Shown: in pieces, positions 1 through 64,000 of the stretch
How positions within the stretch are numbered: the first letter of the stretch is position 1
How the letters are laid out: each line of letters begins with the position of its first letter
Source: Myxococcales bacterium
GTDB taxonomy: Bacteria > Myxococcota_A > Polyangia > Polyangiales > DASUME01
Direction: 5' to 3'
Length of the DNA stretch: 64,000 nucleotides
NCBI GenBank assembly: GCA_047601445.1
Contig: JASGJH010000001.1
Span: forward strand, 3,648,001-3,712,000
Translations under genes and position numbers: made by a program
The notes under the pieces: generated by a model
What the model was told of the DNA's origin: nothing
What the model saw: only the letters and a program-made list of their open reading frames with translations
Database searches by the model: none

Positions 1-1026
1 ACCGCCAGCGTGGCGCGGGCCCTGGGTCGTTCGTTGGTGCGGCATCTGCGCGAAGGCCGCCCGCACGCGGAGTGGCCTCTGGCCTACGACCTGATGATGA
101 GCGTTCTGCGTCAGGCAGCCCAAGACCATCCCGAGCTCTCGAAGGCCCTGGCGCGCGCGAGTTCGGCGCCGTTACCGCTCTCGCTGCGCAGCAAGGTCCA
201 GCTCACGCAGGCTGCGTTGGCAGGCTTGCCCGCGGAGCTCTACACGCCGACGCGCAGCCCCTGGGACCGCGCGCGTCGCCGGCGCGAGCAAGGGCCCGGC
301 GAGACGACGTTCCTGTTTCTTCACGGCGGCGGCTACGTCACGTGCTCGCCTCGCACCCATCGCGACATCATCTCTCGCATCTGCTTGGAGCTCGGCGGCC
401 GCTGCATCGCTCCGGACTATCGGCTAGCGCCCGTGCACCCCTTTCCCGCCGCGCTCGAAGACGCGCTGGCCTGCTACCGCAGTTTGCTCGAGGCGGGTCA
501 GGATCCAGGCCGGCTGTTCGTGGGTGGAGACTCCGCCGGCGGTGGCTTGAGCTTGGCCCTGGCCGTGCGTCTACGCGAGCTGCGCCTGCCGCTCCCGCGC
601 GCGCTGGTGTTGCTCTCGCCATGGGTGGACCTCTCGCTCGACCATCACGCGCTGGCTCCTTACGCGGATCATGACTACTTGGCGGTCGAAGCCACGTTGA
701 CCAACGCCCGTGAATACGCCGGCGCGAGCGCGCTCTCGCACCCGCTCATCTCGCCCCAGCACGCCGACCTGCGGGGGCTGCCGCCGATGCTGATTCAGAC
801 GGGCGAATGGGAGCTCCTGCGAGAGCAGAACTTGACCTTCGCGCGTACGGCCCGGCGCGCGGGCGTTACGGTGGAGCACTCACTCTATCCGGGCATGCTG
901 CACGCGTTCACCTGCTTCGCGGGGCTCACGGAACAAGGCGCGCGGGCCATCGCCGAGCTCGGGCAGTTCATGCGGGCTCAGCTCGCGTCCGAAGAGCCCG
1001 AAGCGCCGCGCGCCAAGGCCTCTTGA
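1..1026 (+). CDS. GDXG/HSL-family alpha/beta hydrolase (esterase/lipase), probably 5'-partial
   Basis: HGGG oxyanion motif, GDSAGG nucleophile elbow, LSPW and H-A-F motifs; frame open back to base 1. Confidence 0.9.
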   Translation, partial: TASVARALGRSLVRHLREGRPHAEWPLAYDLMMSVLRQAAQDHPELSKALARASSAPLPLSLRSKVQLTQAALAGLPAELYTPTRSPWDRARRRREQGPGETTFLFLHGGGYVTCSPRTHRDIISRICLELGGRCIAPDYRLAPVHPFPAALEDALACYRSLLEAGQDPGRLFVGGDSAGGGLSLALAVRLRELRLPLPRALVLLSPWVDLSLDHHALAPYADHDYLAVEATLTNAREYAGASALSHPLISPQHADLRGLPPMLIQTGEWELLREQNLTFARTARRAGVTVEHSLYPGMLHAFTCFAGLTEQGARAIAELGQFMRAQLASEEPEAPRAKAS

Positions 1027-1045
1027 TGGCGGCGACTCGAGCTCC

Positions 1046-2110
1046 TCAAGCCGACGCCTCGGACCAGCTCACGAGCACCTCGCGCGCCCCCTGAAACGGG
1101 CGCCTCCCGTGCAGCATCAGGTGGTTGTCGACCAAGAGCACGTCGCCTGGACGCCAGCACACGCGAATGGCCGAAGCGTCCACCACCTGGCGCACGTGGT
1201 TCACGATGGCATCGGCGATGGGAGCGCCGCTGGCCAGGCGCACGTCGGTGGCGACCTCGCGCCCTAGCCACTGAAACGCCCTGCGGTAGCCCAGCGCCAG
1301 CGGGCGCAAGGCCAAGGCGCGCAGGCCCCGCTCGCGATGGGCGGCGCTGGCCAGGATCTCCGCAGGCGTGGAAGCATGGAAGACCAACAGGTGATTCAGC
1401 CAGGCGCGCTCGCGGGTCTCGGGGTGCAGGCGCACCGCGGTCTGCTGTTGCTCGAGCGTGAGCGAGCCGTCGTGGCCGAAGTAGGCGCTGGTGCCCAGGC
1501 GCCGCAGGCGCGCCAGGAGCTCCTCGCGATCGCGCGTGCCAAAGGTAATGTTCCAGCGCTTGAGCTCGAAGGGATCGTGCCAGCCGTCCGCGCGTGCGTG
1601 TCGGCGCCGGATGCGGAGCGGGCCCGCGAGGAGCGGCTCGACGAGCCCCGGATCGAGCCGAGAGAGTACGCGGCGACCGTCGACGAGTGTGGTCTCCCCG
1701 CCGGTCCTGGAGGCGCGCCTGCACCAGAAGAAGAGCTGACGCGGCATGCGAGGCAAGTAGCTCATCTCCGCGTGCTCGGGCACCACCACCGCCGAGGAGA
1801 CTTCGCTCGCCGTGTACACACCCGGAGCCTGGTAGGTGCGCGGGCTCGGTCCCTCGTAGCTCGCGCCAAGCGGCCCCCCAATGGTGGATGCCACTTCGGC
1901 GAACTCGCTAGCGTCCACTTGCGGAAAGTCTCGCAGAAGGATGGCGCCCGCCATCTGCAGCGTTTGCCGGAGCTCGTCGCCGTGCTTGGCGACGTGGTCG
2001 GCGAGTCGCTGATGACGACCTGCACCCGAGACGAGCACGGGCCCCTCGGGCAGAGACACGCGTGGGCGCACGGGAACGCGCGGCAGTTTGGAGACGGAGC
2101 TTGCGATCAT
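1046..2110 (-). CDS. TauD/TfdA-family Fe(II)/2-oxoglutarate dioxygenase (SyrP-like)
   Basis: GAILLRDF, VYTASE..PEHAEMSY (HxE), GGETTLVDGR, W.PGDVLLVDN..MLHGR; start moved to ATG at 2110. Confidence 0.85.
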   Translation of the reverse strand: MIASSVSKLPRVPVRPRVSLPEGPVLVSGAGRHQRLADHVAKHGDELRQTLQMAGAILLRDFPQVDASEFAEVASTIGGPLGASYEGPSPRTYQAPGVYTASEVSSAVVVPEHAEMSYLPRMPRQLFFWCRRASRTGGETTLVDGRRVLSRLDPGLVEPLLAGPLRIRRRHARADGWHDPFELKRWNITFGTRDREELLARLRRLGTSAYFGHDGSLTLEQQQTAVRLHPETRERAWLNHLLVFHASTPAEILASAAHRERGLRALALRPLALGYRRAFQWLGREVATDVRLASGAPIADAIVNHVRQVVDASAIRVCWRPGDVLLVDNHLMLHGRRPFQGAREVLVSWSEASA

Positions 2111-2459
2111 GGAATGCAGGCAGCTGAGCAAATTGCGATCCAGGGCGCCGTGTTGATCTTTGCGGTGTCGCCCGTGCTTGGACGCGGTTCTCCCCGGAAC
2201 CTTCGAGGGCACCCCGGAAATCTGCGACTCGAGCGCACCGTTTCGCGGGGAGGGCACGCGCCCTTCCCGCCCGTCGCGGCAAAGCCGCGTCGGGCCCCAC
2301 CCCACCGCGAGGTTCGCTTCGCTCACGAAGTAGTACTTGGATGGTCGGCTCACTCGGGCCCACCAGCCGTTCGGCCCTCGTCTTGCATTGCGTCGAGGAG
2401 TGAGTCGTCACGTTTTCCGGTCACCACCCCATCTCGAGTCCAGTGCAGCCACGGATTCC

Positions 2460-3750
2460 GTGCGCGAGCGCCCGGTCCCGCAACTCGCTTCCACCACGCA
2501 GCTGCTTGGGCCTAGCGAGCACATGTTCATGGCGCTACGGCGCTTCACCCCGACCAACGTGTGCCGGGTGATCGCCATCGAAGGGGAGCTCTCACCGCGC
2601 GCGGTGCAGCTCGCGCTGAGGCACCTGCAGGCCCGTCATCCACTGCTGCGCTCCCACGTGGTGGATGCAGAGGTCCCCTATTTCGTGCACGGCGAGGCAG
2701 GCGCTCCCCAGCTCCACGTGGTGCAGCGCGAGAACACGCAGCACTGGCGACGCGTGCTGGAGCGGGCCCTGAACACGCCCCTCACGCAGGCACCGGGCCC
2801 GCTCTGCGAGGTGCACTATGTGTACGGCGAAGGGCAGCGCGCGGCCGAGCTCATCGTCGTGGCCGAGCACGTCATATGCGACGGGATCAGCATCAACCAG
2901 CTGTGCGCGGAGCTGCTCGAGCTGTGCGCGCGTCCCGAGGTGGGCATGGCCCGCCCGGCCCTCCCCGTGCTGGAACGCATGCTGCCGGAACACGGCCTTC
3001 AGGCACGCTTGCTGGGCTTCGGCGCTGCGCTCACGACCTTCGCGCGGGTGTCCTTCGGACGCGCCCTCTCGGGCGGACGACGCTGCGCAGAGAGCTCGAG
3101 CTATGCCTATCGCGAGCTCGACCCCGAGCAGACCCGAGGTCTGCTGGAGCAAGCGCGCCGCCACGAGACCACGCTCACGGGGATCTTGCTGGCCGCCGTC
3201 ACCCAGGTGCTCGCGGAGCGATACCCGGACGAGCGCCGCTATGCCATCAGCGTGCCGATCAACTTGCGGTCGCGCCTTCGAGGGCGCGCGCTCAGCGCAG
3301 AGGACCTCGGCAACTACACCAGCGTGGCCTATCTCGAGACGCGCCCGAACACGGATCCCTGGCGGCTCGCCGCGTTGCTCAAGCGAAAGCTCGATACGAT
3401 TGTCGCCAGCGACCGGCTCCTGTCCGCCGTATCTCTGATCTATCGCACGGGCAGGCTGTGCCTGCGCCCGGGCCGCCCGCCGCTCGCCCACGCCATGCTG
3501 AGCAACAGCGGCATCGTTCCACTGCGGCGAGACTACGGCGCCTTCCGCACGCTCGCCTTTCGCAGCGCCACGTCGGCGCCGATGCTGTCGGCCGATTCTC
3601 TGCTTCTTCTGCAATACGCTGCACGACCGTCTCTGCATCAATCTGCTGTTCGCCGAGCAGGTGTTGTCACGCAGCGAGGCCGAGCAGGTGCTCTCGGAGC
3701 TGGAGCACAAGCTCGCTGCCTTCGGCCCCCTCGGAGAAACCGCCCCATGA
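2460..3750 (+). pseudogene. Condensation-fold/alcohol acyltransferase-like (PapA5-like) protein with a +1 frameshift near 3595-3605
   Basis: RHPLLR and HVICDG (HxxxDG) motifs; a plausible C-terminus (FFCNTLHDRLCINLLFAEQV...ETAP*) lies in another frame and ends TGA 3750, overlapping the next ATG (ATGA). Confidence 0.7.
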
Positions 3751-4055
3751 CACGCATGACCCTGGATGAGCTCATCGAACGCTACGACCAAGACCATCAG
3801 CATCCCGCGAACCGGGCGCTCCACATGGTGGGCATCACGCTGATCGGCAGCTCCGTGGTGCTGCTCGTGCCCGCGCCCCCGCTTGCGGCGGCGCTGTTCG
3901 TCTCGGGCTGGGCCGCGCAGCTCGTGGGTCACCGCATCGAAGGCAAGCCGCCGAGCTTCACGCGTGACCCGAGGTTCATGGTGGTGGGCGCTTTCTGGTA
4001 CGCGCGACGCGTGCGCGAGTTGAGCCAACGGCTGGCTCACGCACGCACGACTTGA
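3747..4055 (+). CDS. Mpo1-like / DUF962 small membrane protein
   Basis: Y.QDHQHPANRALHMVGI and GW.AQLVGHRIEGKPP motifs; ATGA coupling to the upstream gene. Confidence 0.85.
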   Translation: MTRMTLDELIERYDQDHQHPANRALHMVGITLIGSSVVLLVPAPPLAAALFVSGWAAQLVGHRIEGKPPSFTRDPRFMVVGAFWYARRVRELSQRLAHARTT

Positions 4056-4071
4056 GACCTGAAAATCAGCC

Positions 4072-5643
4072 TCAGAACGCCGGTCGACTCGGCGTGCCCG
4101 CGTAGGGCACCACGCTGTCGCGCACCCGGATCAATCCGTTGAGCACGCCCACGAAGGCCGTGCCGTCGGGCGCCAGGGAGATGGCCGCCCAGTTGTTGTC
4201 GTAGCGCACGCCCGTTCCGGTGAGCACGCGATAGACGGTCTTCCCGGTGTCGAAGTCGATGGCCGTGAAATAGTAGGCATCGAGCCCATTCGGTGCGTTG
4301 GGAAGCTTGGTGTAGGCGTAGACGAGCCCGGTGGCGGTGGACAGCTTGGGCACCGTGGTCTGCGAGATCTCCCGGCTCTCCCACATCACGTCGCAACCAC
4401 TCTCGTCGGCCCGCACGTCGATGCGCGCGAGCCCGGGTGCGCTGGTCTTGCCGCCGCGCATGGTGAGAAAGAGGTCGTAGCCCGCGTTGTTCTCCACGAT
4501 CAGCGAGCGACCGTGGCCGATCAAGGTGTTCTCCGTGGCGCTCTGTCCTGGGCTGAACACGGGCGTGCGGCACACGAGGCGCTCGTTCGCGCCGGCCTTG
4601 CGGCGGTACACCAGCACGTTCATGCGCGGCTCGGCGTTGTCTGCGATCGCCACGTAATCTTCGCCGAGGATGGTCGGGGTGGTGCCGGAGCCCTGGTTGA
4701 TCTGCCCGAGCTTGCGCGCGGTCCCGCGGTCGTAAGCCTCGCGCCAGATCAACGCGAGGGTGCCCTGGGCCGTGGCGGCGAAGTGGTAGAGCGCGTGATC
4801 CGACACGATGTACGCCCCCTCGGGCGCCATGCTGAAGGAGTTCTCGATCTCCTCGCCCGCGAGGCGCTTGCTCACCACGCGGGGCGCGGCCGGGTCGGCC
4901 TTGGCGCGCACGAAGCCGAGCGTGCCATAGCGCGCCACGAACCAATAGTTGCCCTCGAAGTCGGGCATCACGGCCGTGATCTTGTCGAGTTCGCCCGTGG
5001 GTAAGGTGAGCTCCCGCGCGAGATTGAAGTGCTCGTGACGAACGAACCGCAGCTCCTCGCCCTGCCCTTCCACCGCGATGACCTCGATGGATCCGTCCGC
5101 GGTCCCCACCACGGCCCGGTCGAGATGGTCGAGATAGAAGTAGGCTCCGCCCGAGGTGTCGTTCATGGTCTTGCGCAGCTGCAGCATCGAGCTGCGGCGC
5201 GCGGGCAGCTCGTAGCTCGCCAGGACGTGCAACGTCTCCGGCTCGAGCAGCAACAGGGTCGGCGTCCGCTTGCTGACGCACACGGTGACGATGCGACCAC
5301 GCCGATCGAAGTTGATGGTCGGGCACTCGCCGCCGAGGAACCCCATGGAGCGCGACGCGACCTCGGGCTGATGGCCGAGAGGCCCCGCCCAGCTGTAGGC
5401 GTTCGTGGTGAACGGATCCACGTGCATCGAGCTCGCGCCGTGCGGCGCCATGAACGGATGCTCGGGCGCGTAGGGCTTGGCCAACGGACGCGGAGCGTGC
5501 GCGACGCCGTCGCGTGCAGGCACCAGATGCTGCACGCTCGTATCCCATGGGATCGCGCGCGAGGCGCCGACCCGCATGTGTCCGCAAGCGCTGACCAGCG
5601 CGAGTGCGGTGAGCAGCGCGAGCTGCTTCCAAGCAGCGCTCAT
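4072..5643 (-). CDS. Secreted/lipoprotein of unknown function, probably beta-propeller-like
   Basis: Lipobox-like LVSAC after a hydrophobic stretch; long beta-rich repeats (GSGTTPT, SQTTVPKLS); strong GC3 bias. Confidence 0.7.
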   Translation of the reverse strand: MSAAWKQLALLTALALVSACGHMRVGASRAIPWDTSVQHLVPARDGVAHAPRPLAKPYAPEHPFMAPHGASSMHVDPFTTNAYSWAGPLGHQPEVASRSMGFLGGECPTINFDRRGRIVTVCVSKRTPTLLLLEPETLHVLASYELPARRSSMLQLRKTMNDTSGGAYFYLDHLDRAVVGTADGSIEVIAVEGQGEELRFVRHEHFNLARELTLPTGELDKITAVMPDFEGNYWFVARYGTLGFVRAKADPAAPRVVSKRLAGEEIENSFSMAPEGAYIVSDHALYHFAATAQGTLALIWREAYDRGTARKLGQINQGSGTTPTILGEDYVAIADNAEPRMNVLVYRRKAGANERLVCRTPVFSPGQSATENTLIGHGRSLIVENNAGYDLFLTMRGGKTSAPGLARIDVRADESGCDVMWESREISQTTVPKLSTATGLVYAYTKLPNAPNGLDAYYFTAIDFDTGKTVYRVLTGTGVRYDNNWAAISLAPDGTAFVGVLNGLIRVRDSVVPYAGTPSRPAF

Positions 5644-5769
5644 GCAACAACGCACCGCACCGAGGGCGAGGTGTGAAGAGCGCTGATGCTTGGAAATACC
5701 CGGGGCGTGCATGATGAAGAGCGCATTGAGCAAAGGCCGCGCCAACCCGACAAATTCGCCTCAAAATGC

Positions 5770-5805
5770 AAAAGCCCCGCCGAATCGATGTGATTTGGCG
5801 GGGCT
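5770..5805 (-). terminator. Rho-independent terminator downstream of the peroxiredoxin
   Basis: Minus strand AGCCCCGCCAAATC-loop-GATTCGGCGGGGCT followed by a short U tract. Confidence 0.7.
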
Positions 5806-5907
5806 CACGAATGCCTCAGGGTTCCCGAAAGCGGACTGTCTACCATGAAAGACGTGAGGGGCCGTGACGTACGACCGTAAAAGCTCACGGGCTCCCAGGA
5901 GCCATCC

Positions 5908-6555
5908 TCACCGCGGAAGATTCGGCTGCGGTGTAAGGCGGAGATAGGGACGAACCGCGCGGTAACCAAGGGGAAACTTTTGCTTGATGAGCTCGGGATC
6001 CTGGAGCGCAGGTACGATCACGACGTCGTCGCCGTGCTTCCAGTTTCCCGGTGTGGCCACGCTGTGGCGGTCGGTCAGCTGAAGCGAGTCGATCACACGC
6101 AGGATCTCGTCGAAGTTGCGCCCGGTGCTCGCTGGATACGTGATGATCAGGCGCACCTTCTTGGTGGGATCGATCACGAACAACGAACGCACCGTGTGGG
6201 TCGAGCTCGCGTTCGGATGGATCAGGTCATACAGCTCACTGACCTTGCGGTCCGCGTCGGCGATGATCGGAAAGTTCACGCGCGTGGACTGGGTGTCGTC
6301 GATGTCGGCGATCCACTTGTGATGGGACTCGACCGGATCTACGGAGAGCGCCAGCACCTTCACGCCTCGCTTCTCGAATTCGCCCGCGAGCTTGGCCGTG
6401 AGACCGAGCTCGGTGGTGCAGACCGGCGTGAAATCCGCGGGATGGGAGAAGAGCACGGCCCAGCTGGAGCCGAGCCACTCGTGAAAACGGATACGCCCCT
6501 GAGACGAATCCTGTTCGAAGTCGGGAGCGAGGTCCCCTAGCCGCAAGCTGCCCAT
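5908..6555 (-). CDS. 1-Cys peroxiredoxin (Prx6/LsfA type)
   Basis: FSHPADFTPVCTTE and YP.STGRNFDEILR motifs. Confidence 0.95.
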   Translation of the reverse strand: MGSLRLGDLAPDFEQDSSQGRIRFHEWLGSSWAVLFSHPADFTPVCTTELGLTAKLAGEFEKRGVKVLALSVDPVESHHKWIADIDDTQSTRVNFPIIADADRKVSELYDLIHPNASSTHTVRSLFVIDPTKKVRLIITYPASTGRNFDEILRVIDSLQLTDRHSVATPGNWKHGDDVVIVPALQDPELIKQKFPLGYRAVRPYLRLTPQPNLPR

Positions 6556-6808
6556 AGACGATGACTCCTGGTTGCGAGAGGGGCAGCCGTCGCAAGGGAC
6601 GTACCAGCATGCAGAGGGGCGATTTTCTCGGGAAAACCTTGGTGCTTACGGAGCCGAATGGGCCCGATCCATGAAATGCCATGGGCGGCTACGAAATGTC
6701 ACGGGCGCGACACCAGGGCCGGAATCGGCGAGCGGATACGGCTCGAACACGGGCGCGCCTTGCTGGTGGCGGCAAGGCTGGCACGGGAGCAGGGCGACCT
6801 TCGCTTTG

Positions 6809-8788
6809 CTAGCGGGTCACACAGAAGCCGAACTGGGTAGACGCCCCCGGTTGCAGCACCGCGTTGTGATCGACGCCACCGAAGGTCACCTTCCCCGTGC
6901 TCCCCGAGACCTTGCTCTCCCAGTTTTGGTTGAGGGTCCCACCCAGATCGAGCTGCACCGTCCAGGTCAACGCTGCGGCACTGCGGTTGATGACCTCGAA
7001 GGTGTGGCAGTAGCCGGCGCCCCAGTCGTTGTTCACGGTGAGGTTCAGCTCGAAGTCCTGCTCGGGAGCCGGCGTACCCGCGTCGGACGCGGGTGGAGCG
7101 TCAGGCTTCTCGCCCGGTTCATCGGGCCCGGCGTCGAGCGAGGGCTCCGCACCTTCTCCCTGCTCACGCTGCAACAACAGCTCGGGCGACGTGAGGACGC
7201 CGATCAAGGCCGAGAGGCTGCCGTCCGTGGCGGCGAAGGCGCGCTCGCTGCGCTCGGCGAGGCACACGGATCGCTCGTCCTCGCTCAAGCTGAGGGCGTA
7301 GCGCAAGAGGGAGCGTGCATAGCAACTCTGCACCTGGGCGCTCTGCGCGAGCGCGTCGATCATGGAGGGCAGATCGGCGTAGTCCCCCTGAACGTCGCTG
7401 CTCACCAGGATCTGGGCGCTGTCGTCGATGGCTTGTCCGTGATCGTCGGGTCGGTAGCGTCCGATTCCGTCGAAGTGCTCGAAGGCGAAGCCGATGGGAT
7501 CCATCAGCCGGTGACAGCTCGCGCAGGGCTCCTTCTCGGAATGGGCCGCATAGCGTTCGCGCGAGGTTTTCTTGGGGTCCAGGGCGGGCGGCTCGATCAC
7601 GATGCCTGCCGGCGGCGGCGGGAGGACCTCACACAGGAGACGTTCGCGCACCAAGCGGCCGCGCTGGACAGGCGAGGAGTCGTTGGAGCGTCCATGCGCG
7701 AGCATGGTACCGCCGAGGGTCAAGATGCCGCGTCGCTCCTGCTCGGAGAGCTCGCGGGGCGCGCCATCCATGGTGGAGGCGGCGTCGGGCAGCCCGTAAA
7801 ACATCGCCAGGGTGGGATCGAGGAAGGTGGTCTCGCTCGTCAGCAACGCCCGGACGGATCCCCCCTGCTCGAACAGCACGTGATCCACGAAGCGATCGAC
7901 CTCACGCGAAAGCGCGGTCCGCAGATCTTGGTTGAGCTCGGGAAAGCTGGCGTTGTCCTTGGGCACGGTGGCGATGGCGGCCAGGCCCAGCCAATCCTTC
8001 ACGAAGGCGCGCAGCACCGGGCGCGAGCGCGCATCGGTCAACATGCGGTCGACCGCGGACGTGATCTGCCCGGGCGTGTGCAACTTGCCGGTCCGTGCAG
8101 CCTCGCGCAACGTCGAGTCGGGCGAGGTCTGCCAGAGTAGATAGGAGAGCTCGCTCGCCACCTCGTAGTCGTCGAGCACGTAGAGTCCGCCGGCGTCGTC
8201 GAGCGCGCCGAGCTCGCTGCGATAGAGGAAGCGCGGCGACTGCAGCATGGCGGCGAGTACACGGTTGGCGCCTTCGGCAGGCGTCGGAGCAGCCTGGGCA
8301 AGCTTCAAATAGGGCGCCAGCGCGCTGTCGTCCACAGGGCGTCGGAAGAGCTCCGCGGCGAGCTTCTCGGTCAGCGTCTTCAGGCACGCTGCGTCTGGTG
8401 CAGACAAACAGGGCGCGAAGCGTGTGAGGTCGGCCTGGCTTGCGATGTCTTCGGCAGCGGCTTGCAGCTTGTCGGCCAGCAGCGGCGTCACCAGCAGTCG
8501 ATCGGCCGCGCGTCCGAAACCGTGCTCCACGGGATCGGCCGGAAACGTGGATCCGAAGTCGCCTTCGACCCCGAGCACATCGCGAACCGTGTTCTGATAC
8601 TCCACCGGCGTAAGTCGAACCAAGCGGCGTGCCGGGGCGTGCACTTCGTCGCAGAAGATGCTCTGGGCGCGTTGCCCCGGCAGTCGATCCAGTTCTCCGC
8701 CCAGGGCCGGGCCAGCAGGCGCGCCAGCATCGCACGCCGCGAGCGCGCACAGGAGTCCGAGGTCTCTCAACGAGGAGCGCATGTTCAT
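6809..8788 (-). CDS. DUF1587/1595/1592/1588/1585 lipoprotein with CxxCH and a C-terminal CBM2
   Basis: RLT..EYQNTVRD, QSPRFLYR.E, SSPVQRG, CASCH..MDPIGF.FEHFDGIGR; C-terminal DWGAGYC...W...NW...FGFC typical of CBM2; ATGA overlap at 8785-8788. Confidence 0.85.
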   Translation of the reverse strand: MNMRSSLRDLGLLCALAACDAGAPAGPALGGELDRLPGQRAQSIFCDEVHAPARRLVRLTPVEYQNTVRDVLGVEGDFGSTFPADPVEHGFGRAADRLLVTPLLADKLQAAAEDIASQADLTRFAPCLSAPDAACLKTLTEKLAAELFRRPVDDSALAPYLKLAQAAPTPAEGANRVLAAMLQSPRFLYRSELGALDDAGGLYVLDDYEVASELSYLLWQTSPDSTLREAARTGKLHTPGQITSAVDRMLTDARSRPVLRAFVKDWLGLAAIATVPKDNASFPELNQDLRTALSREVDRFVDHVLFEQGGSVRALLTSETTFLDPTLAMFYGLPDAASTMDGAPRELSEQERRGILTLGGTMLAHGRSNDSSPVQRGRLVRERLLCEVLPPPPAGIVIEPPALDPKKTSRERYAAHSEKEPCASCHRLMDPIGFAFEHFDGIGRYRPDDHGQAIDDSAQILVSSDVQGDYADLPSMIDALAQSAQVQSCYARSLLRYALSLSEDERSVCLAERSERAFAATDGSLSALIGVLTSPELLLQREQGEGAEPSLDAGPDEPGEKPDAPPASDAGTPAPEQDFELNLTVNNDWGAGYCHTFEVINRSAAALTWTVQLDLGGTLNQNWESKVSGSTGKVTFGGVDHNAVLQPGASTQFGFCVTR

Positions 8789-10059
8789 CCCCCCAGCCCG
8801 GACAGTCCGCCACTGATGTCGCTCACGCCGAAGCTGTCGACATCGACTCCCATGCTCTGGCACAGCGACACCAGGAGCTTCTGATGCGGCGCACCGTTGA
8901 ATTGGAGATAGCGCCCGGTCTTGAAGTTCCCGTTGCCTCCGCCCGCGATGATGAAGGGCACCGACTTGAAGTCGTGCAACCGCGAGTCGCCCAACTCTTT
9001 GACCCAGACCACGGTGCTCGTGTCGAGCAAGCTGCCGCTGCCGTCGGCCTCCTGGGTGTTGGCGAGGCGCTCGAGGAAGGCGGCGAACTGGCTGGCGAAC
9101 CAGCGTTCGGCGCGCACGAACTCCTGCACCCCGGCGGTGTTGGAGTCGTCCATGTGAGAGAGCTCGTGGTGCCCCTGGTTGGCCTGCGCCCACGAGAGGA
9201 TGGCTGGCGAGACCGTGTGCGACCATTGCAGCGAGAGCACCGGACTCAGGTCACAGGCAGCCGCTGCCACTAGCAAGTCCATCTGCAGCTCACCGACATC
9301 GGGCAAGTGCTCGTTGCTCCGGCTATCGCTCAGGCTCGGCGCCGTCAGCGTGCCGCACGCACCCGCAGCCGGGCCCGACAGGCGCTTTTCCAGGCTCCGC
9401 AGCGCGTCGAGGTGGGCATCGAGCTTCACGCGCTCTTCGCCGCCGAGTTGCTTCTCGAGGGCCTTGAGCTCACCGCGCACCAAATCGATGACGCCCTTGC
9501 GGCCCATCGGATCCGTGTCGCCGCTCGCTCCCGAGGTGGGCGCCGCGCCGAATAGGCGCTTGTAGGCCTGCACCGGGTCGTCCTCCGGAGCCACGAATTG
9601 ATGACTCTGGTTGTACGACATGCGGGTCTGGATCGAGGCTCCCCAGGCGCTCGTCTGCACGCCGAGCTCGATCGACGAAAACGGGGCGTTGGCGCCGATC
9701 TTTTGCGCGATGAATTGGTCGACGCTGATGGCGCCCCCGCCCGTGAGCATGTGCTCCATGCCGCCTTCGTGGCTGCCACCCCGCACGCGCTCGAAGTTCA
9801 AGCCGTCCAGGATCAAGAGGTCCTGCTTGTGCTCCGCCAGGGGTTCGAGGATGGAGCCTGGCGCGAAGCTGAAATTGGTGTCAGCGCCGGTCGGACGATA
9901 GAAGCGGTGCACAGTACCGTTGGGACTGAACCAAACGATGATGCGGCGTGCCTTCTGCGCCGCCCGCACGCGGGGTGCGGGCGCGAGCAGCCGCAGGAAG
10001 GGAGCCGCCACCAGGGCCGCTCCTACACCACTCATCCATCGACGACGCGTTGCTTGCAT
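8785..10059 (-). CDS. DUF1552 family protein (Tat-type signal)
   Basis: TRRRWM signal, F.PNG, ILEPL..HK, SVDQFIA, LD.HL.ALR.LE, HHELSH, KTGRYL motifs. Confidence 0.88.
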   Translation of the reverse strand: MQATRRRWMSGVGAALVAAPFLRLLAPAPRVRAAQKARRIIVWFSPNGTVHRFYRPTGADTNFSFAPGSILEPLAEHKQDLLILDGLNFERVRGGSHEGGMEHMLTGGGAISVDQFIAQKIGANAPFSSIELGVQTSAWGASIQTRMSYNQSHQFVAPEDDPVQAYKRLFGAAPTSGASGDTDPMGRKGVIDLVRGELKALEKQLGGEERVKLDAHLDALRSLEKRLSGPAAGACGTLTAPSLSDSRSNEHLPDVGELQMDLLVAAAACDLSPVLSLQWSHTVSPAILSWAQANQGHHELSHMDDSNTAGVQEFVRAERWFASQFAAFLERLANTQEADGSGSLLDTSTVVWVKELGDSRLHDFKSVPFIIAGGGNGNFKTGRYLQFNGAPHQKLLVSLCQSMGVDVDSFGVSDISGGLSGLGG

Positions 10060-10101
10060 GGCTGGGATCTCTCAGGAGTTCCAGTAAAGTGGCGCCCGGC
10101 G

Positions 10102-11214
10102 ATGAATCGGGGCTCGGGAAAATGCACGGCGGCACTTTGGCTGGCCCTGAGCCTTTGCCTGCTGGGGTCCGGCTACTGCGCTCGCCTGCCTGCCCACGCC
10201 CAGGCGCGCCTGCGCGTGCTTTTGCTGGCCCCGGAGGGCAGCGCGTTCGCGCAACGTGTGCGGGGACAGGCTGGCGACCTGCCCCTGGAACTGGTGCCGA
10301 GCGAGGCGCAAGTCTCGGACACGCTGGATCCGAGCTCGCTGCTGCGCGAACAATCCGCGGACGCCGCCCTGTGGCTCGACGAGCGCGGACCCGCGGTGCC
10401 CGAGGTGCATCTCGTGGATGCCCTGGGCAAGGCCACACAAACGCGGCGTGCGGAGCTGGCGGGCTCCCACACGGAAGATAGTTCGGCGCGCTCCGAGATC
10501 GCCGCCTTGCTGGCACGGGCTGAATTGCTCGAGCTGCTCGAGTCACGTCGCGCACCCGCGCAGGAACCGTCCAAGCTGCCAGCGTCCCCCGAAGGCGCAC
10601 CCGTCGCTAAACCGGGTTCGAGCCCACCCGAGTTCGCCAGTACGCAGGCCGACGCAGAGACCTCCAGCACGTCGCAGATCTCACCTGGTTGGCACGGGGG
10701 ATTCGTGGCCGGGCTACGCATCGGGCAGCTCGACGCGGCGCGCTGGTTGCTCTCGATCGAAGTGGGCCCCCAGCTGCGCTGGCGCGCGCTCGGGCTCGGC
10801 CTTTTCTATGCAGGGAGCTTCGAAGACCAGCGTGACCTCAGCAGCGTGCGCCTCGGACTACGCACGGATCGCCTGGCCCTGAATGTGAGCGGCGTGTTCG
10901 AGCTTTTGCCGACGCTGGAGTTCTCGGCTGGAGCGGACCTCGGGGTGCTGCTGACGAAGCGCACGACCGACGCGGTCATGGGAGAGCTCGAGCGTACCCC
11001 GGCCCACCGATCAGGCAGCTTCGTGGCGGCGCCGCGGCTGAGCCTGCGCTGGTCGCCGCGCTGGTATTTGAGCTTCGGGATCAGCCTGGGTGTGGACTTC
11101 CTTACAACCTCACCGACCTACGAGGTGGTGTCGGCGGCGGGCCGTACCGAGCTCGAACGGCTGCGCTGGGCCCAACCCTGGGTCAGTTTTTGGCTCCTGG
11201 GCATCCAGCGGTGA
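10102..11214 (+). CDS. Secreted hypothetical protein with a Pro-rich linker and beta-strand-rich C-terminus
   Basis: N-terminal hydrophobic signal; alternating beta pattern in the C-terminal half; first gene of the ECF cassette. Confidence 0.6.
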   Translation: MNRGSGKCTAALWLALSLCLLGSGYCARLPAHAQARLRVLLLAPEGSAFAQRVRGQAGDLPLELVPSEAQVSDTLDPSSLLREQSADAALWLDERGPAVPEVHLVDALGKATQTRRAELAGSHTEDSSARSEIAALLARAELLELLESRRAPAQEPSKLPASPEGAPVAKPGSSPPEFASTQADAETSSTSQISPGWHGGFVAGLRIGQLDAARWLLSIEVGPQLRWRALGLGLFYAGSFEDQRDLSSVRLGLRTDRLALNVSGVFELLPTLEFSAGADLGVLLTKRTTDAVMGELERTPAHRSGSFVAAPRLSLRWSPRWYLSFGISLGVDFLTTSPTYEVVSAAGRTELERLRWAQPWVSFWLLGIQR

Positions 11215-11251
11215 CCCGATCTACTCGTGCCCGGCCACTTGGACTACGGTC

Positions 11252-11827
11252 ATGTCGCCGATGCCGGTCCGAACCGACGATTCTACCCCCAGTGCCCCGG
11301 ATCCGCGCGTCGCGCGGGCGGTGGCGGGCGATCGAGCGGCCCTCGAGCAACTCCTGATGGAGCACCTGCCCCGCATCCGCAACCTGGTGCGCTACCTGCT
11401 ACGCGGCGACAGCGAGATCGACGACGTGTCGCAGCAGGCCATGATCGAGATCATGCGCAGCCTGCCGGGCTACTCGGGAGAGGGCTCCTTCAAGGCCTGG
11501 CTGGATCGCATCACGGTGCGGGCCGCGTTCCATCACATCCGGCGGCGCAAGCTCGAGCGCAAGCACGGCGACATCGGACCGGAGCTCTTGCTGGTCACCG
11601 GCGAGGGCGAGGCGCCCGACAACTACAGCTTGCGACGCGAAGCCGTGCGCTGGCTGGACGATCTGCCAGACGAACAGCGCTACGCCGTGGTGCTGCATCA
11701 CATCCTCGGCTTCAGCGCCCCCGAGCTGGCCCAGGAGCTGAATCTCCCCCTGGAAACGGTGCGCAGCCGTCTGCGCCTCGGCATGGACAAGCTGCGGCAG
11801 CGCTTGCCCGGACAGGCCAAGTCATGA
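11252..11827 (+). CDS. ECF-family RNA polymerase sigma-70 factor
   Basis: GDRAALEQL, DDVSQQ, SFKAWLDRIT (region 2), LPDEQR..VVL..ETVRSRLR (region 4). Confidence 0.93.
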   Translation: MSPMPVRTDDSTPSAPDPRVARAVAGDRAALEQLLMEHLPRIRNLVRYLLRGDSEIDDVSQQAMIEIMRSLPGYSGEGSFKAWLDRITVRAAFHHIRRRKLERKHGDIGPELLLVTGEGEAPDNYSLRREAVRWLDDLPDEQRYAVVLHHILGFSAPELAQELNLPLETVRSRLRLGMDKLRQRLPGQAKS

Positions 11828-12672
11828 CGCACTCCGATCCCGAGCGCGACTTGGACGCCGAGCTCGAGCTGCGGCTGCGGCTCGATACCCAGGCGGGGCC
11901 CGCCCAGCGCATCAGCAAGGACCGCGCGCGCGAGTTGGTGCTCGCGGCGATGGCCAGTGCCGCGACCGCTTCTTCCGTGCCCGAGTCGGGCGCGGTGGAG
12001 AGCTCGCGTCCGAAGACCTCGGGCCGCTCGCAGGGGCGTACTCGCATGGCCATGGCAGCCGCCGCGCTGTTGGCTGCCTTCGTGTCGGGTGCAAGCGCGT
12101 CCCTTTGGATGTGGGGCCGCGAACGTCCGCGTGTCGATCCAGTCGCCCCGACTGCCGAGCCCGTGTCGCGTGTCCGTAAAGCGCCCGTGCCCAACCAACC
12201 GCCTCCGGAACCCGCGCAGGCCGAGCCCGTCGACGACGAGCCCTCTGACGTGCCCGAGAAGCCCACACGAACACGCAGACCCGAGGCCATGCCCGAGGAT
12301 TTGCTCGAGCGCGCCAACAGCCTGCGCGCCGAGGGCGCCTTCCCGGCAGCGCGCGATGCCTATTCGCAGGTGGTACGACGCTATCCGAGCAGCCTCTCGG
12401 CCTACGCAGCGCAAGTGGCGGCAGGGTCCCTCGAGCTCGAACATCTGGGCCAGCCCGAGCAGGCACGCCGGCTGTTCGAACGTGCGCTGGCGAGTCGCCC
12501 GAGCGGCGCGCTTTCCCTGGAGATCTATCAAGGGCTCGCGGCCAGCTACGCTGCGCTCGGGCGCCCGCAGGACGAGCGACGCATCCTGACGCGCCTGGTG
12601 GAGTCCTATCCACGAGCCCATGCGGCGACGCGCGCGCGCGCTCGACTCCAGGAACTCGCCCCCGCTCCCTGA
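11824..12672 (+). CDS. Putative anti-sigma factor: TM helix, Pro-rich linker, TPR-like domain
   Basis: ATGA overlap with the sigma gene; TM AAAALLAAFVSGASA; TPR-like helices (LLERANSLR, Y..VVRRYP). Confidence 0.75.
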   Translation: MTHSDPERDLDAELELRLRLDTQAGPAQRISKDRARELVLAAMASAATASSVPESGAVESSRPKTSGRSQGRTRMAMAAAALLAAFVSGASASLWMWGRERPRVDPVAPTAEPVSRVRKAPVPNQPPPEPAQAEPVDDEPSDVPEKPTRTRRPEAMPEDLLERANSLRAEGAFPAARDAYSQVVRRYPSSLSAYAAQVAAGSLELEHLGQPEQARRLFERALASRPSGALSLEIYQGLAASYAALGRPQDERRILTRLVESYPRAHAATRARARLQELAPAP

Positions 12673-13721
12673 TGGCCCTGATGTCGCGCCCCATCACAGC
12701 TTGGTTGGGCTCGCTCGTCGCGCTCTCGGGCTGCGTTCAGTCGGACGTGGTGGCCCGCGAACGCATCAGCGCCGGATGCCTCGACGAGGACTGCAGCTGT
12801 CGCGCCACCCTTTGCCCCGACGCTCACGCCGCTCGCGACATGTTCTGCGCGAGCAGCGGCTTCGTGGGCCTGAGCGGCGACTCCTGTGAACCGAACCAGC
12901 TCACAGCCCGCGCGCACCGTTATGCGCTGTGCAGCTGCAGCGACTACACGGCCGGCGGTAGCCTGCACGTGGACGCCTTTCGCGGTTCGCCCACCGACAC
13001 GCTCACCAACGCAGGCGACGTGGGCGTGAATGGAGACTTCAACGCGGGTGCCGACGTGAGCATCGGCGGTGCCTTGCGGCTATCCGGCCAGGTCACGAGC
13101 GAGGCGAGTCAGCCACTCAGCACCGGTGCAGGTGTCGAGCAAAGCCCCACGCCTCCCTGCGACTGCGCCGATCCCGATCAGCTCGCCATGCCCGATCTCG
13201 TCTCCCAGGTTCGCGCCGACAACGACAACCAAAGCATCGGCCTGGCGGTCCGGCAGCTCGACGGCGTGTCGAACCCGGCACCGTTGACGTTGCCCTGCGG
13301 ACGCTACTTCCTATCGCGCATCGCCTCGCCCGATCCGGTTCGCATTCACGTAACGGGACGCGCCCTACTGGTGGTGGAGTCCAACATCGAACTCGATTCA
13401 TCGTTCGAAATCGAGGTGGACCCAGGGGCAAGCATCGAGCTCTTCATCGCTGGCACCATGCGCGTAAACGGCGAGCTGACGCTCGGTGATGTCGCGCGAG
13501 GCGAGAGCTCACTGCGCCTGCACCTTGCGGGCGAAGGAAGCTTGAACTTGCAGGGCAACGCCACCATCGCGGGCGTGCTCGATGCCCCGCGCGCGGAGTT
13601 GGTCACCGGGCAGGCGCTCACCGTGTACGGTGCGCTGCTGGTGCGACGGGCAGCGCCGGAGGCCAACCTGGTGGTGCACTACGATGCGGCGCTAGCGAGC
13701 GCGGGTGGGTGCGGGGAGTGA
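12672..13721 (+). CDS. Cys-rich lipoprotein with a beta-helix-like region
   Basis: LSGC lipobox; multiple Cys; YALCSC, LPCGRYFL, G.LDAPRA motifs. Confidence 0.7.
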   Translation: MALMSRPITAWLGSLVALSGCVQSDVVARERISAGCLDEDCSCRATLCPDAHAARDMFCASSGFVGLSGDSCEPNQLTARAHRYALCSCSDYTAGGSLHVDAFRGSPTDTLTNAGDVGVNGDFNAGADVSIGGALRLSGQVTSEASQPLSTGAGVEQSPTPPCDCADPDQLAMPDLVSQVRADNDNQSIGLAVRQLDGVSNPAPLTLPCGRYFLSRIASPDPVRIHVTGRALLVVESNIELDSSFEIEVDPGASIELFIAGTMRVNGELTLGDVARGESSLRLHLAGEGSLNLQGNATIAGVLDAPRAELVTGQALTVYGALLVRRAAPEANLVVHYDAALASAGGCGE

Positions 13722-14111
13722 GGTTTGGGCCGAGCTTGCACTGGTCCCAAAAGGACGGCGACCTCATGCGGTTGCAAGGAAAACCTTCTCCGCTGGCCAC
13801 GCCCCATGCGACGCTCTTTCCCAGGCCGTAGCCAACCGCCGACCCCCACCCAGTTCGCCCACGAAGTGCTTCTTACGGCCTGCCAGGACGCCTCGAGCTC
13901 CCGCCTTGCGGCATCAACTTTCATTGACCCCACGCTTTCTCCTACGGAACACAGCGCATGAAAGAGCGCTTCGGGAGTGCGGCAGAACCGTGCGGCCCGG
14001 TCGCTCAGCGCAGCATGGCCATCGACCTGACGAAGGTGGTGGCCATGCTGCAGGGCAAGCTCGGCAGTCCGGCTTCCCGGTGCTCTCTGCAAGCCCCGGC
14101 CCGCTACGCGC

Positions 14112-14918
14112 TCAACCCTGGTAATACACCGCGAAGAAGGCCCCCTGCGGGTCCATACACTGCGCGATCTTGCCGTTGCCAGGCACGTCCATGGGCCCGT
14201 TGAGGACCTTGCCGCCGGACTCCTTGACGATGGCCAGCGTCTTGTCGATGTCGGCCACGTCCACGTAGAACATCCAGTGCGCCGGGGCTTTCATCATGGT
14301 GGCCGCGTTGGACATGCCGCCCATGGACTTGTCGCCGCCATCGCGGTGCGTGAACATGAAGTAGGTGCCGAGTCCCTCCATGTCCATGGCGGTGGTGGGC
14401 TTCCAGTCGCAGAGCGCAGCGTAGAACTTCCAGGCGCCTTCCCAATCCGTGGTGTTCAGCTCGGCCCACGAGACATTACCCGGCGTACCCGGCGCGGGGC
14501 TCTCCATGGACGAGCCGGCCTTGGGCGTGAACAGCGCGAAGACTGCTCCCTGCGGATCGGCCAGCACCGAGAAGCGCCCCACCTCGGGGATGTCCATCGG
14601 CGGATGCAGCAGCTTGCCGCCCAGCTTCTCCGCCTGCTTGGTCGACGCGTCCACGTCCTTGCAACCGACGTAGCCGAGCCAGTGCGGCGGCGCCCCCGCG
14701 CTCGCTGCTTCCGGCGGCAACCGCATCAGTCCGCCAATCGGCGTGCTCTTCACGGTCCACATCGTGTAGGGCTGGCTGCTGCCCTCCCAGGCCTGCGTGC
14801 CCCATCCGAGCACCTTGCTGTAAAAGGCCTTGGCTCCGCCTTCGTCGGTGGTCATCAAGTCGTACCAGACGAATCGCGGCGCATTCGTGCCTGCACCAGC
14901 TGCCTTGTCGTTGCTCAT
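14112..14918 (-). CDS. VOC/glyoxalase family protein (two domains)
   Basis: FVWYDLMTTD...FY.KVLGW and P.DIPEVGRF....DPQGA.F repeated twice. Confidence 0.93.
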   Translation of the reverse strand: MSNDKAAGAGTNAPRFVWYDLMTTDEGGAKAFYSKVLGWGTQAWEGSSQPYTMWTVKSTPIGGLMRLPPEAASAGAPPHWLGYVGCKDVDASTKQAEKLGGKLLHPPMDIPEVGRFSVLADPQGAVFALFTPKAGSSMESPAPGTPGNVSWAELNTTDWEGAWKFYAALCDWKPTTAMDMEGLGTYFMFTHRDGGDKSMGGMSNAATMMKAPAHWMFYVDVADIDKTLAIVKESGGKVLNGPMDVPGNGKIAQCMDPQGAFFAVYYQG

Positions 14919-17200
14919 GCTTGGCTCTTTCTGGGCTCTGGATGTCCCTGCTCGAGTTCCTCGGGAGCACGCTCATCCACTCCCAGCGAGTGCGCTTGCC
15001 ACCACCGTGACAGCCAGCGCGGTGCCCACCAGTTGTAGTGCCCCAAGAGCTGCATCGTAGCCGGGACCAGCAGGGCTCGCACGATGGTCGCGTCGATGAT
15101 GACGGCGATCGCCATGCCGACCCCAAGTTCCTTCACCAACAGCATGTCCGCGCTGATGAAACCCACCATGACCGCCACCAAGAGCAGCGCTGCGCGGGTA
15201 ATGATTTGTCCTGTCTGCTCGACGCCCTGGCTGACGCTGGACTTGGTGTCACGGGTGCGATCGTAGGCCTCACGGATGCGACTCAGCAGAAAGAGCTCGT
15301 AGTCCATGGCCAACCCGAACACCACGGCGAACATCACCACGGGAATGGTCAGCTCGATGTTGCCAGGCGAGCGGAAATCGAGCACGGACTCGAGTCTTCC
15401 CTCCTGGAAGATCCAGACCAGGGCGCCGAAGCTCGCCGTCAGCGACAGCACGTTCATGATGATGGCCTTGATGGGCATCACGACCGAGCCGAAGGCCAAG
15501 AAGAGCACCACGAACGTCGCCAGGCAGATGATGGCCAGGGCCCGCGGAAAGTGTCTCGCCAGCGTGGCCCGCAAGTCGGTCAGTCGCGCCGCCTGCCCGG
15601 CCACCATGGCCCGCATACCGGGTTGCTTGGCTTCACGAATTTGCCGCACTAACTCGGACGCTTGTTTGCTCTCCGGCGGCACGTCGGTGGCCACGCGCAC
15701 GGCGGCATCCTTGCCGCGCACGAGGGGCGTGAGGCGCGCGCGCAGCGTGGTGCCCATGGGACTGGCCAGCGCCACGCCGAGCTGCTCGGCCGTGCGACCC
15801 GCCGCCTTTCCCACCACCGCATCGACGCGTGTGACGTGGGGCAAGGCCTCGAGCTTCTGCACGTAGGCCTCGAGCGTGCGCAGGCCATCCTCGCTCAACA
15901 CCTCTCGGTCGGTGGTGACGAAGATCTCCATCGGGTTGCTGGCGCTGCTGGGGAAATCCTTGGACTGCATCAGCTCCGCGATCTGACGTGCCTCGGCCTC
16001 GGCGGGCAACACCGCAGCCCCGCTGACCGCGGCTTCGATGCGCAGGAACGGCAGGCCCAGCACGACCAACAACGCCGTCACGCCCAGGGTCACCGTCACG
16101 GGCGCGCGCATGACGGCGTCTGCGACGCGATGGAAATAGCCCCGCGAGTGGTGCCCGGCGCGCTTGCGCCCAAAGCTCAGCCAATCGATGCGCGGCCCGA
16201 GCAGCGCCAGCATCGTGGGTAGCAAGACCAGAGCGCCCAGCAGCGACATCAGCACCACCAGGCTTCCGGCCAGGCCAACGCTGCGCAAGAGCGGCAACGG
16301 AAAGACCAGGAGTGCGAGCAGGCTCACCGCCACTGCGCCGCCGGAGTAGCCCACCGTGCGGCCCGCCGTGCGCAGGGTATGCACCAGCGCCTTCTCGGTG
16401 GGAAAGCCCGCGTCGAGCTCGTCGCGAAAGCGACTGGCGATGAACAGCGAGTAGTCGATGGCCACGCCGAGCCCCACGAAGGTCACGATGTTCATGGCGA
16501 ACACGGAGACCTCCATGGCGTGCGTCAACAGCCGCACGCAGGCCAGGGCGAGCACCACGGAGAACGCGCCCACCACCAGCGGCAAGCTCGCCACCACCAC
16601 TCCTCGAAAGAACACCACCAACAGGATGGCCAGCAGCGGCAGCGTGATGAGCTCGGCGCGCACTAGATCGGTCTCGGCCGCGTGCTGCGCCTCGCGCGAC
16701 GCTGGGATGCTGCCGCCGACGATGGTGTTCAAGCCCTGGATGCGCAGCTGTGGCTCGACGAGCTTGTACGTGTCCTGAACCTTGCGCCCGGTGCCAGCCA
16801 GCCGGATCGTAGAGACCACTTTGCGGCCGTCCGCCGAAACGAGTGCGTCGGGGGCGGGACCATAAGGCGTGCCCACGCGCTGAACTCCGGGAATCTCTCG
16901 CATGCGCTCGAGCGCGGGTGCCAGGACTCGCTTGAATGCAGGATCATGGACCTCGAGCTTCTCTGGATGCGAGTAGGCCACCACGATGTCCGGCGTGCCC
17001 AGGCCGAAGCGTTCGTCGAGCTTCAGGTCGGCGCGCGCGGACTCGGCGTTGGGGTCGTCGAACCCGCTCGCCACGAGGTCGTGGGCTACGCCGCGCCCGT
17101 AAGCGAGCGCTGCGAGGAACAACACCAGGAAGGCCGCCAGGAGTGGACCTCGCGAGCGATGAGTGAAACGCGCGACCGGTTCGAGCAAGCTCATGTCCAT
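14915..17200 (-). CDS. MMPL (RND-type) family transporter
   Basis: G.AIDYSLF..SRFRDEL, GLAMDYELFLLSRIRE, DATIVR.LLVPA...LG..NWW. Confidence 0.92.
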   Translation of the reverse strand: MDMSLLEPVARFTHRSRGPLLAAFLVLFLAALAYGRGVAHDLVASGFDDPNAESARADLKLDERFGLGTPDIVVAYSHPEKLEVHDPAFKRVLAPALERMREIPGVQRVGTPYGPAPDALVSADGRKVVSTIRLAGTGRKVQDTYKLVEPQLRIQGLNTIVGGSIPASREAQHAAETDLVRAELITLPLLAILLVVFFRGVVVASLPLVVGAFSVVLALACVRLLTHAMEVSVFAMNIVTFVGLGVAIDYSLFIASRFRDELDAGFPTEKALVHTLRTAGRTVGYSGGAVAVSLLALLVFPLPLLRSVGLAGSLVVLMSLLGALVLLPTMLALLGPRIDWLSFGRKRAGHHSRGYFHRVADAVMRAPVTVTLGVTALLVVLGLPFLRIEAAVSGAAVLPAEAEARQIAELMQSKDFPSSASNPMEIFVTTDREVLSEDGLRTLEAYVQKLEALPHVTRVDAVVGKAAGRTAEQLGVALASPMGTTLRARLTPLVRGKDAAVRVATDVPPESKQASELVRQIREAKQPGMRAMVAGQAARLTDLRATLARHFPRALAIICLATFVVLFLAFGSVVMPIKAIIMNVLSLTASFGALVWIFQEGRLESVLDFRSPGNIELTIPVVMFAVVFGLAMDYELFLLSRIREAYDRTRDTKSSVSQGVEQTGQIITRAALLLVAVMVGFISADMLLVKELGVGMAIAVIIDATIVRALLVPATMQLLGHYNWWAPRWLSRWWQAHSLGVDERAPEELEQGHPEPRKSQA

Positions 17201-17429
17201 GGACCAGGGCAAGCCGCGTGCCGAGGCGGGAGCTATCCAGCGTTCGCTTCCACGGGCTCGACGCAGCGGAAATCCAGGGAAAACTACGGCCCGAAACAAA
17301 TGCGCGGCCAGGCCCTCCCCGCGGAGAAGCGGGACACGGGGGCAGAATGTCCCAGTCCGCACAGGCGAGCCACAGAACTGGAGCGCTCGGAACAGGACAC
17401 GGCTGCACGAAACGGATAGCCTTGAACTC

Positions 17430-18005
17430 ATGCAGCGCCCGCTCGACCCCGCCACGCTCCGCATCGACGTGCCCCACTGGATCGACGAGTTGGTCGCCGC
17501 GCAGCGCGGGTCGCTCACGACGCCCGAGGCACGCATGGACCTGGCCATCGCTCTCTCCCGCGGCAGCGTGGAGCATGGTGGTAGTCCCTTCGGGGCCGTG
17601 GTGTGCGCGGGTGACCAGGTCATCGCTGGCGGTGCCAACCTGGTGTTGAGCAGTGGCTTCTCGCTTGCGCACGCGGAGATCGTCACATTGTTGCGGGCGC
17701 AGCAGGTGCTCGCCACGGGCGTCGACTTTCCTCGCCCCTATACGCTCTACACCAGCGCCGAGCCGTGCTGTCAGTGCTTCGGCGCCTTCGTGTGGTCCGG
17801 CATCGATGAACTCGTGTGCGGCGCTACCACCGCGGACGTCGAGCGCATCGGCTTCGACGAAGGGCCCAAGCCCTCACAATGGGATCGCGTGCTCGAGGCC
17901 AAGGGCTTCAAGGTCGTGCAAGAGATGCAGCGCGCGCAGGCGGTGACGGTGCTCGAGCTGTACCGCGCCCGCGGCGGCGCCCTCTACGGTCCCTGCGAGC
18001 GCTGA
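17430..18005 (+). CDS. Zn-dependent nucleoside/nucleotide deaminase
   Basis: PFGAVV, HAE, LYTSAEPCCQC motifs, GFDEGPKP. Confidence 0.9.
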   Translation: MQRPLDPATLRIDVPHWIDELVAAQRGSLTTPEARMDLAIALSRGSVEHGGSPFGAVVCAGDQVIAGGANLVLSSGFSLAHAEIVTLLRAQQVLATGVDFPRPYTLYTSAEPCCQCFGAFVWSGIDELVCGATTADVERIGFDEGPKPSQWDRVLEAKGFKVVQEMQRAQAVTVLELYRARGGALYGPCER

Positions 18006-18015
18006 GCTCGATGCG

Positions 18016-18780
18016 CTAGCCCCAGCGCCTCCGATCCATCCCGAGGTGCTTGGGCCGCCAGTGATGGGCCTGATGTTCGGCCAGGTAATCGGGACGTGCG
18101 AACAACTTCACGAAGACGAGCCCCGCGATGAAGCCGCCGATGTGGGCCCAGAAGGCCACGCCGCTCTCCGCGCCGCCGAGGCCGCCGAAGATCTGCAAGA
18201 GCATCCAGTAACCGAGCATCACCCAGGCCGGCAACGCGAACGACGTGATGAAGAAGCCGAGCGGCACCAGCGTGTACACGCGCACGTGGGGGAAGAGAAT
18301 GATGTACGCCCCCATCACGCCGCTGATGGCGCCCGACGCGCCCACCATCGGCACGGTAGACGCCGGCTGGGCCAGCACCTGCGCCAACGCGGCCGCCAAG
18401 CCACACAGCAAGTAGAACATCACGAAGCGCAGGCGCCCCATGGAGTCCTCCACGTTGTTCCCGAACAGCCAGAGGAACCACATGTTGCCGAGGATGTGCA
18501 TCCAGCTGCCGTGCAGGAACATCGAGTAGAGGATGTGTTCGGGCGCCCGTCCCGGATCGACCAGGCACATCAGGCCAGGACCGATGGGATTGCCGGTACC
18601 CGGCTCGGCCAGCAGCGTGAGCTCGCCGGGGATCAAGCCGAGGTTGCATACCGAAGCGGGGAGCGCATCCCCGGCGCCGCCCCCCTGTACCAGGAACCAG
18701 ACCAGCGCGTTGAGGGCGATGAGGGCCAGGGTCACGATGGGCGTGCGGATGGTCTCGTTCTCGTCGCGGTAGGGGATCAC
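18016..18780 (-). CDS. Rhomboid-family intramembrane serine protease
   Basis: MFLHGSWMHILGNM, GASGAISG, AFWAHIGGF. Confidence 0.95.
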   Translation of the reverse strand: MIPYRDENETIRTPIVTLALIALNALVWFLVQGGGAGDALPASVCNLGLIPGELTLLAEPGTGNPIGPGLMCLVDPGRAPEHILYSMFLHGSWMHILGNMWFLWLFGNNVEDSMGRLRFVMFYLLCGLAAALAQVLAQPASTVPMVGASGAISGVMGAYIILFPHVRVYTLVPLGFFITSFALPAWVMLGYWMLLQIFGGLGGAESGVAFWAHIGGFIAGLVFVKLFARPDYLAEHQAHHWRPKHLGMDRRRWG

Positions 18781-18897
18781 GCGCTCACCTTAGTGGATCG
18801 GGGCCCGGTAGCCAGGCCTGTTCAACGCGCCAAACGCTGAGCTTTCATTCATTATTCCAATCGGTTACAAGGTGGCTTCGACTTTTTTTGCGAGCCT

Positions 18898-18924
18898 TGT
18901 CGATCGCGACTGGGCTCGGACGTC
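18898..18924 (+). promoter_or_regulatory. ECF42-type promoter upstream of the DGPF/YciI gene
   Basis: TGTCGA-N17-CGTC, matching the TGTCGA/CG(A/T)C consensus known for ECF42 targets, which are DGPF proteins. Confidence 0.55.
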
Positions 18925-18971
18925 GTGTCGCTGAAGACACGGACTCAAGCCCAAGGAAACGGAGCACGACG

Positions 18972-19691
18972 ATGAAGTTCATGGTGATGCACAAGACGAC
19001 CCCCGACATCGAAGCCGGCATCATGCCCCCCGAGAGCCTGATCAAGGAAGTCGGGCAGCTGGTGGGGAAGGCGCGCGAAGAAGGCAGGCTCGTGGATGGC
19101 GCCGGGCTGCGTCCGAGCTCCACCCGCGTGCGCGTGACCTTCAAGGATGGCAAGCGCACCGTGAAGCACGGCCCCTACAAGGGCGACAACGAGTTGATCG
19201 CTGGCTTCAGCATGCTCAAGGTGAACTCGATGGACGAGGCCATCGAGGTGGCGGAGCACTTTGCCAAGATCGTCGGCGACGTGGAGATCGAGATTGGTCC
19301 GGTCACCGAGCCCTGGGATCTCGGCATGATGCCCAAGCCGGCCGACGCGCCCCTGCGCGTGCTCGCCATGCACAAGGCGGACAAGAAGTCCGAAGCGGGC
19401 GTGCCCCCGAGCCCGCAGCTGATGGAGAACATGGGCAAGCTGATCGAGCAGATGGTGAAGTCGGGCGTGTTCCTCGGCGGCCAGGGCCTGGCTCCCAGCG
19501 CGAAGAGCACGCGCATCCTCTCGAAGGAAGGCAAGCACACCGTGATCGACGGCCCCTTCGCGGAGTCCAAGGAGCTGGTCTCGGGTTACATGATCATGGA
19601 GTTCGACACCAAGGCCGAAGCCGTCGCGTTCGGCGAGCGCTACATCGACGTGGTGCACGCCACCGAAGTCGACGTGCGCGAAGTCATGTGA
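18972..19691 (+). CDS. YciI/DGPF-domain protein (tandem domains)
   Basis: GLRPSS.RV..HGPY..NELIAGF and DGPFAESKELVSGY; RBS GGAG. Confidence 0.9.
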   Translation: MKFMVMHKTTPDIEAGIMPPESLIKEVGQLVGKAREEGRLVDGAGLRPSSTRVRVTFKDGKRTVKHGPYKGDNELIAGFSMLKVNSMDEAIEVAEHFAKIVGDVEIEIGPVTEPWDLGMMPKPADAPLRVLAMHKADKKSEAGVPPSPQLMENMGKLIEQMVKSGVFLGGQGLAPSAKSTRILSKEGKHTVIDGPFAESKELVSGYMIMEFDTKAEAVAFGERYIDVVHATEVDVREVM

Positions 19692-19700
19692 CGTGACCGC

Positions 19701-21437
19701 TCAGGAGCTCTGTGAGCTGCGCGCGGCCTTGCCGTCCTTGCCGTCGCTGCGCGGCTCCGCCTCTCCCTTGGCCTGGTTGATCAGCAAGGAGCGCGTGGGC
19801 ATGGCCAGCGATGTGCCAGCCTTCTCGACCACCTCCATGAACGACAGCAGGAGCTGCTCGCGCACCACGGCGAATTCGTTGCCGTCCACGGTGTTGACGT
19901 AGGCGGACACCTCGAGGTCGATGGAGGACGCCCCGAACTGCAGCACGCGCGTGGTGAGCCCGTCAGTCCGCAGCTTGGGCTCCGCTCGCAACACCTGCTC
20001 CACGCCCTGGCGCACCTCTCGCACCTGCGACGCCGAGGTGCCATAGGCGAGGCTCAAGGTGCAAGCGAAGCGCAAGCGGTCCCGCGCGGTCAGCGACTCG
20101 AGCTTCATATCGGAGAGCTTGCCGTTGGGGATGGTGATCAGCGTGCGGTCGGCGGTGCGGAACCTGGTCGAGCGCAGGCCAATGGACTCCACGGTGGCTG
20201 TGAAGTTGTCGATGGTGACCGTGTCGCCCTCGCGGAAGGGCTGGTCGGCTCCAATGGCGAAGGCTCCGAACAGGTTTTCGAGGGTCTTCTGCGCGGCCAA
20301 GGCCACCGCCAAGCCGCCGACACCGAGGCCCGCGATCAAGCTAGCCACCGGATAGCCGAGCTGCGAGAGGAGCGCCACGGCGGCCACCGCGAACAGTGCC
20401 ACGTGTCCCACGCGCGCGAGCAGCGGCACCAAGGAGCGCGAGAGACCGTTGCGCTGGGCCCAGGGAGAGATCGACAGCAGCTCGGAACCCACTCCGATGC
20501 TGCGCGAGAGCAGCCAGAAGAAGCCCGCGAAGAACAGGCCGCGCATCAGGCCGTGCACGAACTGGTGAGCCGGAGCGTAGAGGGAGAGCCAGGGCAGCAA
20601 CAACCAGCACACGAACAGAGAACACCACAGGGTCAGCGGCCCGCGTGTGCGTCGCACGAGCTCGTCGTCCCAGTGCGTGGCCGTACGCGAAGTGAACACG
20701 TTGAGCGTGCGCCCGATGAGCCGACTCACCAGGTAGCCGAGCCCCCAGCCCACCAACACCAACAGCGGCATCGCGAACCACTGCCACAGCAGGAGCTCCT
20801 TGGGGCCCGAGCGCAACAGCCAGGCGGGCAGATGCTCACGCAGCCAGCGGTCGTCGAGCTCGAGGTACCAGTCGTCGATGTGGTTCACGGTAGCCAGCGT
20901 GAACAGCCAACGCGTGCCCTGCTCGGTCTCGCGCTTGACCAGGCGCACCGGCGCCGGCACCTGATCCTTGCCCTTGAGGTCCGCCACCTGCTCGAGCGAG
21001 CGCGGCAAATCGTCATCGAGGTTGCCCGTGGAGAGCGGCGAGAGCTTGTCCACGTCGAGCCAGGCGCGGCGATCGAGCACGGCCTTGAGGCGCTCGGCGA
21101 GCTGCGCTCCCTGTTCGGCCTGGCCCTTGGGGATCTCGAGGAAACCGGCGGCCTTCTCGAAGTCGTGTTTGCGGCACAGCTTCACGAACTCTGCCATCGA
21201 CGCGCGCGGAGAATCCGGGGCGACCTCCACATCGGTCACGTCCTTGTCGGCACCCCCATCGGCATGTTCGTCGGAGTGCTTGTCGGCGTCCTTGTCCGAC
21301 TCGTCGTTCTTTTCCTCCTGCGGTGCTTCCTGCGCCCTCGCGCGCGGGATCAGGCGCGACTGAGCGTGGACAGCAGGTGCGCCCAGGATGGACGCCACCA
21401 GCAAGAGAGCGAAGAGAGCGAACGAACGCTTCGACAT
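19701..21437 (-). CDS. MscS-family mechanosensitive channel with an N-terminal periplasmic domain
   Basis: GLGVGGLAVALAAQKTLENLFG, DQPFREGD, VESIGLRSTR; signal peptide. Confidence 0.92.
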   Translation of the reverse strand: MSKRSFALFALLLVASILGAPAVHAQSRLIPRARAQEAPQEEKNDESDKDADKHSDEHADGGADKDVTDVEVAPDSPRASMAEFVKLCRKHDFEKAAGFLEIPKGQAEQGAQLAERLKAVLDRRAWLDVDKLSPLSTGNLDDDLPRSLEQVADLKGKDQVPAPVRLVKRETEQGTRWLFTLATVNHIDDWYLELDDRWLREHLPAWLLRSGPKELLLWQWFAMPLLVLVGWGLGYLVSRLIGRTLNVFTSRTATHWDDELVRRTRGPLTLWCSLFVCWLLLPWLSLYAPAHQFVHGLMRGLFFAGFFWLLSRSIGVGSELLSISPWAQRNGLSRSLVPLLARVGHVALFAVAAVALLSQLGYPVASLIAGLGVGGLAVALAAQKTLENLFGAFAIGADQPFREGDTVTIDNFTATVESIGLRSTRFRTADRTLITIPNGKLSDMKLESLTARDRLRFACTLSLAYGTSASQVREVRQGVEQVLRAEPKLRTDGLTTRVLQFGASSIDLEVSAYVNTVDGNEFAVVREQLLLSFMEVVEKAGTSLAMPTRSLLINQAKGEAEPRSDGKDGKAARSSQSS

Positions 21438-21635
21438 GGCACCGTTGTGACCCAAGGCAAGGATCTGGCAAGTCCGTAGCTTCCGTGGGTGGGGTGCAGA
21501 AAAGGTGTTCCAGAGCGTTCGCTCGCCGTGGGGCATTTCGACGCAACGGGACATTCTTGCGGCGCATGATTCGAAGCGCGTTCCGCGCGCGCGGCTCGGG
21601 TCAGACTGAGAGATGCAGGTGCTCGAGGAATCGCC

Positions 21636-22376
21636 GTGGGCAAGGCGCGCAACATAGTCGTCGCCGTGACGTTCGTGACCACTTCGGGGTTGGTCGCGAC
21701 GTTCGCCTCGGGGGCGCTCGAGCGTGAGCCGGACTCACGGCCCGACATGATCTGGATTCCCGCCGTTCAGGCGCACGCGGCGCGGGGCTTCTGGATCGAC
21801 ACCACCGAGGTCACGAACGAACAGTTCTCGGCTTTCGTGCGCGCCACCGGCTATGTGACCTTGGCCGAACGTCCCCCACGCGCCGAGGACGCGCCGGATG
21901 TCCCGCTGCGTCTGCGCGAAGCCGGCTCCATCGTGTTCACGCCGCCCCAGAAGCCCACCTCGCGCGCCGACGTGAGCGAAGAATGGTGGCGCTTCGTTCC
22001 CGGCGCGGATTGGCAGCATCCGCGGGGGCCGGACAGCGATCTCGCCGGACACATGCAGGAGCCCGTGGTGCATATCGCCCGCACGGACGCCCTCGCCTAC
22101 GCTGCCTGGGCACGCAAGCGCTTGCCCACGGTGGCCGAGTGGCGGCTCGCGGCGGCCCAGCCCGACACGGAGGCAGCCGAGCGTGGCGCGGCTCGAGCTC
22201 TCCTCGAACGCGTGCTGCCCGTGGCCTCGTCGCCTGCCAATCGCTTCGGCCTCTTCGACATGGAAGGAAACGTCTGGGAGTGGGTCTCGGATGATCTGCG
22301 TCTCGATCACTACGCCGGCCGACACAGCACCAGTGATCGCGTCGGCTTTCGCTGCGTGCGAGACGTCTCCCCCTGA
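21636..22376 (+). CDS. FGE/SUMF1-fold protein, shortened, lacking the catalytic Cys segment
   Basis: EVTNEQF..FV.ATGY.T.AE, PVVHI..DA.AYA.W..KRLPT.AEW, GLFDMEGNVWEW, GFRC; no RGGS..C block. Confidence 0.8.
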   Translation: MGKARNIVVAVTFVTTSGLVATFASGALEREPDSRPDMIWIPAVQAHAARGFWIDTTEVTNEQFSAFVRATGYVTLAERPPRAEDAPDVPLRLREAGSIVFTPPQKPTSRADVSEEWWRFVPGADWQHPRGPDSDLAGHMQEPVVHIARTDALAYAAWARKRLPTVAEWRLAAAQPDTEAAERGAARALLERVLPVASSPANRFGLFDMEGNVWEWVSDDLRLDHYAGRHSTSDRVGFRCVRDVSP

Positions 22377-22486
22377 CGCGTCTCTTCGCCGCGCAGGCGC
22401 GCTCGTCTGGGGCATTCGTGCGCTGCGATCGACGCCCAGCCGCGTGTGGATACGCAGGCAGTCCGGAAAATCACGCTCGCAAAGGA

Positions 22487-22502
22487 CGGCACGGGCCGTG
22501 CT
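22487..22502 (+). promoter_or_regulatory. Candidate sigma54 -24/-12 promoter for csbD
   Basis: CGGCACGGGCCGTGCT = GG-N10-GC with a GGCACG core, ~70 bp upstream of the ATG. Confidence 0.45.
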
Positions 22503-22569
22503 CCACATAGGGGAGTGACACGGCGAGCGTAGAGACTCGCCCATCCGACCAACACAACGGGGTGCGACA

Positions 22570-22785
22570 ATGAATTGGACGCAAATCGAGGGGAAGTGGG
22601 ATCAGGTCAAGGGCCAGCTTCGTTCTCAGTGGGGCAAGCTCACCGACGACGACGTCGCGAATCTGCGCGGCAAGAAGGATCAACTCGTGGGCAAGATCCA
22701 GGAGCGCTACGGCGTAGCGAAGGACGAAGCCGAGCAACAGATCGATACCTGGCTCAAGAAGTTCAACGCGCGCGATCCGAGCTGA
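22570..22785 (+). CDS. csbD: CsbD family stress protein
   Basis: MNW.QIEGKW.Q.KG.....WGKLTDDD...G..DQLVGKIQERYG. Confidence 0.95.
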   Translation: MNWTQIEGKWDQVKGQLRSQWGKLTDDDVANLRGKKDQLVGKIQERYGVAKDEAEQQIDTWLKKFNARDPS

Positions 22786-22892
22786 CGCGTGTGCACGCGC
22801 GGCGAAGGTCACGCGTGCAGTGACCACGACCTCGTCACGGCGGCAGGCGGCGTTCCCCCCTTTGCGCCTGTCGCCGCTGACGTGGTCGTGGA

Positions 22893-23171
22893 CTAGCTGT
22901 CTTCGCCGCCCGGGCTGGTCTGGCCGAGAATGCCGTCGAGCCTGCCGGCCCGGTCCAGCGCCAAGAGGTCCGTGAAGCCTCCATAGGACACGTCATTCAC
23001 GAAGACCTGCGGGACGGTCGTCATCCCCGTGACCTCGACCAGCCAGCGACGCTTGGCGGTGTCCCGGGCCACATCGATCTCCTCGTAGGGCACCCCCTTG
23101 CGCTCGAGGAGCTGCTTAACGCGCCAGCAGTAACCGCAGAAGGGGGTCGTGTAGATGAGTACTTTCGCCAT
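22893..23171 (-). CDS. grxC: Glutaredoxin 3-like
   Basis: CGYC active site, TVPQVF, GGFTDL. Confidence 0.9.
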   Translation of the reverse strand: MAKVLIYTTPFCGYCWRVKQLLERKGVPYEEIDVARDTAKRRWLVEVTGMTTVPQVFVNDVSYGGFTDLLALDRAGRLDGILGQTSPGGEDS

Positions 23172-23255
23172 CTTGGAGACGATGTAAGCCCAGGTACGTA
23201 TGGGCCCCGGAGCGCGGGCTGTAATTATCCTTGACGCCTACGGAAAGAGGTCTTA

Positions 23256-23315
23256 GTACAAGTGTACGCACAGTCGTTTGGACACTTGTTTGGACGGTCG
23301 TACGAACAACTGTAC
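23256..23315. promoter_or_regulatory. Array of five 12-bp quasi-palindromes (FabR/DesT-like operators)
   Basis: GTACAAGTGTAC GCACAGTCGTTT GGACACTTGTTT GGACGGTCGTAC GAACAACTGTAC, just downstream of TTGACG (23231) and upstream of the desaturase operon. Confidence 0.6.
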
Positions 23316-23357
23316 AGGCGCTTACGTGTTGCTTGCCCGTGTTCCTGGGAGATGCCG

Positions 23358-24515
23358 ATGACCACCGCTCCTCTTTCCAAGCCAGGTTACTCCCAAACCA
23401 GCCCCTCGGCCCGCTTCAGCACACGCTCCCCGCTGGGCCCGCTGCGCTCCGTGCTTCGGAGCAAGCTGGTGAGCGCACTCGCCTACCCGCACTCGGTGGA
23501 TCACTACCTCGAGCTGGTCTCGCCGCTGTGGTCGGTGGACCGCATCCGTGCCGAGGTCGTGGAGGTCATCCGCGAGACCGCCGACGTGGTCACGCTGGTG
23601 CTGCGTCCCAACGAAAACTTCGGCTCCTACAAGGCCGGCCAGTACGTCGCCATCACCGTCGAGGTCGAGGGCGTGCGCCACACGCGCTGCTTCTCCCTGA
23701 GCAGCAGCCCGCTGCGTCCCGACGGCCTGATCACGCTGACCATCAAGGCCCGCGCTCAGGGCGGCCTGGTGTCGCCCTACCTGGTGAAGCACGCCAAGCC
23801 CGGCCTCTCGCTGGTGCTCTCCGCTGCGCAGGGCGATTTCGTGATCCCCGAGCAGCTCCCCGAGAAGTTCCTCTTCATCAGCGGCGGCAGCGGCATCACG
23901 CCCGGCATGGGCATGCTGCGCACCTTGCTGGGTGGCGGCTACCGCGGGCGCATCGTGTTCGTGCACTACGCGCGCACCCCGGCCGACGTGATCTTCGGCG
24001 CCGAGCTGCGCGCCCTGGCTGCCCAGCACGAGAACCTGACCCTGGTGGTGGAGACCGAGTCCGAGCGCGGCTCCTTGCCCGACCTCAACCACGAGAGCCT
24101 GTCGGCGCTCGTGGCCGATTACGCCAGCTGGGATGCCTGGGTTTGCGGCCCGACCCCACTGATGGACGCCGCCCGCCGCGTGTTCGCCGCCCAGGGCGCC
24201 GAGAGCCGCGTGCGCACCGAGCAGTTCGTCACGGCTAGCCAGCCGCTGAGCTTCGAGAACGAGGCGGGGCTCGTGCAGTTCGCCCGCTCGAAGAAGCGCC
24301 TCGAAGGTGACAAGCGCAACCTGCTCGAGCAGGCGGAGGCCTCGGGCCTGAGCCCCAAGAGCGGCTGCCGCATGGGTATCTGTCAGTCCTGCAAGTGCCG
24401 GAAGCTCGAGGGCGTCACGCGCGACCTGCGCACCGGCGAGCTCTCCACCGACAGCAACGTCGACATCCAGCTGTGCGTCAGCGTCCCCGTCGGCAACGTC
24501 TCCATCGACCTCTAA
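23358..24515 (+). CDS. Ferredoxin reductase partner of the acyl-CoA desaturase (FAD/NAD-binding + 2Fe-2S)
   Basis: R.FSLSS, SGGSGITP, CGP, GCRMGICQSC..C. Confidence 0.93.
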   Translation: MTTAPLSKPGYSQTSPSARFSTRSPLGPLRSVLRSKLVSALAYPHSVDHYLELVSPLWSVDRIRAEVVEVIRETADVVTLVLRPNENFGSYKAGQYVAITVEVEGVRHTRCFSLSSSPLRPDGLITLTIKARAQGGLVSPYLVKHAKPGLSLVLSAAQGDFVIPEQLPEKFLFISGGSGITPGMGMLRTLLGGGYRGRIVFVHYARTPADVIFGAELRALAAQHENLTLVVETESERGSLPDLNHESLSALVADYASWDAWVCGPTPLMDAARRVFAAQGAESRVRTEQFVTASQPLSFENEAGLVQFARSKKRLEGDKRNLLEQAEASGLSPKSGCRMGICQSCKCRKLEGVTRDLRTGELSTDSNVDIQLCVSVPVGNVSIDL

Positions 24516-24575
24516 CCCGCGCTGGTCGCGCGGCTGCACCTCACCTCAACTGAGTCGTCCCTTAGGAGAAACTCC

Positions 24576-25841
24576 ATGGAACTCGCGAAAATCACGCTTA
24601 CCCCCGAGCAGATCGAAGCCTTCGGTGCCGAACTCCAGGCCCTCGAGGAGCGCACCCGCGCCAAGCTCGGTGCCGAGGACGCGGCCCACATCCGCAAGAT
24701 CATGAAGCTCGCCCAGAACCTGGACACCGCGGGGCGCGCGCTCTTGCTGGCCAGCTTGTTCCCGCCGGCGTGGCTGGCGGGCACCACCATGCTGGGCGTG
24801 GCCAAGATCCTCGACAACATGGAGATCGGCCACAACGTGATGCACGGCCAGTACGACTTCATGAAGGACCCCGTCATCAACACCAACTACGAGTGGGATA
24901 CGGTGGCCCCGAGCGAGCAGTGGCGGCACGGCCACAACTACGTGCACCACACCTTCACCAACGTGCTCGGCCTCGACCACGACATCGGCTACCGCGTGGC
25001 GCGCCTCTCCGAGGAGCAGCCCTGGCACCCGAAGTGGCTGCTCGGCAACGTGGTCAACACGTTCTTCCTGGCCACCTTCTTCGAGTGGGGCGTGGGCGTG
25101 CACGACGTCAACGCTGCGGACGCCTACTTCGAGAGCGACATGTCCAAGCTCGAGGTGGACCTGATCCCGGCCCTGGTGAAGAAGATCTCGCGTCAGGTGC
25201 TCAAGGACTACGTGTTGTTCCCCGTGTTGGCAGGCCCGATGGCGGCGCCGGTGTTGGCGGGCAACGTGGTGGCCAACCTGATCCGCAACTACTGGACCTG
25301 GGCGGTGATCTACTGCGGTCACTTCCCCGACGGCACGGTGGTGTTCACCGAGGACCAGATCCGCAACGAGACGCGCGGCCAGTGGTACCTGCGCCAGATG
25401 ATGGGCTCCGCCAACATCGAGGGCAGCCACGCGTTGCACGTCATGACGGGGCACCTCAGCCACCAGATCGAGCACCACCTGTTCCCGACCATCCCGGCCT
25501 GGCGTTACCCGGAGATGGGCGTGGAGGTCAAGGCCATCGCGGAGAAGTACGGCGTGCCGTACACCACGGGCAGCTTCGGCAAGCAGCTGCGCAGCGTGTT
25601 CAAGCGCATCGCGCGCCTGTCGTTGCCGCTCAGCGTCGACGACGCGCTCAACTGGCGCAAGAACGCCGAGATCAACGCGCGCATGAAGACCGAAGGGCAC
25701 GAGGTGCTGAAGGGCAAGCGCAAGCCTGGCTATCACGCGCCCCGCGCCGTGAAGATGGAGAAGGGGGCCGCCAGCGCCAAGCGCATGGTGACCTCCGCGC
25801 TCAAGAAGTCCCAGGGCTGGTTGAGCCGCGTCGCAGCGTAG
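24576..25841 (+). CDS. Membrane acyl-CoA fatty acid desaturase (DesA3/DesB type)
   Basis: NMEIGHNVMHGQYD, HNYVHHTFTN, HQIEHHLFP histidine boxes; RBS AGGAGA. Confidence 0.95.
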   Translation: MELAKITLTPEQIEAFGAELQALEERTRAKLGAEDAAHIRKIMKLAQNLDTAGRALLLASLFPPAWLAGTTMLGVAKILDNMEIGHNVMHGQYDFMKDPVINTNYEWDTVAPSEQWRHGHNYVHHTFTNVLGLDHDIGYRVARLSEEQPWHPKWLLGNVVNTFFLATFFEWGVGVHDVNAADAYFESDMSKLEVDLIPALVKKISRQVLKDYVLFPVLAGPMAAPVLAGNVVANLIRNYWTWAVIYCGHFPDGTVVFTEDQIRNETRGQWYLRQMMGSANIEGSHALHVMTGHLSHQIEHHLFPTIPAWRYPEMGVEVKAIAEKYGVPYTTGSFGKQLRSVFKRIARLSLPLSVDDALNWRKNAEINARMKTEGHEVLKGKRKPGYHAPRAVKMEKGAASAKRMVTSALKKSQGWLSRVAA

Positions 25842-25945
25842 TGCTCGCGGCGTAAGGCCGCGCGCTGGGCGCAGAATGCGAGAGGCCAACCGCGCGAGGC
25901 GGCGCGAAAGGCCGAGCGCATGACTTCCGCCCGACGCGCACACAA

Positions 25946-25985
25946 GGGGGCCGAGTTCCCAAGGGGAGCTCGGCCCTCTGCGTTT
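25946..25985 (+). terminator. Stem-loop terminator after the desaturase
   Basis: GGGGGCCGAGTTCCC-AAG-GGGAGCTCGGCCCTC followed by TGCGTTT. Confidence 0.55.
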
Positions 25986-26081
25986 AAGCACCCCAGGGCT
26001 GCACGCGAGAGCACAGCCCCGCACGCCGCCCGAACCAATGTTTCGTGGCTCCCATGCGCGCGCCCCCCTCGCCGCACCACA

Positions 26082-28901
26082 ATGAAAACCACGATGTGGT
26101 GGTCCGGCGCGCAGCAGCACACCGAGGGCACGGCGCGCGGCGGCCTGCAGGCCAAGTTCGTACGAGTCCTGTTGTGCATCCTGCTGCCCTTCAGCCTGGC
26201 CACCTTGGCCGGAGTCACGTTCATCGAGTACCAGGCGTCGCGCCAGAGCGCGCGGGACACCGAGCACCGCATCGAGGAGGGCATCGCGGACAAGGCCCGC
26301 GTGCTCACCGAGAACCACGCGCTGGCGCTGAGCGGCCTGGTGGCAGAGAACGCCTTCGTCGACGTGAACGAGCTCGTGGAGGGCGCGGTCTCGCGCGATC
26401 AGGACGTGTTGTACGGACTGTTCGTGGCAGTGGACGGGCGCCCCTGGGCCTACGTCTCACCGAGCACGCGCGCGGCGGGGGGACACCGCATGGTCACGCC
26501 GGGGGATCTGAGCGAGCTCGGGCTCGCCGGGGGCAAGGCGCTGTCTGCGCTCGAGACGCAACGGCGCGTGCACGCGTTCGGAGACGAGGTGCTGGAGTTC
26601 GCAGCGCCCGTGCTGGACGAAGGGGAGCTACTCGGCACGGTGCGCTACGGCTTCAGCACGCGGCGCACGCACAAGGCCCTCGAGCTCTCGCGCGACCGCG
26701 CCACACGCACCCTGCTCACCACGCTGCTGACGATGAGCGCACTGACCTTGCTCGGCGGCATTTTGGGGTCCTGGTTCGTGCGCCGTGCCCTCGCGCGCGT
26801 GGCCAAGCCGCTCAACGCGCTCACCGACGCCGCCTACGCCATCGCCGCGGGCAACCGCGACGTGCGCGTGAACGTGAAGAGCGGCGACGAGCTCGAGGTA
26901 CTGGCCAGCGCCTTCAACTCCATGCAGGAGGCCAACCAGAGCGCGCTCGAACAGCTGGAGGCCAAGACCGAACAGGCGCTGGAGGCGGCGCGCCTCAAGA
27001 GTGAGTTCTTGGCCAACGTGAGCCACGAGATCCGCACGCCGATGAACGGCGTGACGGGCCTGGTGAAGCTGATGCTGGAGATGCCGCTTCAGGGCAAGCT
27101 CCGGCGCTACGTGGAGACCATCGACGCCTCGAGCTCCGCGCTGCTGACGGTGATCAACGACGTGCTCGATTTCTCCAAGATGGAGGCCGGCAAGTACACG
27201 CTGCACCGTGAGCCCTTCGAGCCGCGCACCGCCATTCAGGACGTGGTGGAGCTGCACGGCGCACGCGCCGCAGAAAAGCACGTCGAGCTGTTCCACCGCG
27301 TGGCGGCGGACGTGCCGCGGATGATCCAGGGCGACGTCGATAGATTCCGCCAGGTCCTCAACAACCTGGTCGGCAACGCCGTGAAGTTCACGGATCGGGG
27401 CGAGATCTTCGTCGACGTGCGGGTCGAGTCCCGGCAGGACTCCGACGTGACGCTCCACGTTTCGGTGCAAGACACGGGCATCGGCGTACCGGAGCGCGAT
27501 CTGCAGTCCATCTTCGACGCCTTCTCGCAGGTCGACGGTTCCCTGGTGCGCCGTCACGGCGGCACGGGGCTGGGTCTGGCCATCTCGAAGCATTTGGTCG
27601 AGATGATGGGAGGCGCCATCGGTGTGCAGAGCGAACTGGACGTGGGAAGTCGCTTCTGGTTCACCATCACGGGCCACATCGAGCAAGAGGAGGAGCGGGT
27701 CAAGGAGCCGCTACCTCCACGCAAGTCCGCCCTACTCATCGAGGCCAACCAGCGCCTGCGCGAGCTCATCAAGGAGCATCTCGAGAGCTGGGGCATCGTC
27801 TGCGAAGCGCTCGCGAGCGCGGACCCCGCTCAGCCCGGCTTGGACGCGCTGCTCCACTCCGGCCGGAGCTTCGACGTGGTGATCACGGGCGAATCGGCGC
27901 GGCTCTCCGAGCTGCGCATGCTGCTGGAGTCGCTGGAGGCCAACGCGCGCGCGCGGGTGCCGGTGTTGGCGATCACACACTCGAGCTTCACCGGCGACTA
28001 TCGAGATGCCGGGCTCTCCTTGCTGGGGCCACTGCACAAGCCGCTGCGGATGTCCGAGCTCTACAACTGCTTGCAGAAGGCGCTGTGCGGGCAGGTCGAG
28101 CTGCCCAGCGCGGAGGCCCACGCCAAGGCGCGCCACAAGCGCGATAGCAGCAACAAGATCTTGGTGGTGGAGGACAACGAGATCAACCGCTTCGTGGCGG
28201 TCGAGCAGCTGCAGGACCTCGGCTACGAGGTGGATGTGGCGAGCGACGGCAGAGAAGCACTGGCGAAAGTGGCCCAGCGCGCCTATCTGGCCGTGTTGAT
28301 GGACTGTCAAATGCCGGAGATGGACGGCTACACGGCAACCCGCGAGATTCGCAAGCGCGAAGCCGGCACGGGCAGGCACCAGCTCATCATCGCGCTCACG
28401 GCACACGCCATGGCGAGCGAGCGGCAGCGGGTGGCCGCCGCAGGGATGGACGACTACCTGTCGAAGCCCCTGCGAGGCAACGCACTGGAGCGCATGGTCG
28501 CGCGCTACGTGCCCCTTGACGCCGCACCCACGCCGGAGCACGAAAAGCCGGCGATGACCTCCCCGATCCTCGACACGCCCCCGGCCGCGCCCCTGGCGCC
28601 CGGCGGACGGCGCTCCGAGCGCCTCATGCGCATGTGCCAGCACGAACTCCCCAAGCAGGTCGAGGACGTGGTCAGCGCGATCGAGCATCGCGATGCGGGC
28701 AACCTGCGTGCGGCGGCGCACAAGCTCAAGGGAGCCGCGCTGGTGATCGAGGCCAGTCCCCTGGCCGAGGTGGCCGAGCGGCTGGAGAAAGCAGCGGAGC
28801 AGCAGTCGCTGGACCTCTGCGCGGAGCTCCAGGCGCTGCTTCGCCGTTGCTTGTCCGACGTGCTGGTGGCCTTGAATCTCGAGCTCGAGAAGTACGCCTG
28901 A
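26082..28901 (+). CDS. Hybrid sensor histidine kinase (TM-periplasmic-HAMP-HisKA-HATPase-REC-REC-Hpt)
   Basis: FLANVSHEIRTPMNG, NLVGNAVKFT, DTGIG, GGTGLGL, LMDCQMPEMDG, AHKLKG. Confidence 0.95.
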   Translation: MKTTMWWSGAQQHTEGTARGGLQAKFVRVLLCILLPFSLATLAGVTFIEYQASRQSARDTEHRIEEGIADKARVLTENHALALSGLVAENAFVDVNELVEGAVSRDQDVLYGLFVAVDGRPWAYVSPSTRAAGGHRMVTPGDLSELGLAGGKALSALETQRRVHAFGDEVLEFAAPVLDEGELLGTVRYGFSTRRTHKALELSRDRATRTLLTTLLTMSALTLLGGILGSWFVRRALARVAKPLNALTDAAYAIAAGNRDVRVNVKSGDELEVLASAFNSMQEANQSALEQLEAKTEQALEAARLKSEFLANVSHEIRTPMNGVTGLVKLMLEMPLQGKLRRYVETIDASSSALLTVINDVLDFSKMEAGKYTLHREPFEPRTAIQDVVELHGARAAEKHVELFHRVAADVPRMIQGDVDRFRQVLNNLVGNAVKFTDRGEIFVDVRVESRQDSDVTLHVSVQDTGIGVPERDLQSIFDAFSQVDGSLVRRHGGTGLGLAISKHLVEMMGGAIGVQSELDVGSRFWFTITGHIEQEEERVKEPLPPRKSALLIEANQRLRELIKEHLESWGIVCEALASADPAQPGLDALLHSGRSFDVVITGESARLSELRMLLESLEANARARVPVLAITHSSFTGDYRDAGLSLLGPLHKPLRMSELYNCLQKALCGQVELPSAEAHAKARHKRDSSNKILVVEDNEINRFVAVEQLQDLGYEVDVASDGREALAKVAQRAYLAVLMDCQMPEMDGYTATREIRKREAGTGRHQLIIALTAHAMASERQRVAAAGMDDYLSKPLRGNALERMVARYVPLDAAPTPEHEKPAMTSPILDTPPAAPLAPGGRRSERLMRMCQHELPKQVEDVVSAIEHRDAGNLRAAAHKLKGAALVIEASPLAEVAERLEKAAEQQSLDLCAELQALLRRCLSDVLVALNLELEKYA

Positions 28902-28909
28902 GCCTGAGA

Positions 28910-29938
28910 CTACTTGAGGATGACGTCCACCTGGGACAGAGCACCCTTGCGTAGCTGGTAGTGTTCGCGCACGCGCGGCAGGTCCATCACGGTGGTGGTG
29001 GACACCGGCAACTGCAAGTCGTGGCTCGTGAGCTGCCAGCCGTTGTCCATGGCATCGAACAAGATATCGGCGGCCTGCGTACCCAGGGCCACGTGATCGG
29101 GCAAAAATGCGACGTCGCCGAAGGGACCGTCGGCGCTCATCAGCGAGCTCACGCCCACGATGGTGGGAATCCAGGGCCGTTGGTTGAGCCCCACCAGCCA
29201 GCCCTGGCTCAAGAGCGCCTCGCTGAGCAGACGATCGTCGTTCAACACCCAGATCGCTTGCGCGTGCTCCTTGAGGTTGCGCAGGGCGCGCTTGATGTCG
29301 GAGGCGTTGAACGAGGCCGACAGTACCTCGGGCACCACCGTGACCTTCTCCTGCCGGGCGAGCGCGGCCTCCGCCTGGACGAAGCCCCGAAATCCCTCGC
29401 GCCGAATCACGCCCACGCGCGTGATGGGCAGCGTGATCAGCCTCCGCAAGCTCGTGATGGCGGTCACCAGCGGCACTTCGTAGCGAATGCCTGTAGCGTT
29501 CCGCAGGTCGAGCTCGCTCTTCTCCAACAGCGACGTCATCACGATTACCGCGGGCGGGAGGGCCCGGCCCGTGTGCTGCCGCTGGTAGTCGCGGTACGCG
29601 GCTACCGTGGGGTTGTTGACCAGGACCAGCGCGGCAGGCTCGTAGCGCTGGATGGCCTTGGCCATGACCCACGCGTCGTGTCGACTCTCGATCTGGACCG
29701 CGATCAACTGGACGACCTTGCCGATCTCGTCGCTCAGGCCGGTCCACAGCGCACGTGTCTGCTCGGTGTCGGGTGTGAAGACGAGCACGCGATCGGGGCG
29801 TGCGCCGCCCTTGGTCTGGCGCAACTCGCGATAGACACGCTCCTCTCGCACAGGCTGGCGGCCGATCTCGCCGCAGGCGGCGCTCAACGCCGCGATCCAG
29901 GGCAAGCTGGAGAGCCATTCGCGACGGGTCAGCGCCAT
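28910..29938 (-). CDS. Periplasmic-binding-protein-like lipoprotein
   Basis: TRREWL...LSAAC signal; RVGVI, AIWVLND..L, LG.QAADI pattern of ABC substrate-binding-like proteins. Confidence 0.65.
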   Translation of the reverse strand: MALTRREWLSSLPWIAALSAACGEIGRQPVREERVYRELRQTKGGARPDRVLVFTPDTEQTRALWTGLSDEIGKVVQLIAVQIESRHDAWVMAKAIQRYEPAALVLVNNPTVAAYRDYQRQHTGRALPPAVIVMTSLLEKSELDLRNATGIRYEVPLVTAITSLRRLITLPITRVGVIRREGFRGFVQAEAALARQEKVTVVPEVLSASFNASDIKRALRNLKEHAQAIWVLNDDRLLSEALLSQGWLVGLNQRPWIPTIVGVSSLMSADGPFGDVAFLPDHVALGTQAADILFDAMDNGWQLTSHDLQLPVSTTTVMDLPRVREHYQLRKGALSQVDVILK

Positions 29939-30543
29939 GCGTCGATGCCCAGCTGTTGGAGGATGTCCGGCTTGAGTTTGGTCACGGCGCTGAGCGGCTG
30001 GTTGCCTGCGGGCGTCAGCACGGCCAGCGCCACCAGTCCGACGCGATGCTCGAGCTCACGCGCTACCAACCTCATCTCGCTCGTACGCTGCAGCTCGGGG
30101 ACCAGCCGCGCCGGCAGCAAGATGGCCTCCACCCGCTTCAGCTGCAGCAGGGGCAACAGGTCCTCCAGCTTGCTCACGCGCTCCACGTTCGGCTCCGCGT
30201 CCACCAGCTCGTGAACGAACTCGACGGTGCCCTCACGCCCCAGCAAGTCGAGTGCCCCCACGCCCCGGATGCTTTCCCGTGCGGGCATGCGGTCCACGGA
30301 CACGAGCGCATAGGGCTCGTCGGAGCGTCCATGCCGGTAGCCCCGGAGGCGCGGCGTGAACCCGTGGGACTCGAGCACGGGCGTCAACGTGAGCACGGCG
30401 TCCTGGCCCTGCTGCAGAGCGCGATCGAAGTCGGCCACGCGGCCCACGGCCGTGATGGTCAGCGCGCTGAGCGCCTCCGAAAGCTCGGCCTGGAGCGCAC
30501 GCTGCTTCATCAGGAGATGCAAGAACACGAGGAGGCGCGACAT
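29929..30543 (-). CDS. Hypothetical protein, PBP-like, in the TonB receptor operon
   Basis: Coding codon bias, purine-rich RBS, overlap with the downstream gene; V.K.EDLLPLLQ motif. Confidence 0.65.
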   Translation of the reverse strand: MSRLLVFLHLLMKQRALQAELSEALSALTITAVGRVADFDRALQQGQDAVLTLTPVLESHGFTPRLRGYRHGRSDEPYALVSVDRMPARESIRGVGALDLLGREGTVEFVHELVDAEPNVERVSKLEDLLPLLQLKRVEAILLPARLVPELQRTSEMRLVARELEHRVGLVALAVLTPAGNQPLSAVTKLKPDILQQLGIDAWR

Positions 30544-30621
30544 CTCTCTTTCTCTCCACCGAAGTCCACGCCCATGCGCTTCCGTTTTCGCCGAAGCGCG
30601 CCTAAATGCCCCGTAGTCCCC

Positions 30622-32790
30622 TCAATAGGTGTGTCTCACATCGAGCATGATCGCACGTGGCACGAGCGGGATCTCGAAGGCCGCGAAGCCCGGGTCCGGA
30701 CCGGTCATCCCCGTGACGTTGCGCGCGCGCAGGGCAATTCGCGTCTCTTGCCCCCGAATTAGGTACAGCTCCCGGGTCTGCAGCGACAGCTCGAGCAGCC
30801 AATAGGTGGGCAGCGTGAAGGACGCGCCGCGGGCCACGATGCTGGCGTCTGCCGCTCGACGGGGACCGACCAGCATCTGCTGCATTTGGAGGTCGAGCGG
30901 GAACTTGGGATGCGAGGGCAAGCGCACGAGCAGGCCCAGGCGACCGATGTACGGCGGATAGACCACCGCCTTGCCACCCACCAAGGTGGGGATATAGCCC
31001 TCCTGGCCGAGGTCTCTTCGCGAGTACACCAGGTCGAAGCCCAGGTAGGCGTCGAGCGCATCGCGATAGCGTAGGTCCAGACGGTTCTCCCAGGCGAGTG
31101 CGTGCTGGCTGGCCACGTTGTAGGCGGCCTGGTTGATGCCAGACGGAAGAAATTCGGCCTTGTCGAGTAGCCAGCTCTGGGAAAGCGCACTGGTCGCCTC
31201 GAGCAGCTTGCCGAGGCGATAGCCGACTTGCGCCTCGATCGTATGAATGAACTGAGGCTTTAGATTTCGATTGCCGATCACGTCTCCGGGGCGCAGCGGG
31301 ACCGCGTAGAGCAAGTACGGCGACGGCGCCTTGAAGGCACTCCCGTACAGCAGCTTCACCGTGATGGACCGAGGCAAGTGGGAGATCACGCCGAAGCGCC
31401 CTGTCACGACGTCCCCGTACTTGTTGTGATGGTCATAACGCACGCCGCCCGCGAGCCGCAGCCAGCGCGGGACGGCCTGGTAGTTGCCGTTCACGTAGAT
31501 GCCGATATTGAAGAGGTCCGCGTCCTTGGGTTTGTCTCCGGTGTTCCCCACGATGGGCACCGCCTGTTGCGTCATCAGGTCGATGCGCTCGGGGGATGGC
31601 AGCTGTTCGCGGTCGAAGGTCAGCTCGCTGCCGAAGATGGCGCTGACGGTGGCGAGGGGCCGATAGCGGGCCTCCAGCACGGAGTCGAAGGCGTGGTACT
31701 GACTCCTGCGCTCCACATCGTAGACGTCGCTGGCGACCTCCACGTGGTCCGCGGGACGAATGCCGCCCTGGAAGTAGGTGCTGAGTGAGGCGATGTCGAG
31801 CTTGGGCGTGACGTGCAGCAGACCGTCCAGGTTCACGCGATACTGACCGAGCGCGATGGTCGTCCCGCGCTGGATTCCGTCCACCTCTTGATGGCTGAGC
31901 TGGGCCCACTGCGCAAAGTCGCCCCCGCGCTGAATGCCCGAGGCATAGGCGCTCGCGATCAGGTGCCCGAGCCGCTCGTCTCGCACGCCGAAGCGGCTCT
32001 GCAGCACGAGCGAGCCGCGCTGAAGACCGAGCGACTTGCGACGCGAGCCAACGTAGGAGGGCAGCTCCGGCGCGGGCGATTGCTTGGGAAGCTTGACTCC
32101 GCTGCGATCCTCGTACTCACCGGCAGCGCCCAACATGAGGTCGTACTTTCCCCACTGAGCTCCGCCCGAGAGGTCGAATTGGCCGCCGAGATGGGTCGTC
32201 GTGTAGCCGCCGAGCAGGCGCGCCCGCAGAGGGCGCAGCGTCGAGGGCGAGCGCGTGATGATGTTGACCACGCCGAGGAAGGCGTCGAAGCCGTAGAGTG
32301 CCGAGACGGGCCCGCGGATGATCTCGATCTGTTGGATCGACTCGAGCGGGACGAGCTCCACGCCGATCCAATTTCCCAAGGTGGTGAAATAGGTGACCGG
32401 GCGTCCGTCGATCATCACCTTGATCACGCTGCTCTCGGCTCCGAGCCCCCCCGTCACGCCGCGCACTCCCGCGTTGGGGAGGATGTTGTCGTCGAGCACG
32501 TAGAAGCCCACCGTGTGCTGGAGCACCTCGGCCACGGAGCGCCAGCCCCACTTCACGATGTCCTCGTAGGTGATCACGCTCATCACGGCGGGAGCGTCGT
32601 CGATGTCCTCTGCGGTGCGGCTCGCGGTGGAGACCTTCACGTTCATGAGTCGGACCAGGTCGAGCTCGTCGAGCGCGTGTCGCTCGCTGGTCTGCGCCTC
32701 GGCGTGCTGGAGCGGCGCGCTCCAGAGCCAAATTCCCAGCAGCCAACCCAGGCCGCGCAGACTGGACATGCGGATCGCCCGCCGCGCCAT
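30622..32790 (-). CDS. TonB-dependent receptor
   Basis: L.ELDL..LMNVKVSTASR, APA.MSVIT..DI, IEIIRGP.SALYG..A..GV.NIIT plug; C-terminal aromatic residue. Confidence 0.92.
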   Translation of the reverse strand: MARRAIRMSSLRGLGWLLGIWLWSAPLQHAEAQTSERHALDELDLVRLMNVKVSTASRTAEDIDDAPAVMSVITYEDIVKWGWRSVAEVLQHTVGFYVLDDNILPNAGVRGVTGGLGAESSVIKVMIDGRPVTYFTTLGNWIGVELVPLESIQQIEIIRGPVSALYGFDAFLGVVNIITRSPSTLRPLRARLLGGYTTTHLGGQFDLSGGAQWGKYDLMLGAAGEYEDRSGVKLPKQSPAPELPSYVGSRRKSLGLQRGSLVLQSRFGVRDERLGHLIASAYASGIQRGGDFAQWAQLSHQEVDGIQRGTTIALGQYRVNLDGLLHVTPKLDIASLSTYFQGGIRPADHVEVASDVYDVERRSQYHAFDSVLEARYRPLATVSAIFGSELTFDREQLPSPERIDLMTQQAVPIVGNTGDKPKDADLFNIGIYVNGNYQAVPRWLRLAGGVRYDHHNKYGDVVTGRFGVISHLPRSITVKLLYGSAFKAPSPYLLYAVPLRPGDVIGNRNLKPQFIHTIEAQVGYRLGKLLEATSALSQSWLLDKAEFLPSGINQAAYNVASQHALAWENRLDLRYRDALDAYLGFDLVYSRRDLGQEGYIPTLVGGKAVVYPPYIGRLGLLVRLPSHPKFPLDLQMQQMLVGPRRAADASIVARGASFTLPTYWLLELSLQTRELYLIRGQETRIALRARNVTGMTGPDPGFAAFEIPLVPRAIMLDVRHTY

Positions 32791-32905
32791 GCCTCGAAGC
32801 CTCCAGTGCTGTGTCAGCCTGGATGGGCCCTGCCGAGGCTCCGCGCCTGCGAACACCGTCGCAGTATATCGCGGAGCAGCGCCTACGATCGAGCACCAGC
32901 GTCAA

Positions 32906-34210
32906 TCACTCCGACGGCGACGACGTGCCCGGCGCGGCGCAGCGCTCGGATCGACCGTAGCGCGGCAGGCAGATCGTGACCTTGGTACCTTGCCCGAGGG
33001 CACTCTCAATCTCGATGTGTCCGCCGAAGCCCTCGAGGATCTGGCGCGACAAGTACAGCCCCAATCCGGTACCAGTGCCCTCCGAACGCGTGGTGAAGAA
33101 CAGGTCGAATGCGTGGGCCAATGTCTCCTCGGACATACCGGGACCCGAGTCCTGAATCTGTACCTCGACCGTGCGTCCGCCCTCGATGGCACGCGTGGAA
33201 ACCCGCAGCGTATCGCGCGCCGCCGTGCCGTTCTCCAGGGCCTGAGCCGCGTTGGCGACCACGTTCAGCATCACCTGGCTAAGGCGAGCCGCGTTGGCCG
33301 CCACGGGCGGCACGGCTTGGCGGTCCCAGACCACGCGCGCACGGTGCTTGATTTGATGCCCCGCGAGCCGGAGCACCGACTCGAGAACCTGGGACAGGTC
33401 GACGGGCTCCACGACGTCTCGGTCCGGCGCCGAAAAGGTCTTGATGTCGTGGGAAATGACGCGCACGCGGTCGGCGGCATCGACCGCATGGTCGATCATC
33501 TTCAGCGCCGGGTCGAGGCGAAGCGGGGCTCCTTCGCGCTGGGCGGTGAGCGCGCTGTTGCGCAGCATGTCCAGGCTCGCGGTCAGGTAGGTCAAGGGTT
33601 GGTTCATTTCGTGCGCTACTCCGGCCGCGACCACCCCCAACGACGACATCCGGTCGTTCATCACCAAGCGGGCTTCCGCGCGCTGACGCTCCTCGATCTC
33701 GTGCTCCAGGCGCGTGACCATGCCGGCCATGTCGAGTTCACGACGCCTCAAGGCCACGCAGGTCCGGATGCGCGCGAGTAGCTCCTCCGTCTTCCAGGGC
33801 TTGGTGACGTAGTCGGTGGCGCCGGCGCGCAGCGCGCGCACGTAGTCCTGGCCGGACGCAGTGAGCACGACCACGGGCAAGAACGACGGACTCGGATGCA
33901 GCGCCAGCTCCTCGAGCACCTCGAAGCCGGACATGTCCGGCATCATCAGGTCGAGCAACACGAGGTCGACACGTTCATGCTTCAAATACGCGAGGCACTC
34001 CAATCCCGAGTGCACTACGACGGTGACGTAGTCGTGCGCCAAGTCTTCCTGGAGACGCTCCCCGACGATCGGGTTGTCATCGACGATCAAAAGCTTGGCG
34101 TGTTGCTCGGCGACATCGCTCGCGGCGCGCGAGGACGAAGGCTCGGGCCAGACGTGAGGCGGGATGGCGCCTGCAGACGACGGATCTTGGGAGGGGCGAA
34201 CCCAGACCAT
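32906..34210 (-). CDS. Cytoplasmic REC-histidine kinase hybrid
   Basis: LLIVDDN, DLVLLDLMMPDMSG, GVAHEMNQPL, N.V.NA.QA, DSGPGM, GTGLGL. Confidence 0.93.
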   Translation of the reverse strand: MVWVRPSQDPSSAGAIPPHVWPEPSSSRAASDVAEQHAKLLIVDDNPIVGERLQEDLAHDYVTVVVHSGLECLAYLKHERVDLVLLDLMMPDMSGFEVLEELALHPSPSFLPVVVLTASGQDYVRALRAGATDYVTKPWKTEELLARIRTCVALRRRELDMAGMVTRLEHEIEERQRAEARLVMNDRMSSLGVVAAGVAHEMNQPLTYLTASLDMLRNSALTAQREGAPLRLDPALKMIDHAVDAADRVRVISHDIKTFSAPDRDVVEPVDLSQVLESVLRLAGHQIKHRARVVWDRQAVPPVAANAARLSQVMLNVVANAAQALENGTAARDTLRVSTRAIEGGRTVEVQIQDSGPGMSEETLAHAFDLFFTTRSEGTGTGLGLYLSRQILEGFGGHIEIESALGQGTKVTICLPRYGRSERCAAPGTSSPSE

Positions 34211-34432
34211 ATTTCAGCCTAGATCCGCGGGGAGCCTTGTGCGAACCCTCGATGCGCGTCGCCGCTGCCCCCAACATGGCGCATCCTCGACCGACCCTGC
34301 GCTAGGGCCACACGAAAACGCGCATGCGAGCGCCGCGTAGCGCGGTGAGATCGCGCTTCTCCTCTGCCGCGGAAGGTGACGTGCCACTGACGCGCGAGCT
34401 GGCCCCAGGTACGCTGTCCTGAGGGGGAATCG

Positions 34433-35863
34433 ATGATGGCCCAAGCACCATGCAGCGTCGCTCTGGCAGCGGCGCTCGTGATCGGAGGGAACGCGTGCGG
34501 CGGCGGAGGAGAGTCGGCATCGTCCAACGACGACTCCGGACTCGAAGCGGGATCGGTCGACCAGGAGGACACGATCGAGCTCTACAGCTGGTGGACCGCC
34601 GGCGGTGAGGCGCAAGCGTTGGCGCTGCTGATCGACCTGTACAAGAACCGCTACCCCGGCCACGACGTGCTCAACTCCACGGCCACGGCGACCGCGAGCG
34701 GCGCGGTGGAGGAGGCCTTCCAGACCATGCGCAAGCGGCTGGCGGCCGGGGACCCACCGGACTCGTGGCAAGCCATCCTTGGTAACAATCTCCTGACCTA
34801 CACGCGCTTCGTGCCCGAAGGGCTAGAGGACGCGGGCGTCACTCCAGTGAACACCACAGCGGAGCTGTCCTCGCTCTACGCGAGTGAAGGTTGGCTCGAC
34901 AAATTCCCGCCTGCTCTGCTCGACGCCATGAAGGACGGCAACGGGATTTACGCGGTGCCGATCTCCATCGGCCGCATCAACAACCTCTACTACAACAAGG
35001 CGATCTTCGACAAATACGGGCTGAAGCCGCCCGAAACCCTGGCCGAGCTGTGGGCCGTGGGCGAGGCCCTCAAGGGCAAGGTCGACGCGGAGGGCAAGCC
35101 GATCATCCCCATGGTGATCGCCTCGGGCTACACGGACTCTGCCTGGCCCGTACGCTTCGTGGCCGACGCAATCTTGATGGCCGAGCCAGGCGGCGCCGCC
35201 TTTCGGCAGGACTACTACCAGGGCAAGGCCAACCCGAGCGACCCGCGCTACGTGCAAGCGTCCAACGACTTCATCAAGCTCCTCTCCAACTACACCAATG
35301 CCGGCAACGACGAGCTCGCCGCCGAGGACTCGCCCGAGCACGCGCTCAAGCTGCAGTGGGAGGATGCCGCGGACCTGCTGCGCTCCGGGCGCGCCGCGAT
35401 GTTCCTGCACGGAAGCTGGGTGAAGGCCTATCTGGAATCCAAGGGCGAGGTCGCGGACACCGACTTCGGCGTGGTGCAGTTTCCTCCCAAAGCCTTCGTG
35501 TATGCCGGGGATAGCTTCGTGATGTCCAACGCTGCCCAACACAAGCAGGCGGCACTCGACTTCCTCAAGCTGATCGGATCGGCCGACGTTCAGAGCGCGT
35601 TCAATCAGGTCAAAGGGGCATTGCCGGCTCGCACCGACGCCGACACCAGTGACTACGACGCGATCGGGCGCCAAACCGCGGCGGATTTGCACGACTCCTC
35701 CGTGTCGCTCGTGCCTGCCTCCTGGGACTATCCGCCTAGCGAATACTGGGGATGCTGGGAGAAGGCGGTGCTGAACGCCGTCAAGGACAACGACGCCCAC
35801 GCCTACGCGAATGCCTGCGTAGACGTGTACCCCGCGCTCTCCGAACCCAAAGAGAAACCGTGA
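34433..35863 (+). CDS. ABC-type sugar-binding lipoprotein
   Basis: YSWWTAGGE..AL, AGDPPDSWQ, YAVP....RIN.LYYN, FN..KGALPARTD. Confidence 0.88.
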   Translation: MMAQAPCSVALAAALVIGGNACGGGGESASSNDDSGLEAGSVDQEDTIELYSWWTAGGEAQALALLIDLYKNRYPGHDVLNSTATATASGAVEEAFQTMRKRLAAGDPPDSWQAILGNNLLTYTRFVPEGLEDAGVTPVNTTAELSSLYASEGWLDKFPPALLDAMKDGNGIYAVPISIGRINNLYYNKAIFDKYGLKPPETLAELWAVGEALKGKVDAEGKPIIPMVIASGYTDSAWPVRFVADAILMAEPGGAAFRQDYYQGKANPSDPRYVQASNDFIKLLSNYTNAGNDELAAEDSPEHALKLQWEDAADLLRSGRAAMFLHGSWVKAYLESKGEVADTDFGVVQFPPKAFVYAGDSFVMSNAAQHKQAALDFLKLIGSADVQSAFNQVKGALPARTDADTSDYDAIGRQTAADLHDSSVSLVPASWDYPPSEYWGCWEKAVLNAVKDNDAHAYANACVDVYPALSEPKEKP

Positions 35864-37096
35864 ACCACCGCACGCTTCTCCTCCTGGCTCTGCTCGGTTG
35901 CGGCGACGGCGCGAGTGACGGCGCCGACGACGGCGAGCTCCGTATCGGCCTGCTCTTGCCCTACACCGGCAGAGACGGCTCGGCGGGCACCAACTTCGAA
36001 CGCGGCGTACTGATGGCCGTGGACAACGTCAACGCGGGCGGAGGGCTCTTCGGCAAGCAGGTCAGAGATCGTCTTCGCGGACACCCACTCCAGCGTCGAA
36101 CTTGGGTTGGACGGCGTGCACGGGCTGATCGACAAGGGGGTGATCGCCGTGATCGGCCCTGAGGGAGACGAGCTCGCCAAGAGCCTGCCTCCCATCTTGG
36201 AGCCCCTCGGCATTCCGCTGATCACACCGAGTTCATCATCGGCGCCGGTAGAGGTCTCGGCTGAGACCAGCCTGTGGTTTCGGCTCGCGCCCTCGGCCGA
36301 AGACCTGGGCACGGCCATGGGCCGCTACCTGCGCACCGAGGGCGTGACGGACATCGCCATCGTGAGCACCGACACCGAGTACGACACGAGCTTCTCTGCA
36401 GCGGTCGCGGCGCGGCTCGAGGAGGCAGACATCGCCATCGCGATCTCCGAGAACATCCTGCCCAGCGCGGCCGACTTCACCGATGTGGTACACCGCGTGG
36501 TCGACGCTGCACCCAAGGCCATCGTGCTGGCAGCGGACGCCAGCACGGGCAGCCGCTTCGTCAACGACTACGACTTCGTGTTGGGTTCCACCGACGGCGT
36601 TAAGTGGTACCTCTCGCCCCAGCTCGAGCAGCCTGGCTTCTTGCTCAACACCTCGCCGGAAGACGTCGAGGGGATGATCGGCGTGGCCGCGGCGGTGAGC
36701 CCGGTGAAAGCGCGCACGGACGCCTTCACGAAGGCCTTCGAGGAACGCTGGGACGGGGCTGCGCCCACCACGGGCGCTTTCTACTACTACGACGCGTTGG
36801 CGCTGTTCGCGGTCGCCTTCGAGGGCGCGGCCACCAAAGTGGGCAATGCGCACCCGGATCCAGAGACCCTGCGCAGCTATATGCTGTCTTCCTCCGGGCA
36901 GTCGGGGCTGGTCGTGGAGTGGGACGAGTTGCCCAAGGGGCTCGAGAATGCGAGCAAAGGTGAAGCGGTGTACTACACGGGCGTGACCGGGGTCCTGTCA
37001 CTCGATGAAGCTGGAGCTCGCTCGGCGGTGTACACGCGGCTGTGGACCATCGAAGGGGGACAAGTGGTGCCGCTCCCCGAGGCGCAGGCGGAGTAG
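35860..37096 (+). pseudogene. LivJ/LivK-type substrate-binding lipoprotein with a +1 frameshift near 36064-36067
   Basis: GTG start overlapping the upstream TGA; LLGC lipobox, RIGLLLPYTG..VNAGGGLFGKQV, then continues in another frame as EIVFADTHS...V.AVIGP. Confidence 0.75.
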
Positions 37097-37112
37097 CGTT
37101 CTCTGTCCTGGA

Positions 37113-38399
37113 CTAGTCCACCAGCGTACGCAGACGGAAGGCCAGGCGCGCGCTCGCCGACATGCGATGCCAGCGCTCGAGGCGCTCCGTGTAGTAGTCG
37201 AGTGTGAGCCTGGCCACGGCCCGCGGGGAGTAGTCGTTCTGCATGGCGCGCGCCCCCTCGGCGCCCATGCGTTGCGCGTGCTGAGGATCGCGCAACAGCC
37301 TGAGGCAAGCCTCGGCCAGATCCGCTTCGCTCTCACTCTGGAAGAGCACGCCGTTGCGCCCTTCTTGCACGATCTCCGGGATGCCTCCGGTACGAGAGGC
37401 GACCAGGGGACAGCCGTAGGCGAGCGCCTCGAGCACTGCGAGCGGATGGTTCTCGTAGCGGGAGGCCACCACGGTCACGAACGAGCGCCGACGCAACTCC
37501 GCGATCTCCGAGAGCGGGCGCGAGCCAAGCCAGCGTGCTCGCGCGCGCAGCTCCCCGGGTAGCTCGCCGTCGAGGTAGCGCTCGGGAGCGAGCAGCTCAC
37601 CGCGCACCGGAATGCCCTCTCCGGGCCCCACCAGCAACAGCTCCAGCTCCGGCAGCTCCGCACCCAGCCGACGAAACGCCTTCACCACCAGGTCGGCGCC
37701 CTTGCGAAGATCGAAGCGCCCGACGCACAGCAAGGTCTTCTTGTCACACGCCTGGTAGCTCCAGCGCTCACGGGCCTCCACGCTCGGCCCCGGGTTGGGG
37801 ATCACGGCAGCATGCGGCAGCTCGACCTGATAGCGCGCACGCACGCGCTCCAGCTGATCGCGCGCCGGAGAGGTGATCGCGAGCGCCGCACGAAAGGCCT
37901 GGCCCTCGGCCCACACCCGCCGCGCGAAGGCGGCGTCTTGCACCACGTTGTCCGAGGGGCCGGCGAGGAACCACGGGCCGTGCAGGCGCACCACGATGGG
38001 AATGTCGAGGAAAGGCTGCGCCCAAAACGGAGTTCCGAATGACTCCTCCATCTCGATCAGCTCGGGCCGTGAGGTGCCGGGGAGCCGCTGAAGCGCGTGG
38101 AGCACGCGCAGCGCGTGCTGGTGACCAGTCAGGCTCCATGGGCTCACTCGGCGCACCGTGCGCAGCAGCGCCGCGGGGACTGCCTGGATATTCGCGTCGC
38201 ACAAGGGCACCACGTCGGGTGTGTTCTGTGGGGCGTCGGGCGGCACCCAGGCGAGCACCAGGGAGGACACCCCCTCCTGCTGCAACCCCTGCCGCATGTT
38301 CGCGACATACGTGACGATGCCATTGGCCAAGCAGTCGGGGGGCCAGGCTGGACTCACGAAGGCCACGTGGCGTGGACGCCGGAGCGTGCGGTTACGCAT
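37113..38399 (-). CDS. GT4-family glycosyltransferase
   Basis: VGRFDLRKG, SRYENHPLAVLEALAYG.P.VASRTGGIPE. Confidence 0.9.
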   Translation of the reverse strand: MRNRTLRRPRHVAFVSPAWPPDCLANGIVTYVANMRQGLQQEGVSSLVLAWVPPDAPQNTPDVVPLCDANIQAVPAALLRTVRRVSPWSLTGHQHALRVLHALQRLPGTSRPELIEMEESFGTPFWAQPFLDIPIVVRLHGPWFLAGPSDNVVQDAAFARRVWAEGQAFRAALAITSPARDQLERVRARYQVELPHAAVIPNPGPSVEARERWSYQACDKKTLLCVGRFDLRKGADLVVKAFRRLGAELPELELLLVGPGEGIPVRGELLAPERYLDGELPGELRARARWLGSRPLSEIAELRRRSFVTVVASRYENHPLAVLEALAYGCPLVASRTGGIPEIVQEGRNGVLFQSESEADLAEACLRLLRDPQHAQRMGAEGARAMQNDYSPRAVARLTLDYYTERLERWHRMSASARLAFRLRTLVD

Positions 38400-38545
38400 C
38401 TCGTGATCGTACCGATCCACGCGCCCGAATGAACGCAGGAACACCCGACCGCGCGCGCCTCGAACGGGCGCTGCCCTCGCTTGGAGACAGCGCTCGCCAC
38501 ACCTTCGTTGACCGCAGATGGGAGACGTCAGGCTCGGATCACGCC

Positions 38546-39013
38546 CTAGTTGGAGGGATCTTCGCGATGACGGCAGATGGCGGCCATGGTCTCGGTGAGC
38601 CCGCGCAGGGCGCGCTTCTTCATCTTGCCGTCGGGGGGCGGCACACGCGCCAGAATGACGTCGTTGAGCGAGAGCACGCCGACCAGGCGCCCATTGTCGT
38701 CGACCACGGGCAGACGCCTGACTTGCCAGGCGCGCATGGTGCGCTCGGCACTGGCCACCGTGTCGCTGTCGAGACAGGTGTACACCTCGGGCGACATCAC
38801 ATCGAGAATCGGAATCGCGTTGAGCGATCGGCCCTGGATATAGGCCGCCATGCACACGTCGCGATCGGTGACCATGCCGACAGGCACTTCATCGTCGTCC
38901 ACCACGGGCATGCTCCCGATGTCGCACTCCCACATCGTCCGAGCGGCGTCGCTCGCCGTCTGCTTCGAAGTACACGTGCGAGGTTTCGAGCTCATCAACT
39001 CTTTGACGCGCAT
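38546..39013 (-). CDS. CBS-domain pair protein
   Basis: VKELMS, DIGSMPVVD..GMVTDRD, VRRLPVVD..G.LVG.LS..D. Confidence 0.92.
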   Translation of the reverse strand: MRVKELMSSKPRTCTSKQTASDAARTMWECDIGSMPVVDDDEVPVGMVTDRDVCMAAYIQGRSLNAIPILDVMSPEVYTCLDSDTVASAERTMRAWQVRRLPVVDDNGRLVGVLSLNDVILARVPPPDGKMKKRALRGLTETMAAICRHREDPSN

Positions 39014-39145
39014 GGACCACTACTCCTCGTGCCACTCCAACTCGGGGACGCACCTCACCGAGAGCCGGCACCAGGGAGTCACGTAAGCACGTCGAGGCCG
39101 CTGGCTAGTCCCGCCTGCGCTGCTCCGATCGAGGCTGTTCGGCGT

Positions 39146-39958
39146 TCACGTGCGGCGCCCGAAAATCTGCAAAATGCGGGGCATTCCCATCAGGGTATCG
39201 GGCCGCTCGGCGAGCGCGATCAACTCGGCTGCCAGGGCCTCGACCTCTGCGGCCGTGGCGAGCTGCGCGCCCACCACCGCGTCGGCCATGTTCTTCATGC
39301 TGACCGCCGCGGCCAACTTGGCCTCCCCGCGCAGGGCCACCGGCTGCACGACGTCGACGCGCACATCGGCGAGACCCGCCTCGGCCATCAGCGTGGGCAG
39401 CCGCAGCCCGATGTGCACATCTGCGCCCTTGCTCTGCACGACCCGCTCACAGAGCTCGGTGTACCGGTCGTGGGACGCACTCGGCGGCTCACACAGCCAC
39501 CCGGAATGATCGATGTCTTCCACGATCACCACGCCGCCCGGCCGCGTCAGGCGTACGAACGTGGCCAACATGGCCGCCGGATCCCGAAGCTGGGTCAACA
39601 CGAAGCGCGCGTACACCGCGTCGAAACCGCGCTCATCGGACCATTCGGCCACGTCGACACACTGAAACGCGAGATTTTCGGAGAGCCCCTCGAGCTCCGC
39701 GTCGCGCCGGGCAAGCTCCAACTTCGCCGGATCCAGATCGGCGCCGATCACCTGTCCGCGCGGCCCTACCCGGCTCGCCAGCTCGAAGCTCACGTCACCC
39801 GTACCGCAGCCCACATCCAGGCAGCGCGAACCCGCGGCAATTCCGACCCGATCGAACAGGGCCGCCGTGGGGTCTTGCATGACCCTGGCCAGCACCTTCG
39901 AGCGTTCGAGGCCTGCGGCACCCGCGTTCGCGATGTAGTCCGTGAGCTTCCCCGCCAT
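39146..39958 (-). CDS. Class I SAM-dependent methyltransferase
   Basis: CLDVGCGTG motif I, FDAVYARFVL, RPGG. Confidence 0.9.
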   Translation of the reverse strand: MAGKLTDYIANAGAAGLERSKVLARVMQDPTAALFDRVGIAAGSRCLDVGCGTGDVSFELASRVGPRGQVIGADLDPAKLELARRDAELEGLSENLAFQCVDVAEWSDERGFDAVYARFVLTQLRDPAAMLATFVRLTRPGGVVIVEDIDHSGWLCEPPSASHDRYTELCERVVQSKGADVHIGLRLPTLMAEAGLADVRVDVVQPVALRGEAKLAAAVSMKNMADAVVGAQLATAAEVEALAAELIALAERPDTLMGMPRILQIFGRRT

Positions 39959-40009
39959 GCCGACCACGATAGGCCTGGTTTTGGCTGGAAACAACCGTCA
40001 ATGGACGAC

Positions 40010-41788
40010 CTACTGGCCGAGCACCGAGGGCACGAACTTGCCCTCGAAGTGGCCCGCCACGGTTTCACCGGTGGCGCCCACCTTGTCGAACACGATCTTG
40101 CCCGAGCCGATGAAGCCCACGATCTGCAGGTGCGGCGCATCTGCACCTTGGAGCACGACGCCAAAGGTCTCGAAGCCATGGGTCGCAAGCTCACCGAGCT
40201 CCGGCGCAGGACGCCCGAGCTGCCACTGCAGAACGGTCAGGCTGCCGTCGAACATGATCAACACCATCTGCACGGCGCCGGCCGGTCGCAGCGAGTCTTT
40301 CAACGGACCCGCGCTGGCGTAGGACAGCAGCGGCACCACCGCCTGCCCGTTGAGGGACAGCTGTACGGGATTGCCGGACATCAAAGTGAGCTGCTCGAGG
40401 TCGCCCCAGGGTGCGCTGAACTCGACGCGTACGTCGCTCACCAAGTCGCGGTGGCACGCGAGGCTCGCGAACTCGGGATAGGGCAACGCCACGGCATCCG
40501 CCGCCAACTCGGGTTCGATCTGCCCCCTGCGCGCGCGGATGAACTCCCGCTGTTGCTCGAAGCCCTTGGCGATGCCGGCCGTGCCCAAGAACCGCTCGTA
40601 GCGATCCACTTCGGCCAAGAGCGCGTCCTCGTCCCACACCGTGTCGAGCAGCTCCTGAAGGGTCTCGCGGTAGCGCTGGCGTCCCTCGGCCGTGGCGTAG
40701 ATGCGCCCGCTCAGAAACGAGCGCACGATCACGGAGGCCGGGCTCGCGGGCCCGTAGGCGATCTTCGAGAACGCGCCATCGGTCCCCCAGGGGATGAACG
40801 AGAGTTTCTGCGTGCCGGGTGCTGCATAGACGAAGAAGTTGTTGCGATTGCCGTCGTAGCCGTCCCAGTGCGACAGCAAGCTTTCCATCGCCCAAAAGCG
40901 CAGGTACTCATCGACATCGATGAGCTCGTCGAGCGCGCCGAGCAGGTCGGCCGGGGGGTTCTCCAGCAGCTTGGCGAGCGCTTCGAAGGTCGCGCCCATG
41001 GGCTGATCTTCGTTGGTCTTCTTCTCGAAGTTGAGGAAGAGATCGGCGCGAAAGTCGGCGGGGGCCGAGCCCTCGTAGAGGTCCCCCTTGGAGTCCCCGA
41101 AGGAGCGCTTCAAGAACGGCTTCTTCACGGGCTCCACGTTGGTGTACACGCCGAGCGCCTCACCGTTGACCTTCACCTGGGCGAAGGAGCAGCGCGGGGT
41201 GGCCAAACCCGCCGCCTCGAACAATGCGTATGCCATGCATTGGTGGATGAGCGTCGGATCCTGCTGGTTGTTGTTGAGCGTGAACGACTTGGTCCCGTAG
41301 AGCTCCTGCTTCTCCACGAACTCGTCGAGGTCGATGCGCAGCGACGGGTGCAGCACCGAGAGCGAACCGAGGAAGCCCTTCTTGTGCACACCTACGCGCT
41401 CGAAGTCGTGCCCGTTGATGCTGGCCTTGGCCTCGAAGGTCGTGTAGTCGAACTCCTTGTCCTCGCAGCCGGAGAGGATTTCGTCGAGTTGACGCCCTTC
41501 GCCGCGCAGCTTCTGCCAGTCGATCGGATCGAGCTCCACCTCCACCTGCATGAAGGCTTCGTCCGAGAACCAAGGGTCGCTGGCAGCGGCGTCGGATGTA
41601 CCAGCGTCGTCCTGCGCATCGGGGGACGGCGACGCGTCGTCTCCCGGGCTCGGCTCTGCGCCGGCATCCTCGGCGTCGGGGGGAGCGCGGTCGGACCCCG
41701 GGGGCGGCTCGGGAGCCGGCTCACCGCAGGCACCGCACAACACGAGCCAGAGGGACGATGCATGGGCGAGCTGTCGCGAGGTGTTCAT
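40010..41788 (-). CDS. CotH kinase family lipoprotein
   Basis: VGVHKKG, S.RIDLDEF, LNNNQQD, GVYTNVE, HWDGY..N.NNFFVY, FIPWGTD; GAC lipobox. Confidence 0.9.
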   Translation of the reverse strand: MNTSRQLAHASSLWLVLCGACGEPAPEPPPGSDRAPPDAEDAGAEPSPGDDASPSPDAQDDAGTSDAAASDPWFSDEAFMQVEVELDPIDWQKLRGEGRQLDEILSGCEDKEFDYTTFEAKASINGHDFERVGVHKKGFLGSLSVLHPSLRIDLDEFVEKQELYGTKSFTLNNNQQDPTLIHQCMAYALFEAAGLATPRCSFAQVKVNGEALGVYTNVEPVKKPFLKRSFGDSKGDLYEGSAPADFRADLFLNFEKKTNEDQPMGATFEALAKLLENPPADLLGALDELIDVDEYLRFWAMESLLSHWDGYDGNRNNFFVYAAPGTQKLSFIPWGTDGAFSKIAYGPASPASVIVRSFLSGRIYATAEGRQRYRETLQELLDTVWDEDALLAEVDRYERFLGTAGIAKGFEQQREFIRARRGQIEPELAADAVALPYPEFASLACHRDLVSDVRVEFSAPWGDLEQLTLMSGNPVQLSLNGQAVVPLLSYASAGPLKDSLRPAGAVQMVLIMFDGSLTVLQWQLGRPAPELGELATHGFETFGVVLQGADAPHLQIVGFIGSGKIVFDKVGATGETVAGHFEGKFVPSVLGQ

Positions 41789-43245
41789 AGTTCGACCTGT
41801 AACTGGCCAATGACGCGGGTGTTATCGAGAGCCATGAAGGGCGGGATCTGCAGCGGCTTCGGCTGCTTGAGCACGGGCGAATGCGCCTGCACGTCGGTGC
41901 GGGTTACATCGAGCATGAAGCGCACGCGCTCCAAACAAATCAGCGTCAGACTCGCGGAGAGCGTGCGCCAGAGCCCCGTGCCGTGCTCGCGGTCGGCGTC
42001 CAACCATTCGGCGCGCAGGGCCGGCAGCAACTGCACGGAGCGCACGTCGAACCGGTAACCAGCGATGCCCCAGGCAGCCCAGGCGGATTTGGCGCCATAG
42101 CGCTCGTCGAGATCCACGCGGTCGATGTACATGAACTCGCCGCGCAACATGGCGCCCTTGCGCTTGATGCGAATGTCGGCGCTATAGGCGCGCCCCTTGC
42201 CCCAGTTCTTCTGCATCGGATGAGCCGGATCCGGCGGGTCGGGCAGCACGTCCTTGCCGGAGGTCTCGAAGGGTCGGTTGTAGGAGCGATTCCCGAGCTG
42301 CTGCACCATGTCGGCGCCGAGTCGCAGCCACTTGTTGGGCTTGCTCTCGGCGCGCGCGGCTAGGCTCCCCGCGGGCGAATCATGCTCGTCGTGGGCGTGT
42401 CCGCGAAACGCGCCGAGGTAGAGTCGGAGTCGCTTGGGCTTCTTGAGCGGCGCCACCGTCACCTGGGCCCCGAGGTCGCGACCGGCGAAGCCGAGGCTAT
42501 TCAAGAGCTGATTGGCGGGGCCTAGGTTGGCGAACTCGTAGCGACTCGTGGGGTCGAGCTCGAGCACCGAAAAGGGGACCTTGAATAGGCCGGCCACGAA
42601 CTCGAGCCGCTCGGGGATGGGCCGCAGCACCGCGTAGGCTTGCTTGAGAACGTCCTCCGGATCGTTGTCGATGAGCTCCGAGAAATCGAGCACCGACTTG
42701 AAGCCCAGGTACTTCACCGGATCGCTACTCAAGCGCACCAGCATGCGGTTGAGGCTGTAGCCGTCGCCCTGCTGAACGAGGTAGTCCTCCTTCTCGCGTC
42801 CCGTGATCAGCTCGTTCTTGCTCGCCGTGGCGAACGTGCTCGTGTAGCGGAACTGCATGAGCGCGCGCAGGGAGATCACGCTCAGGCCCTGGGGATCTCC
42901 CCAGGGATCGCCGGGGATGGACTCGACCTCAGGCTCGCTCTCGAGGGGTACGGCCGCCTGGTCGACACGCGGCGATGCCGGCGAGGCTGGTGCGGGCGCG
43001 GAGGCGCGCGACGGCAGGGGAACGCTGAGCAGCACGGGAGGAGCCTCGGACTGGTCCTGCCCTCCCAGATCTTCCTTGGCTGGCTCCGCACTCGGAGCGG
43101 GGTTTCCGAGCTGCTCGGCAGGTGGCTCGACGACCTGCGCGGCGTCCGACTCGACACCCGCGTCGCTCTGTGCGCGCGCCACCCGCGCCGAAAGCAGCGC
43201 AGCAAGCGAACACGAAATGCACGCGAAGGAGAGAAAGCGAAGCAT
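41785..43245 (-). CDS. Outer-membrane porin (OprO/OprP-like)
   Basis: Signal peptide, Pro-rich linker, R..VRLS, AG.FKVPFS.LE, GRDLG, C-terminal QLQVEL beta strand. Confidence 0.7.
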   Translation of the reverse strand: MLRFLSFACISCSLAALLSARVARAQSDAGVESDAAQVVEPPAEQLGNPAPSAEPAKEDLGGQDQSEAPPVLLSVPLPSRASAPAPASPASPRVDQAAVPLESEPEVESIPGDPWGDPQGLSVISLRALMQFRYTSTFATASKNELITGREKEDYLVQQGDGYSLNRMLVRLSSDPVKYLGFKSVLDFSELIDNDPEDVLKQAYAVLRPIPERLEFVAGLFKVPFSVLELDPTSRYEFANLGPANQLLNSLGFAGRDLGAQVTVAPLKKPKRLRLYLGAFRGHAHDEHDSPAGSLAARAESKPNKWLRLGADMVQQLGNRSYNRPFETSGKDVLPDPPDPAHPMQKNWGKGRAYSADIRIKRKGAMLRGEFMYIDRVDLDERYGAKSAWAAWGIAGYRFDVRSVQLLPALRAEWLDADREHGTGLWRTLSASLTLICLERVRFMLDVTRTDVQAHSPVLKQPKPLQIPPFMALDNTRVIGQLQVEL

Positions 43246-43290
43246 GAATACCGAATGGAGGAAGGCGCCCCGCGCAGCGAGGCCACGCGA

Positions 43291-44010
43291 TCAAGGAGTG
43301 AGCTGGAAGCTGACGAGCTCTTCGGTCTGCCCGCCGGTTTCCTTCACCTTGCCAATGCCGGGCACGTACCAATAGGTCTTGAGCGAAGTGTCGCCGGTCT
43401 TGCGGTAGACGATGGCGTGGAAGGTTCCCGCCGGCACCGTGACGTCTTGCTCGCCGTCGACCAACCAGTGGTCCTGTGCGTCCGCGGTGCTCTGGGTGCC
43501 ATCGTCGGGGAGCTTGGTCTCTTTGTAGATCTCGTCCCACTCGGCGCCCGCCACGCGGTGCTCGACGCTGCCGTCGATATGCAGCTTGTGAGGTTGCCAG
43601 TACTCCTCGAGCTTGAGCGCGCCCGTCTTGGCGCCGTAGGAGAGCTCGCGATAACGCACCACGCGATCGCCATCGAGGGCCTGGTAGCTCACGGTCTCGT
43701 CGCTCTGGCCCTTCTTGGTGGTCACCTTGTTGGCGCGTTTGTCCTTATTGGGACCGGTGCCGCCCACCGCTTCTTCGGCGCCGATGGTGACCACCTTGGT
43801 GGTCACTTCGCCGTTGTCGGTGACGCGATAGGTCCAGTTGTTCCCGGTGTGCCACGGGAGCATCGGGAGCGCCTCACCGGCGTCGCCAGTGGGCTCGGAG
43901 TCACCATCGCCCACGCTTCCGCCGTCGGCTGGCCCTTGCGCCGGATCGGCGCCGCAGGCGAACAAACACAGCGCCACGAGCGGCGCACCCCAGGATCGGT
44001 GACCAAGCAT
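43291..44010 (-). CDS. Lipoprotein with a beta-rich fold (VTVPAGTF...YW..PGIG.VKE)
   Basis: LFAC lipobox; GN.WTYRV; TGATG coupling at 44010. Confidence 0.75.
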   Translation of the reverse strand: MLGHRSWGAPLVALCLFACGADPAQGPADGGSVGDGDSEPTGDAGEALPMLPWHTGNNWTYRVTDNGEVTTKVVTIGAEEAVGGTGPNKDKRANKVTTKKGQSDETVSYQALDGDRVVRYRELSYGAKTGALKLEEYWQPHKLHIDGSVEHRVAGAEWDEIYKETKLPDDGTQSTADAQDHWLVDGEQDVTVPAGTFHAIVYRKTGDTSLKTYWYVPGIGKVKETGGQTEELVSFQLTP

Positions 44011-44690
44011 CAGTCCTCCTCTGCCAACGCGACCCTGCGAATGCCCGGCACACCGGCGCGTTCGAGCTGGGCACGCAGCGTATCGGCGTCTTCGTTGGGG
44101 CTTAGCTCGAGTTCGATCACGAGCTTCCCGCTGTCCTTGCCGAGCTCGGCCGCGTTGGTGGCCAGCTCCATGATGCGCGCCGTGGGGAACACGGTCTGCA
44201 CTTGCCCGCGCACCGCGCCAGCGTTCTCGGCGTTGATGGTGATCAGTGTGGCGCGGGTCATCTTGCGAGCCCCGTAGTCGAACACGGTGAGCAAGATGCA
44301 CACGAACAGCGTGGCCGCCGCGGCCATCGCGAATAGTCCCAGGCCGCACGCCATGCCGATGCCGATCATCACGAACATCACAGCGGCGTCGCGCGGATCG
44401 CTGATGCCCGAGCGAAAACGGATGAAGGACCCGAGGCCCACCAGGCCGAACGCGCGCGCGGGCGAATCGCCGATCACCACCACCATCACCGCACCGGCCG
44501 CGGCGATCAGGGTCTGCGATTGGGCGCTCTGCAGGGACGGTTTCGACATGAACGGCATGAACCTGCGCCAGGCACGGAATGCGAGGCAGGCCCCGAGCAC
44601 GGTGGCCACGCTCATGCGCACGAAGAGCTCCGACAGCCTGGGCAATTCGGTCATGCTCTGGCCGAAGGCGTCCGTGATAGAAAACGGCAT
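44010..44690 (-). CDS. DUF4956 / MgtC-SapB-like membrane protein
   Basis: VIGDSPARAFGLVGLGSFIRFR...DPRDA..MF....IGMACGLG; TGATG coupling at 44690. Confidence 0.85.
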   Translation of the reverse strand: MPFSITDAFGQSMTELPRLSELFVRMSVATVLGACLAFRAWRRFMPFMSKPSLQSAQSQTLIAAAGAVMVVVIGDSPARAFGLVGLGSFIRFRSGISDPRDAAVMFVMIGIGMACGLGLFAMAAAATLFVCILLTVFDYGARKMTRATLITINAENAGAVRGQVQTVFPTARIMELATNAAELGKDSGKLVIELELSPNEDADTLRAQLERAGVPGIRRVALAEED

Positions 44691-46381
44691 CAGCCCTCCC
44701 CTTCCCAGCCACGGTGGAGACCGAGCGCGATGGCGGTGGCGTGCTTGAGTAGCGACACGTTGTCCCCGTGCAGCGCGAGCCGACGCGCCACGAACTCCTG
44801 CCCACGCGGCGTATCCGCCAACGAGCCGAGTGATTTGACGGCAGTCGAAGGCCACTGGTCCGCGAACTCGGTGCGCAAAGCCCAGGCGGCCTCGGCTTCG
44901 ACACCGACCATCCCGTCGAGCGCCTCCTTCACGTCGGCGGCCACCGCGCGTCGCATCTGCCAGGCCTCCGGGACATCGAGCCGACGCAGGGACTCCATCA
45001 CGGTCTTGGGCGCGTACCGCAGGTAACTCGCGCGTAGCTCGAAGCTGCGCGCGGAGCTCAAATGGGCCAGCGAACCAACGCAAGCCAGGGGAGCCGCCGC
45101 GCGCGTGCTCTCGCGCAGCGCCCAGGCCCGTTCATCGGAGAGCCCTTGCACGCTCTTGGCCGCCGCACGCGCCAACCCGTAGTGCGTCCGCAGATCCTTG
45201 CGGTGCTGCGCCAAGAGGGAGTCGCGCAGCCGCCACGAGCGCTCACAGGCGAGACCGCTCAAGGAGAAGAGCACCGCCTCGGCGTGCTCCTCCCGCGCGC
45301 GCTCGCGCAGCGCCCAGGCGAGTTCCGAGTCCCGCTGGGCGAGTCCTTTGAGCACCTCGCCGGGAGCGCGCTCGAACAGCGCGGCCTGCAGGGCCTGCCC
45401 CTGCGGGTGGAGCGCGGCCGGGCCCGTGAGACCGCGGGCCACCTGCGCCGGATGAAGCAGCGCGAGCTCTTCGCGCAGCTGCCAGCTCAGCGGATTGGTC
45501 AAGCCAGCGAGTCCAGCCAAGACCACCTGCGGAGCGTGACGCGCGAGGGCCAGACGCAGATCGTCCACCGTCCCGCCAAACAGACCTGCCAGCATGTACG
45601 CCGCCACCTGCGGCTCGCGCTCGGCGCGCAGCTGGATCCAGTGCAAGAAGGCGTCGCGTGCCTGCTCCGGCGAAGACAGCGGTGGGGCCGCTCTCGGCTG
45701 TGTGCGACGAGCCTGCGCCTCACGCAACGCCGTGCTTGCGCCCAGGCGAGCCCCCGCGTCGATCAAGGTCGTAACCTCGACGACCACCTCCTCCAGGGGC
45801 GCGTCGTTGTGCACCGTGAACCAGCGCTCCGGGGACTCCGCTGCCAGCTCGCGATAACCTGCCCGCAGGCGCTGCGAGAGGCCCACGCCCGAGAGTCCCT
45901 TGCGCGACGGCGTGCGGCCGCCTTTGCTGACGAGCTTCGAGCTCTTGCGCCGGGCCCGCGCCAGGCTGGGGTCGAGATCGACCAACACGACGAGTTCGGG
46001 CGCCAGGCCCGCCGCGGCGGCGTTCACGACGGGCGTCACGTAGTCCGGCGGCAGATGCCGCCCGAAGCGGGCCAACACCTCCGCGGTGTAGAGAAAGCGA
46101 TCCGCGATCACGATGTCATGGTCCTCGAGCGCCGGGAGCAGCGACTCCTCCATGAGTTGCACGTCGCGAGCCACGTAAAGCAAGAACTCTGCGCGCGGAT
46201 CGAGGGCGAGGTTCTGGCTATCGCGCGAGAGCTCGCGGATGGACTCCGACACGGTCGACGCGAATCTACCCTCGGCCCGCAAGTGCTTCACGCGGTAGCC
46301 CTGGGCCTTGAGCCGCTCGACCACACGATTGGAGATGGTGGTCTTGCCGCAGCCGTCGATGCCCTCGAAGACCACGAACAT
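44690..46381 (-). CDS. Thymidylate-kinase-like P-loop domain fused to a C-terminal helical repeat array
   Basis: MFVVFEGIDGCGKTT, E.LLY.AR..Q, DRFLYT; about nine repeats of SL.GL..E.AW.LR. Confidence 0.85.
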   Translation of the reverse strand: MFVVFEGIDGCGKTTISNRVVERLKAQGYRVKHLRAEGRFASTVSESIRELSRDSQNLALDPRAEFLLYVARDVQLMEESLLPALEDHDIVIADRFLYTAEVLARFGRHLPPDYVTPVVNAAAAGLAPELVVLVDLDPSLARARRKSSKLVSKGGRTPSRKGLSGVGLSQRLRAGYRELAAESPERWFTVHNDAPLEEVVVEVTTLIDAGARLGASTALREAQARRTQPRAAPPLSSPEQARDAFLHWIQLRAEREPQVAAYMLAGLFGGTVDDLRLALARHAPQVVLAGLAGLTNPLSWQLREELALLHPAQVARGLTGPAALHPQGQALQAALFERAPGEVLKGLAQRDSELAWALRERAREEHAEAVLFSLSGLACERSWRLRDSLLAQHRKDLRTHYGLARAAAKSVQGLSDERAWALRESTRAAAPLACVGSLAHLSSARSFELRASYLRYAPKTVMESLRRLDVPEAWQMRRAVAADVKEALDGMVGVEAEAAWALRTEFADQWPSTAVKSLGSLADTPRGQEFVARRLALHGDNVSLLKHATAIALGLHRGWEGEG

Positions 46382-46474
46382 CGGCGAGCTCTTCGCCGGG
46401 TCGCCGGAAGGGGCGCTAAGTATACGTAAGGACGTCACAAAAGATTATTTTCCCAAGCCGAACGCAGAAGTCTG

Positions 46475-46503
46475 TTGTCGCAAATTTGCCGTGGATTTGC
46501 CAT
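46475..46503. promoter_or_regulatory. Three 7-bp direct repeats at 11-bp period (OmpR/PhoB-type box)
   Basis: TTGTCGC-AAAT-TTGCCGT-GGAT-TTGCCAT; TATACT -10-like hexamer on the minus strand at 46419-46424. Confidence 0.45.
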
Positions 46504-46893
46504 CGAAACGTTGCCGGAGCGAGGGCACGAGGCGGCGAACACCTCACGGGGATAGGTGGCGGGCACGACCACTTCATGTCTCGAAACCCGCCGGGCTTGG
46601 CGGCGGGCGCAAGAATTAATCGAACCAGGCGGCTCACCAGGGACCTGGGAGGCATCGATCGCCGGGTCCGCGACCCAACGTCATCCTCCGGGGTGATCCC
46701 CACGGCCGCATGCATGAGCATGGCTCTCGACTCGCCCGCCGGCTCCAGGACGGTCCGGGAGCCGAGCAGCCGGTCTCGTGACTCACCAGGGTGCGGCGCC
46801 CCACGGTGAACCGGCCCAGATCGCGAGCTTCGCCTGACCTGCGCGAACCGTCAGCGCGGGCGAACGTCCGGAATGGCGCTCGACCCACTCGAC

Positions 46894-48012
46894 TCACTTG
46901 TGCGCGGTCTTGCCGGAGCCGGTCTTCTTGGCCGGCACGCCCCACGCCTCTTCCGCGCTCTCTTCGGCAGCCGCGGTGGGCTCGGCCGCTTCGGCTTCGT
47001 CGCCCGCAGAGGCCACCGACGACGAGGACGCGCCGCCGCCCAGGAACTCGTCTGCATCACGCGAGGTCTCGTCGGGCCACTCCTCCATCGGGATGTGGCC
47101 ACCCTCGGCGTAGACCTTGACCTGCAAGCCGTCCACGTCGCGCTTCCACTTGTCGATCAGCTCCGGCGGGACCCAGCGGTCCTTGCCGCCCCACATCAAG
47201 AGCGTGGGTACCTTGATCTGCGGGACGAACTTCGCCATCGAGTCTTCGTCGTTGTACTTACGCAGCACCTTGAAGTACTCGACCATCGAGTTCTTGTGGC
47301 CCTTCTTGAGCAGAAGGTCGTGGTAGCGGTCGATGATCACGTCGGTCACCGACTCCGGGTGTCCGTAGACCTTCTTCACGTTGCGCTTCACGATCGAACG
47401 CAGCGCCGCGATCTGCGCCATCGTGCCGCCGAAGCCGCCCGAGGCGAACTTGATGATGCGAGGCAGGGGCTGCTGATAGGCGATCGGATCGATCAGCACG
47501 AGCTTTTCGATGCGCTCGGGGTGCTTGGTGGCGTAGAACCAGGAGACGAAGCCGCCGAGCGAGTTGCCAGCAAGCAGGAACCTCTCCGCCTTGGCCTTGA
47601 GCTCGGGATGCTCGTCGCCGAGCTGCATGCGCATCTTCTCAAAGAGCTCCACGGCGTATTCGGGCGTGTAGTTCTTGTTGGCGAGCGGCTCGCTCAGGCC
47701 GAAGCCGGGCAAGTCGATGCGCAGGATGTGGTACTTGGAGCCGAGGTTCTGGACCCATCCGTCCCAGGTGTGCGTGTCGGCGAGCACGCCGTGCAGCAGG
47801 ACCAGTAGGGGCGCGTCGGGATTGCCGTCGATGCGGTAGTGCATCTTGGTCCCGTCGACCGTGGTGAACTGGGAGTTCGAGGCGCCGTACTTCTCCTGAA
47901 GCTTGGCGTCCGAGATGGTGCTCATGCCCATGCGCTGACAGCCGAGGGAGAACAGGCTGAGAACGAGGCACAAGACGAGGAGTCGTGCTTGGTGAATCTT
48001 GGAGAGCGTCAT
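46894..48012 (-). CDS. Alpha/beta hydrolase lipoprotein
   Basis: LVLLHG, IDLPGFGLS, GNSLGG, GHIPMEE; SLGC lipobox. Confidence 0.92.
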   Translation of the reverse strand: MTLSKIHQARLLVLCLVLSLFSLGCQRMGMSTISDAKLQEKYGASNSQFTTVDGTKMHYRIDGNPDAPLLVLLHGVLADTHTWDGWVQNLGSKYHILRIDLPGFGLSEPLANKNYTPEYAVELFEKMRMQLGDEHPELKAKAERFLLAGNSLGGFVSWFYATKHPERIEKLVLIDPIAYQQPLPRIIKFASGGFGGTMAQIAALRSIVKRNVKKVYGHPESVTDVIIDRYHDLLLKKGHKNSMVEYFKVLRKYNDEDSMAKFVPQIKVPTLLMWGGKDRWVPPELIDKWKRDVDGLQVKVYAEGGHIPMEEWPDETSRDADEFLGGGASSSSVASAGDEAEAAEPTAAAEESAEEAWGVPAKKTGSGKTAHK

Positions 48013-48118
48013 GGGCCGCTTGTACCTGGGGTCATCTGCCACGGCAGTGACCGATTGGTCGCCGCACGTTGCCAGACGTTGGCCAAAATGACCGCGGCGC
48101 GCACACGCGATCTAGCGC

Positions 48119-49132
48119 TCAACAGGCCAGTAAGATGGCTCGCTGATCGCGCTTGTAAGCGGCCGGCGTCTGGCCCGTCCAGCGCTTGAAAGCGCGATGA
48201 AAGGCACTCGGCTCGGAGTAGCCGAGACGATCTGCAATGCTCTTGATGGTCACGTCGGTCTCGAGCAGCAAGTAGCGCGCTCGTTCCAGGCGCGCTTCTT
48301 CGAGCAGTCCCGACAGAGTCTTGCCTTCGGAGACTAGACGTCTGCGCAAACGACGCGATGACATTCCGAGCAGTTTTCCTAACTTGTTGGGCCCAGCCTC
48401 CCACAGAGTCGGATCGGACTTGAGCAAGTTGAACACGCGGCGATGGACCGGTACCCCCACCATCTCCGATTCCAGCGTCGCGTCCGCCTCCTCCTTGAGC
48501 ACGCGCACCAGGCGCTCGTCCGTGAAGCTGCGCACACGATCGAGGGCTTCCGAGTAGAAAACGAGCTCCGGCCGCAGCTGGCCATGGACCACCGGGCAGC
48601 CGAAGATGCGCCGGTACTCGTGGGCGTGGGCCGGCTCCGCGTAGGGCAGTCTGAGCTCGTACAGGCCCAGCTCCGGCCCCAGGTACTCGCGCGCCACGCG
48701 CGCCAGGAGCGTGAAGGTGTACTCGACCACGAAGCGCAGCTCCTGGTCGACGCTGGGCGGGAGCTCCAGCCAGACCGAGGTCGTGGGCCCGTCGTCGTGG
48801 ACGCGTAGGTGCCCACGATCGGCGAGCAAAGGCAAGTAGCGCTCGAGCTCCGCGAAAGCGTGCCGTAGCGAAGAGCACTGCAGCACCAGAGCCCCCACGA
48901 GCCCAAGACAACGCCACGGCGCCCGCTCCGCAGCGTGCAGACCGAGCGCCGCATCTCCGGTCAGGCGATGGGCCGCATAGCCGGCGCGAAACATGACCTC
49001 CAGGTCCACGCGCGCGCGTGCGTCGTGACGCAGCGCCTGCGCGACGCCCGCCTCCTCCAGCAGCGCCTCGACGTGCGCGCGGTTGTCCAGGAGCGCGCAC
49101 AGCCCCTCGACCACGAAAAGGGATACCTGCAT
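48119..49132 (-). CDS. AraC-family regulator (OruR/ArgR-like N-domain)
   Basis: FGCPV, LGMS.R.LRRRL..EG, IA.RLGYSEPSAFHRAFKRWTG.TP. Confidence 0.93.
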   Translation of the reverse strand: MQVSLFVVEGLCALLDNRAHVEALLEEAGVAQALRHDARARVDLEVMFRAGYAAHRLTGDAALGLHAAERAPWRCLGLVGALVLQCSSLRHAFAELERYLPLLADRGHLRVHDDGPTTSVWLELPPSVDQELRFVVEYTFTLLARVAREYLGPELGLYELRLPYAEPAHAHEYRRIFGCPVVHGQLRPELVFYSEALDRVRSFTDERLVRVLKEEADATLESEMVGVPVHRRVFNLLKSDPTLWEAGPNKLGKLLGMSSRRLRRRLVSEGKTLSGLLEEARLERARYLLLETDVTIKSIADRLGYSEPSAFHRAFKRWTGQTPAAYKRDQRAILLAC

Positions 49133-49185
49133 GACCGCCTCCTCCGTCTTGCCTTCAGCGCGCGCTGGTCCGCGCGGCTCAAAAC

Positions 49186-50562
49186 TCAGTCGAAGGTTCC
49201 GACCTTGGTGTTCTTCTCGGCCAGGATGTCGGCCACCCACTCCGCGATGGTCTTGTCGAGGCCGTTCTTGTTGTAATAGTCGGGACGGAAGAGATGCATG
49301 TGAGGACTGCCCTCCATGCCGTAGTAGCCGAGCTGATCCTCGCCGAAGGTCTGAGCAGCGTCCTTCAACCCCTCAGTGAACTTGGAGCCTGGGTACACCT
49401 CGTCGAGATAGAGCGCCGAGAACACGGTGCTGTAGCCGGGGTCGACCGTGCAGTTGTCGGGTTTCCCCTTGGTAGCGTTGAGACCGGGCGCGAAGAAGGC
49501 GCGGATGATCTCGTCTTGCTTGGTGGAGATGGCGCCACCCAACATGCGGCCCTTGTACTTGGTGTGGAAGTAGTAGTCCGCGAGCGCCTGCGTGAGTCCG
49601 CCGCCGTCTTCGTGGAAGCAATCCTTGCAGTCCTTGGGCAGGACCTTGTCGAGGCCCCACAGCTCGCGCCAACGCTTCTGGAGGCAAGCCGCCATGTACT
49701 CGTCGCGCATGGGAATGCCGGAGTCGGTGATGCCGATGACCTTGCCGCCGTAGGGCTTGAAGAACTCCTGGGTACGGTCGAAGTTCAGGAGCGTACCGAA
49801 GCCACCCGCGCTCGAGCCGGTGAGCAAGATGGTCTTGGCCGAGGCGAAGCTCGGCCCGAAACTCTCGAGGAACAGCCCGAAATTCGTGTAGCCCACGAAC
49901 TGCTGCACGCCGGGCACATCCTTCACGGTCACATCGGTGTTCACACCCGCGTGGATGTCCCCAGTGCAGTAGGGCACGAAGATCATGTTCCAGTCGCCCA
50001 CCGGGTTGCGTGGGTCACGCTTGAACACGCCCTCCTCCACAGGAAGCTGTCGCCACGGCGACGGGCCGAACACCAGGTTGCCCGTGCCCTGGATCAAGTA
50101 TTCGAGCGGCATGTCCTGGGAGACGTTGACCGGATTCAATCCGCAAAAGAAGTGGTCGGCACAGGCGCCGCCGCCGTTGAGAAAGATCATCAGATCTTTG
50201 GATTTGCCGAGGCGGTAGTAGTAGCCCGCGGGCGAGCCGTCGCGACACTTGGAGCCCTTGGTCTCCACCCAGGTCCAGCCGCTGTAGTCCTCGCCCTTGG
50301 GCAAGCTCGACGGCGTGCTGGCGTCGGGCGTGCTCGAGCCCGGTTCACCGCCGTCACCGTCTCCCGTCCCGAACTCACCGTCGCCGTCGCCATGGTGGCT
50401 GGTGTCCCCATCGCCGACCGCGTCGTCGTCGCCGTCTCCATCGCCGTCTCCATCTCCTGTGGAGGGATAGCCATCGGAGCCGGTCTTCTTCGGACCTGGG
50501 TCGTCGCCACAGGCTGTCAGCACGGGAAGCAGCAGGCACAGCGAAAGGCAGTGCACACGCAT
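49186..50562 (-). CDS. Pectin acetylesterase/Notum-family lipoprotein hydrolase
   Basis: C.DGSPAGYY, FLNGGGAC, VPYCTGD.H.G, LTGSSAGGFG; GDGDGD linker. Confidence 0.88.
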   Translation of the reverse strand: MRVHCLSLCLLLPVLTACGDDPGPKKTGSDGYPSTGDGDGDGDGDDDAVGDGDTSHHGDGDGEFGTGDGDGGEPGSSTPDASTPSSLPKGEDYSGWTWVETKGSKCRDGSPAGYYYRLGKSKDLMIFLNGGGACADHFFCGLNPVNVSQDMPLEYLIQGTGNLVFGPSPWRQLPVEEGVFKRDPRNPVGDWNMIFVPYCTGDIHAGVNTDVTVKDVPGVQQFVGYTNFGLFLESFGPSFASAKTILLTGSSAGGFGTLLNFDRTQEFFKPYGGKVIGITDSGIPMRDEYMAACLQKRWRELWGLDKVLPKDCKDCFHEDGGGLTQALADYYFHTKYKGRMLGGAISTKQDEIIRAFFAPGLNATKGKPDNCTVDPGYSTVFSALYLDEVYPGSKFTEGLKDAAQTFGEDQLGYYGMEGSPHMHLFRPDYYNKNGLDKTIAEWVADILAEKNTKVGTFD

Positions 50563-50764
50563 TACACGTCGAAACATCGAGGAACCTCGCAAAGCAAGAC
50601 GGCCGACTCTCTCGAGTGAACCGTTGACCAAGTGAGGCGAAGCTAACGAGCTATGCGTGCTGCGACGACAGCAGCGGAGGACGCAAAGTAGGCCGCGGGG
50701 GTCAGTCGGTAAGTAGAATGACCGACTACGTCAACGCCGGGGGCCGGCATTTCTGGGAGGCTCG

Positions 50765-51844
50765 ATGCTGCGGTTCGGCCCAGCTCGACCCTCTCTGGTC
50801 CAACCGCTCGCCTTTCTTATGTGCCTGTCGCGCCTCCTCCTCCAGTCGGTGACCGCCGAGCTCCACGAGCGGGGCATCGATCCGCATCCGTTCTTCGATG
50901 ACCTCGACAGCTTGCTGAGCGGACCCAGCATGAGCGCCTCGGGCATCGGTCCACGCCAGATCGAGGTCGCGGTCGAACGCCTGTGTGCTCACGTCGGTGA
51001 TCCCGGCTTTGCGCTCGTCATGGCTCAAGAAGCGCCCGACACCATGCTGCACGTGATCGGCCACTTGATGCTCACCTGCGAGACGGTACTCGAGCGCTTC
51101 CGCGTGTTCGAGCGCTACGCACCGCTCTTCATCCATGGCATCGACTGGCACTTCGAGGAGCACGAGACCGATGCCGTGTTCGGCTTCAGTCCGCCTCCCG
51201 TGGGAGAACCCGCAGCGCGCTTCATCGCCGAGTGGATCCTGGTCTTTGCGCTCAAGGTGGGCCGACAACAAGCGCGTCGCCCGCGTGCCGTACCCCAGGA
51301 ACTGCGCCTCGCCCACAGCGCGCCGAGCTACGCGGATCGCTACGCCCAGGTGTTCGGCTGCCCGGTGCTGTTCGATCAGCCCACCTACTCGCTGGTGTTT
51401 CCCCGCAATCTGGCGGAGCGCCGGCAACCACACGCCGATGCGGTGGTGGCCGCAGCCCTACGCGATGTGGCCGAGGGGCTGTATCGTGAAGCCACCGGCG
51501 CGAGCAGCTTCGTGGAGCGCGTGCGCCACCACATCGCGGCCTTGCCGAGCCTGGCCGAGGTCGACTTCGACTCGGTCTCACGGGAACTCGGTCTAAGTCC
51601 GCGCAGCCTGCGGCGCCGCCTCACCGACGAAGGTCACTCGCTGACGGGTCTACTCGAAGAAGCGCGCTGTCGACGCGCGCGCGACGAACTCAGCATCTGC
51701 GACGAGAGCATCGACGCCATCGCCGAGCGCCTCGGCTATGCGGACACCAGCTCGTTCCATCGCGCGTTCAAGCGCTGGACCGGCCAGACCCCCTTCGATT
51801 TCCGTCGGAGTGCACGGCAGGCTCGATCGGCGGAGGCTCGCTGA
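50765..51844 (+). CDS. AraC-family regulator (start uncertain)
   Basis: FGCPV.F, LGLSPRSLRRRL, IAERLGYADTSSFHRAFKRWTGQTP. Confidence 0.92.
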   Translation: MLRFGPARPSLVQPLAFLMCLSRLLLQSVTAELHERGIDPHPFFDDLDSLLSGPSMSASGIGPRQIEVAVERLCAHVGDPGFALVMAQEAPDTMLHVIGHLMLTCETVLERFRVFERYAPLFIHGIDWHFEEHETDAVFGFSPPPVGEPAARFIAEWILVFALKVGRQQARRPRAVPQELRLAHSAPSYADRYAQVFGCPVLFDQPTYSLVFPRNLAERRQPHADAVVAAALRDVAEGLYREATGASSFVERVRHHIAALPSLAEVDFDSVSRELGLSPRSLRRRLTDEGHSLTGLLEEARCRRARDELSICDESIDAIAERLGYADTSSFHRAFKRWTGQTPFDFRRSARQARSAEAR

Positions 51845-52089
51845 GGCTCGCCGGCGTAGGTGACAAACGTCAGGGGTCGTGAATCCGCTCGCGCACGCCG
51901 TCGCCGTTCAGGTCAAAGTCCACGTCGCCGACCAAGTCCGGGCCGGGGAGACGTCGAGCAACCTCTGCCGTTCGCGAGCGTAGTGGTGGACATGGACGAC
52001 GACTTTTGACGGCGACGGCGTGCGTGAGCGCTCCCGCATCGACGGAACACCTCACCCAGCGTCGCACCACCGACAACGTCAGGCTCTGG

Positions 52090-52572
52090 CTACAGCGCAC
52101 TCTCATTGCGCTGCGCGTTGACCACCAGCTGTTCGGCCAGGCCGTCGGCCAAGAGCCCCTCGATCTTGCCGCCGATCAGCGGCACGCGCGCGGTGATCTC
52201 GAAGGTAGACTCATAGTGACAGCCGGAGGAGCTCGGCGTCAGCGTGCTGCGGCCGCTAACCTTGCCGGGGAAGCCCTGGACCTCCACCGTGTAGTCCGCC
52301 ACCCAGCGATCGCCCTTGCGCGACCACGCGGTGCTCTCCACGGCGCGGTGCGTGGGCTCGAACAGGCGCCTGGCGAAGGCCGGGATGTCGATGGTCTTCT
52401 CGCGCGCGATCACCACGCGCACGCCGTCGCTGGTGGGCTCGACCCGCACGTCCACGTCGCGCTCCCCCGCGGCTTCGCAGCGGCGCTTGAGGAAGGCGGG
52501 GTCTTTCAACAGGGCGATGATCTGGTCGGGGTTAGCCGGGTACTCATAGTGGATCGTGCGCGCTGTCGGCAT
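52090..52572 (-). CDS. DUF2505 / SRPBCC-like protein
   Basis: Y.A.PD...ALL.DP.FL..R and VPLIGGKIE motifs. Confidence 0.85.
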   Translation of the reverse strand: MPTARTIHYEYPANPDQIIALLKDPAFLKRRCEAAGERDVDVRVEPTSDGVRVVIAREKTIDIPAFARRLFEPTHRAVESTAWSRKGDRWVADYTVEVQGFPGKVSGRSTLTPSSSGCHYESTFEITARVPLIGGKIEGLLADGLAEQLVVNAQRNESAL

Positions 52573-52745
52573 GGCGGGAAAGGTGCCACAACGGCCTATC
52601 GAACCGTACTGACAGGGAATGCCTGAAAAGATGACCGCTTTTGCCGAGACCGAGCCTAAGCAGTCAATGAGCTCACGTGCCCCAGGCTGGGTCGACAGTG
52701 TGAAGCGCTGACAGCGGAATGCTTACCGCAGACCTGCGCGTGTTC

Positions 52746-54011
52746 TCACGCTCGCGGGGCGTCCACGCGGACCGGCGCACCGCTCGGAGCCAGCTTGGAC
52801 TCGACGAGGGCCAGCATGAAGGGGAGCAGCGCCGCCAGAGAGGCCGTGACCATGGCCACGTGGTTCATCCCGACGAGCTTGCCGTCGGGCTCTGCGGCCA
52901 ACACCTGCGACGCGAACAGGGCACCGCTCGCCGCGGCCATGTGTTGCACGCAGGACTGGAGCGACATGAAGCGCGCGCGCTCGGTGGGATGGGGGACTCG
53001 GCTGGAGAGGGCTTGCATCGGCACGAAGCGGAAGGAGCCCGTGACCATGAACATCACGAACAACAGCATCACCGGGATGAGCATCACGGAGTGGATGAAG
53101 CCGAGATAGAGCGTGGTCACGTAGAGCACGCTGCCGATGGTCGCGCTGCGCCAGGGGCCGACCCGATCGGTGAGGCGCCCCGCGATGCGCAGGGTGGCGA
53201 AGCTCACGAGCCCGCCCGCCATGTACAAGAGGCCCAGATCCGCGCGCGGATAACCCAGGTTGAACTGCAGGTAGGCCGAGAGGTTGGGGATCAACGCGAA
53301 GTGGCCCGTCATGGAGACCACCGTGGTGAGCAGCGAGAGCGCGACCACGGGGCGTCTCAAGATGGAGAGCAACCCGAGCAACGTGCCGCGTTCCTGACTC
53401 AGGTGAGCGCGCATGGACGGCAAGAGCGGGATGCCCAGCAACGCCACCAGGAGTCCAAGCGCCGCCACCGCGAAGAAGGGCGTGCGCCAGCCGCCCATGG
53501 TGGCGAGCTTGAGGCCCATCGGTACGCCAAGCACCGAGGCCACCGAGAACGAGCTCATCACCACACCCATGGCGCGGCCGCGCCGCTCGACGGGCACGGT
53601 GTCCGCCACGATGGCGAGGGCCACCGAGGTTGCGGGTCCGCCGAACGCACCGGCCAGCACACGGGCACCGATCAGCGAGTAGAAGCCAGTGGCAAGGCCC
53701 CCCAGCGCGGTGGCCGCGACCAACCCCAGCACCGCGGCGACCAGCGCGCTACGGCGATCGAAGCGATCCAGGAAGGTGGCGCCCAAGATGCCACTGACAG
53801 CGGCGGCGGCCGTGTAGGCGCCGCCGACGACGCCGAGGTGCGAGGTGGCGATGCCGAGCTCCTGGGCGAAGTCCGGCCCGAGCGGCATGACCATCATGAA
53901 GTCGAGGACGTTGACGAACTGGACTGCCGCGATCAGCAAGAGGATCTTGCGCTCGCTGGGCAGCTCCTGGGCCGCCAGGACTTGAGGTTCGGCTGGATTT
54001 CGAATGGTCAT
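52746..54011 (-). CDS. MFS transporter
   Basis: VQFVNVLDFMMVMPLGP, DRFDRR, RRGRAMG; about 12 TM helices. Confidence 0.93.
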   Translation of the reverse strand: MTIRNPAEPQVLAAQELPSERKILLLIAAVQFVNVLDFMMVMPLGPDFAQELGIATSHLGVVGGAYTAAAAVSGILGATFLDRFDRRSALVAAVLGLVAATALGGLATGFYSLIGARVLAGAFGGPATSVALAIVADTVPVERRGRAMGVVMSSFSVASVLGVPMGLKLATMGGWRTPFFAVAALGLLVALLGIPLLPSMRAHLSQERGTLLGLLSILRRPVVALSLLTTVVSMTGHFALIPNLSAYLQFNLGYPRADLGLLYMAGGLVSFATLRIAGRLTDRVGPWRSATIGSVLYVTTLYLGFIHSVMLIPVMLLFVMFMVTGSFRFVPMQALSSRVPHPTERARFMSLQSCVQHMAAASGALFASQVLAAEPDGKLVGMNHVAMVTASLAALLPFMLALVESKLAPSGAPVRVDAPRA

Positions 54012-54280
54012 GGGTGTGCGCGCGACGCAGGCGCCCGGCGCGGACCCTAGAACATCGCGGGATCCAGTCGCAAGATCCTCAGCCGGCGTAACACGATCAG
54101 CCGCGAAATGCCGGCGTTCAGCCAGAGTAGGTGCTCACCGGCGCGGGCATGAACACATGGGGCAGCCAGTGCTGGCTAGTTGGGTGGGCCCGCACACGGG
54201 CGTCACCCGCAAGGCCCCTCGAGACCCGGCAGATTCGCGCTTGAGTCGAGATGTGGCAGAGTGCCGGCCGGAGGCTCCCC

Positions 54281-54652
54281 ATGACTGCCCCTCGCATCGA
54301 GTCGTTCGAAGACTTTTGGCCCTATTACGTGGGCGCCCACCGCAACCCGAAGAACCGCGCGTTTCACTACGTGGGAACCAGCAGCGCCGTGCTGTGCGCC
54401 ACGGTGGGGGTCCTGACCCAGAATCCGTTGTTGGTCCTGGCAGCTCCGGTGGTCGGCTACGGCCCCGCCTGGATCGGTCACTTTCTGATCGAGGGGAACA
54501 AGCCCGCCACCTTCGGCTACGCGCGTTACTCGCTGATGGCCGACTTCAAAATGTTGGGCCTGGCCCTGCGCGGCAAGATGGCGGACGAGGTCACGCGCCT
54601 GTTCGGCAGCCCTGCCCCGACCCGCGATGCTCCCATGCTCGCCACCCGCTGA
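54281..54652 (+). CDS. DUF962 / Mpo1-like protein
   Basis: SFEDFWPYY..AH....NR.FHYVGT, GYGPAWIGHF.IEGNKPATF. Confidence 0.92.
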   Translation: MTAPRIESFEDFWPYYVGAHRNPKNRAFHYVGTSSAVLCATVGVLTQNPLLVLAAPVVGYGPAWIGHFLIEGNKPATFGYARYSLMADFKMLGLALRGKMADEVTRLFGSPAPTRDAPMLATR

Positions 54653-54655
54653 CGC

Positions 54656-55171
54656 GTGATTCGAATGCTCCAGCCAAGACTTGGTCTCCCGCTCGCGCTG
54701 TGTCTCGTGAGCTGTATCCAGATCGGCCCTCAGGACAAGAAGGACGACGATAGCAGCTCCAGCACGCCGGCCCCCTTTGCAGGCACCTGGACCTACGCCG
54801 AGCCGCTCGCTCCCTGCTCGCACTTCCTCATCTTCCTCAAGCGCGAAGACGTAGACAGCTACGAGATCGACCTCGCGTGCAATCTCGCCAATGGCGGCGT
54901 GGGCATGCAGGTGGAGTCCGGCGAGTTCGTCCTGGACGAGGACGGCGTGACCATGTTCATGCCCACACGGGCCACTTGCACGAGTGGCCTGGTGACGCCT
55001 CACACCGACACCGTGGTTCAAAACGGCGAGCTCCAGCTCAGCGTGAAGAACGCGGCGGGTGTGGTGCAAGCCTACGACCGCGTGTCGTCGACGGGCCTCG
55101 GGCCGAGCACAACGCTGGGCTGCTTCAGCAGCGACGGCAGCTTCACGCCGAGCTCGCTGACCCAGCTCTGA
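54656..55171 (+). CDS. Hypothetical lipoprotein
   Basis: LVSC lipobox, FAGTW, several Cys; coding bias. Confidence 0.65.
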   Translation: MIRMLQPRLGLPLALCLVSCIQIGPQDKKDDDSSSSTPAPFAGTWTYAEPLAPCSHFLIFLKREDVDSYEIDLACNLANGGVGMQVESGEFVLDEDGVTMFMPTRATCTSGLVTPHTDTVVQNGELQLSVKNAAGVVQAYDRVSSTGLGPSTTLGCFSSDGSFTPSSLTQL

Positions 55172-55216
55172 AGGGCCCTCGCCGCTACGGCAAGCCTGCG
55201 GTGCTAGCCTGGGCGG

Positions 55217-56539
55217 GTGCAGCTCGAGTCGGAGCATCGCGTAAGTCCACAGCACGCCACGGTGAGCGCACGCGCACGCCTACGCAGCGTGTTCGTCGGA
55301 TCCGTCGGCAATCTGGTGGAGTGGTACGACTTCTACGCGTACGCGGCCTTTAGTCTGTACTTCGCCGGGCACTTTTTTCCCGAGGGCGACGAGTTGGCCC
55401 AGCAGCTCTCGGCGGCCCTGGTCTTCGCCTTCGGCTTCCTGGTGCGCCCCCTCGGCGGCTTCCTGTTCGGGCGCATGGCGGACCAGCGTGGTCGTCGACG
55501 TGCCCTGACGGTGTCCGTGCTGCTGATGTGCTTCGGCTCTCTCTTGATCGCGATCACACCCGGCTATGCGGAGATCGGCCACGCAGCGCCCGCCATGCTG
55601 GTGCTGGCGCGCGTGATTCAAGGGCTGAGTTTGGGCGGCGAATACGGAGCGAGCGCGACCTATTTGAGCGAAGTCGCAGACCCGGCGCGCCGCGGCTTTT
55701 GGTCGAGCTTCCAGTACGTGACCTTGCTGGGCGGACAGCTGCTCGCGATCGTGGTGCTGCTGGTGTTGCAGTCGTGGTTGCTCGACGAAGCGCAGCTCAA
55801 GGCCTGGGGCTGGCGCATCCCCTTCGCGCTCGGCGCCGCCTTCGCACTGGTGGCGACGCTCATGCGCAGGGACCTCCACGAGAGCGCGGAGTTCGTGGCC
55901 CTCGAAGGCAGCTCGCGTCACGAGAGCTCGCTGCGCGCCCTGGCACGCTATCCGCGCGAGGTGGCCATCGTGGTCGGATTGACGGCCGGAGGGACCGCGG
56001 CCTTCTACACGTACACCACGTACATGCAGAAGTTCCTCAAGCTCTCGGTGGGACTGTCGGCGCGCGAAACCACGCTGGTCACGGCGGCATCGCTGATGTT
56101 CGCCATGCTCCTGCAGCCACTCTACGGTGCGCTTTCCGACCGCATCGGCCGCAAGGCGCTCCTGATCACCTTCGGTGCGCTGGGCACGCTGTTCACGGTG
56201 CCCCTGTTGAGCGCCATTCAGCACACGCGCAGTCCGCTCGCGGCGCTGGGCCTCTTGTGCGCTGCATGGATCATCGTTTCTGGTTACACCTCCATCAACG
56301 CGGTCGTGAAGGCCGAGCTGTTCCCCGCGCGCGTGCGCGCCACGGGGGTGGGCCTGCCCTACGCGATCACGGTGTCGATCTTCGGTGGCAGCGCGGAGTC
56401 CGTGGCGCTGGCCTTCAAACAGGCGGGCCACGAGCACTGGTTCTACTGGTACCTCACAGGCTGCATTGCGCTGTCGCTATTGGTGTACTCGAGCATGCGC
56501 GACACGCGGAGGGTCTCGGCGATGAGTGGGGAAGAATGA
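55217..56539 (+). CDS. kgtP: MFS metabolite:H+ symporter (alpha-ketoglutarate permease-like)
   Basis: GNLVEWYDFY, QGLSLGGEYGASATYLSE, SSFQYVTL, YTYTTYMQKFL, VKAELFP. Confidence 0.88.
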   Translation: MQLESEHRVSPQHATVSARARLRSVFVGSVGNLVEWYDFYAYAAFSLYFAGHFFPEGDELAQQLSAALVFAFGFLVRPLGGFLFGRMADQRGRRRALTVSVLLMCFGSLLIAITPGYAEIGHAAPAMLVLARVIQGLSLGGEYGASATYLSEVADPARRGFWSSFQYVTLLGGQLLAIVVLLVLQSWLLDEAQLKAWGWRIPFALGAAFALVATLMRRDLHESAEFVALEGSSRHESSLRALARYPREVAIVVGLTAGGTAAFYTYTTYMQKFLKLSVGLSARETTLVTAASLMFAMLLQPLYGALSDRIGRKALLITFGALGTLFTVPLLSAIQHTRSPLAALGLLCAAWIIVSGYTSINAVVKAELFPARVRATGVGLPYAITVSIFGGSAESVALAFKQAGHEHWFYWYLTGCIALSLLVYSSMRDTRRVSAMSGEE

Positions 56540-56618
56540 GCGTCAAACGTGGAGCGCTCCCGCACACCGTCGCCGTCAATGTTCACGCCTACGACCAAGA
56601 TGACGAACCGACGCCGCG

Positions 56619-57068
56619 TCAAGCTTGCGAAGGCTTGAGACTCCGGGTGCCCAGGTAGGCGAAGGCGAGCAAGACGATCAGGTCCACGGCGGGGGGAATC
56701 AGGGTGCGGGGACCGTGGTAGAGCGCATTGCCGAGGGGAGAATCCGAGGTGCGCAGGTCCAGATAGGTGTAGTGCGCTTCGATCAAGAACAGCACGCGCG
56801 CCACCGTCCGCTGGTGTTCGCCGCGCTCCACGTAGCGGCCCAGCAGGCCGATCAGCACGCCGAGCACGACCATGTGCACGAACACCCAGTGGAAGAAGTC
56901 CGCGAAGTGCGGTGAATCCAGGGTCTCCTGGGGTAGCCCGAAGGGTGCCATCGCGACCTTCGCGCCCTGCAACACCATGGAACTCGCCAGGAACACGTAG
57001 ACGAAGGCCACGCTGGTGCAGACGGTCTTGAAACCCGGCAGCGTGGTTTGCGCGGCAAGGGGCGTCAT
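56619..57068 (-). CDS. Small membrane protein (about 4 TM)
   Basis: Four hydrophobic segments; RBS GGAG upstream. Confidence 0.7.
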   Translation of the reverse strand: MTPLAAQTTLPGFKTVCTSVAFVYVFLASSMVLQGAKVAMAPFGLPQETLDSPHFADFFHWVFVHMVVLGVLIGLLGRYVERGEHQRTVARVLFLIEAHYTYLDLRTSDSPLGNALYHGPRTLIPPAVDLIVLLAFAYLGTRSLKPSQA

Positions 57069-57158
57069 GGGTCTCCGGGGCAGACGGTCTCACCGCAAGC
57101 GGGTTCGAACCGAGCTCCCTTCCTCCTAGGGTCCGGGCGCGCGCGCAGACAAGGGTGA

Positions 57159-58808
57159 TCACCAATCGGTGGGCACGTAGTCCTTGAGGAACAAGCCCCA
57201 CACGTGTTGGCCCGTGTTGATGCCGGCGAAGATGGGGTCCACGATGCGTGCCGCGCCGTCGACGATGTCGAGGGGCGGATGGAAGCCCTGTTCGCGCGTC
57301 TTGCGGGCAGCCAGCTCGGCGGCGTCCTCGTCGGTGACCCAGCCGGTGTCCACGCTGTTCATGTGGATGCCGGACTTGACGTAATCGGCGGCCGAGGTGC
57401 GGGTCATCATGTTGAGGGCCGCCTTGGCCATGTTGGTGTGCGGGTGCTTGTCGGTCTTGAAGGTGCGGTAGAACTGCCCCTCCATCGCCGACACGTTCAC
57501 GATGTGCTTGTCGCGCGTGGAGCTGCGTTCCATCAGCGTCTTGAGGCGCGCGTTGAGCAAGAAGGGCGCGACCGAGTTCACGAGCTGCACCTCGAGGAGC
57601 TCCACCGCGGAGACCTCGGCCAATCCCAAGCGCCAGCTGTTGCGCTTGCGCAGGTCCACCTGCTGCAAGTCGGCGTCGAGCTGGCCCTCGGGAAATAGGT
57701 GGACACCGCGCGCGAGGTCCTCGTCGATGAGCGCGAGCTGGGAGAGCGCGGCCGACTCGAGCAGTCCGGCGGCGTGACTCGCGGAGTCCTGAGGCGTCGT
57801 GCCCGCGAGCTGGTCGCCGCGCCCGAGCGCCTTGTGGTGGGCGCTCTGACGCAGGCGCTCGTACTCCGAGAGCAGGCTGCGCTCACGGGCGGGCAAGCTG
57901 GCCACGGGCACCTGCTCCGCACGCATCAGGTGCTGGTAGAAGCCGGCCGGTCGCCGCACGGTCTGGCAGGCGTTGTTGATGATGAAGTCGAGTTGATCGA
58001 ACGAGCCTTCGAGGTGCCTGGCGAAGACCTCCACGCTCGGCGTGTGGCGAAGATCGAGCCCGCAGATCTGCAGGCGCTCCCCCCAGTGCTCGAAGTCGGG
58101 CTCGCGCGCGTAGCGCGCCGCAGCGTCGCGCGGGAAGCGGGTCGTTACGATGACGCGCGCGCCGGCGCGCAACAACATGATGCCGGCCTGATAGCCGATT
58201 TTCACGCGAGCGCCGGTGATCAGGGCCACGCGCCCGCGCAGGTCCGCGGTGTGGGAGCGCTTGCTCCAGTTGAAGTCGCCGCACGTGTCGCACATCGAGT
58301 CGTAGAAGAAGTGCAGCTTGCGGAAGCGCCGTTTGCACACGTAGCAGGCGCGCTCCTCACTGACCTCGGCGGTCACGCTCCACACAGACTCCGCAGGCAG
58401 CTGCAGCGCCGCGTCGATGTCGGCGCCCGCGGCCACGGGCGGCGGGTTCAACTGGGGCGTGAGGAAGACCTCTTCCTGGCGCTTCTTGCGGATGCCCACC
58501 TGCGACAGCACCAACTCGTCGGCAGCCCGCTGGGCTTCGCGGCGCTTCTTGGCTGCCGCACGCACTAGCTCCCGCTTCGCCCACGGGTCGGGTCGCGCCA
58601 CCTCCCCTGCGGCGCGCAGCAACCGTGCGCGCTGCTCGTCCGTAAGCTCGGCCAGCAGCGCGCGGCGTTCGCGCACTGCCTCCAGAAACTCGATGGCGAC
58701 CTGGGCTTGCTCGCGTAGCGACTCCGCACTGGGCACGAGCTCCTCCGCGCTGGGCACGGGCTCGGCCAGCGCCTGCTGGGTCTCGTCTGGAATGGAACGG
58801 CTGGTCAC
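57159..58808 (-). CDS. SDR oxidoreductase with an N-terminal Cys4 (CYVC...CDTC) region
   Basis: ALITGARVKIG, INNACQT, VNVSAMEG, HTNMAKAALNM, VDTGW. Confidence 0.88.
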   Translation of the reverse strand: MTSRSIPDETQQALAEPVPSAEELVPSAESLREQAQVAIEFLEAVRERRALLAELTDEQRARLLRAAGEVARPDPWAKRELVRAAAKKRREAQRAADELVLSQVGIRKKRQEEVFLTPQLNPPPVAAGADIDAALQLPAESVWSVTAEVSEERACYVCKRRFRKLHFFYDSMCDTCGDFNWSKRSHTADLRGRVALITGARVKIGYQAGIMLLRAGARVIVTTRFPRDAAARYAREPDFEHWGERLQICGLDLRHTPSVEVFARHLEGSFDQLDFIINNACQTVRRPAGFYQHLMRAEQVPVASLPARERSLLSEYERLRQSAHHKALGRGDQLAGTTPQDSASHAAGLLESAALSQLALIDEDLARGVHLFPEGQLDADLQQVDLRKRNSWRLGLAEVSAVELLEVQLVNSVAPFLLNARLKTLMERSSTRDKHIVNVSAMEGQFYRTFKTDKHPHTNMAKAALNMMTRTSAADYVKSGIHMNSVDTGWVTDEDAAELAARKTREQGFHPPLDIVDGAARIVDPIFAGINTGQHVWGLFLKDYVPTDW

Positions 58809-58838
58809 GGCGGCCCGAGCATAGCCGCGTCCGCGCGC

Positions 58839-59408
58839 TCAGCTACTGGCCAGGATTTCCCGCTGTTTCAGGCGCTCGGCCCGGGCCGCGAGGCGCACCC
58901 GACGACGCTGTTCCATGAGCAGATAGCTGGCGCCAAACCCCATGGCCGCCGTCGCAGTGGCCACCACCAACACCCCGAAGAGAAACGCGATCACATGGCC
59001 GCGCGCGTCGTGCCAGAGCCGCGTCGAGATCTCACCGGCGTTCGTCAAAGTGAGCTTCTGTACCTCGGCGAGCAGATCGACCTGCACGGCGGCCGGACGC
59101 AAAAGAGGCAAGCCAACCCCGAAATAGGCCAGCGGATAGAAGAACAGGAACAGCGTCGGCGGGGTCGCGACGAAGGACGACACCAGCGCTGGCCCCTTGG
59201 GGACGCGCGCGATGTGAGCGGCCAACGCGGTGAGCGCCAGTGCGATGCCGAGCGTGGGCAGCACGGCGATCCAGATGCCGAGCGCCACCGACCAGGCCAC
59301 GCGGCCGCTGTGACCGTGACGGGGCAACAGCCGATGCGCGTAATAGCGGAGCGTGCGGGAGAAACTGCGGCGCCTGGGTGCGCGCGCGCGGACGCGCGGG
59401 GAACTCAT
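58839..59408 (-). CDS. DUF2062-like membrane protein
   Basis: RVAWSVALGIWIAVLP and P.T...FYPLAY..G pattern. Confidence 0.7.
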   Translation of the reverse strand: MSSPRVRARAPRRRSFSRTLRYYAHRLLPRHGHSGRVAWSVALGIWIAVLPTLGIALALTALAAHIARVPKGPALVSSFVATPPTLFLFFYPLAYFGVGLPLLRPAAVQVDLLAEVQKLTLTNAGEISTRLWHDARGHVIAFLFGVLVVATATAAMGFGASYLLMEQRRRVRLAARAERLKQREILASS

Positions 59409-59485
59409 GGTGACGCCAGCCTAGCAGACGCCGGTCACAACGTGGCGCAGGCGACGAGACAGAGGCGCCCAGCCCACGCTCGCAC

Positions 59486-60181
59486 TCAGCGCAAGACGTC
59501 GGCCAGCAGATTGATGGCGAGCGCGACGATGGTCGTGTTGTAAGCGAACGAGAGCACCGAGTGAGCGAGCACCCAGCGCCGAAACGACGAGCGTGAGACC
59601 CCCACGTCCGAAACCTGGAAGGTCATGCCCACGGTGAAGGAGAAGTACGCGAAGTCGAAGTCGTCTGGCTGCTCGCCACCCGGGAAGTCGAGGCCGCCGA
59701 TGCCCCCGTCGTCATCGTAGTAGAGGTGGGCGTAGCGCAAGGTGAAGGCGGTGTGCGTCACCGCCCAGGCAGAGATCACGGCCCAGAAGGACAAAGCCGC
59801 CAGGAGCGCGCGATGCTCGGCGGGGGCCAACTCTGCGCTGTGCATGATCAACACGGCCGATACCAGGCCCACGATGCTCGCCAGCAGCACCAGGATCCAC
59901 ACGGCACGCCGTCCCGGGTCCTCCTCGGCTGCCCGCCCCTCCACCACCCCGGCATCTCCCGAGAAGACCCCGAACCAAACCAGGCTGAGGTGGAATACGG
60001 TGGCCACGTCCCAGCCGGCCACCGAGCGCAGCGGCGCGCCCCACTCGGGCGGACCGACCAACGCTGCGCACAGACCGGTCAGCGTGCAGATCAAGAGGCG
60101 CCCCACCGTGCTGCGCGGATCGAACCAGGCGAAGGGGGCAGGTTTGGGACCGCGTGGCGCGGGCACCGGCTCGTTGCTCAC
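59486..60181 (-). CDS. DUF1345 membrane protein
   Basis: HT.F.LRYAHLYY, GL.FPG...PD..DFAYFSFTVGMTFQVSDV, HS.LSF.YNT. Confidence 0.9.
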   Translation of the reverse strand: MSNEPVPAPRGPKPAPFAWFDPRSTVGRLLICTLTGLCAALVGPPEWGAPLRSVAGWDVATVFHLSLVWFGVFSGDAGVVEGRAAEEDPGRRAVWILVLLASIVGLVSAVLIMHSAELAPAEHRALLAALSFWAVISAWAVTHTAFTLRYAHLYYDDDGGIGGLDFPGGEQPDDFDFAYFSFTVGMTFQVSDVGVSRSSFRRWVLAHSVLSFAYNTTIVALAINLLADVLR

Positions 60182-60322
60182 AGGGTCAGTCTGCCCAAAC
60201 CCCGGCGCTCGATCCAATTCGTTCGGTCTCTCGTGCCGAGGCGGCAAGCCCCCGTGGGCCCTTCATTTTCGCGAGCGCTCTCGATACTGGCTCGACGGTC
60301 GCCGCGCTGCGATGCTTGGCCC

Positions 60323-61291
60323 ATGGCAGGCAGTCTCGCGGACCGGCTTCATGGGCACCTCTACACCGTAGGGCCGCGCCTCATGGGGCGCATTTCTCCC
60401 CAGCCCGAGCCGCCGCACCGCGTGTGGAAACGGCGCGTGGTGGAGGCCGGGCGGGACGTCACGCTGTCGGGGCTCCTGAGCGAACCCGAGGCGCGAAGCG
60501 CGCGCTCGAACACACTGGCCATCGTGCTTCATGGTTGTGGCGGAAAACCGTCGAGTCACTACACCACGCAGCTCGCCTATCACCTCTATCAAGCCGGTCA
60601 CACGGTGCTGCGCCTGGCCTGGCGCGGCTCCGACCTGGAGGGCGAGGACTTCTATCACGCGGGCCAAACCGCCGACCTGCACGCAGTGCTCGAGGATCCC
60701 GCGCTCGCTCATCATCAGCAGGTGTGGGCCATCGGTTTCTCACTCGGTGGCCACGCATGCCTGCACTTCGCGCACGAGTCCACCGACGCGCGCCTGGTGA
60801 AGGTGGCCGCCATCTGCCCGGTGCTGAACCTGATCCAGACGAATCACTTCATCGACAGCTCGCAAGCGGCTCTCTATCGAATCTACACGCTGCGAGGCCT
60901 GCGTGAGGGCTACGCCAAGGCCGCCGCCCGCGGACGCACGCCGACCGATCTCGCGGCGGTGTCGCGTGCCAACACCTTCCGTGCCTACGACGCGCTCACG
61001 GTGGTGCCTCGCTACGGTTTCACGTCGGTGGACGACTACTACACGCGCAGCTGCGTCTCCCGCATCGTCGATCGCATCACGCGACCCACGCTCATCCTCT
61101 CGGCGCGCCACGATCCCATGCTGCCCTGGCAGATCGCGGACGGCATGCGCGCGCGCTTCTCCTCGGCGATCACCTTCCGTTGGGCCGAGCGCGGCGGCCA
61201 CTGCGCCTTTCCGAGCGACGTGGATCTGGGCCTCGACCAGGGCGGCAGCGGCTTCGAAGACCAGCTCCACCGCTGGCTACTCGGCGAGTGA
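60323..61291 (+). CDS. YheT-like alpha/beta hydrolase
   Basis: VLHGCGG, FYHAG.T.DL, GFSLGG, GF.SVDDYY, ARHDP, GGHCAF. Confidence 0.9.
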   Translation: MAGSLADRLHGHLYTVGPRLMGRISPQPEPPHRVWKRRVVEAGRDVTLSGLLSEPEARSARSNTLAIVLHGCGGKPSSHYTTQLAYHLYQAGHTVLRLAWRGSDLEGEDFYHAGQTADLHAVLEDPALAHHQQVWAIGFSLGGHACLHFAHESTDARLVKVAAICPVLNLIQTNHFIDSSQAALYRIYTLRGLREGYAKAAARGRTPTDLAAVSRANTFRAYDALTVVPRYGFTSVDDYYTRSCVSRIVDRITRPTLILSARHDPMLPWQIADGMRARFSSAITFRWAERGGHCAFPSDVDLGLDQGGSGFEDQLHRWLLGE

Positions 61292-62434
61292 GACCTCGTC
61301 GACCCTGCGCAGATAGCGCGTGGCGGGGTTCTCCCGACGCCAGATCACCGTGTCCATGAAGTAGTGGTGGATGTTCACGAAGGCGTAGAACGTGGCGAAA
61401 TAGGGAGTCGGCCCCAGCGCCGCGCGCGTGTTCGCGCTGGGCAGGTTGCCGTCCATCGCCTGCGGTCCCCCACGAAACAAGAGCCAGCCCAGTGCGACCG
61501 CTGACACCGCGAGCCAGCCCAGGCGCACGGAGACAGGCTTCTCGAACCAGGGCGGGCCTTCCCTTTCCTGGGCCTCGGCGCGCTTGAGCAACCACACCAT
61601 GTACAAGTACTGCAGCGAGTGCAGCGCAGGGATCGCATAGCGCACGAGGGGATCGAGGCTCGAATACACCGACCACAACCAGATGCTCGAGAGGTACGCC
61701 AGGAGCGGCGTGAGCGGGGGCAGCTGCCTCTGGCGGCGCCAGCGCGCGACGAGGGTCCAGCACAGCACCGCGAAGGTCGCCAGGAAGATCAGCTGGGTGA
61801 CACGTTCGAGCCCGACGGGGTGCGCGAAGGTCACGTAGGGAACCCCCTTCTCTTCCAGGCTGCGTCCCGGGTCCGCCGGGCTCGCCCAGGCGTAAGCCCA
61901 GCCCGCATAGGCATGCGCGAGCAAGCTGGTGCGCTCTGCCGAACCGAAGAAGAACGAGCGCCGCGCCGCGAGCACGGTCAGCACGCCGAAGCCTTGCTTG
62001 ACGTAGTGCCAGCCCACCAGCAGGAACATCAACTGGATCAAGAGCCCCAGGCTCCACACCGAGGGCGCGAGCAAGGCGTAAAGCCCCCATGCCGCGAGCA
62101 CGAGCGGCACCAGCAGTCCCACGACCAGATAGCGGACCCGCTGGGCCCCGACGAACTCGGGCCCCATGCTGCGCGCACGAATCCCGCGGTAGAACAGGAG
62201 ATAGGTCACCGCGAAATGCGGGTCGTTGATCACGTGGGCGGCCCAAAACATGGTGAACCCCACCATGAGTTCGGCCTCGTCGAGCCCGAAGGCACCCCGC
62301 AGCGCGTAGGAGAGCCCGAACAGGAACGGCGTGGCTCCCCCCACCAGCAGGAACTCCACCAGGTTCGCGGACCAGGGTCGTCTCTCCCGGGCCGCGAGTC
62401 CGGCATCCTCCAGGGTGGCCGACAGGCTCGTCAT
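61277..62434 (-). CDS. Polytopic membrane protein with multiple His motifs, function unknown
   Basis: About 8-10 hydrophobic segments; HVINDPHF, WHYVKQ, HSLQY, NIHHYFMD; co-oriented downstream of the peptide genes. Confidence 0.8.
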   Translation of the reverse strand: MTSLSATLEDAGLAARERRPWSANLVEFLLVGGATPFLFGLSYALRGAFGLDEAELMVGFTMFWAAHVINDPHFAVTYLLFYRGIRARSMGPEFVGAQRVRYLVVGLLVPLVLAAWGLYALLAPSVWSLGLLIQLMFLLVGWHYVKQGFGVLTVLAARRSFFFGSAERTSLLAHAYAGWAYAWASPADPGRSLEEKGVPYVTFAHPVGLERVTQLIFLATFAVLCWTLVARWRRQRQLPPLTPLLAYLSSIWLWSVYSSLDPLVRYAIPALHSLQYLYMVWLLKRAEAQEREGPPWFEKPVSVRLGWLAVSAVALGWLLFRGGPQAMDGNLPSANTRAALGPTPYFATFYAFVNIHHYFMDTVIWRRENPATRYLRRVDEVSLAE

Positions 62435-62497
62435 CGCCGAGCATGCTGCCTGAAGTCGGGCGGGCTTGCCAGCGTGAGCCGCCGGCCTCCAAATGGC

Positions 62498-62544
62498 CGA
62501 GCTCGCACGTGGCCTGGCTGTGACCAGGACCACGTACGAGCTCG
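62498..62544. other. Long inverted repeat between the peptide genes and the membrane protein gene
   Basis: CGAGCTCGCACGTGGCCTGG-CTGTGA-CCAGGACCACGTACGAGCTCG. Confidence 0.7.
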
Positions 62545-62591
62545 TGAACCCAAGAGAGATGCGGTCAGAGACCGCACCGCTCATCGGCTTC

Positions 62592-62780
62592 TCAGCCAAC
62601 CTCGTTGAGCACGTTGCCGATGTAGCTCAGCACGTCGCCCACGTGGGTGTTGGCAGCGATGAAGCTGGCAACGTTGATGTTGTTGCAGTTGACCGAGCCG
62701 TTGCCGATGTCGGCAAGGCCACCGGCCACGGACTCAAGAGCAGACTCTTCGACGGACACGAACTGGATGGCGTTCTTCAT
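62592..62780 (-). CDS. Double-glycine-leader peptide 3 (62 aa)
   Basis: RBS AGGAGA; leader MKNAIQFVSVEESALESVAGG; paralog of the two upstream peptides. Confidence 0.85.
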   Translation of the reverse strand: MKNAIQFVSVEESALESVAGGLADIGNGSVNCNNINVASFIAANTHVGDVLSYIGNVLNEVG

Positions 62781-62891
62781 GGTGATTTCTCCTGATGCTT
62801 TTTAATGTCTTTGGGTTGTTTGCTTGATTTCAGTGACTTGATTCAGTGCAGTACTCAGAAACCTGGAACGACCTATTGGGTCGTCCGGAGC

Positions 62892-63116
62892 TCAGCAGAG
62901 CGGGCCTTCGCCGCCCACGGGGCAGCAGCTGCTCACGTCGTTGAGGATGTTCAGGATGTAGCTGCCGACGTCGCCCACCGAGGTGTTGGCGCTGAGGAAG
63001 CTAGCCACGTTGATGTTGTTGTGGTTCACCGAGCCGTTGCCGATGTCGGCAAGGCCGCCGGCCACGGACTCCAGCGCAGACTCTTCGACGGACACGAACT
63101 GGATGGCGTTCTTCAT
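62892..63116 (-). CDS. Double-glycine-leader peptide 2 (74 aa, C-terminal CCPVGGEGPLC)
   Basis: RBS AGGAGA; leader identical in protein sequence to peptide 3. Confidence 0.85.
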   Translation of the reverse strand: MKNAIQFVSVEESALESVAGGLADIGNGSVNHNNINVASFLSANTSVGDVGSYILNILNDVSSCCPVGGEGPLC

Positions 63117-63186
63117 GATGATCTCTCCTGTGCGTTCTTTGATTCGAGCGTTGGTTATCGAGCGTTGAACTGCGGAAAACTTGGGC

Positions 63187-63417
63187 TCAGTCGGTGGGCT
63201 GAGCAGAGGAGCCGCAACCGCCGCCACAGCCGTGGACCTGATTGAGCACGTTGAGCAGCACGCTGGCGACGTCGCCGAGACCGGTGTTGATGGTCACGTT
63301 GCTGAGCACGTTGATGTTGTTGCCGTTGAGCGAGCCGTTGAGGACGTCGGCGAGGCCGCCGGACACGCTCTCGAGGGCCTGCTCATCGACGGACACGAAC
63401 TGGATCTGCGTGGTCAT
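63187..63417 (-). CDS. Double-glycine-leader peptide 1 (76 aa, C-terminal GCGGGCG)
   Basis: RBS AGGAG; leader MTTQIQFVSVDEQALESVSGG. Confidence 0.85.
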   Translation of the reverse strand: MTTQIQFVSVDEQALESVSGGLADVLNGSLNGNNINVLSNVTINTGLGDVASVLLNVLNQVHGCGGGCGSSAQPTD

Positions 63418-63522
63418 GGTGATTGCTCCTGGTTGCTTGGGTGTTGGTTCTCGTGTGCGAGCTCGAGTCAGCCGGACCGCGAATCTGCTCGTCGTCCTCA
63501 GCGTCTCGTGACCAGGTGCTTG

Positions 63523-63539
63523 AGCAGGAGTCGTGCCGG
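63523..63539 (-). promoter_or_regulatory. Sigma54 -24/-12 promoter for the peptide cluster
   Basis: Minus strand CCGGCACGACTCCTGCT = GGCACG-N4-CTGCT (GG-N10-GC), ~105 bp upstream of the peptide 1 ATG. Confidence 0.65.
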
Positions 63540-63627
63540 GTCGCACACGAGGGCACGGCTTCGCACGCAGGCGAGCGACGAGTTCGATCGCATCGCGCGC
63601 ACGTCAGCGCACGGTTCGGCACGGGTT

Positions 63628-63713
63628 CGCGCACTTGCACCGCGGCGGCGTTCCCAACTGCGTGCAGGCGGTTCGAGCGTTCGCCGGGCGCCGGGTCCGC
63701 GCGCGCACTTGCA
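63628..63713. repeat. 12-bp direct repeat CGCGCACTTGCA x2 (candidate enhancer-binding sites)
   Basis: Exact copies at 63628-63639 and 63702-63713, upstream of the sigma54 motif. Confidence 0.5.
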
Positions 63714-64000
63714 GGGGGCCGCCGTTTGATGAAGCAGCTCACAGCCGGCGGCCCGTGAGGTCAAGGCGGTTGGCGGCGGAGCCGCTAGCCATGGCGACTA
63801 GCGAGGTGGCCGCCACTCGAGCCCAGGCCCCGAAGCCTCCCTCTAAACGCCGATCAAGTGAGGCACTTTGGCCTTGTTCAACGGGAGGCACGCGCCACTC
63901 CCGCCCGTCGCGGCGAAGCCGCGCCCCGGACCCACCCTCCGCGGGGTTCGTTGCGCTCACGAAATCCGTTGAGGTCTGGGCACCTTCGGCCCGGGTCTTC

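What the first reader, a model, noticed from the sequence alone, without database searches (positions are those of the whole stretch)
61277..63713. Candidate new secreted-peptide system: three double-Gly-leader, Asn-rich peptides plus a His-motif membrane protein under sigma54 control
Seen: three co-oriented small ORFs, each with an AGGAG RBS. They share a 21-aa leader ending L-E-S-V-[AS]-G-G and cores of 55, 53 and 41 aa (LAD[VI]xNGS[LV]NxNNINV...NTx[LV]GDVxS..xN[VI]LN). A ~385-aa multi-TM protein follows, and a GG-N10-GC promoter lies upstream. Known: leaders of the EL..V.GG type are cleaved and exported by C39-peptidase ABC transporters (PCATs) and mark class II bacteriocins, microcins and many RiPPs. 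Inference: this is a RiPP-like or structural-peptide locus. It has no recognisable lanthipeptide, YcaO, radical SAM or PCAT gene in the window, so I cannot assign it to a known class.
Basis: partly seen in the sequence, partly recalled or inferred. Interest (0 to 1): 0.88.

Follow-up and report, generated by a model that had tools for sequence, protein, structure and literature searches.

The report
Satellite array of exported Asn-rich peptides
Three small genes belong to a new family of short, asparagine-rich peptides that a myxobacterium probably exports through a transporter encoded far away in the genome, perhaps to build sticky surface fibres, and the membrane protein next to them is most likely an unrelated neighbour rather than their modifying enzyme.

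Summary
The three double-glycine peptides, their ribosome-binding sites, the sigma54-type box and the 385-aa His-motif membrane protein are all real. The peptides are a satellite array. Five paralogues lie 4.56 Mb away, followed by two membrane-fusion proteins and a C39-peptidase ABC exporter (PCAT) with no modifying enzyme. Both arrays share an identical 23-bp promoter stretch and an upstream palindrome found twice in the genome.

The membrane protein does not follow the peptides. It occurs in 142 of 401 order genomes, the peptides in 2 of 401, and only this genome has both. G004 has seven peptides plus the PCAT and no match to it. G007 lacks the whole peptide/PCAT cassette at both syntenic sites but keeps it intact. 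Linkage is seen or inferred only in three other close relatives.

Best reading: a new, narrowly distributed family of unmodified PCAT cargo. Anionic, Asn/aliphatic, proline-free cores and no evident small immunity gene point to self-assembling surface or matrix peptides (EbfG- or MccAB1-like). A microcin-like toxin is the main rival. A new RiPP class built on the membrane protein is unlikely (about 10%).

The parts
63788..63811 (-). Putative upstream activator site containing the palindrome GCCATGGC, about 250-275 bp upstream of the sigma54 box
   Evidence: The extended pattern has exactly 2 hits in the 9.5-Mb genome, one at each peptide array. It is conserved in L038, L039 and the G004 master locus, and the palindrome core precedes both G004 singletons. 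Function inferred.
63629..63713 (.). Two copies of an 11-bp direct repeat (63629-63639, 63703-63713); probably incidental
   Evidence: 12 copies genome-wide; absent from L038 (peptide strand checked) and from the master locus L003.
63515..63537 (-). Sigma54-type -24/-12 box (GG-N10-GC at 63537-63524) inside a 23-bp stretch identical to the one before the master array
   Evidence: The first 19 bp occur twice in the genome, once at each array. The box is conserved at all 7 array or singleton starts aligned. The genome has 53 Sigma54_activat matches. No TSS data.
63187..63417 (-). Peptide 1: 21-aa GG leader + 55-aa core with a Cys/Gly tail
   Evidence: family alignments.
62892..63116 (-). Peptide 2: 21-aa GG leader + 53-aa core with a Cys tail
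62592..62780 (-). Peptide 3: 21-aa GG leader + 41-aa core (minimal family unit)
62495..62591 (-). Two tandem hairpins closing the peptide array (terminator, attenuator or mRNA stabiliser)
   Evidence: z = -6.9 for 62445-62591 and -9.2 for 62495-62550. L038 has a hairpin at the same place (z -2.3). A similar hairpin (z -6.3) also precedes the export genes at the master locus, so read-through is not excluded. The terminator scan did not list them.
62443..62472 (-). Possible own promoter of the membrane-protein gene (two hexamer-like blocks 18 bp apart, 8 nt before the ATG, no Shine-Dalgarno)
   Evidence: The block is conserved in G000, L038 and the peptide-less G007. It was not called by the sigma70 scan. 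Promoter role and leaderless start are inferred.
61277..62434 (-). 385-aa helical membrane protein with six invariant His, uncharacterised family widespread in the order; probable bystander
   Evidence: No significant Pfam or NCBIfam family. 1989 homologues. In 142 of 401 genomes. Model pLDDT 91.
60323..61291 (+). Convergent alpha/beta hydrolase; part of the conserved neighbourhood, not of the peptide system
   Evidence: Abhydrolase_1 E 3.6e-13. Syntenic in G007 and L038.

Best explanation
The three genes are a satellite array of an eight-copy family of unmodified double-glycine peptides.

1. Shown (sequence): the satellite and the master array (G000:C1:8271921-8273363) share leader, core, sigma54 box and upstream palindrome.
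2. Inferred: one enhancer-binding protein switches both arrays on together.
3. From established PCAT biology: the master-locus PCAT cuts after GG and, with its two MFPs and a TolC-like channel encoded elsewhere, exports the 41-55-aa cores in trans.
4. Inferred, the weakest step: the anionic, Asn/aliphatic cores co-assemble outside the cell into fibres or a surface layer, as EbfG1-3 and MccAB1 do. Extra arrays raise dosage and variety. Optional Cys tails may cross-link.
5. Well supported: the membrane protein is a separately transcribed, probably metal-binding membrane enzyme that sits beside the array and does not act on it.

Odds: steps 1-3 about 0.85, step 5 about 0.8, step 4 about 0.5.
For: Master locus and exporter: five paralogues, then HlyD_3 MFPs and a Peptidase_C39-ABC protein with Q/C, H and D motifs, and no modifying enzyme. 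The same order is seen in G004 and in L039/L041. The genome has only 2 C39 domains; the second serves a different leader/core family. It has 40 OEP matches.

Dispersal: G004 has two scattered singletons with the same box and palindrome.

Natural deletion: in G007, the OmpA-like gene is followed after about 60 bp by the orthologue of a downstream gene, so promoter, peptides, MFPs and PCAT are missing. Its satellite site has no peptides, yet the membrane protein is intact. G007 is closer to G000 than G004 is (82 vs 75% and 72 vs 67%).

Cores: N 18%, L+V+I 39%, K+R 1%, P 0%, and net charge -1 to -5 in all 59 in-register cores of 61. Positions 13-26 alternate hydrophobic and polar residues. L1, D3, N6, N12, S18, G27, S31, N35 and N38 are invariant in 32 aligned peptides. 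No convincing small immunity ORF lies in four arrays.

Precedents: PMC4997328 and PMC9981879 (passages); PMC13188072 (abstract and first part of Results).
Against: No expression, cleavage or fibre data.

Core positions 1-11 and 27-40 show helical amphipathic periodicity, and the low-confidence model is helical (pLDDT 57); this fits a membrane-active peptide equally well. Class II microcins are also hydrophobic and mostly neutral or anionic (PMC10233263 passages), and MccAB1 has a 'hidden' immunity protein (section heading only). The GAV/GAA motif tied to MccAB1 amyloid is in only 3 of 61 cores.

On the bystander claim: peptides precede the membrane gene in L038 and probably on two more contigs (matching source and contig length only). 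These proteins form one clade (SH-aLRT 99, quick tree) with G007's copy nested inside (support 90), so the linkage is probably ancestral in that clade.
Confidence: 0.5

Rival explanations
1. Same export and regulation, but the cores are class IIa microcin-like or multi-peptide bacteriocins. Two amphipathic helices insert into the membranes of prey or competitors, and immunity is hidden or not needed.
For: GG leader + PCAT + MFP is the class IIa layout, and size 4-5.5 kDa, hydrophobicity and anionic charge fit (PMC10233263 passages). Helical moments at core 1-11 and 27-40. Weak Bacteriocin_IIc matches in 16 of 32 and CTB matches in 13 of 32 members, all under cut-off. The same review notes Bacteroides GG-peptide bacteriocins without an immunity protein.
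Against: No small TM immunity gene between or beside the peptides. Eight near-identical scaffolds in one genome, with invariant Asn/Ser, rather than divergent toxin cores. The family matches lie mostly in the leader.
Confidence: 0.27
2. One reading: the His-rich membrane protein is a metal-dependent tailoring enzyme (for example an Asn hydroxylase or desaturase) recruited in one clade to modify the satellite peptides, which makes a new RiPP class.
For: Co-oriented and adjacent in G000 and L038, probably in two more contigs. The linked proteins form a clade, and most satellite-type peptides form a subgroup (SH-aLRT 97). Six invariant His. Invariant Asn and Ser in the cores could be substrates.
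Against: 141 of the 142 genomes with the protein have no peptide match. 0 of 28 further loci (1.5-kb flanks) show a GG peptide, and their neighbours vary. G004 has no match even with a 105-sequence profile. G007 keeps the gene without cargo or exporter. Its upstream block is conserved without peptides. The same Asn/Ser are invariant in unlinked paralogues, and peptide 1 falls outside the satellite subgroup.
Confidence: 0.1
3. The peptides are secreted developmental or density signals sensed through a two-component/enhancer-binding-protein circuit that feeds back on their own sigma54 promoter.
For: GG-leader peptides include pheromones (ComC weak matches in 11 of 32, leader region). Dedicated shared promoter and palindrome.
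Against: No sensor kinase or enhancer-binding protein lies at either G000 array. 41-55-aa hydrophobic cores in eight strongly translated copies suggest bulk production (inference).
Confidence: 0.08
4. The membrane protein is the immunity factor for toxic peptides.
For: It is an adjacent, co-oriented inner-membrane protein.
Against: 385 aa against 51-216 aa for known microcin immunity proteins (PMC10233263). Absent from the master locus and from G004. Widespread without the peptides.
Confidence: 0.04

Closest known systems
EbfG1-4 / PteB of Synechococcus elongatus PCC 7942 (PMC4997328, PMC9981879; passages read)
   Same: Tandem operon of small GG-leader paralogues exported by a C39 PCAT, with partial redundancy. 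EbfG1-3 form amyloid, with a hotspot A-hydrophobic-N-I-small; our cores have LNIG in 18 of 61 and [LAG]N[IV][GA]N in 40 of 61.
   Different: No sequence comparison was possible, as the EbfG sequences were not fetched. Here there are shorter cores, two MFPs, satellite arrays served in trans and a sigma54 regulon. Function is untested.
Class IIa microcins, especially amyloid-forming MccAB1 (PMC13188072) and MccE492 (PMC10233263)
   Same: GG leader, PCAT + MFP, unmodified hydrophobic anionic core with optional Cys.
   Different: No adjacent small immunity gene, 7-8 paralogues per genome, Asn-rich rather than Gly/Ala-rich, GAV motif rare (3 of 61), and a myxobacterial host.
CTB family bacteriocin (NCBIfam NF038167, Pfam PF28158)
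   Same: Leader and first 10-16 core residues match weakly (best 27.4 bits, positions 1-37 of 72). The nearest Atlas cluster carries PF28158 in 12% of members at score 0.89, a lead only.
   Different: All members tested score below the 32-bit cut-off, and the C-terminal part of the profile is not matched.
NHLP/NHLM-type exporter (TIGR03796)
   Same: Best NCBIfam match of the master PCAT (619 bits).
   Different: Below the 853-bit cut-off. No second peptidase-less ABC gene, no NHLP leader and no cyclodehydratase at the locus.
Brp/Blh beta-carotene dioxygenase (PF15461), recalled as a His-ligated helical membrane enzyme; compared with the membrane protein only
   Same: Several His motifs in transmembrane helices.
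   Different: No PF15461 match in 105 members. hhalign probability 0.07% against a shallow 3-sequence profile.

Membership tests
PCAT-exported double-glycine peptide | Leader ending in GG/GA with the hydrophobic -4/-7/-12 and acidic pattern | tested here: met
   F7, E12, L15, V18, G20, G21 invariant in 32 peptides. Compare the consensus quoted in PMC3140520.
PCAT-exported double-glycine peptide | Cognate C39-ABC transporter and MFP in the genome | tested here: met
   4.56 Mb away, beside five paralogues.
PCAT-exported double-glycine peptide | Cleavage after GG and secretion | not testable with these tools
   Needs mass spectrometry.
Class IIa microcin | 5-10 kDa unmodified core, PCAT + MFP | tested here: met
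   Cores of 41-55 aa, at or just under the lower size limit. No modifying enzyme at the master locus.
Class IIa microcin | Small membrane immunity gene immediately adjacent | tested here: not met
   In four arrays the other ORFs of 30 aa or more are antisense or off-frame shadows, or lack coding bias. A very short or hidden gene is not excluded.
Class IIa microcin | Antibacterial activity | not testable with these tools
   Needs growth and zone assays.
CTB family bacteriocin (NF038167) | Score of at least 32 bits over the profile | tested here: not met
   Best 27.4 bits; window peptides 14-17 bits. No match in G000.
EbfG-like matrix peptides | Tandem GG paralogues with a dedicated PCAT | tested here: met
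EbfG-like matrix peptides | Sequence homology to EbfG1-4 | not tested
   EbfG sequences were not fetched. PMC4997328 says mature EbfG lack homologues in other cyanobacteria.
EbfG-like matrix peptides | Amyloid or fibre formation and matrix location | not testable with these tools
   Composition and periodicity only.
Enzyme-modified RiPP (lanthipeptide, YcaO, radical SAM/proteusin) | Tailoring enzyme clustered with the precursor | tested here: not met
   The single YcaO match lies about 190 kb and the nearest of 27 radical SAM matches about 43 kb from the master array; none is near the window. LANC_like gave no match, but its control was silent. Action in trans is not excluded.
New RiPP with the membrane protein as tailoring enzyme | Enzyme and precursor co-occur and are co-lost | tested here: not met
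   Linkage only within one clade.
Brp/Blh (PF15461), for the membrane protein | Profile match to BCD | tested here: not met
   0 of 105 members at E <= 0.1.
Brp/Blh (PF15461), for the membrane protein | Remote homology or shared fold and metal site | tested here: inconclusive
   Shallow hhalign. Fold searches not decisive.

The most novel reading that the evidence does not exclude
In one clade of this myxobacterial genus, a widespread but uncharacterised His-metal membrane enzyme with no recognised family was recruited to modify (for example hydroxylate at Asn) a subset of PCAT-exported, self-assembling peptides. This would give a new RiPP class and the first function for a family of about 2000 proteins. 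A milder novel reading, a myxobacterial matrix fibre co-assembled from eight variant GG peptides under one sigma54 regulon, has probability near 0.45 and would merit about 0.6.
Probability: 0.1. Interest if true: 0.85.

Novelty: new member of a known kind. Interest (0 to 1): 0.45.

Why it matters
The family is new in sequence: about 60 members, none with a curated family match. It gives a compact, testable case of PCAT cargo in myxobacteria, a group for which my seven literature searches listed no such system. If the cores form fibres, the idea that GG 'bacteriocin-like' peptides are matrix building blocks (so far from EbfG and MccAB1) extends to a third lineage, with a multi-subunit, two-locus, sigma54-coordinated design. 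The shared promoter and palindrome define a two-member regulon that could be used to find its activator. The finding also shows that an adjacent His-motif protein should not be read as a RiPP enzyme without a co-loss test. That protein family remains an open target in its own right.

Tried and rejected
Structure and complex prediction:
- Foldseek against PDB gave no match at E <= 0.001. The wide VIA search gave only Z <= 6.1 (rmsd 5-7 A) to rhodopsin-like helical bundles, which may be a common arrangement. PDB sequence searches with both profiles found nothing significant.
- The AlphaFold2 model of peptide 1 was low confidence.
- A four-copy complex of the core returned 'no answer', score 0.02; not used as evidence.

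Expression and RNA: no sequencing run was listed for the stretch, so expression is untested. Rfam gave no match in 61000-64000.

Wider distribution: tblastn of one family member against plasmids gave no match. CTB profile over 401 phylum genomes: 1 sub-threshold match, not examined. The 1289-aa hit is an unrelated tandem-repeat protein and was dropped. L042 (E 2e-4) showed no convincing peptide ORF and was dropped.

Trees: the careful membrane-protein tree did not finish, so the quick tree is quoted (37 rows: 28 of the 120 listed homologues plus 9 genome copies). The peptide tree has few columns and many open forks.

Recalled resemblances: chaplins/rodlins and polytheonamide-type Asn-rich cores came from memory. 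No chaplin or rodlin Pfam match appeared, and no radical SAM gene is clustered; dropped. Brp/Blh was tested and not supported.

Other: the 11-bp direct repeat was rejected as a conserved operator. Earlier-findings look-ups by peptide and by membrane protein returned nothing.
Full report
Observation. The window is G000:C1:3648001-3712000, in a 9.5-Mb single-contig genome. Close relatives are labelled Polyangiales by the tools. The three ORFs translate as described, with 21-aa leaders, cores of 55, 53 and 41 aa and AGGAG sites. The 385-aa protein follows after 157 bp. Neither has a significant Pfam or NCBIfam family. The GG-N10-GC box is at 63524-63537.

The rest of the system lies elsewhere. 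tblastn of the genome finds five paralogues at C1:8271921-8273363. They follow a leuA-like and an OmpA-domain gene and precede two HlyD-type membrane-fusion proteins and a Peptidase_C39-ABC transporter, whose Q/C, H and D motifs are present. No tailoring enzyme is in that cluster. The genome has one other C39 transporter, beside a different peptide family. The same master layout occurs in G004 and in metagenome contigs L039 and L041. G004 also has two singleton copies 8 kb apart among unrelated genes, so this family spawns satellites.

Shared regulation. The two G000 arrays share 23 identical bases over the sigma54 box, and the first 19 occur only twice in the genome. About 250-275 bp upstream both carry a palindrome-containing element whose extended pattern has exactly 2 genome hits. 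Box plus palindrome at that spacing occurs 3 times against about 0.7 expected, 2 of them at the arrays. The box is conserved at 7 of 7 aligned starts, and the palindrome core precedes all 7. That sigma54 and an enhancer-binding protein use these sites is inferred; the genome has 53 activator-domain matches.

Distribution. The peptide profile matches 2 of 401 order genomes, G000 and G004. It finds 60 proteins among 491 candidates and 5 real clusters plus 1 spurious among 1.84 billion representatives. The membrane protein matches 142 of the same 401 (three of these genomes are unpublished and enter only this count and one locus) and has 1989 homologues. Only G000 has both. G004 (97% complete) has no match to the protein, even with a 105-sequence profile. 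None of 8 relative loci or 28 further loci (1.5-kb flanks, codon-bias filter, one flag was the cut end of a longer ORF) shows a GG peptide, and the neighbours differ from genome to genome.

The informative relative is G007 (94% complete). It has the same YkuD-like, membrane protein, abhydrolase and DUF2062 neighbourhood with no peptides in between. At the master site its OmpA-like gene is followed after about 60 bp by the orthologue of a downstream gene, so the promoter, peptides, MFPs and PCAT are all missing. G007 is closer to G000 than G004 is, so loss is the simpler reading. Peptides and exporter were lost together and the membrane gene stayed intact. A block just upstream of the membrane gene's ATG is conserved in G000, L038 and G007, and strong hairpins close the array. 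Both suggest a separate transcription unit, though a similar hairpin precedes the export genes at the master locus.

Evidence the other way. L038 has four peptides directly before a 70% identical membrane protein. Two more top homologues share source and contig length with family peptides (P0006/P0177, P0007/P0182), which I could not confirm on DNA. These proteins and G007's form one clade (SH-aLRT 99) with G007's nested (90) in a quick tree, and most satellite-type peptides group together (97). The linkage is therefore probably one ancestral event kept by synteny, along with flanking genes at 83-88% identity. Recruitment of the enzyme in that clade cannot be excluded; I give it about 10%.

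The membrane protein. The model is confident (pLDDT 91) and six His are invariant, which suggests a membrane metal site (inference). Its nearest Atlas clusters are unnamed. It is not Brp/Blh by profile. One homologue is fused to a GDSL/SGNH esterase. Distant paralogues lie near an acyltransferase and other large membrane proteins, without GG peptides (5 loci). My guess is an envelope lipid or glycan enzyme, at low confidence.

The cores. Of 61 unique cores, 59 are in register (2 dropped; N6 and G27 were the register filter). They are 18% Asn, 39% Leu/Val/Ile, 1% Lys/Arg, lack Pro, and all are anionic. L1, D3, N6, N12, S18, G27, S31, N35 and N38 are invariant in an unfiltered 32-sequence alignment. 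Cys positions are not conserved, and Cys tails also occur in unlinked copies. Hydrophobic periodicity is helical at 1-11 and 27-40 and strand-like at 13-26 (scale recalled). No convincing immunity ORF lies in four arrays.

Mechanism. Both arrays are probably induced together, cleaved and exported by the master PCAT. The cores then most likely self-assemble at the surface. This rests on composition, copy number, the missing immunity gene and precedent, not on a test.

Comparison with known systems. EbfG1-4 are tandem GG peptides exported by the C39 transporter PteB and needed for biofilm (PMC4997328, passages); EbfG1-3 form amyloid (PMC9981879, passages). MccAB1 is a microcin that both kills and forms biofilm fibres (PMC13188072, abstract and first third of Results). 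Class II microcin features are from PMC10233263 (passages), and the leader consensus from PMC3140520 (passages). PMC12219008 does not mention myxobacteria in its main text (term search); supplements were not read and could list such peptides. The CTB family matches only below cut-off, mostly in the leader. Searches listed no paper on this family; the library lacks most subscription journals.

Verdict. This is a real, new and narrow peptide family of a known kind (unmodified PCAT cargo), with a satellite-plus-master layout and shared promoter. Interest 0.45.

Noticed in passing
L007:8146-13080 (G000:C1:4867145-4872079); two more copies in L008 near 8300-8730: A second GG-peptide family beside its own two MFPs and PCAT. 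The 43-aa cores alternate hydrophobic and polar residues, and most end in or near Phe. Also in G004, G006 and G007; no Pfam or NCBIfam match. It looks like a beta-hairpin or outer-membrane-forming peptide and is more widespread in the genus than the family studied.
   Followed up: partly
L005:6531-6749 (G000:C1:3741530), 30 kb beyond the window: Orphan peptide with a closely related leader, a Gly/Leu-rich core and a near-identical sigma54 box but no upstream palindrome; likely another cargo of the master PCAT.
   Followed up: partly
L006:7750-7959 (G000:C1:3943749): Orphan peptide with a related GG leader and a Cys-rich 48-aa core; no family match.
   Followed up: no
L009:7228 onward (G000:C1:4099227): Pro-rich GG-leader peptide before a P450-like and an amidinotransferase-like gene (names from my reading of the sequences); already noted by an earlier finding.
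   Followed up: partly
window 61277-62434 and homologues P0005-P0123; P0107: The His-motif membrane family (about 2000 proteins, Atlas clusters also in Planctomycetota and Acidobacteriota) has a confident model but no family or clear fold match; one member is fused to a GDSL/SGNH esterase. Worth its own study.
   Followed up: partly
L003:7539-9422; L035; L039; L105: An OmpA-domain protein sits directly upstream of the master array in G000, G004 and L039, but stays in G007, which lacks the array, so it is probably not part of the system.
   Followed up: yes
L099 (G529:C89:84046-84192): Only CTB-like match in 401 phylum genomes, sub-threshold.
   Followed up: no
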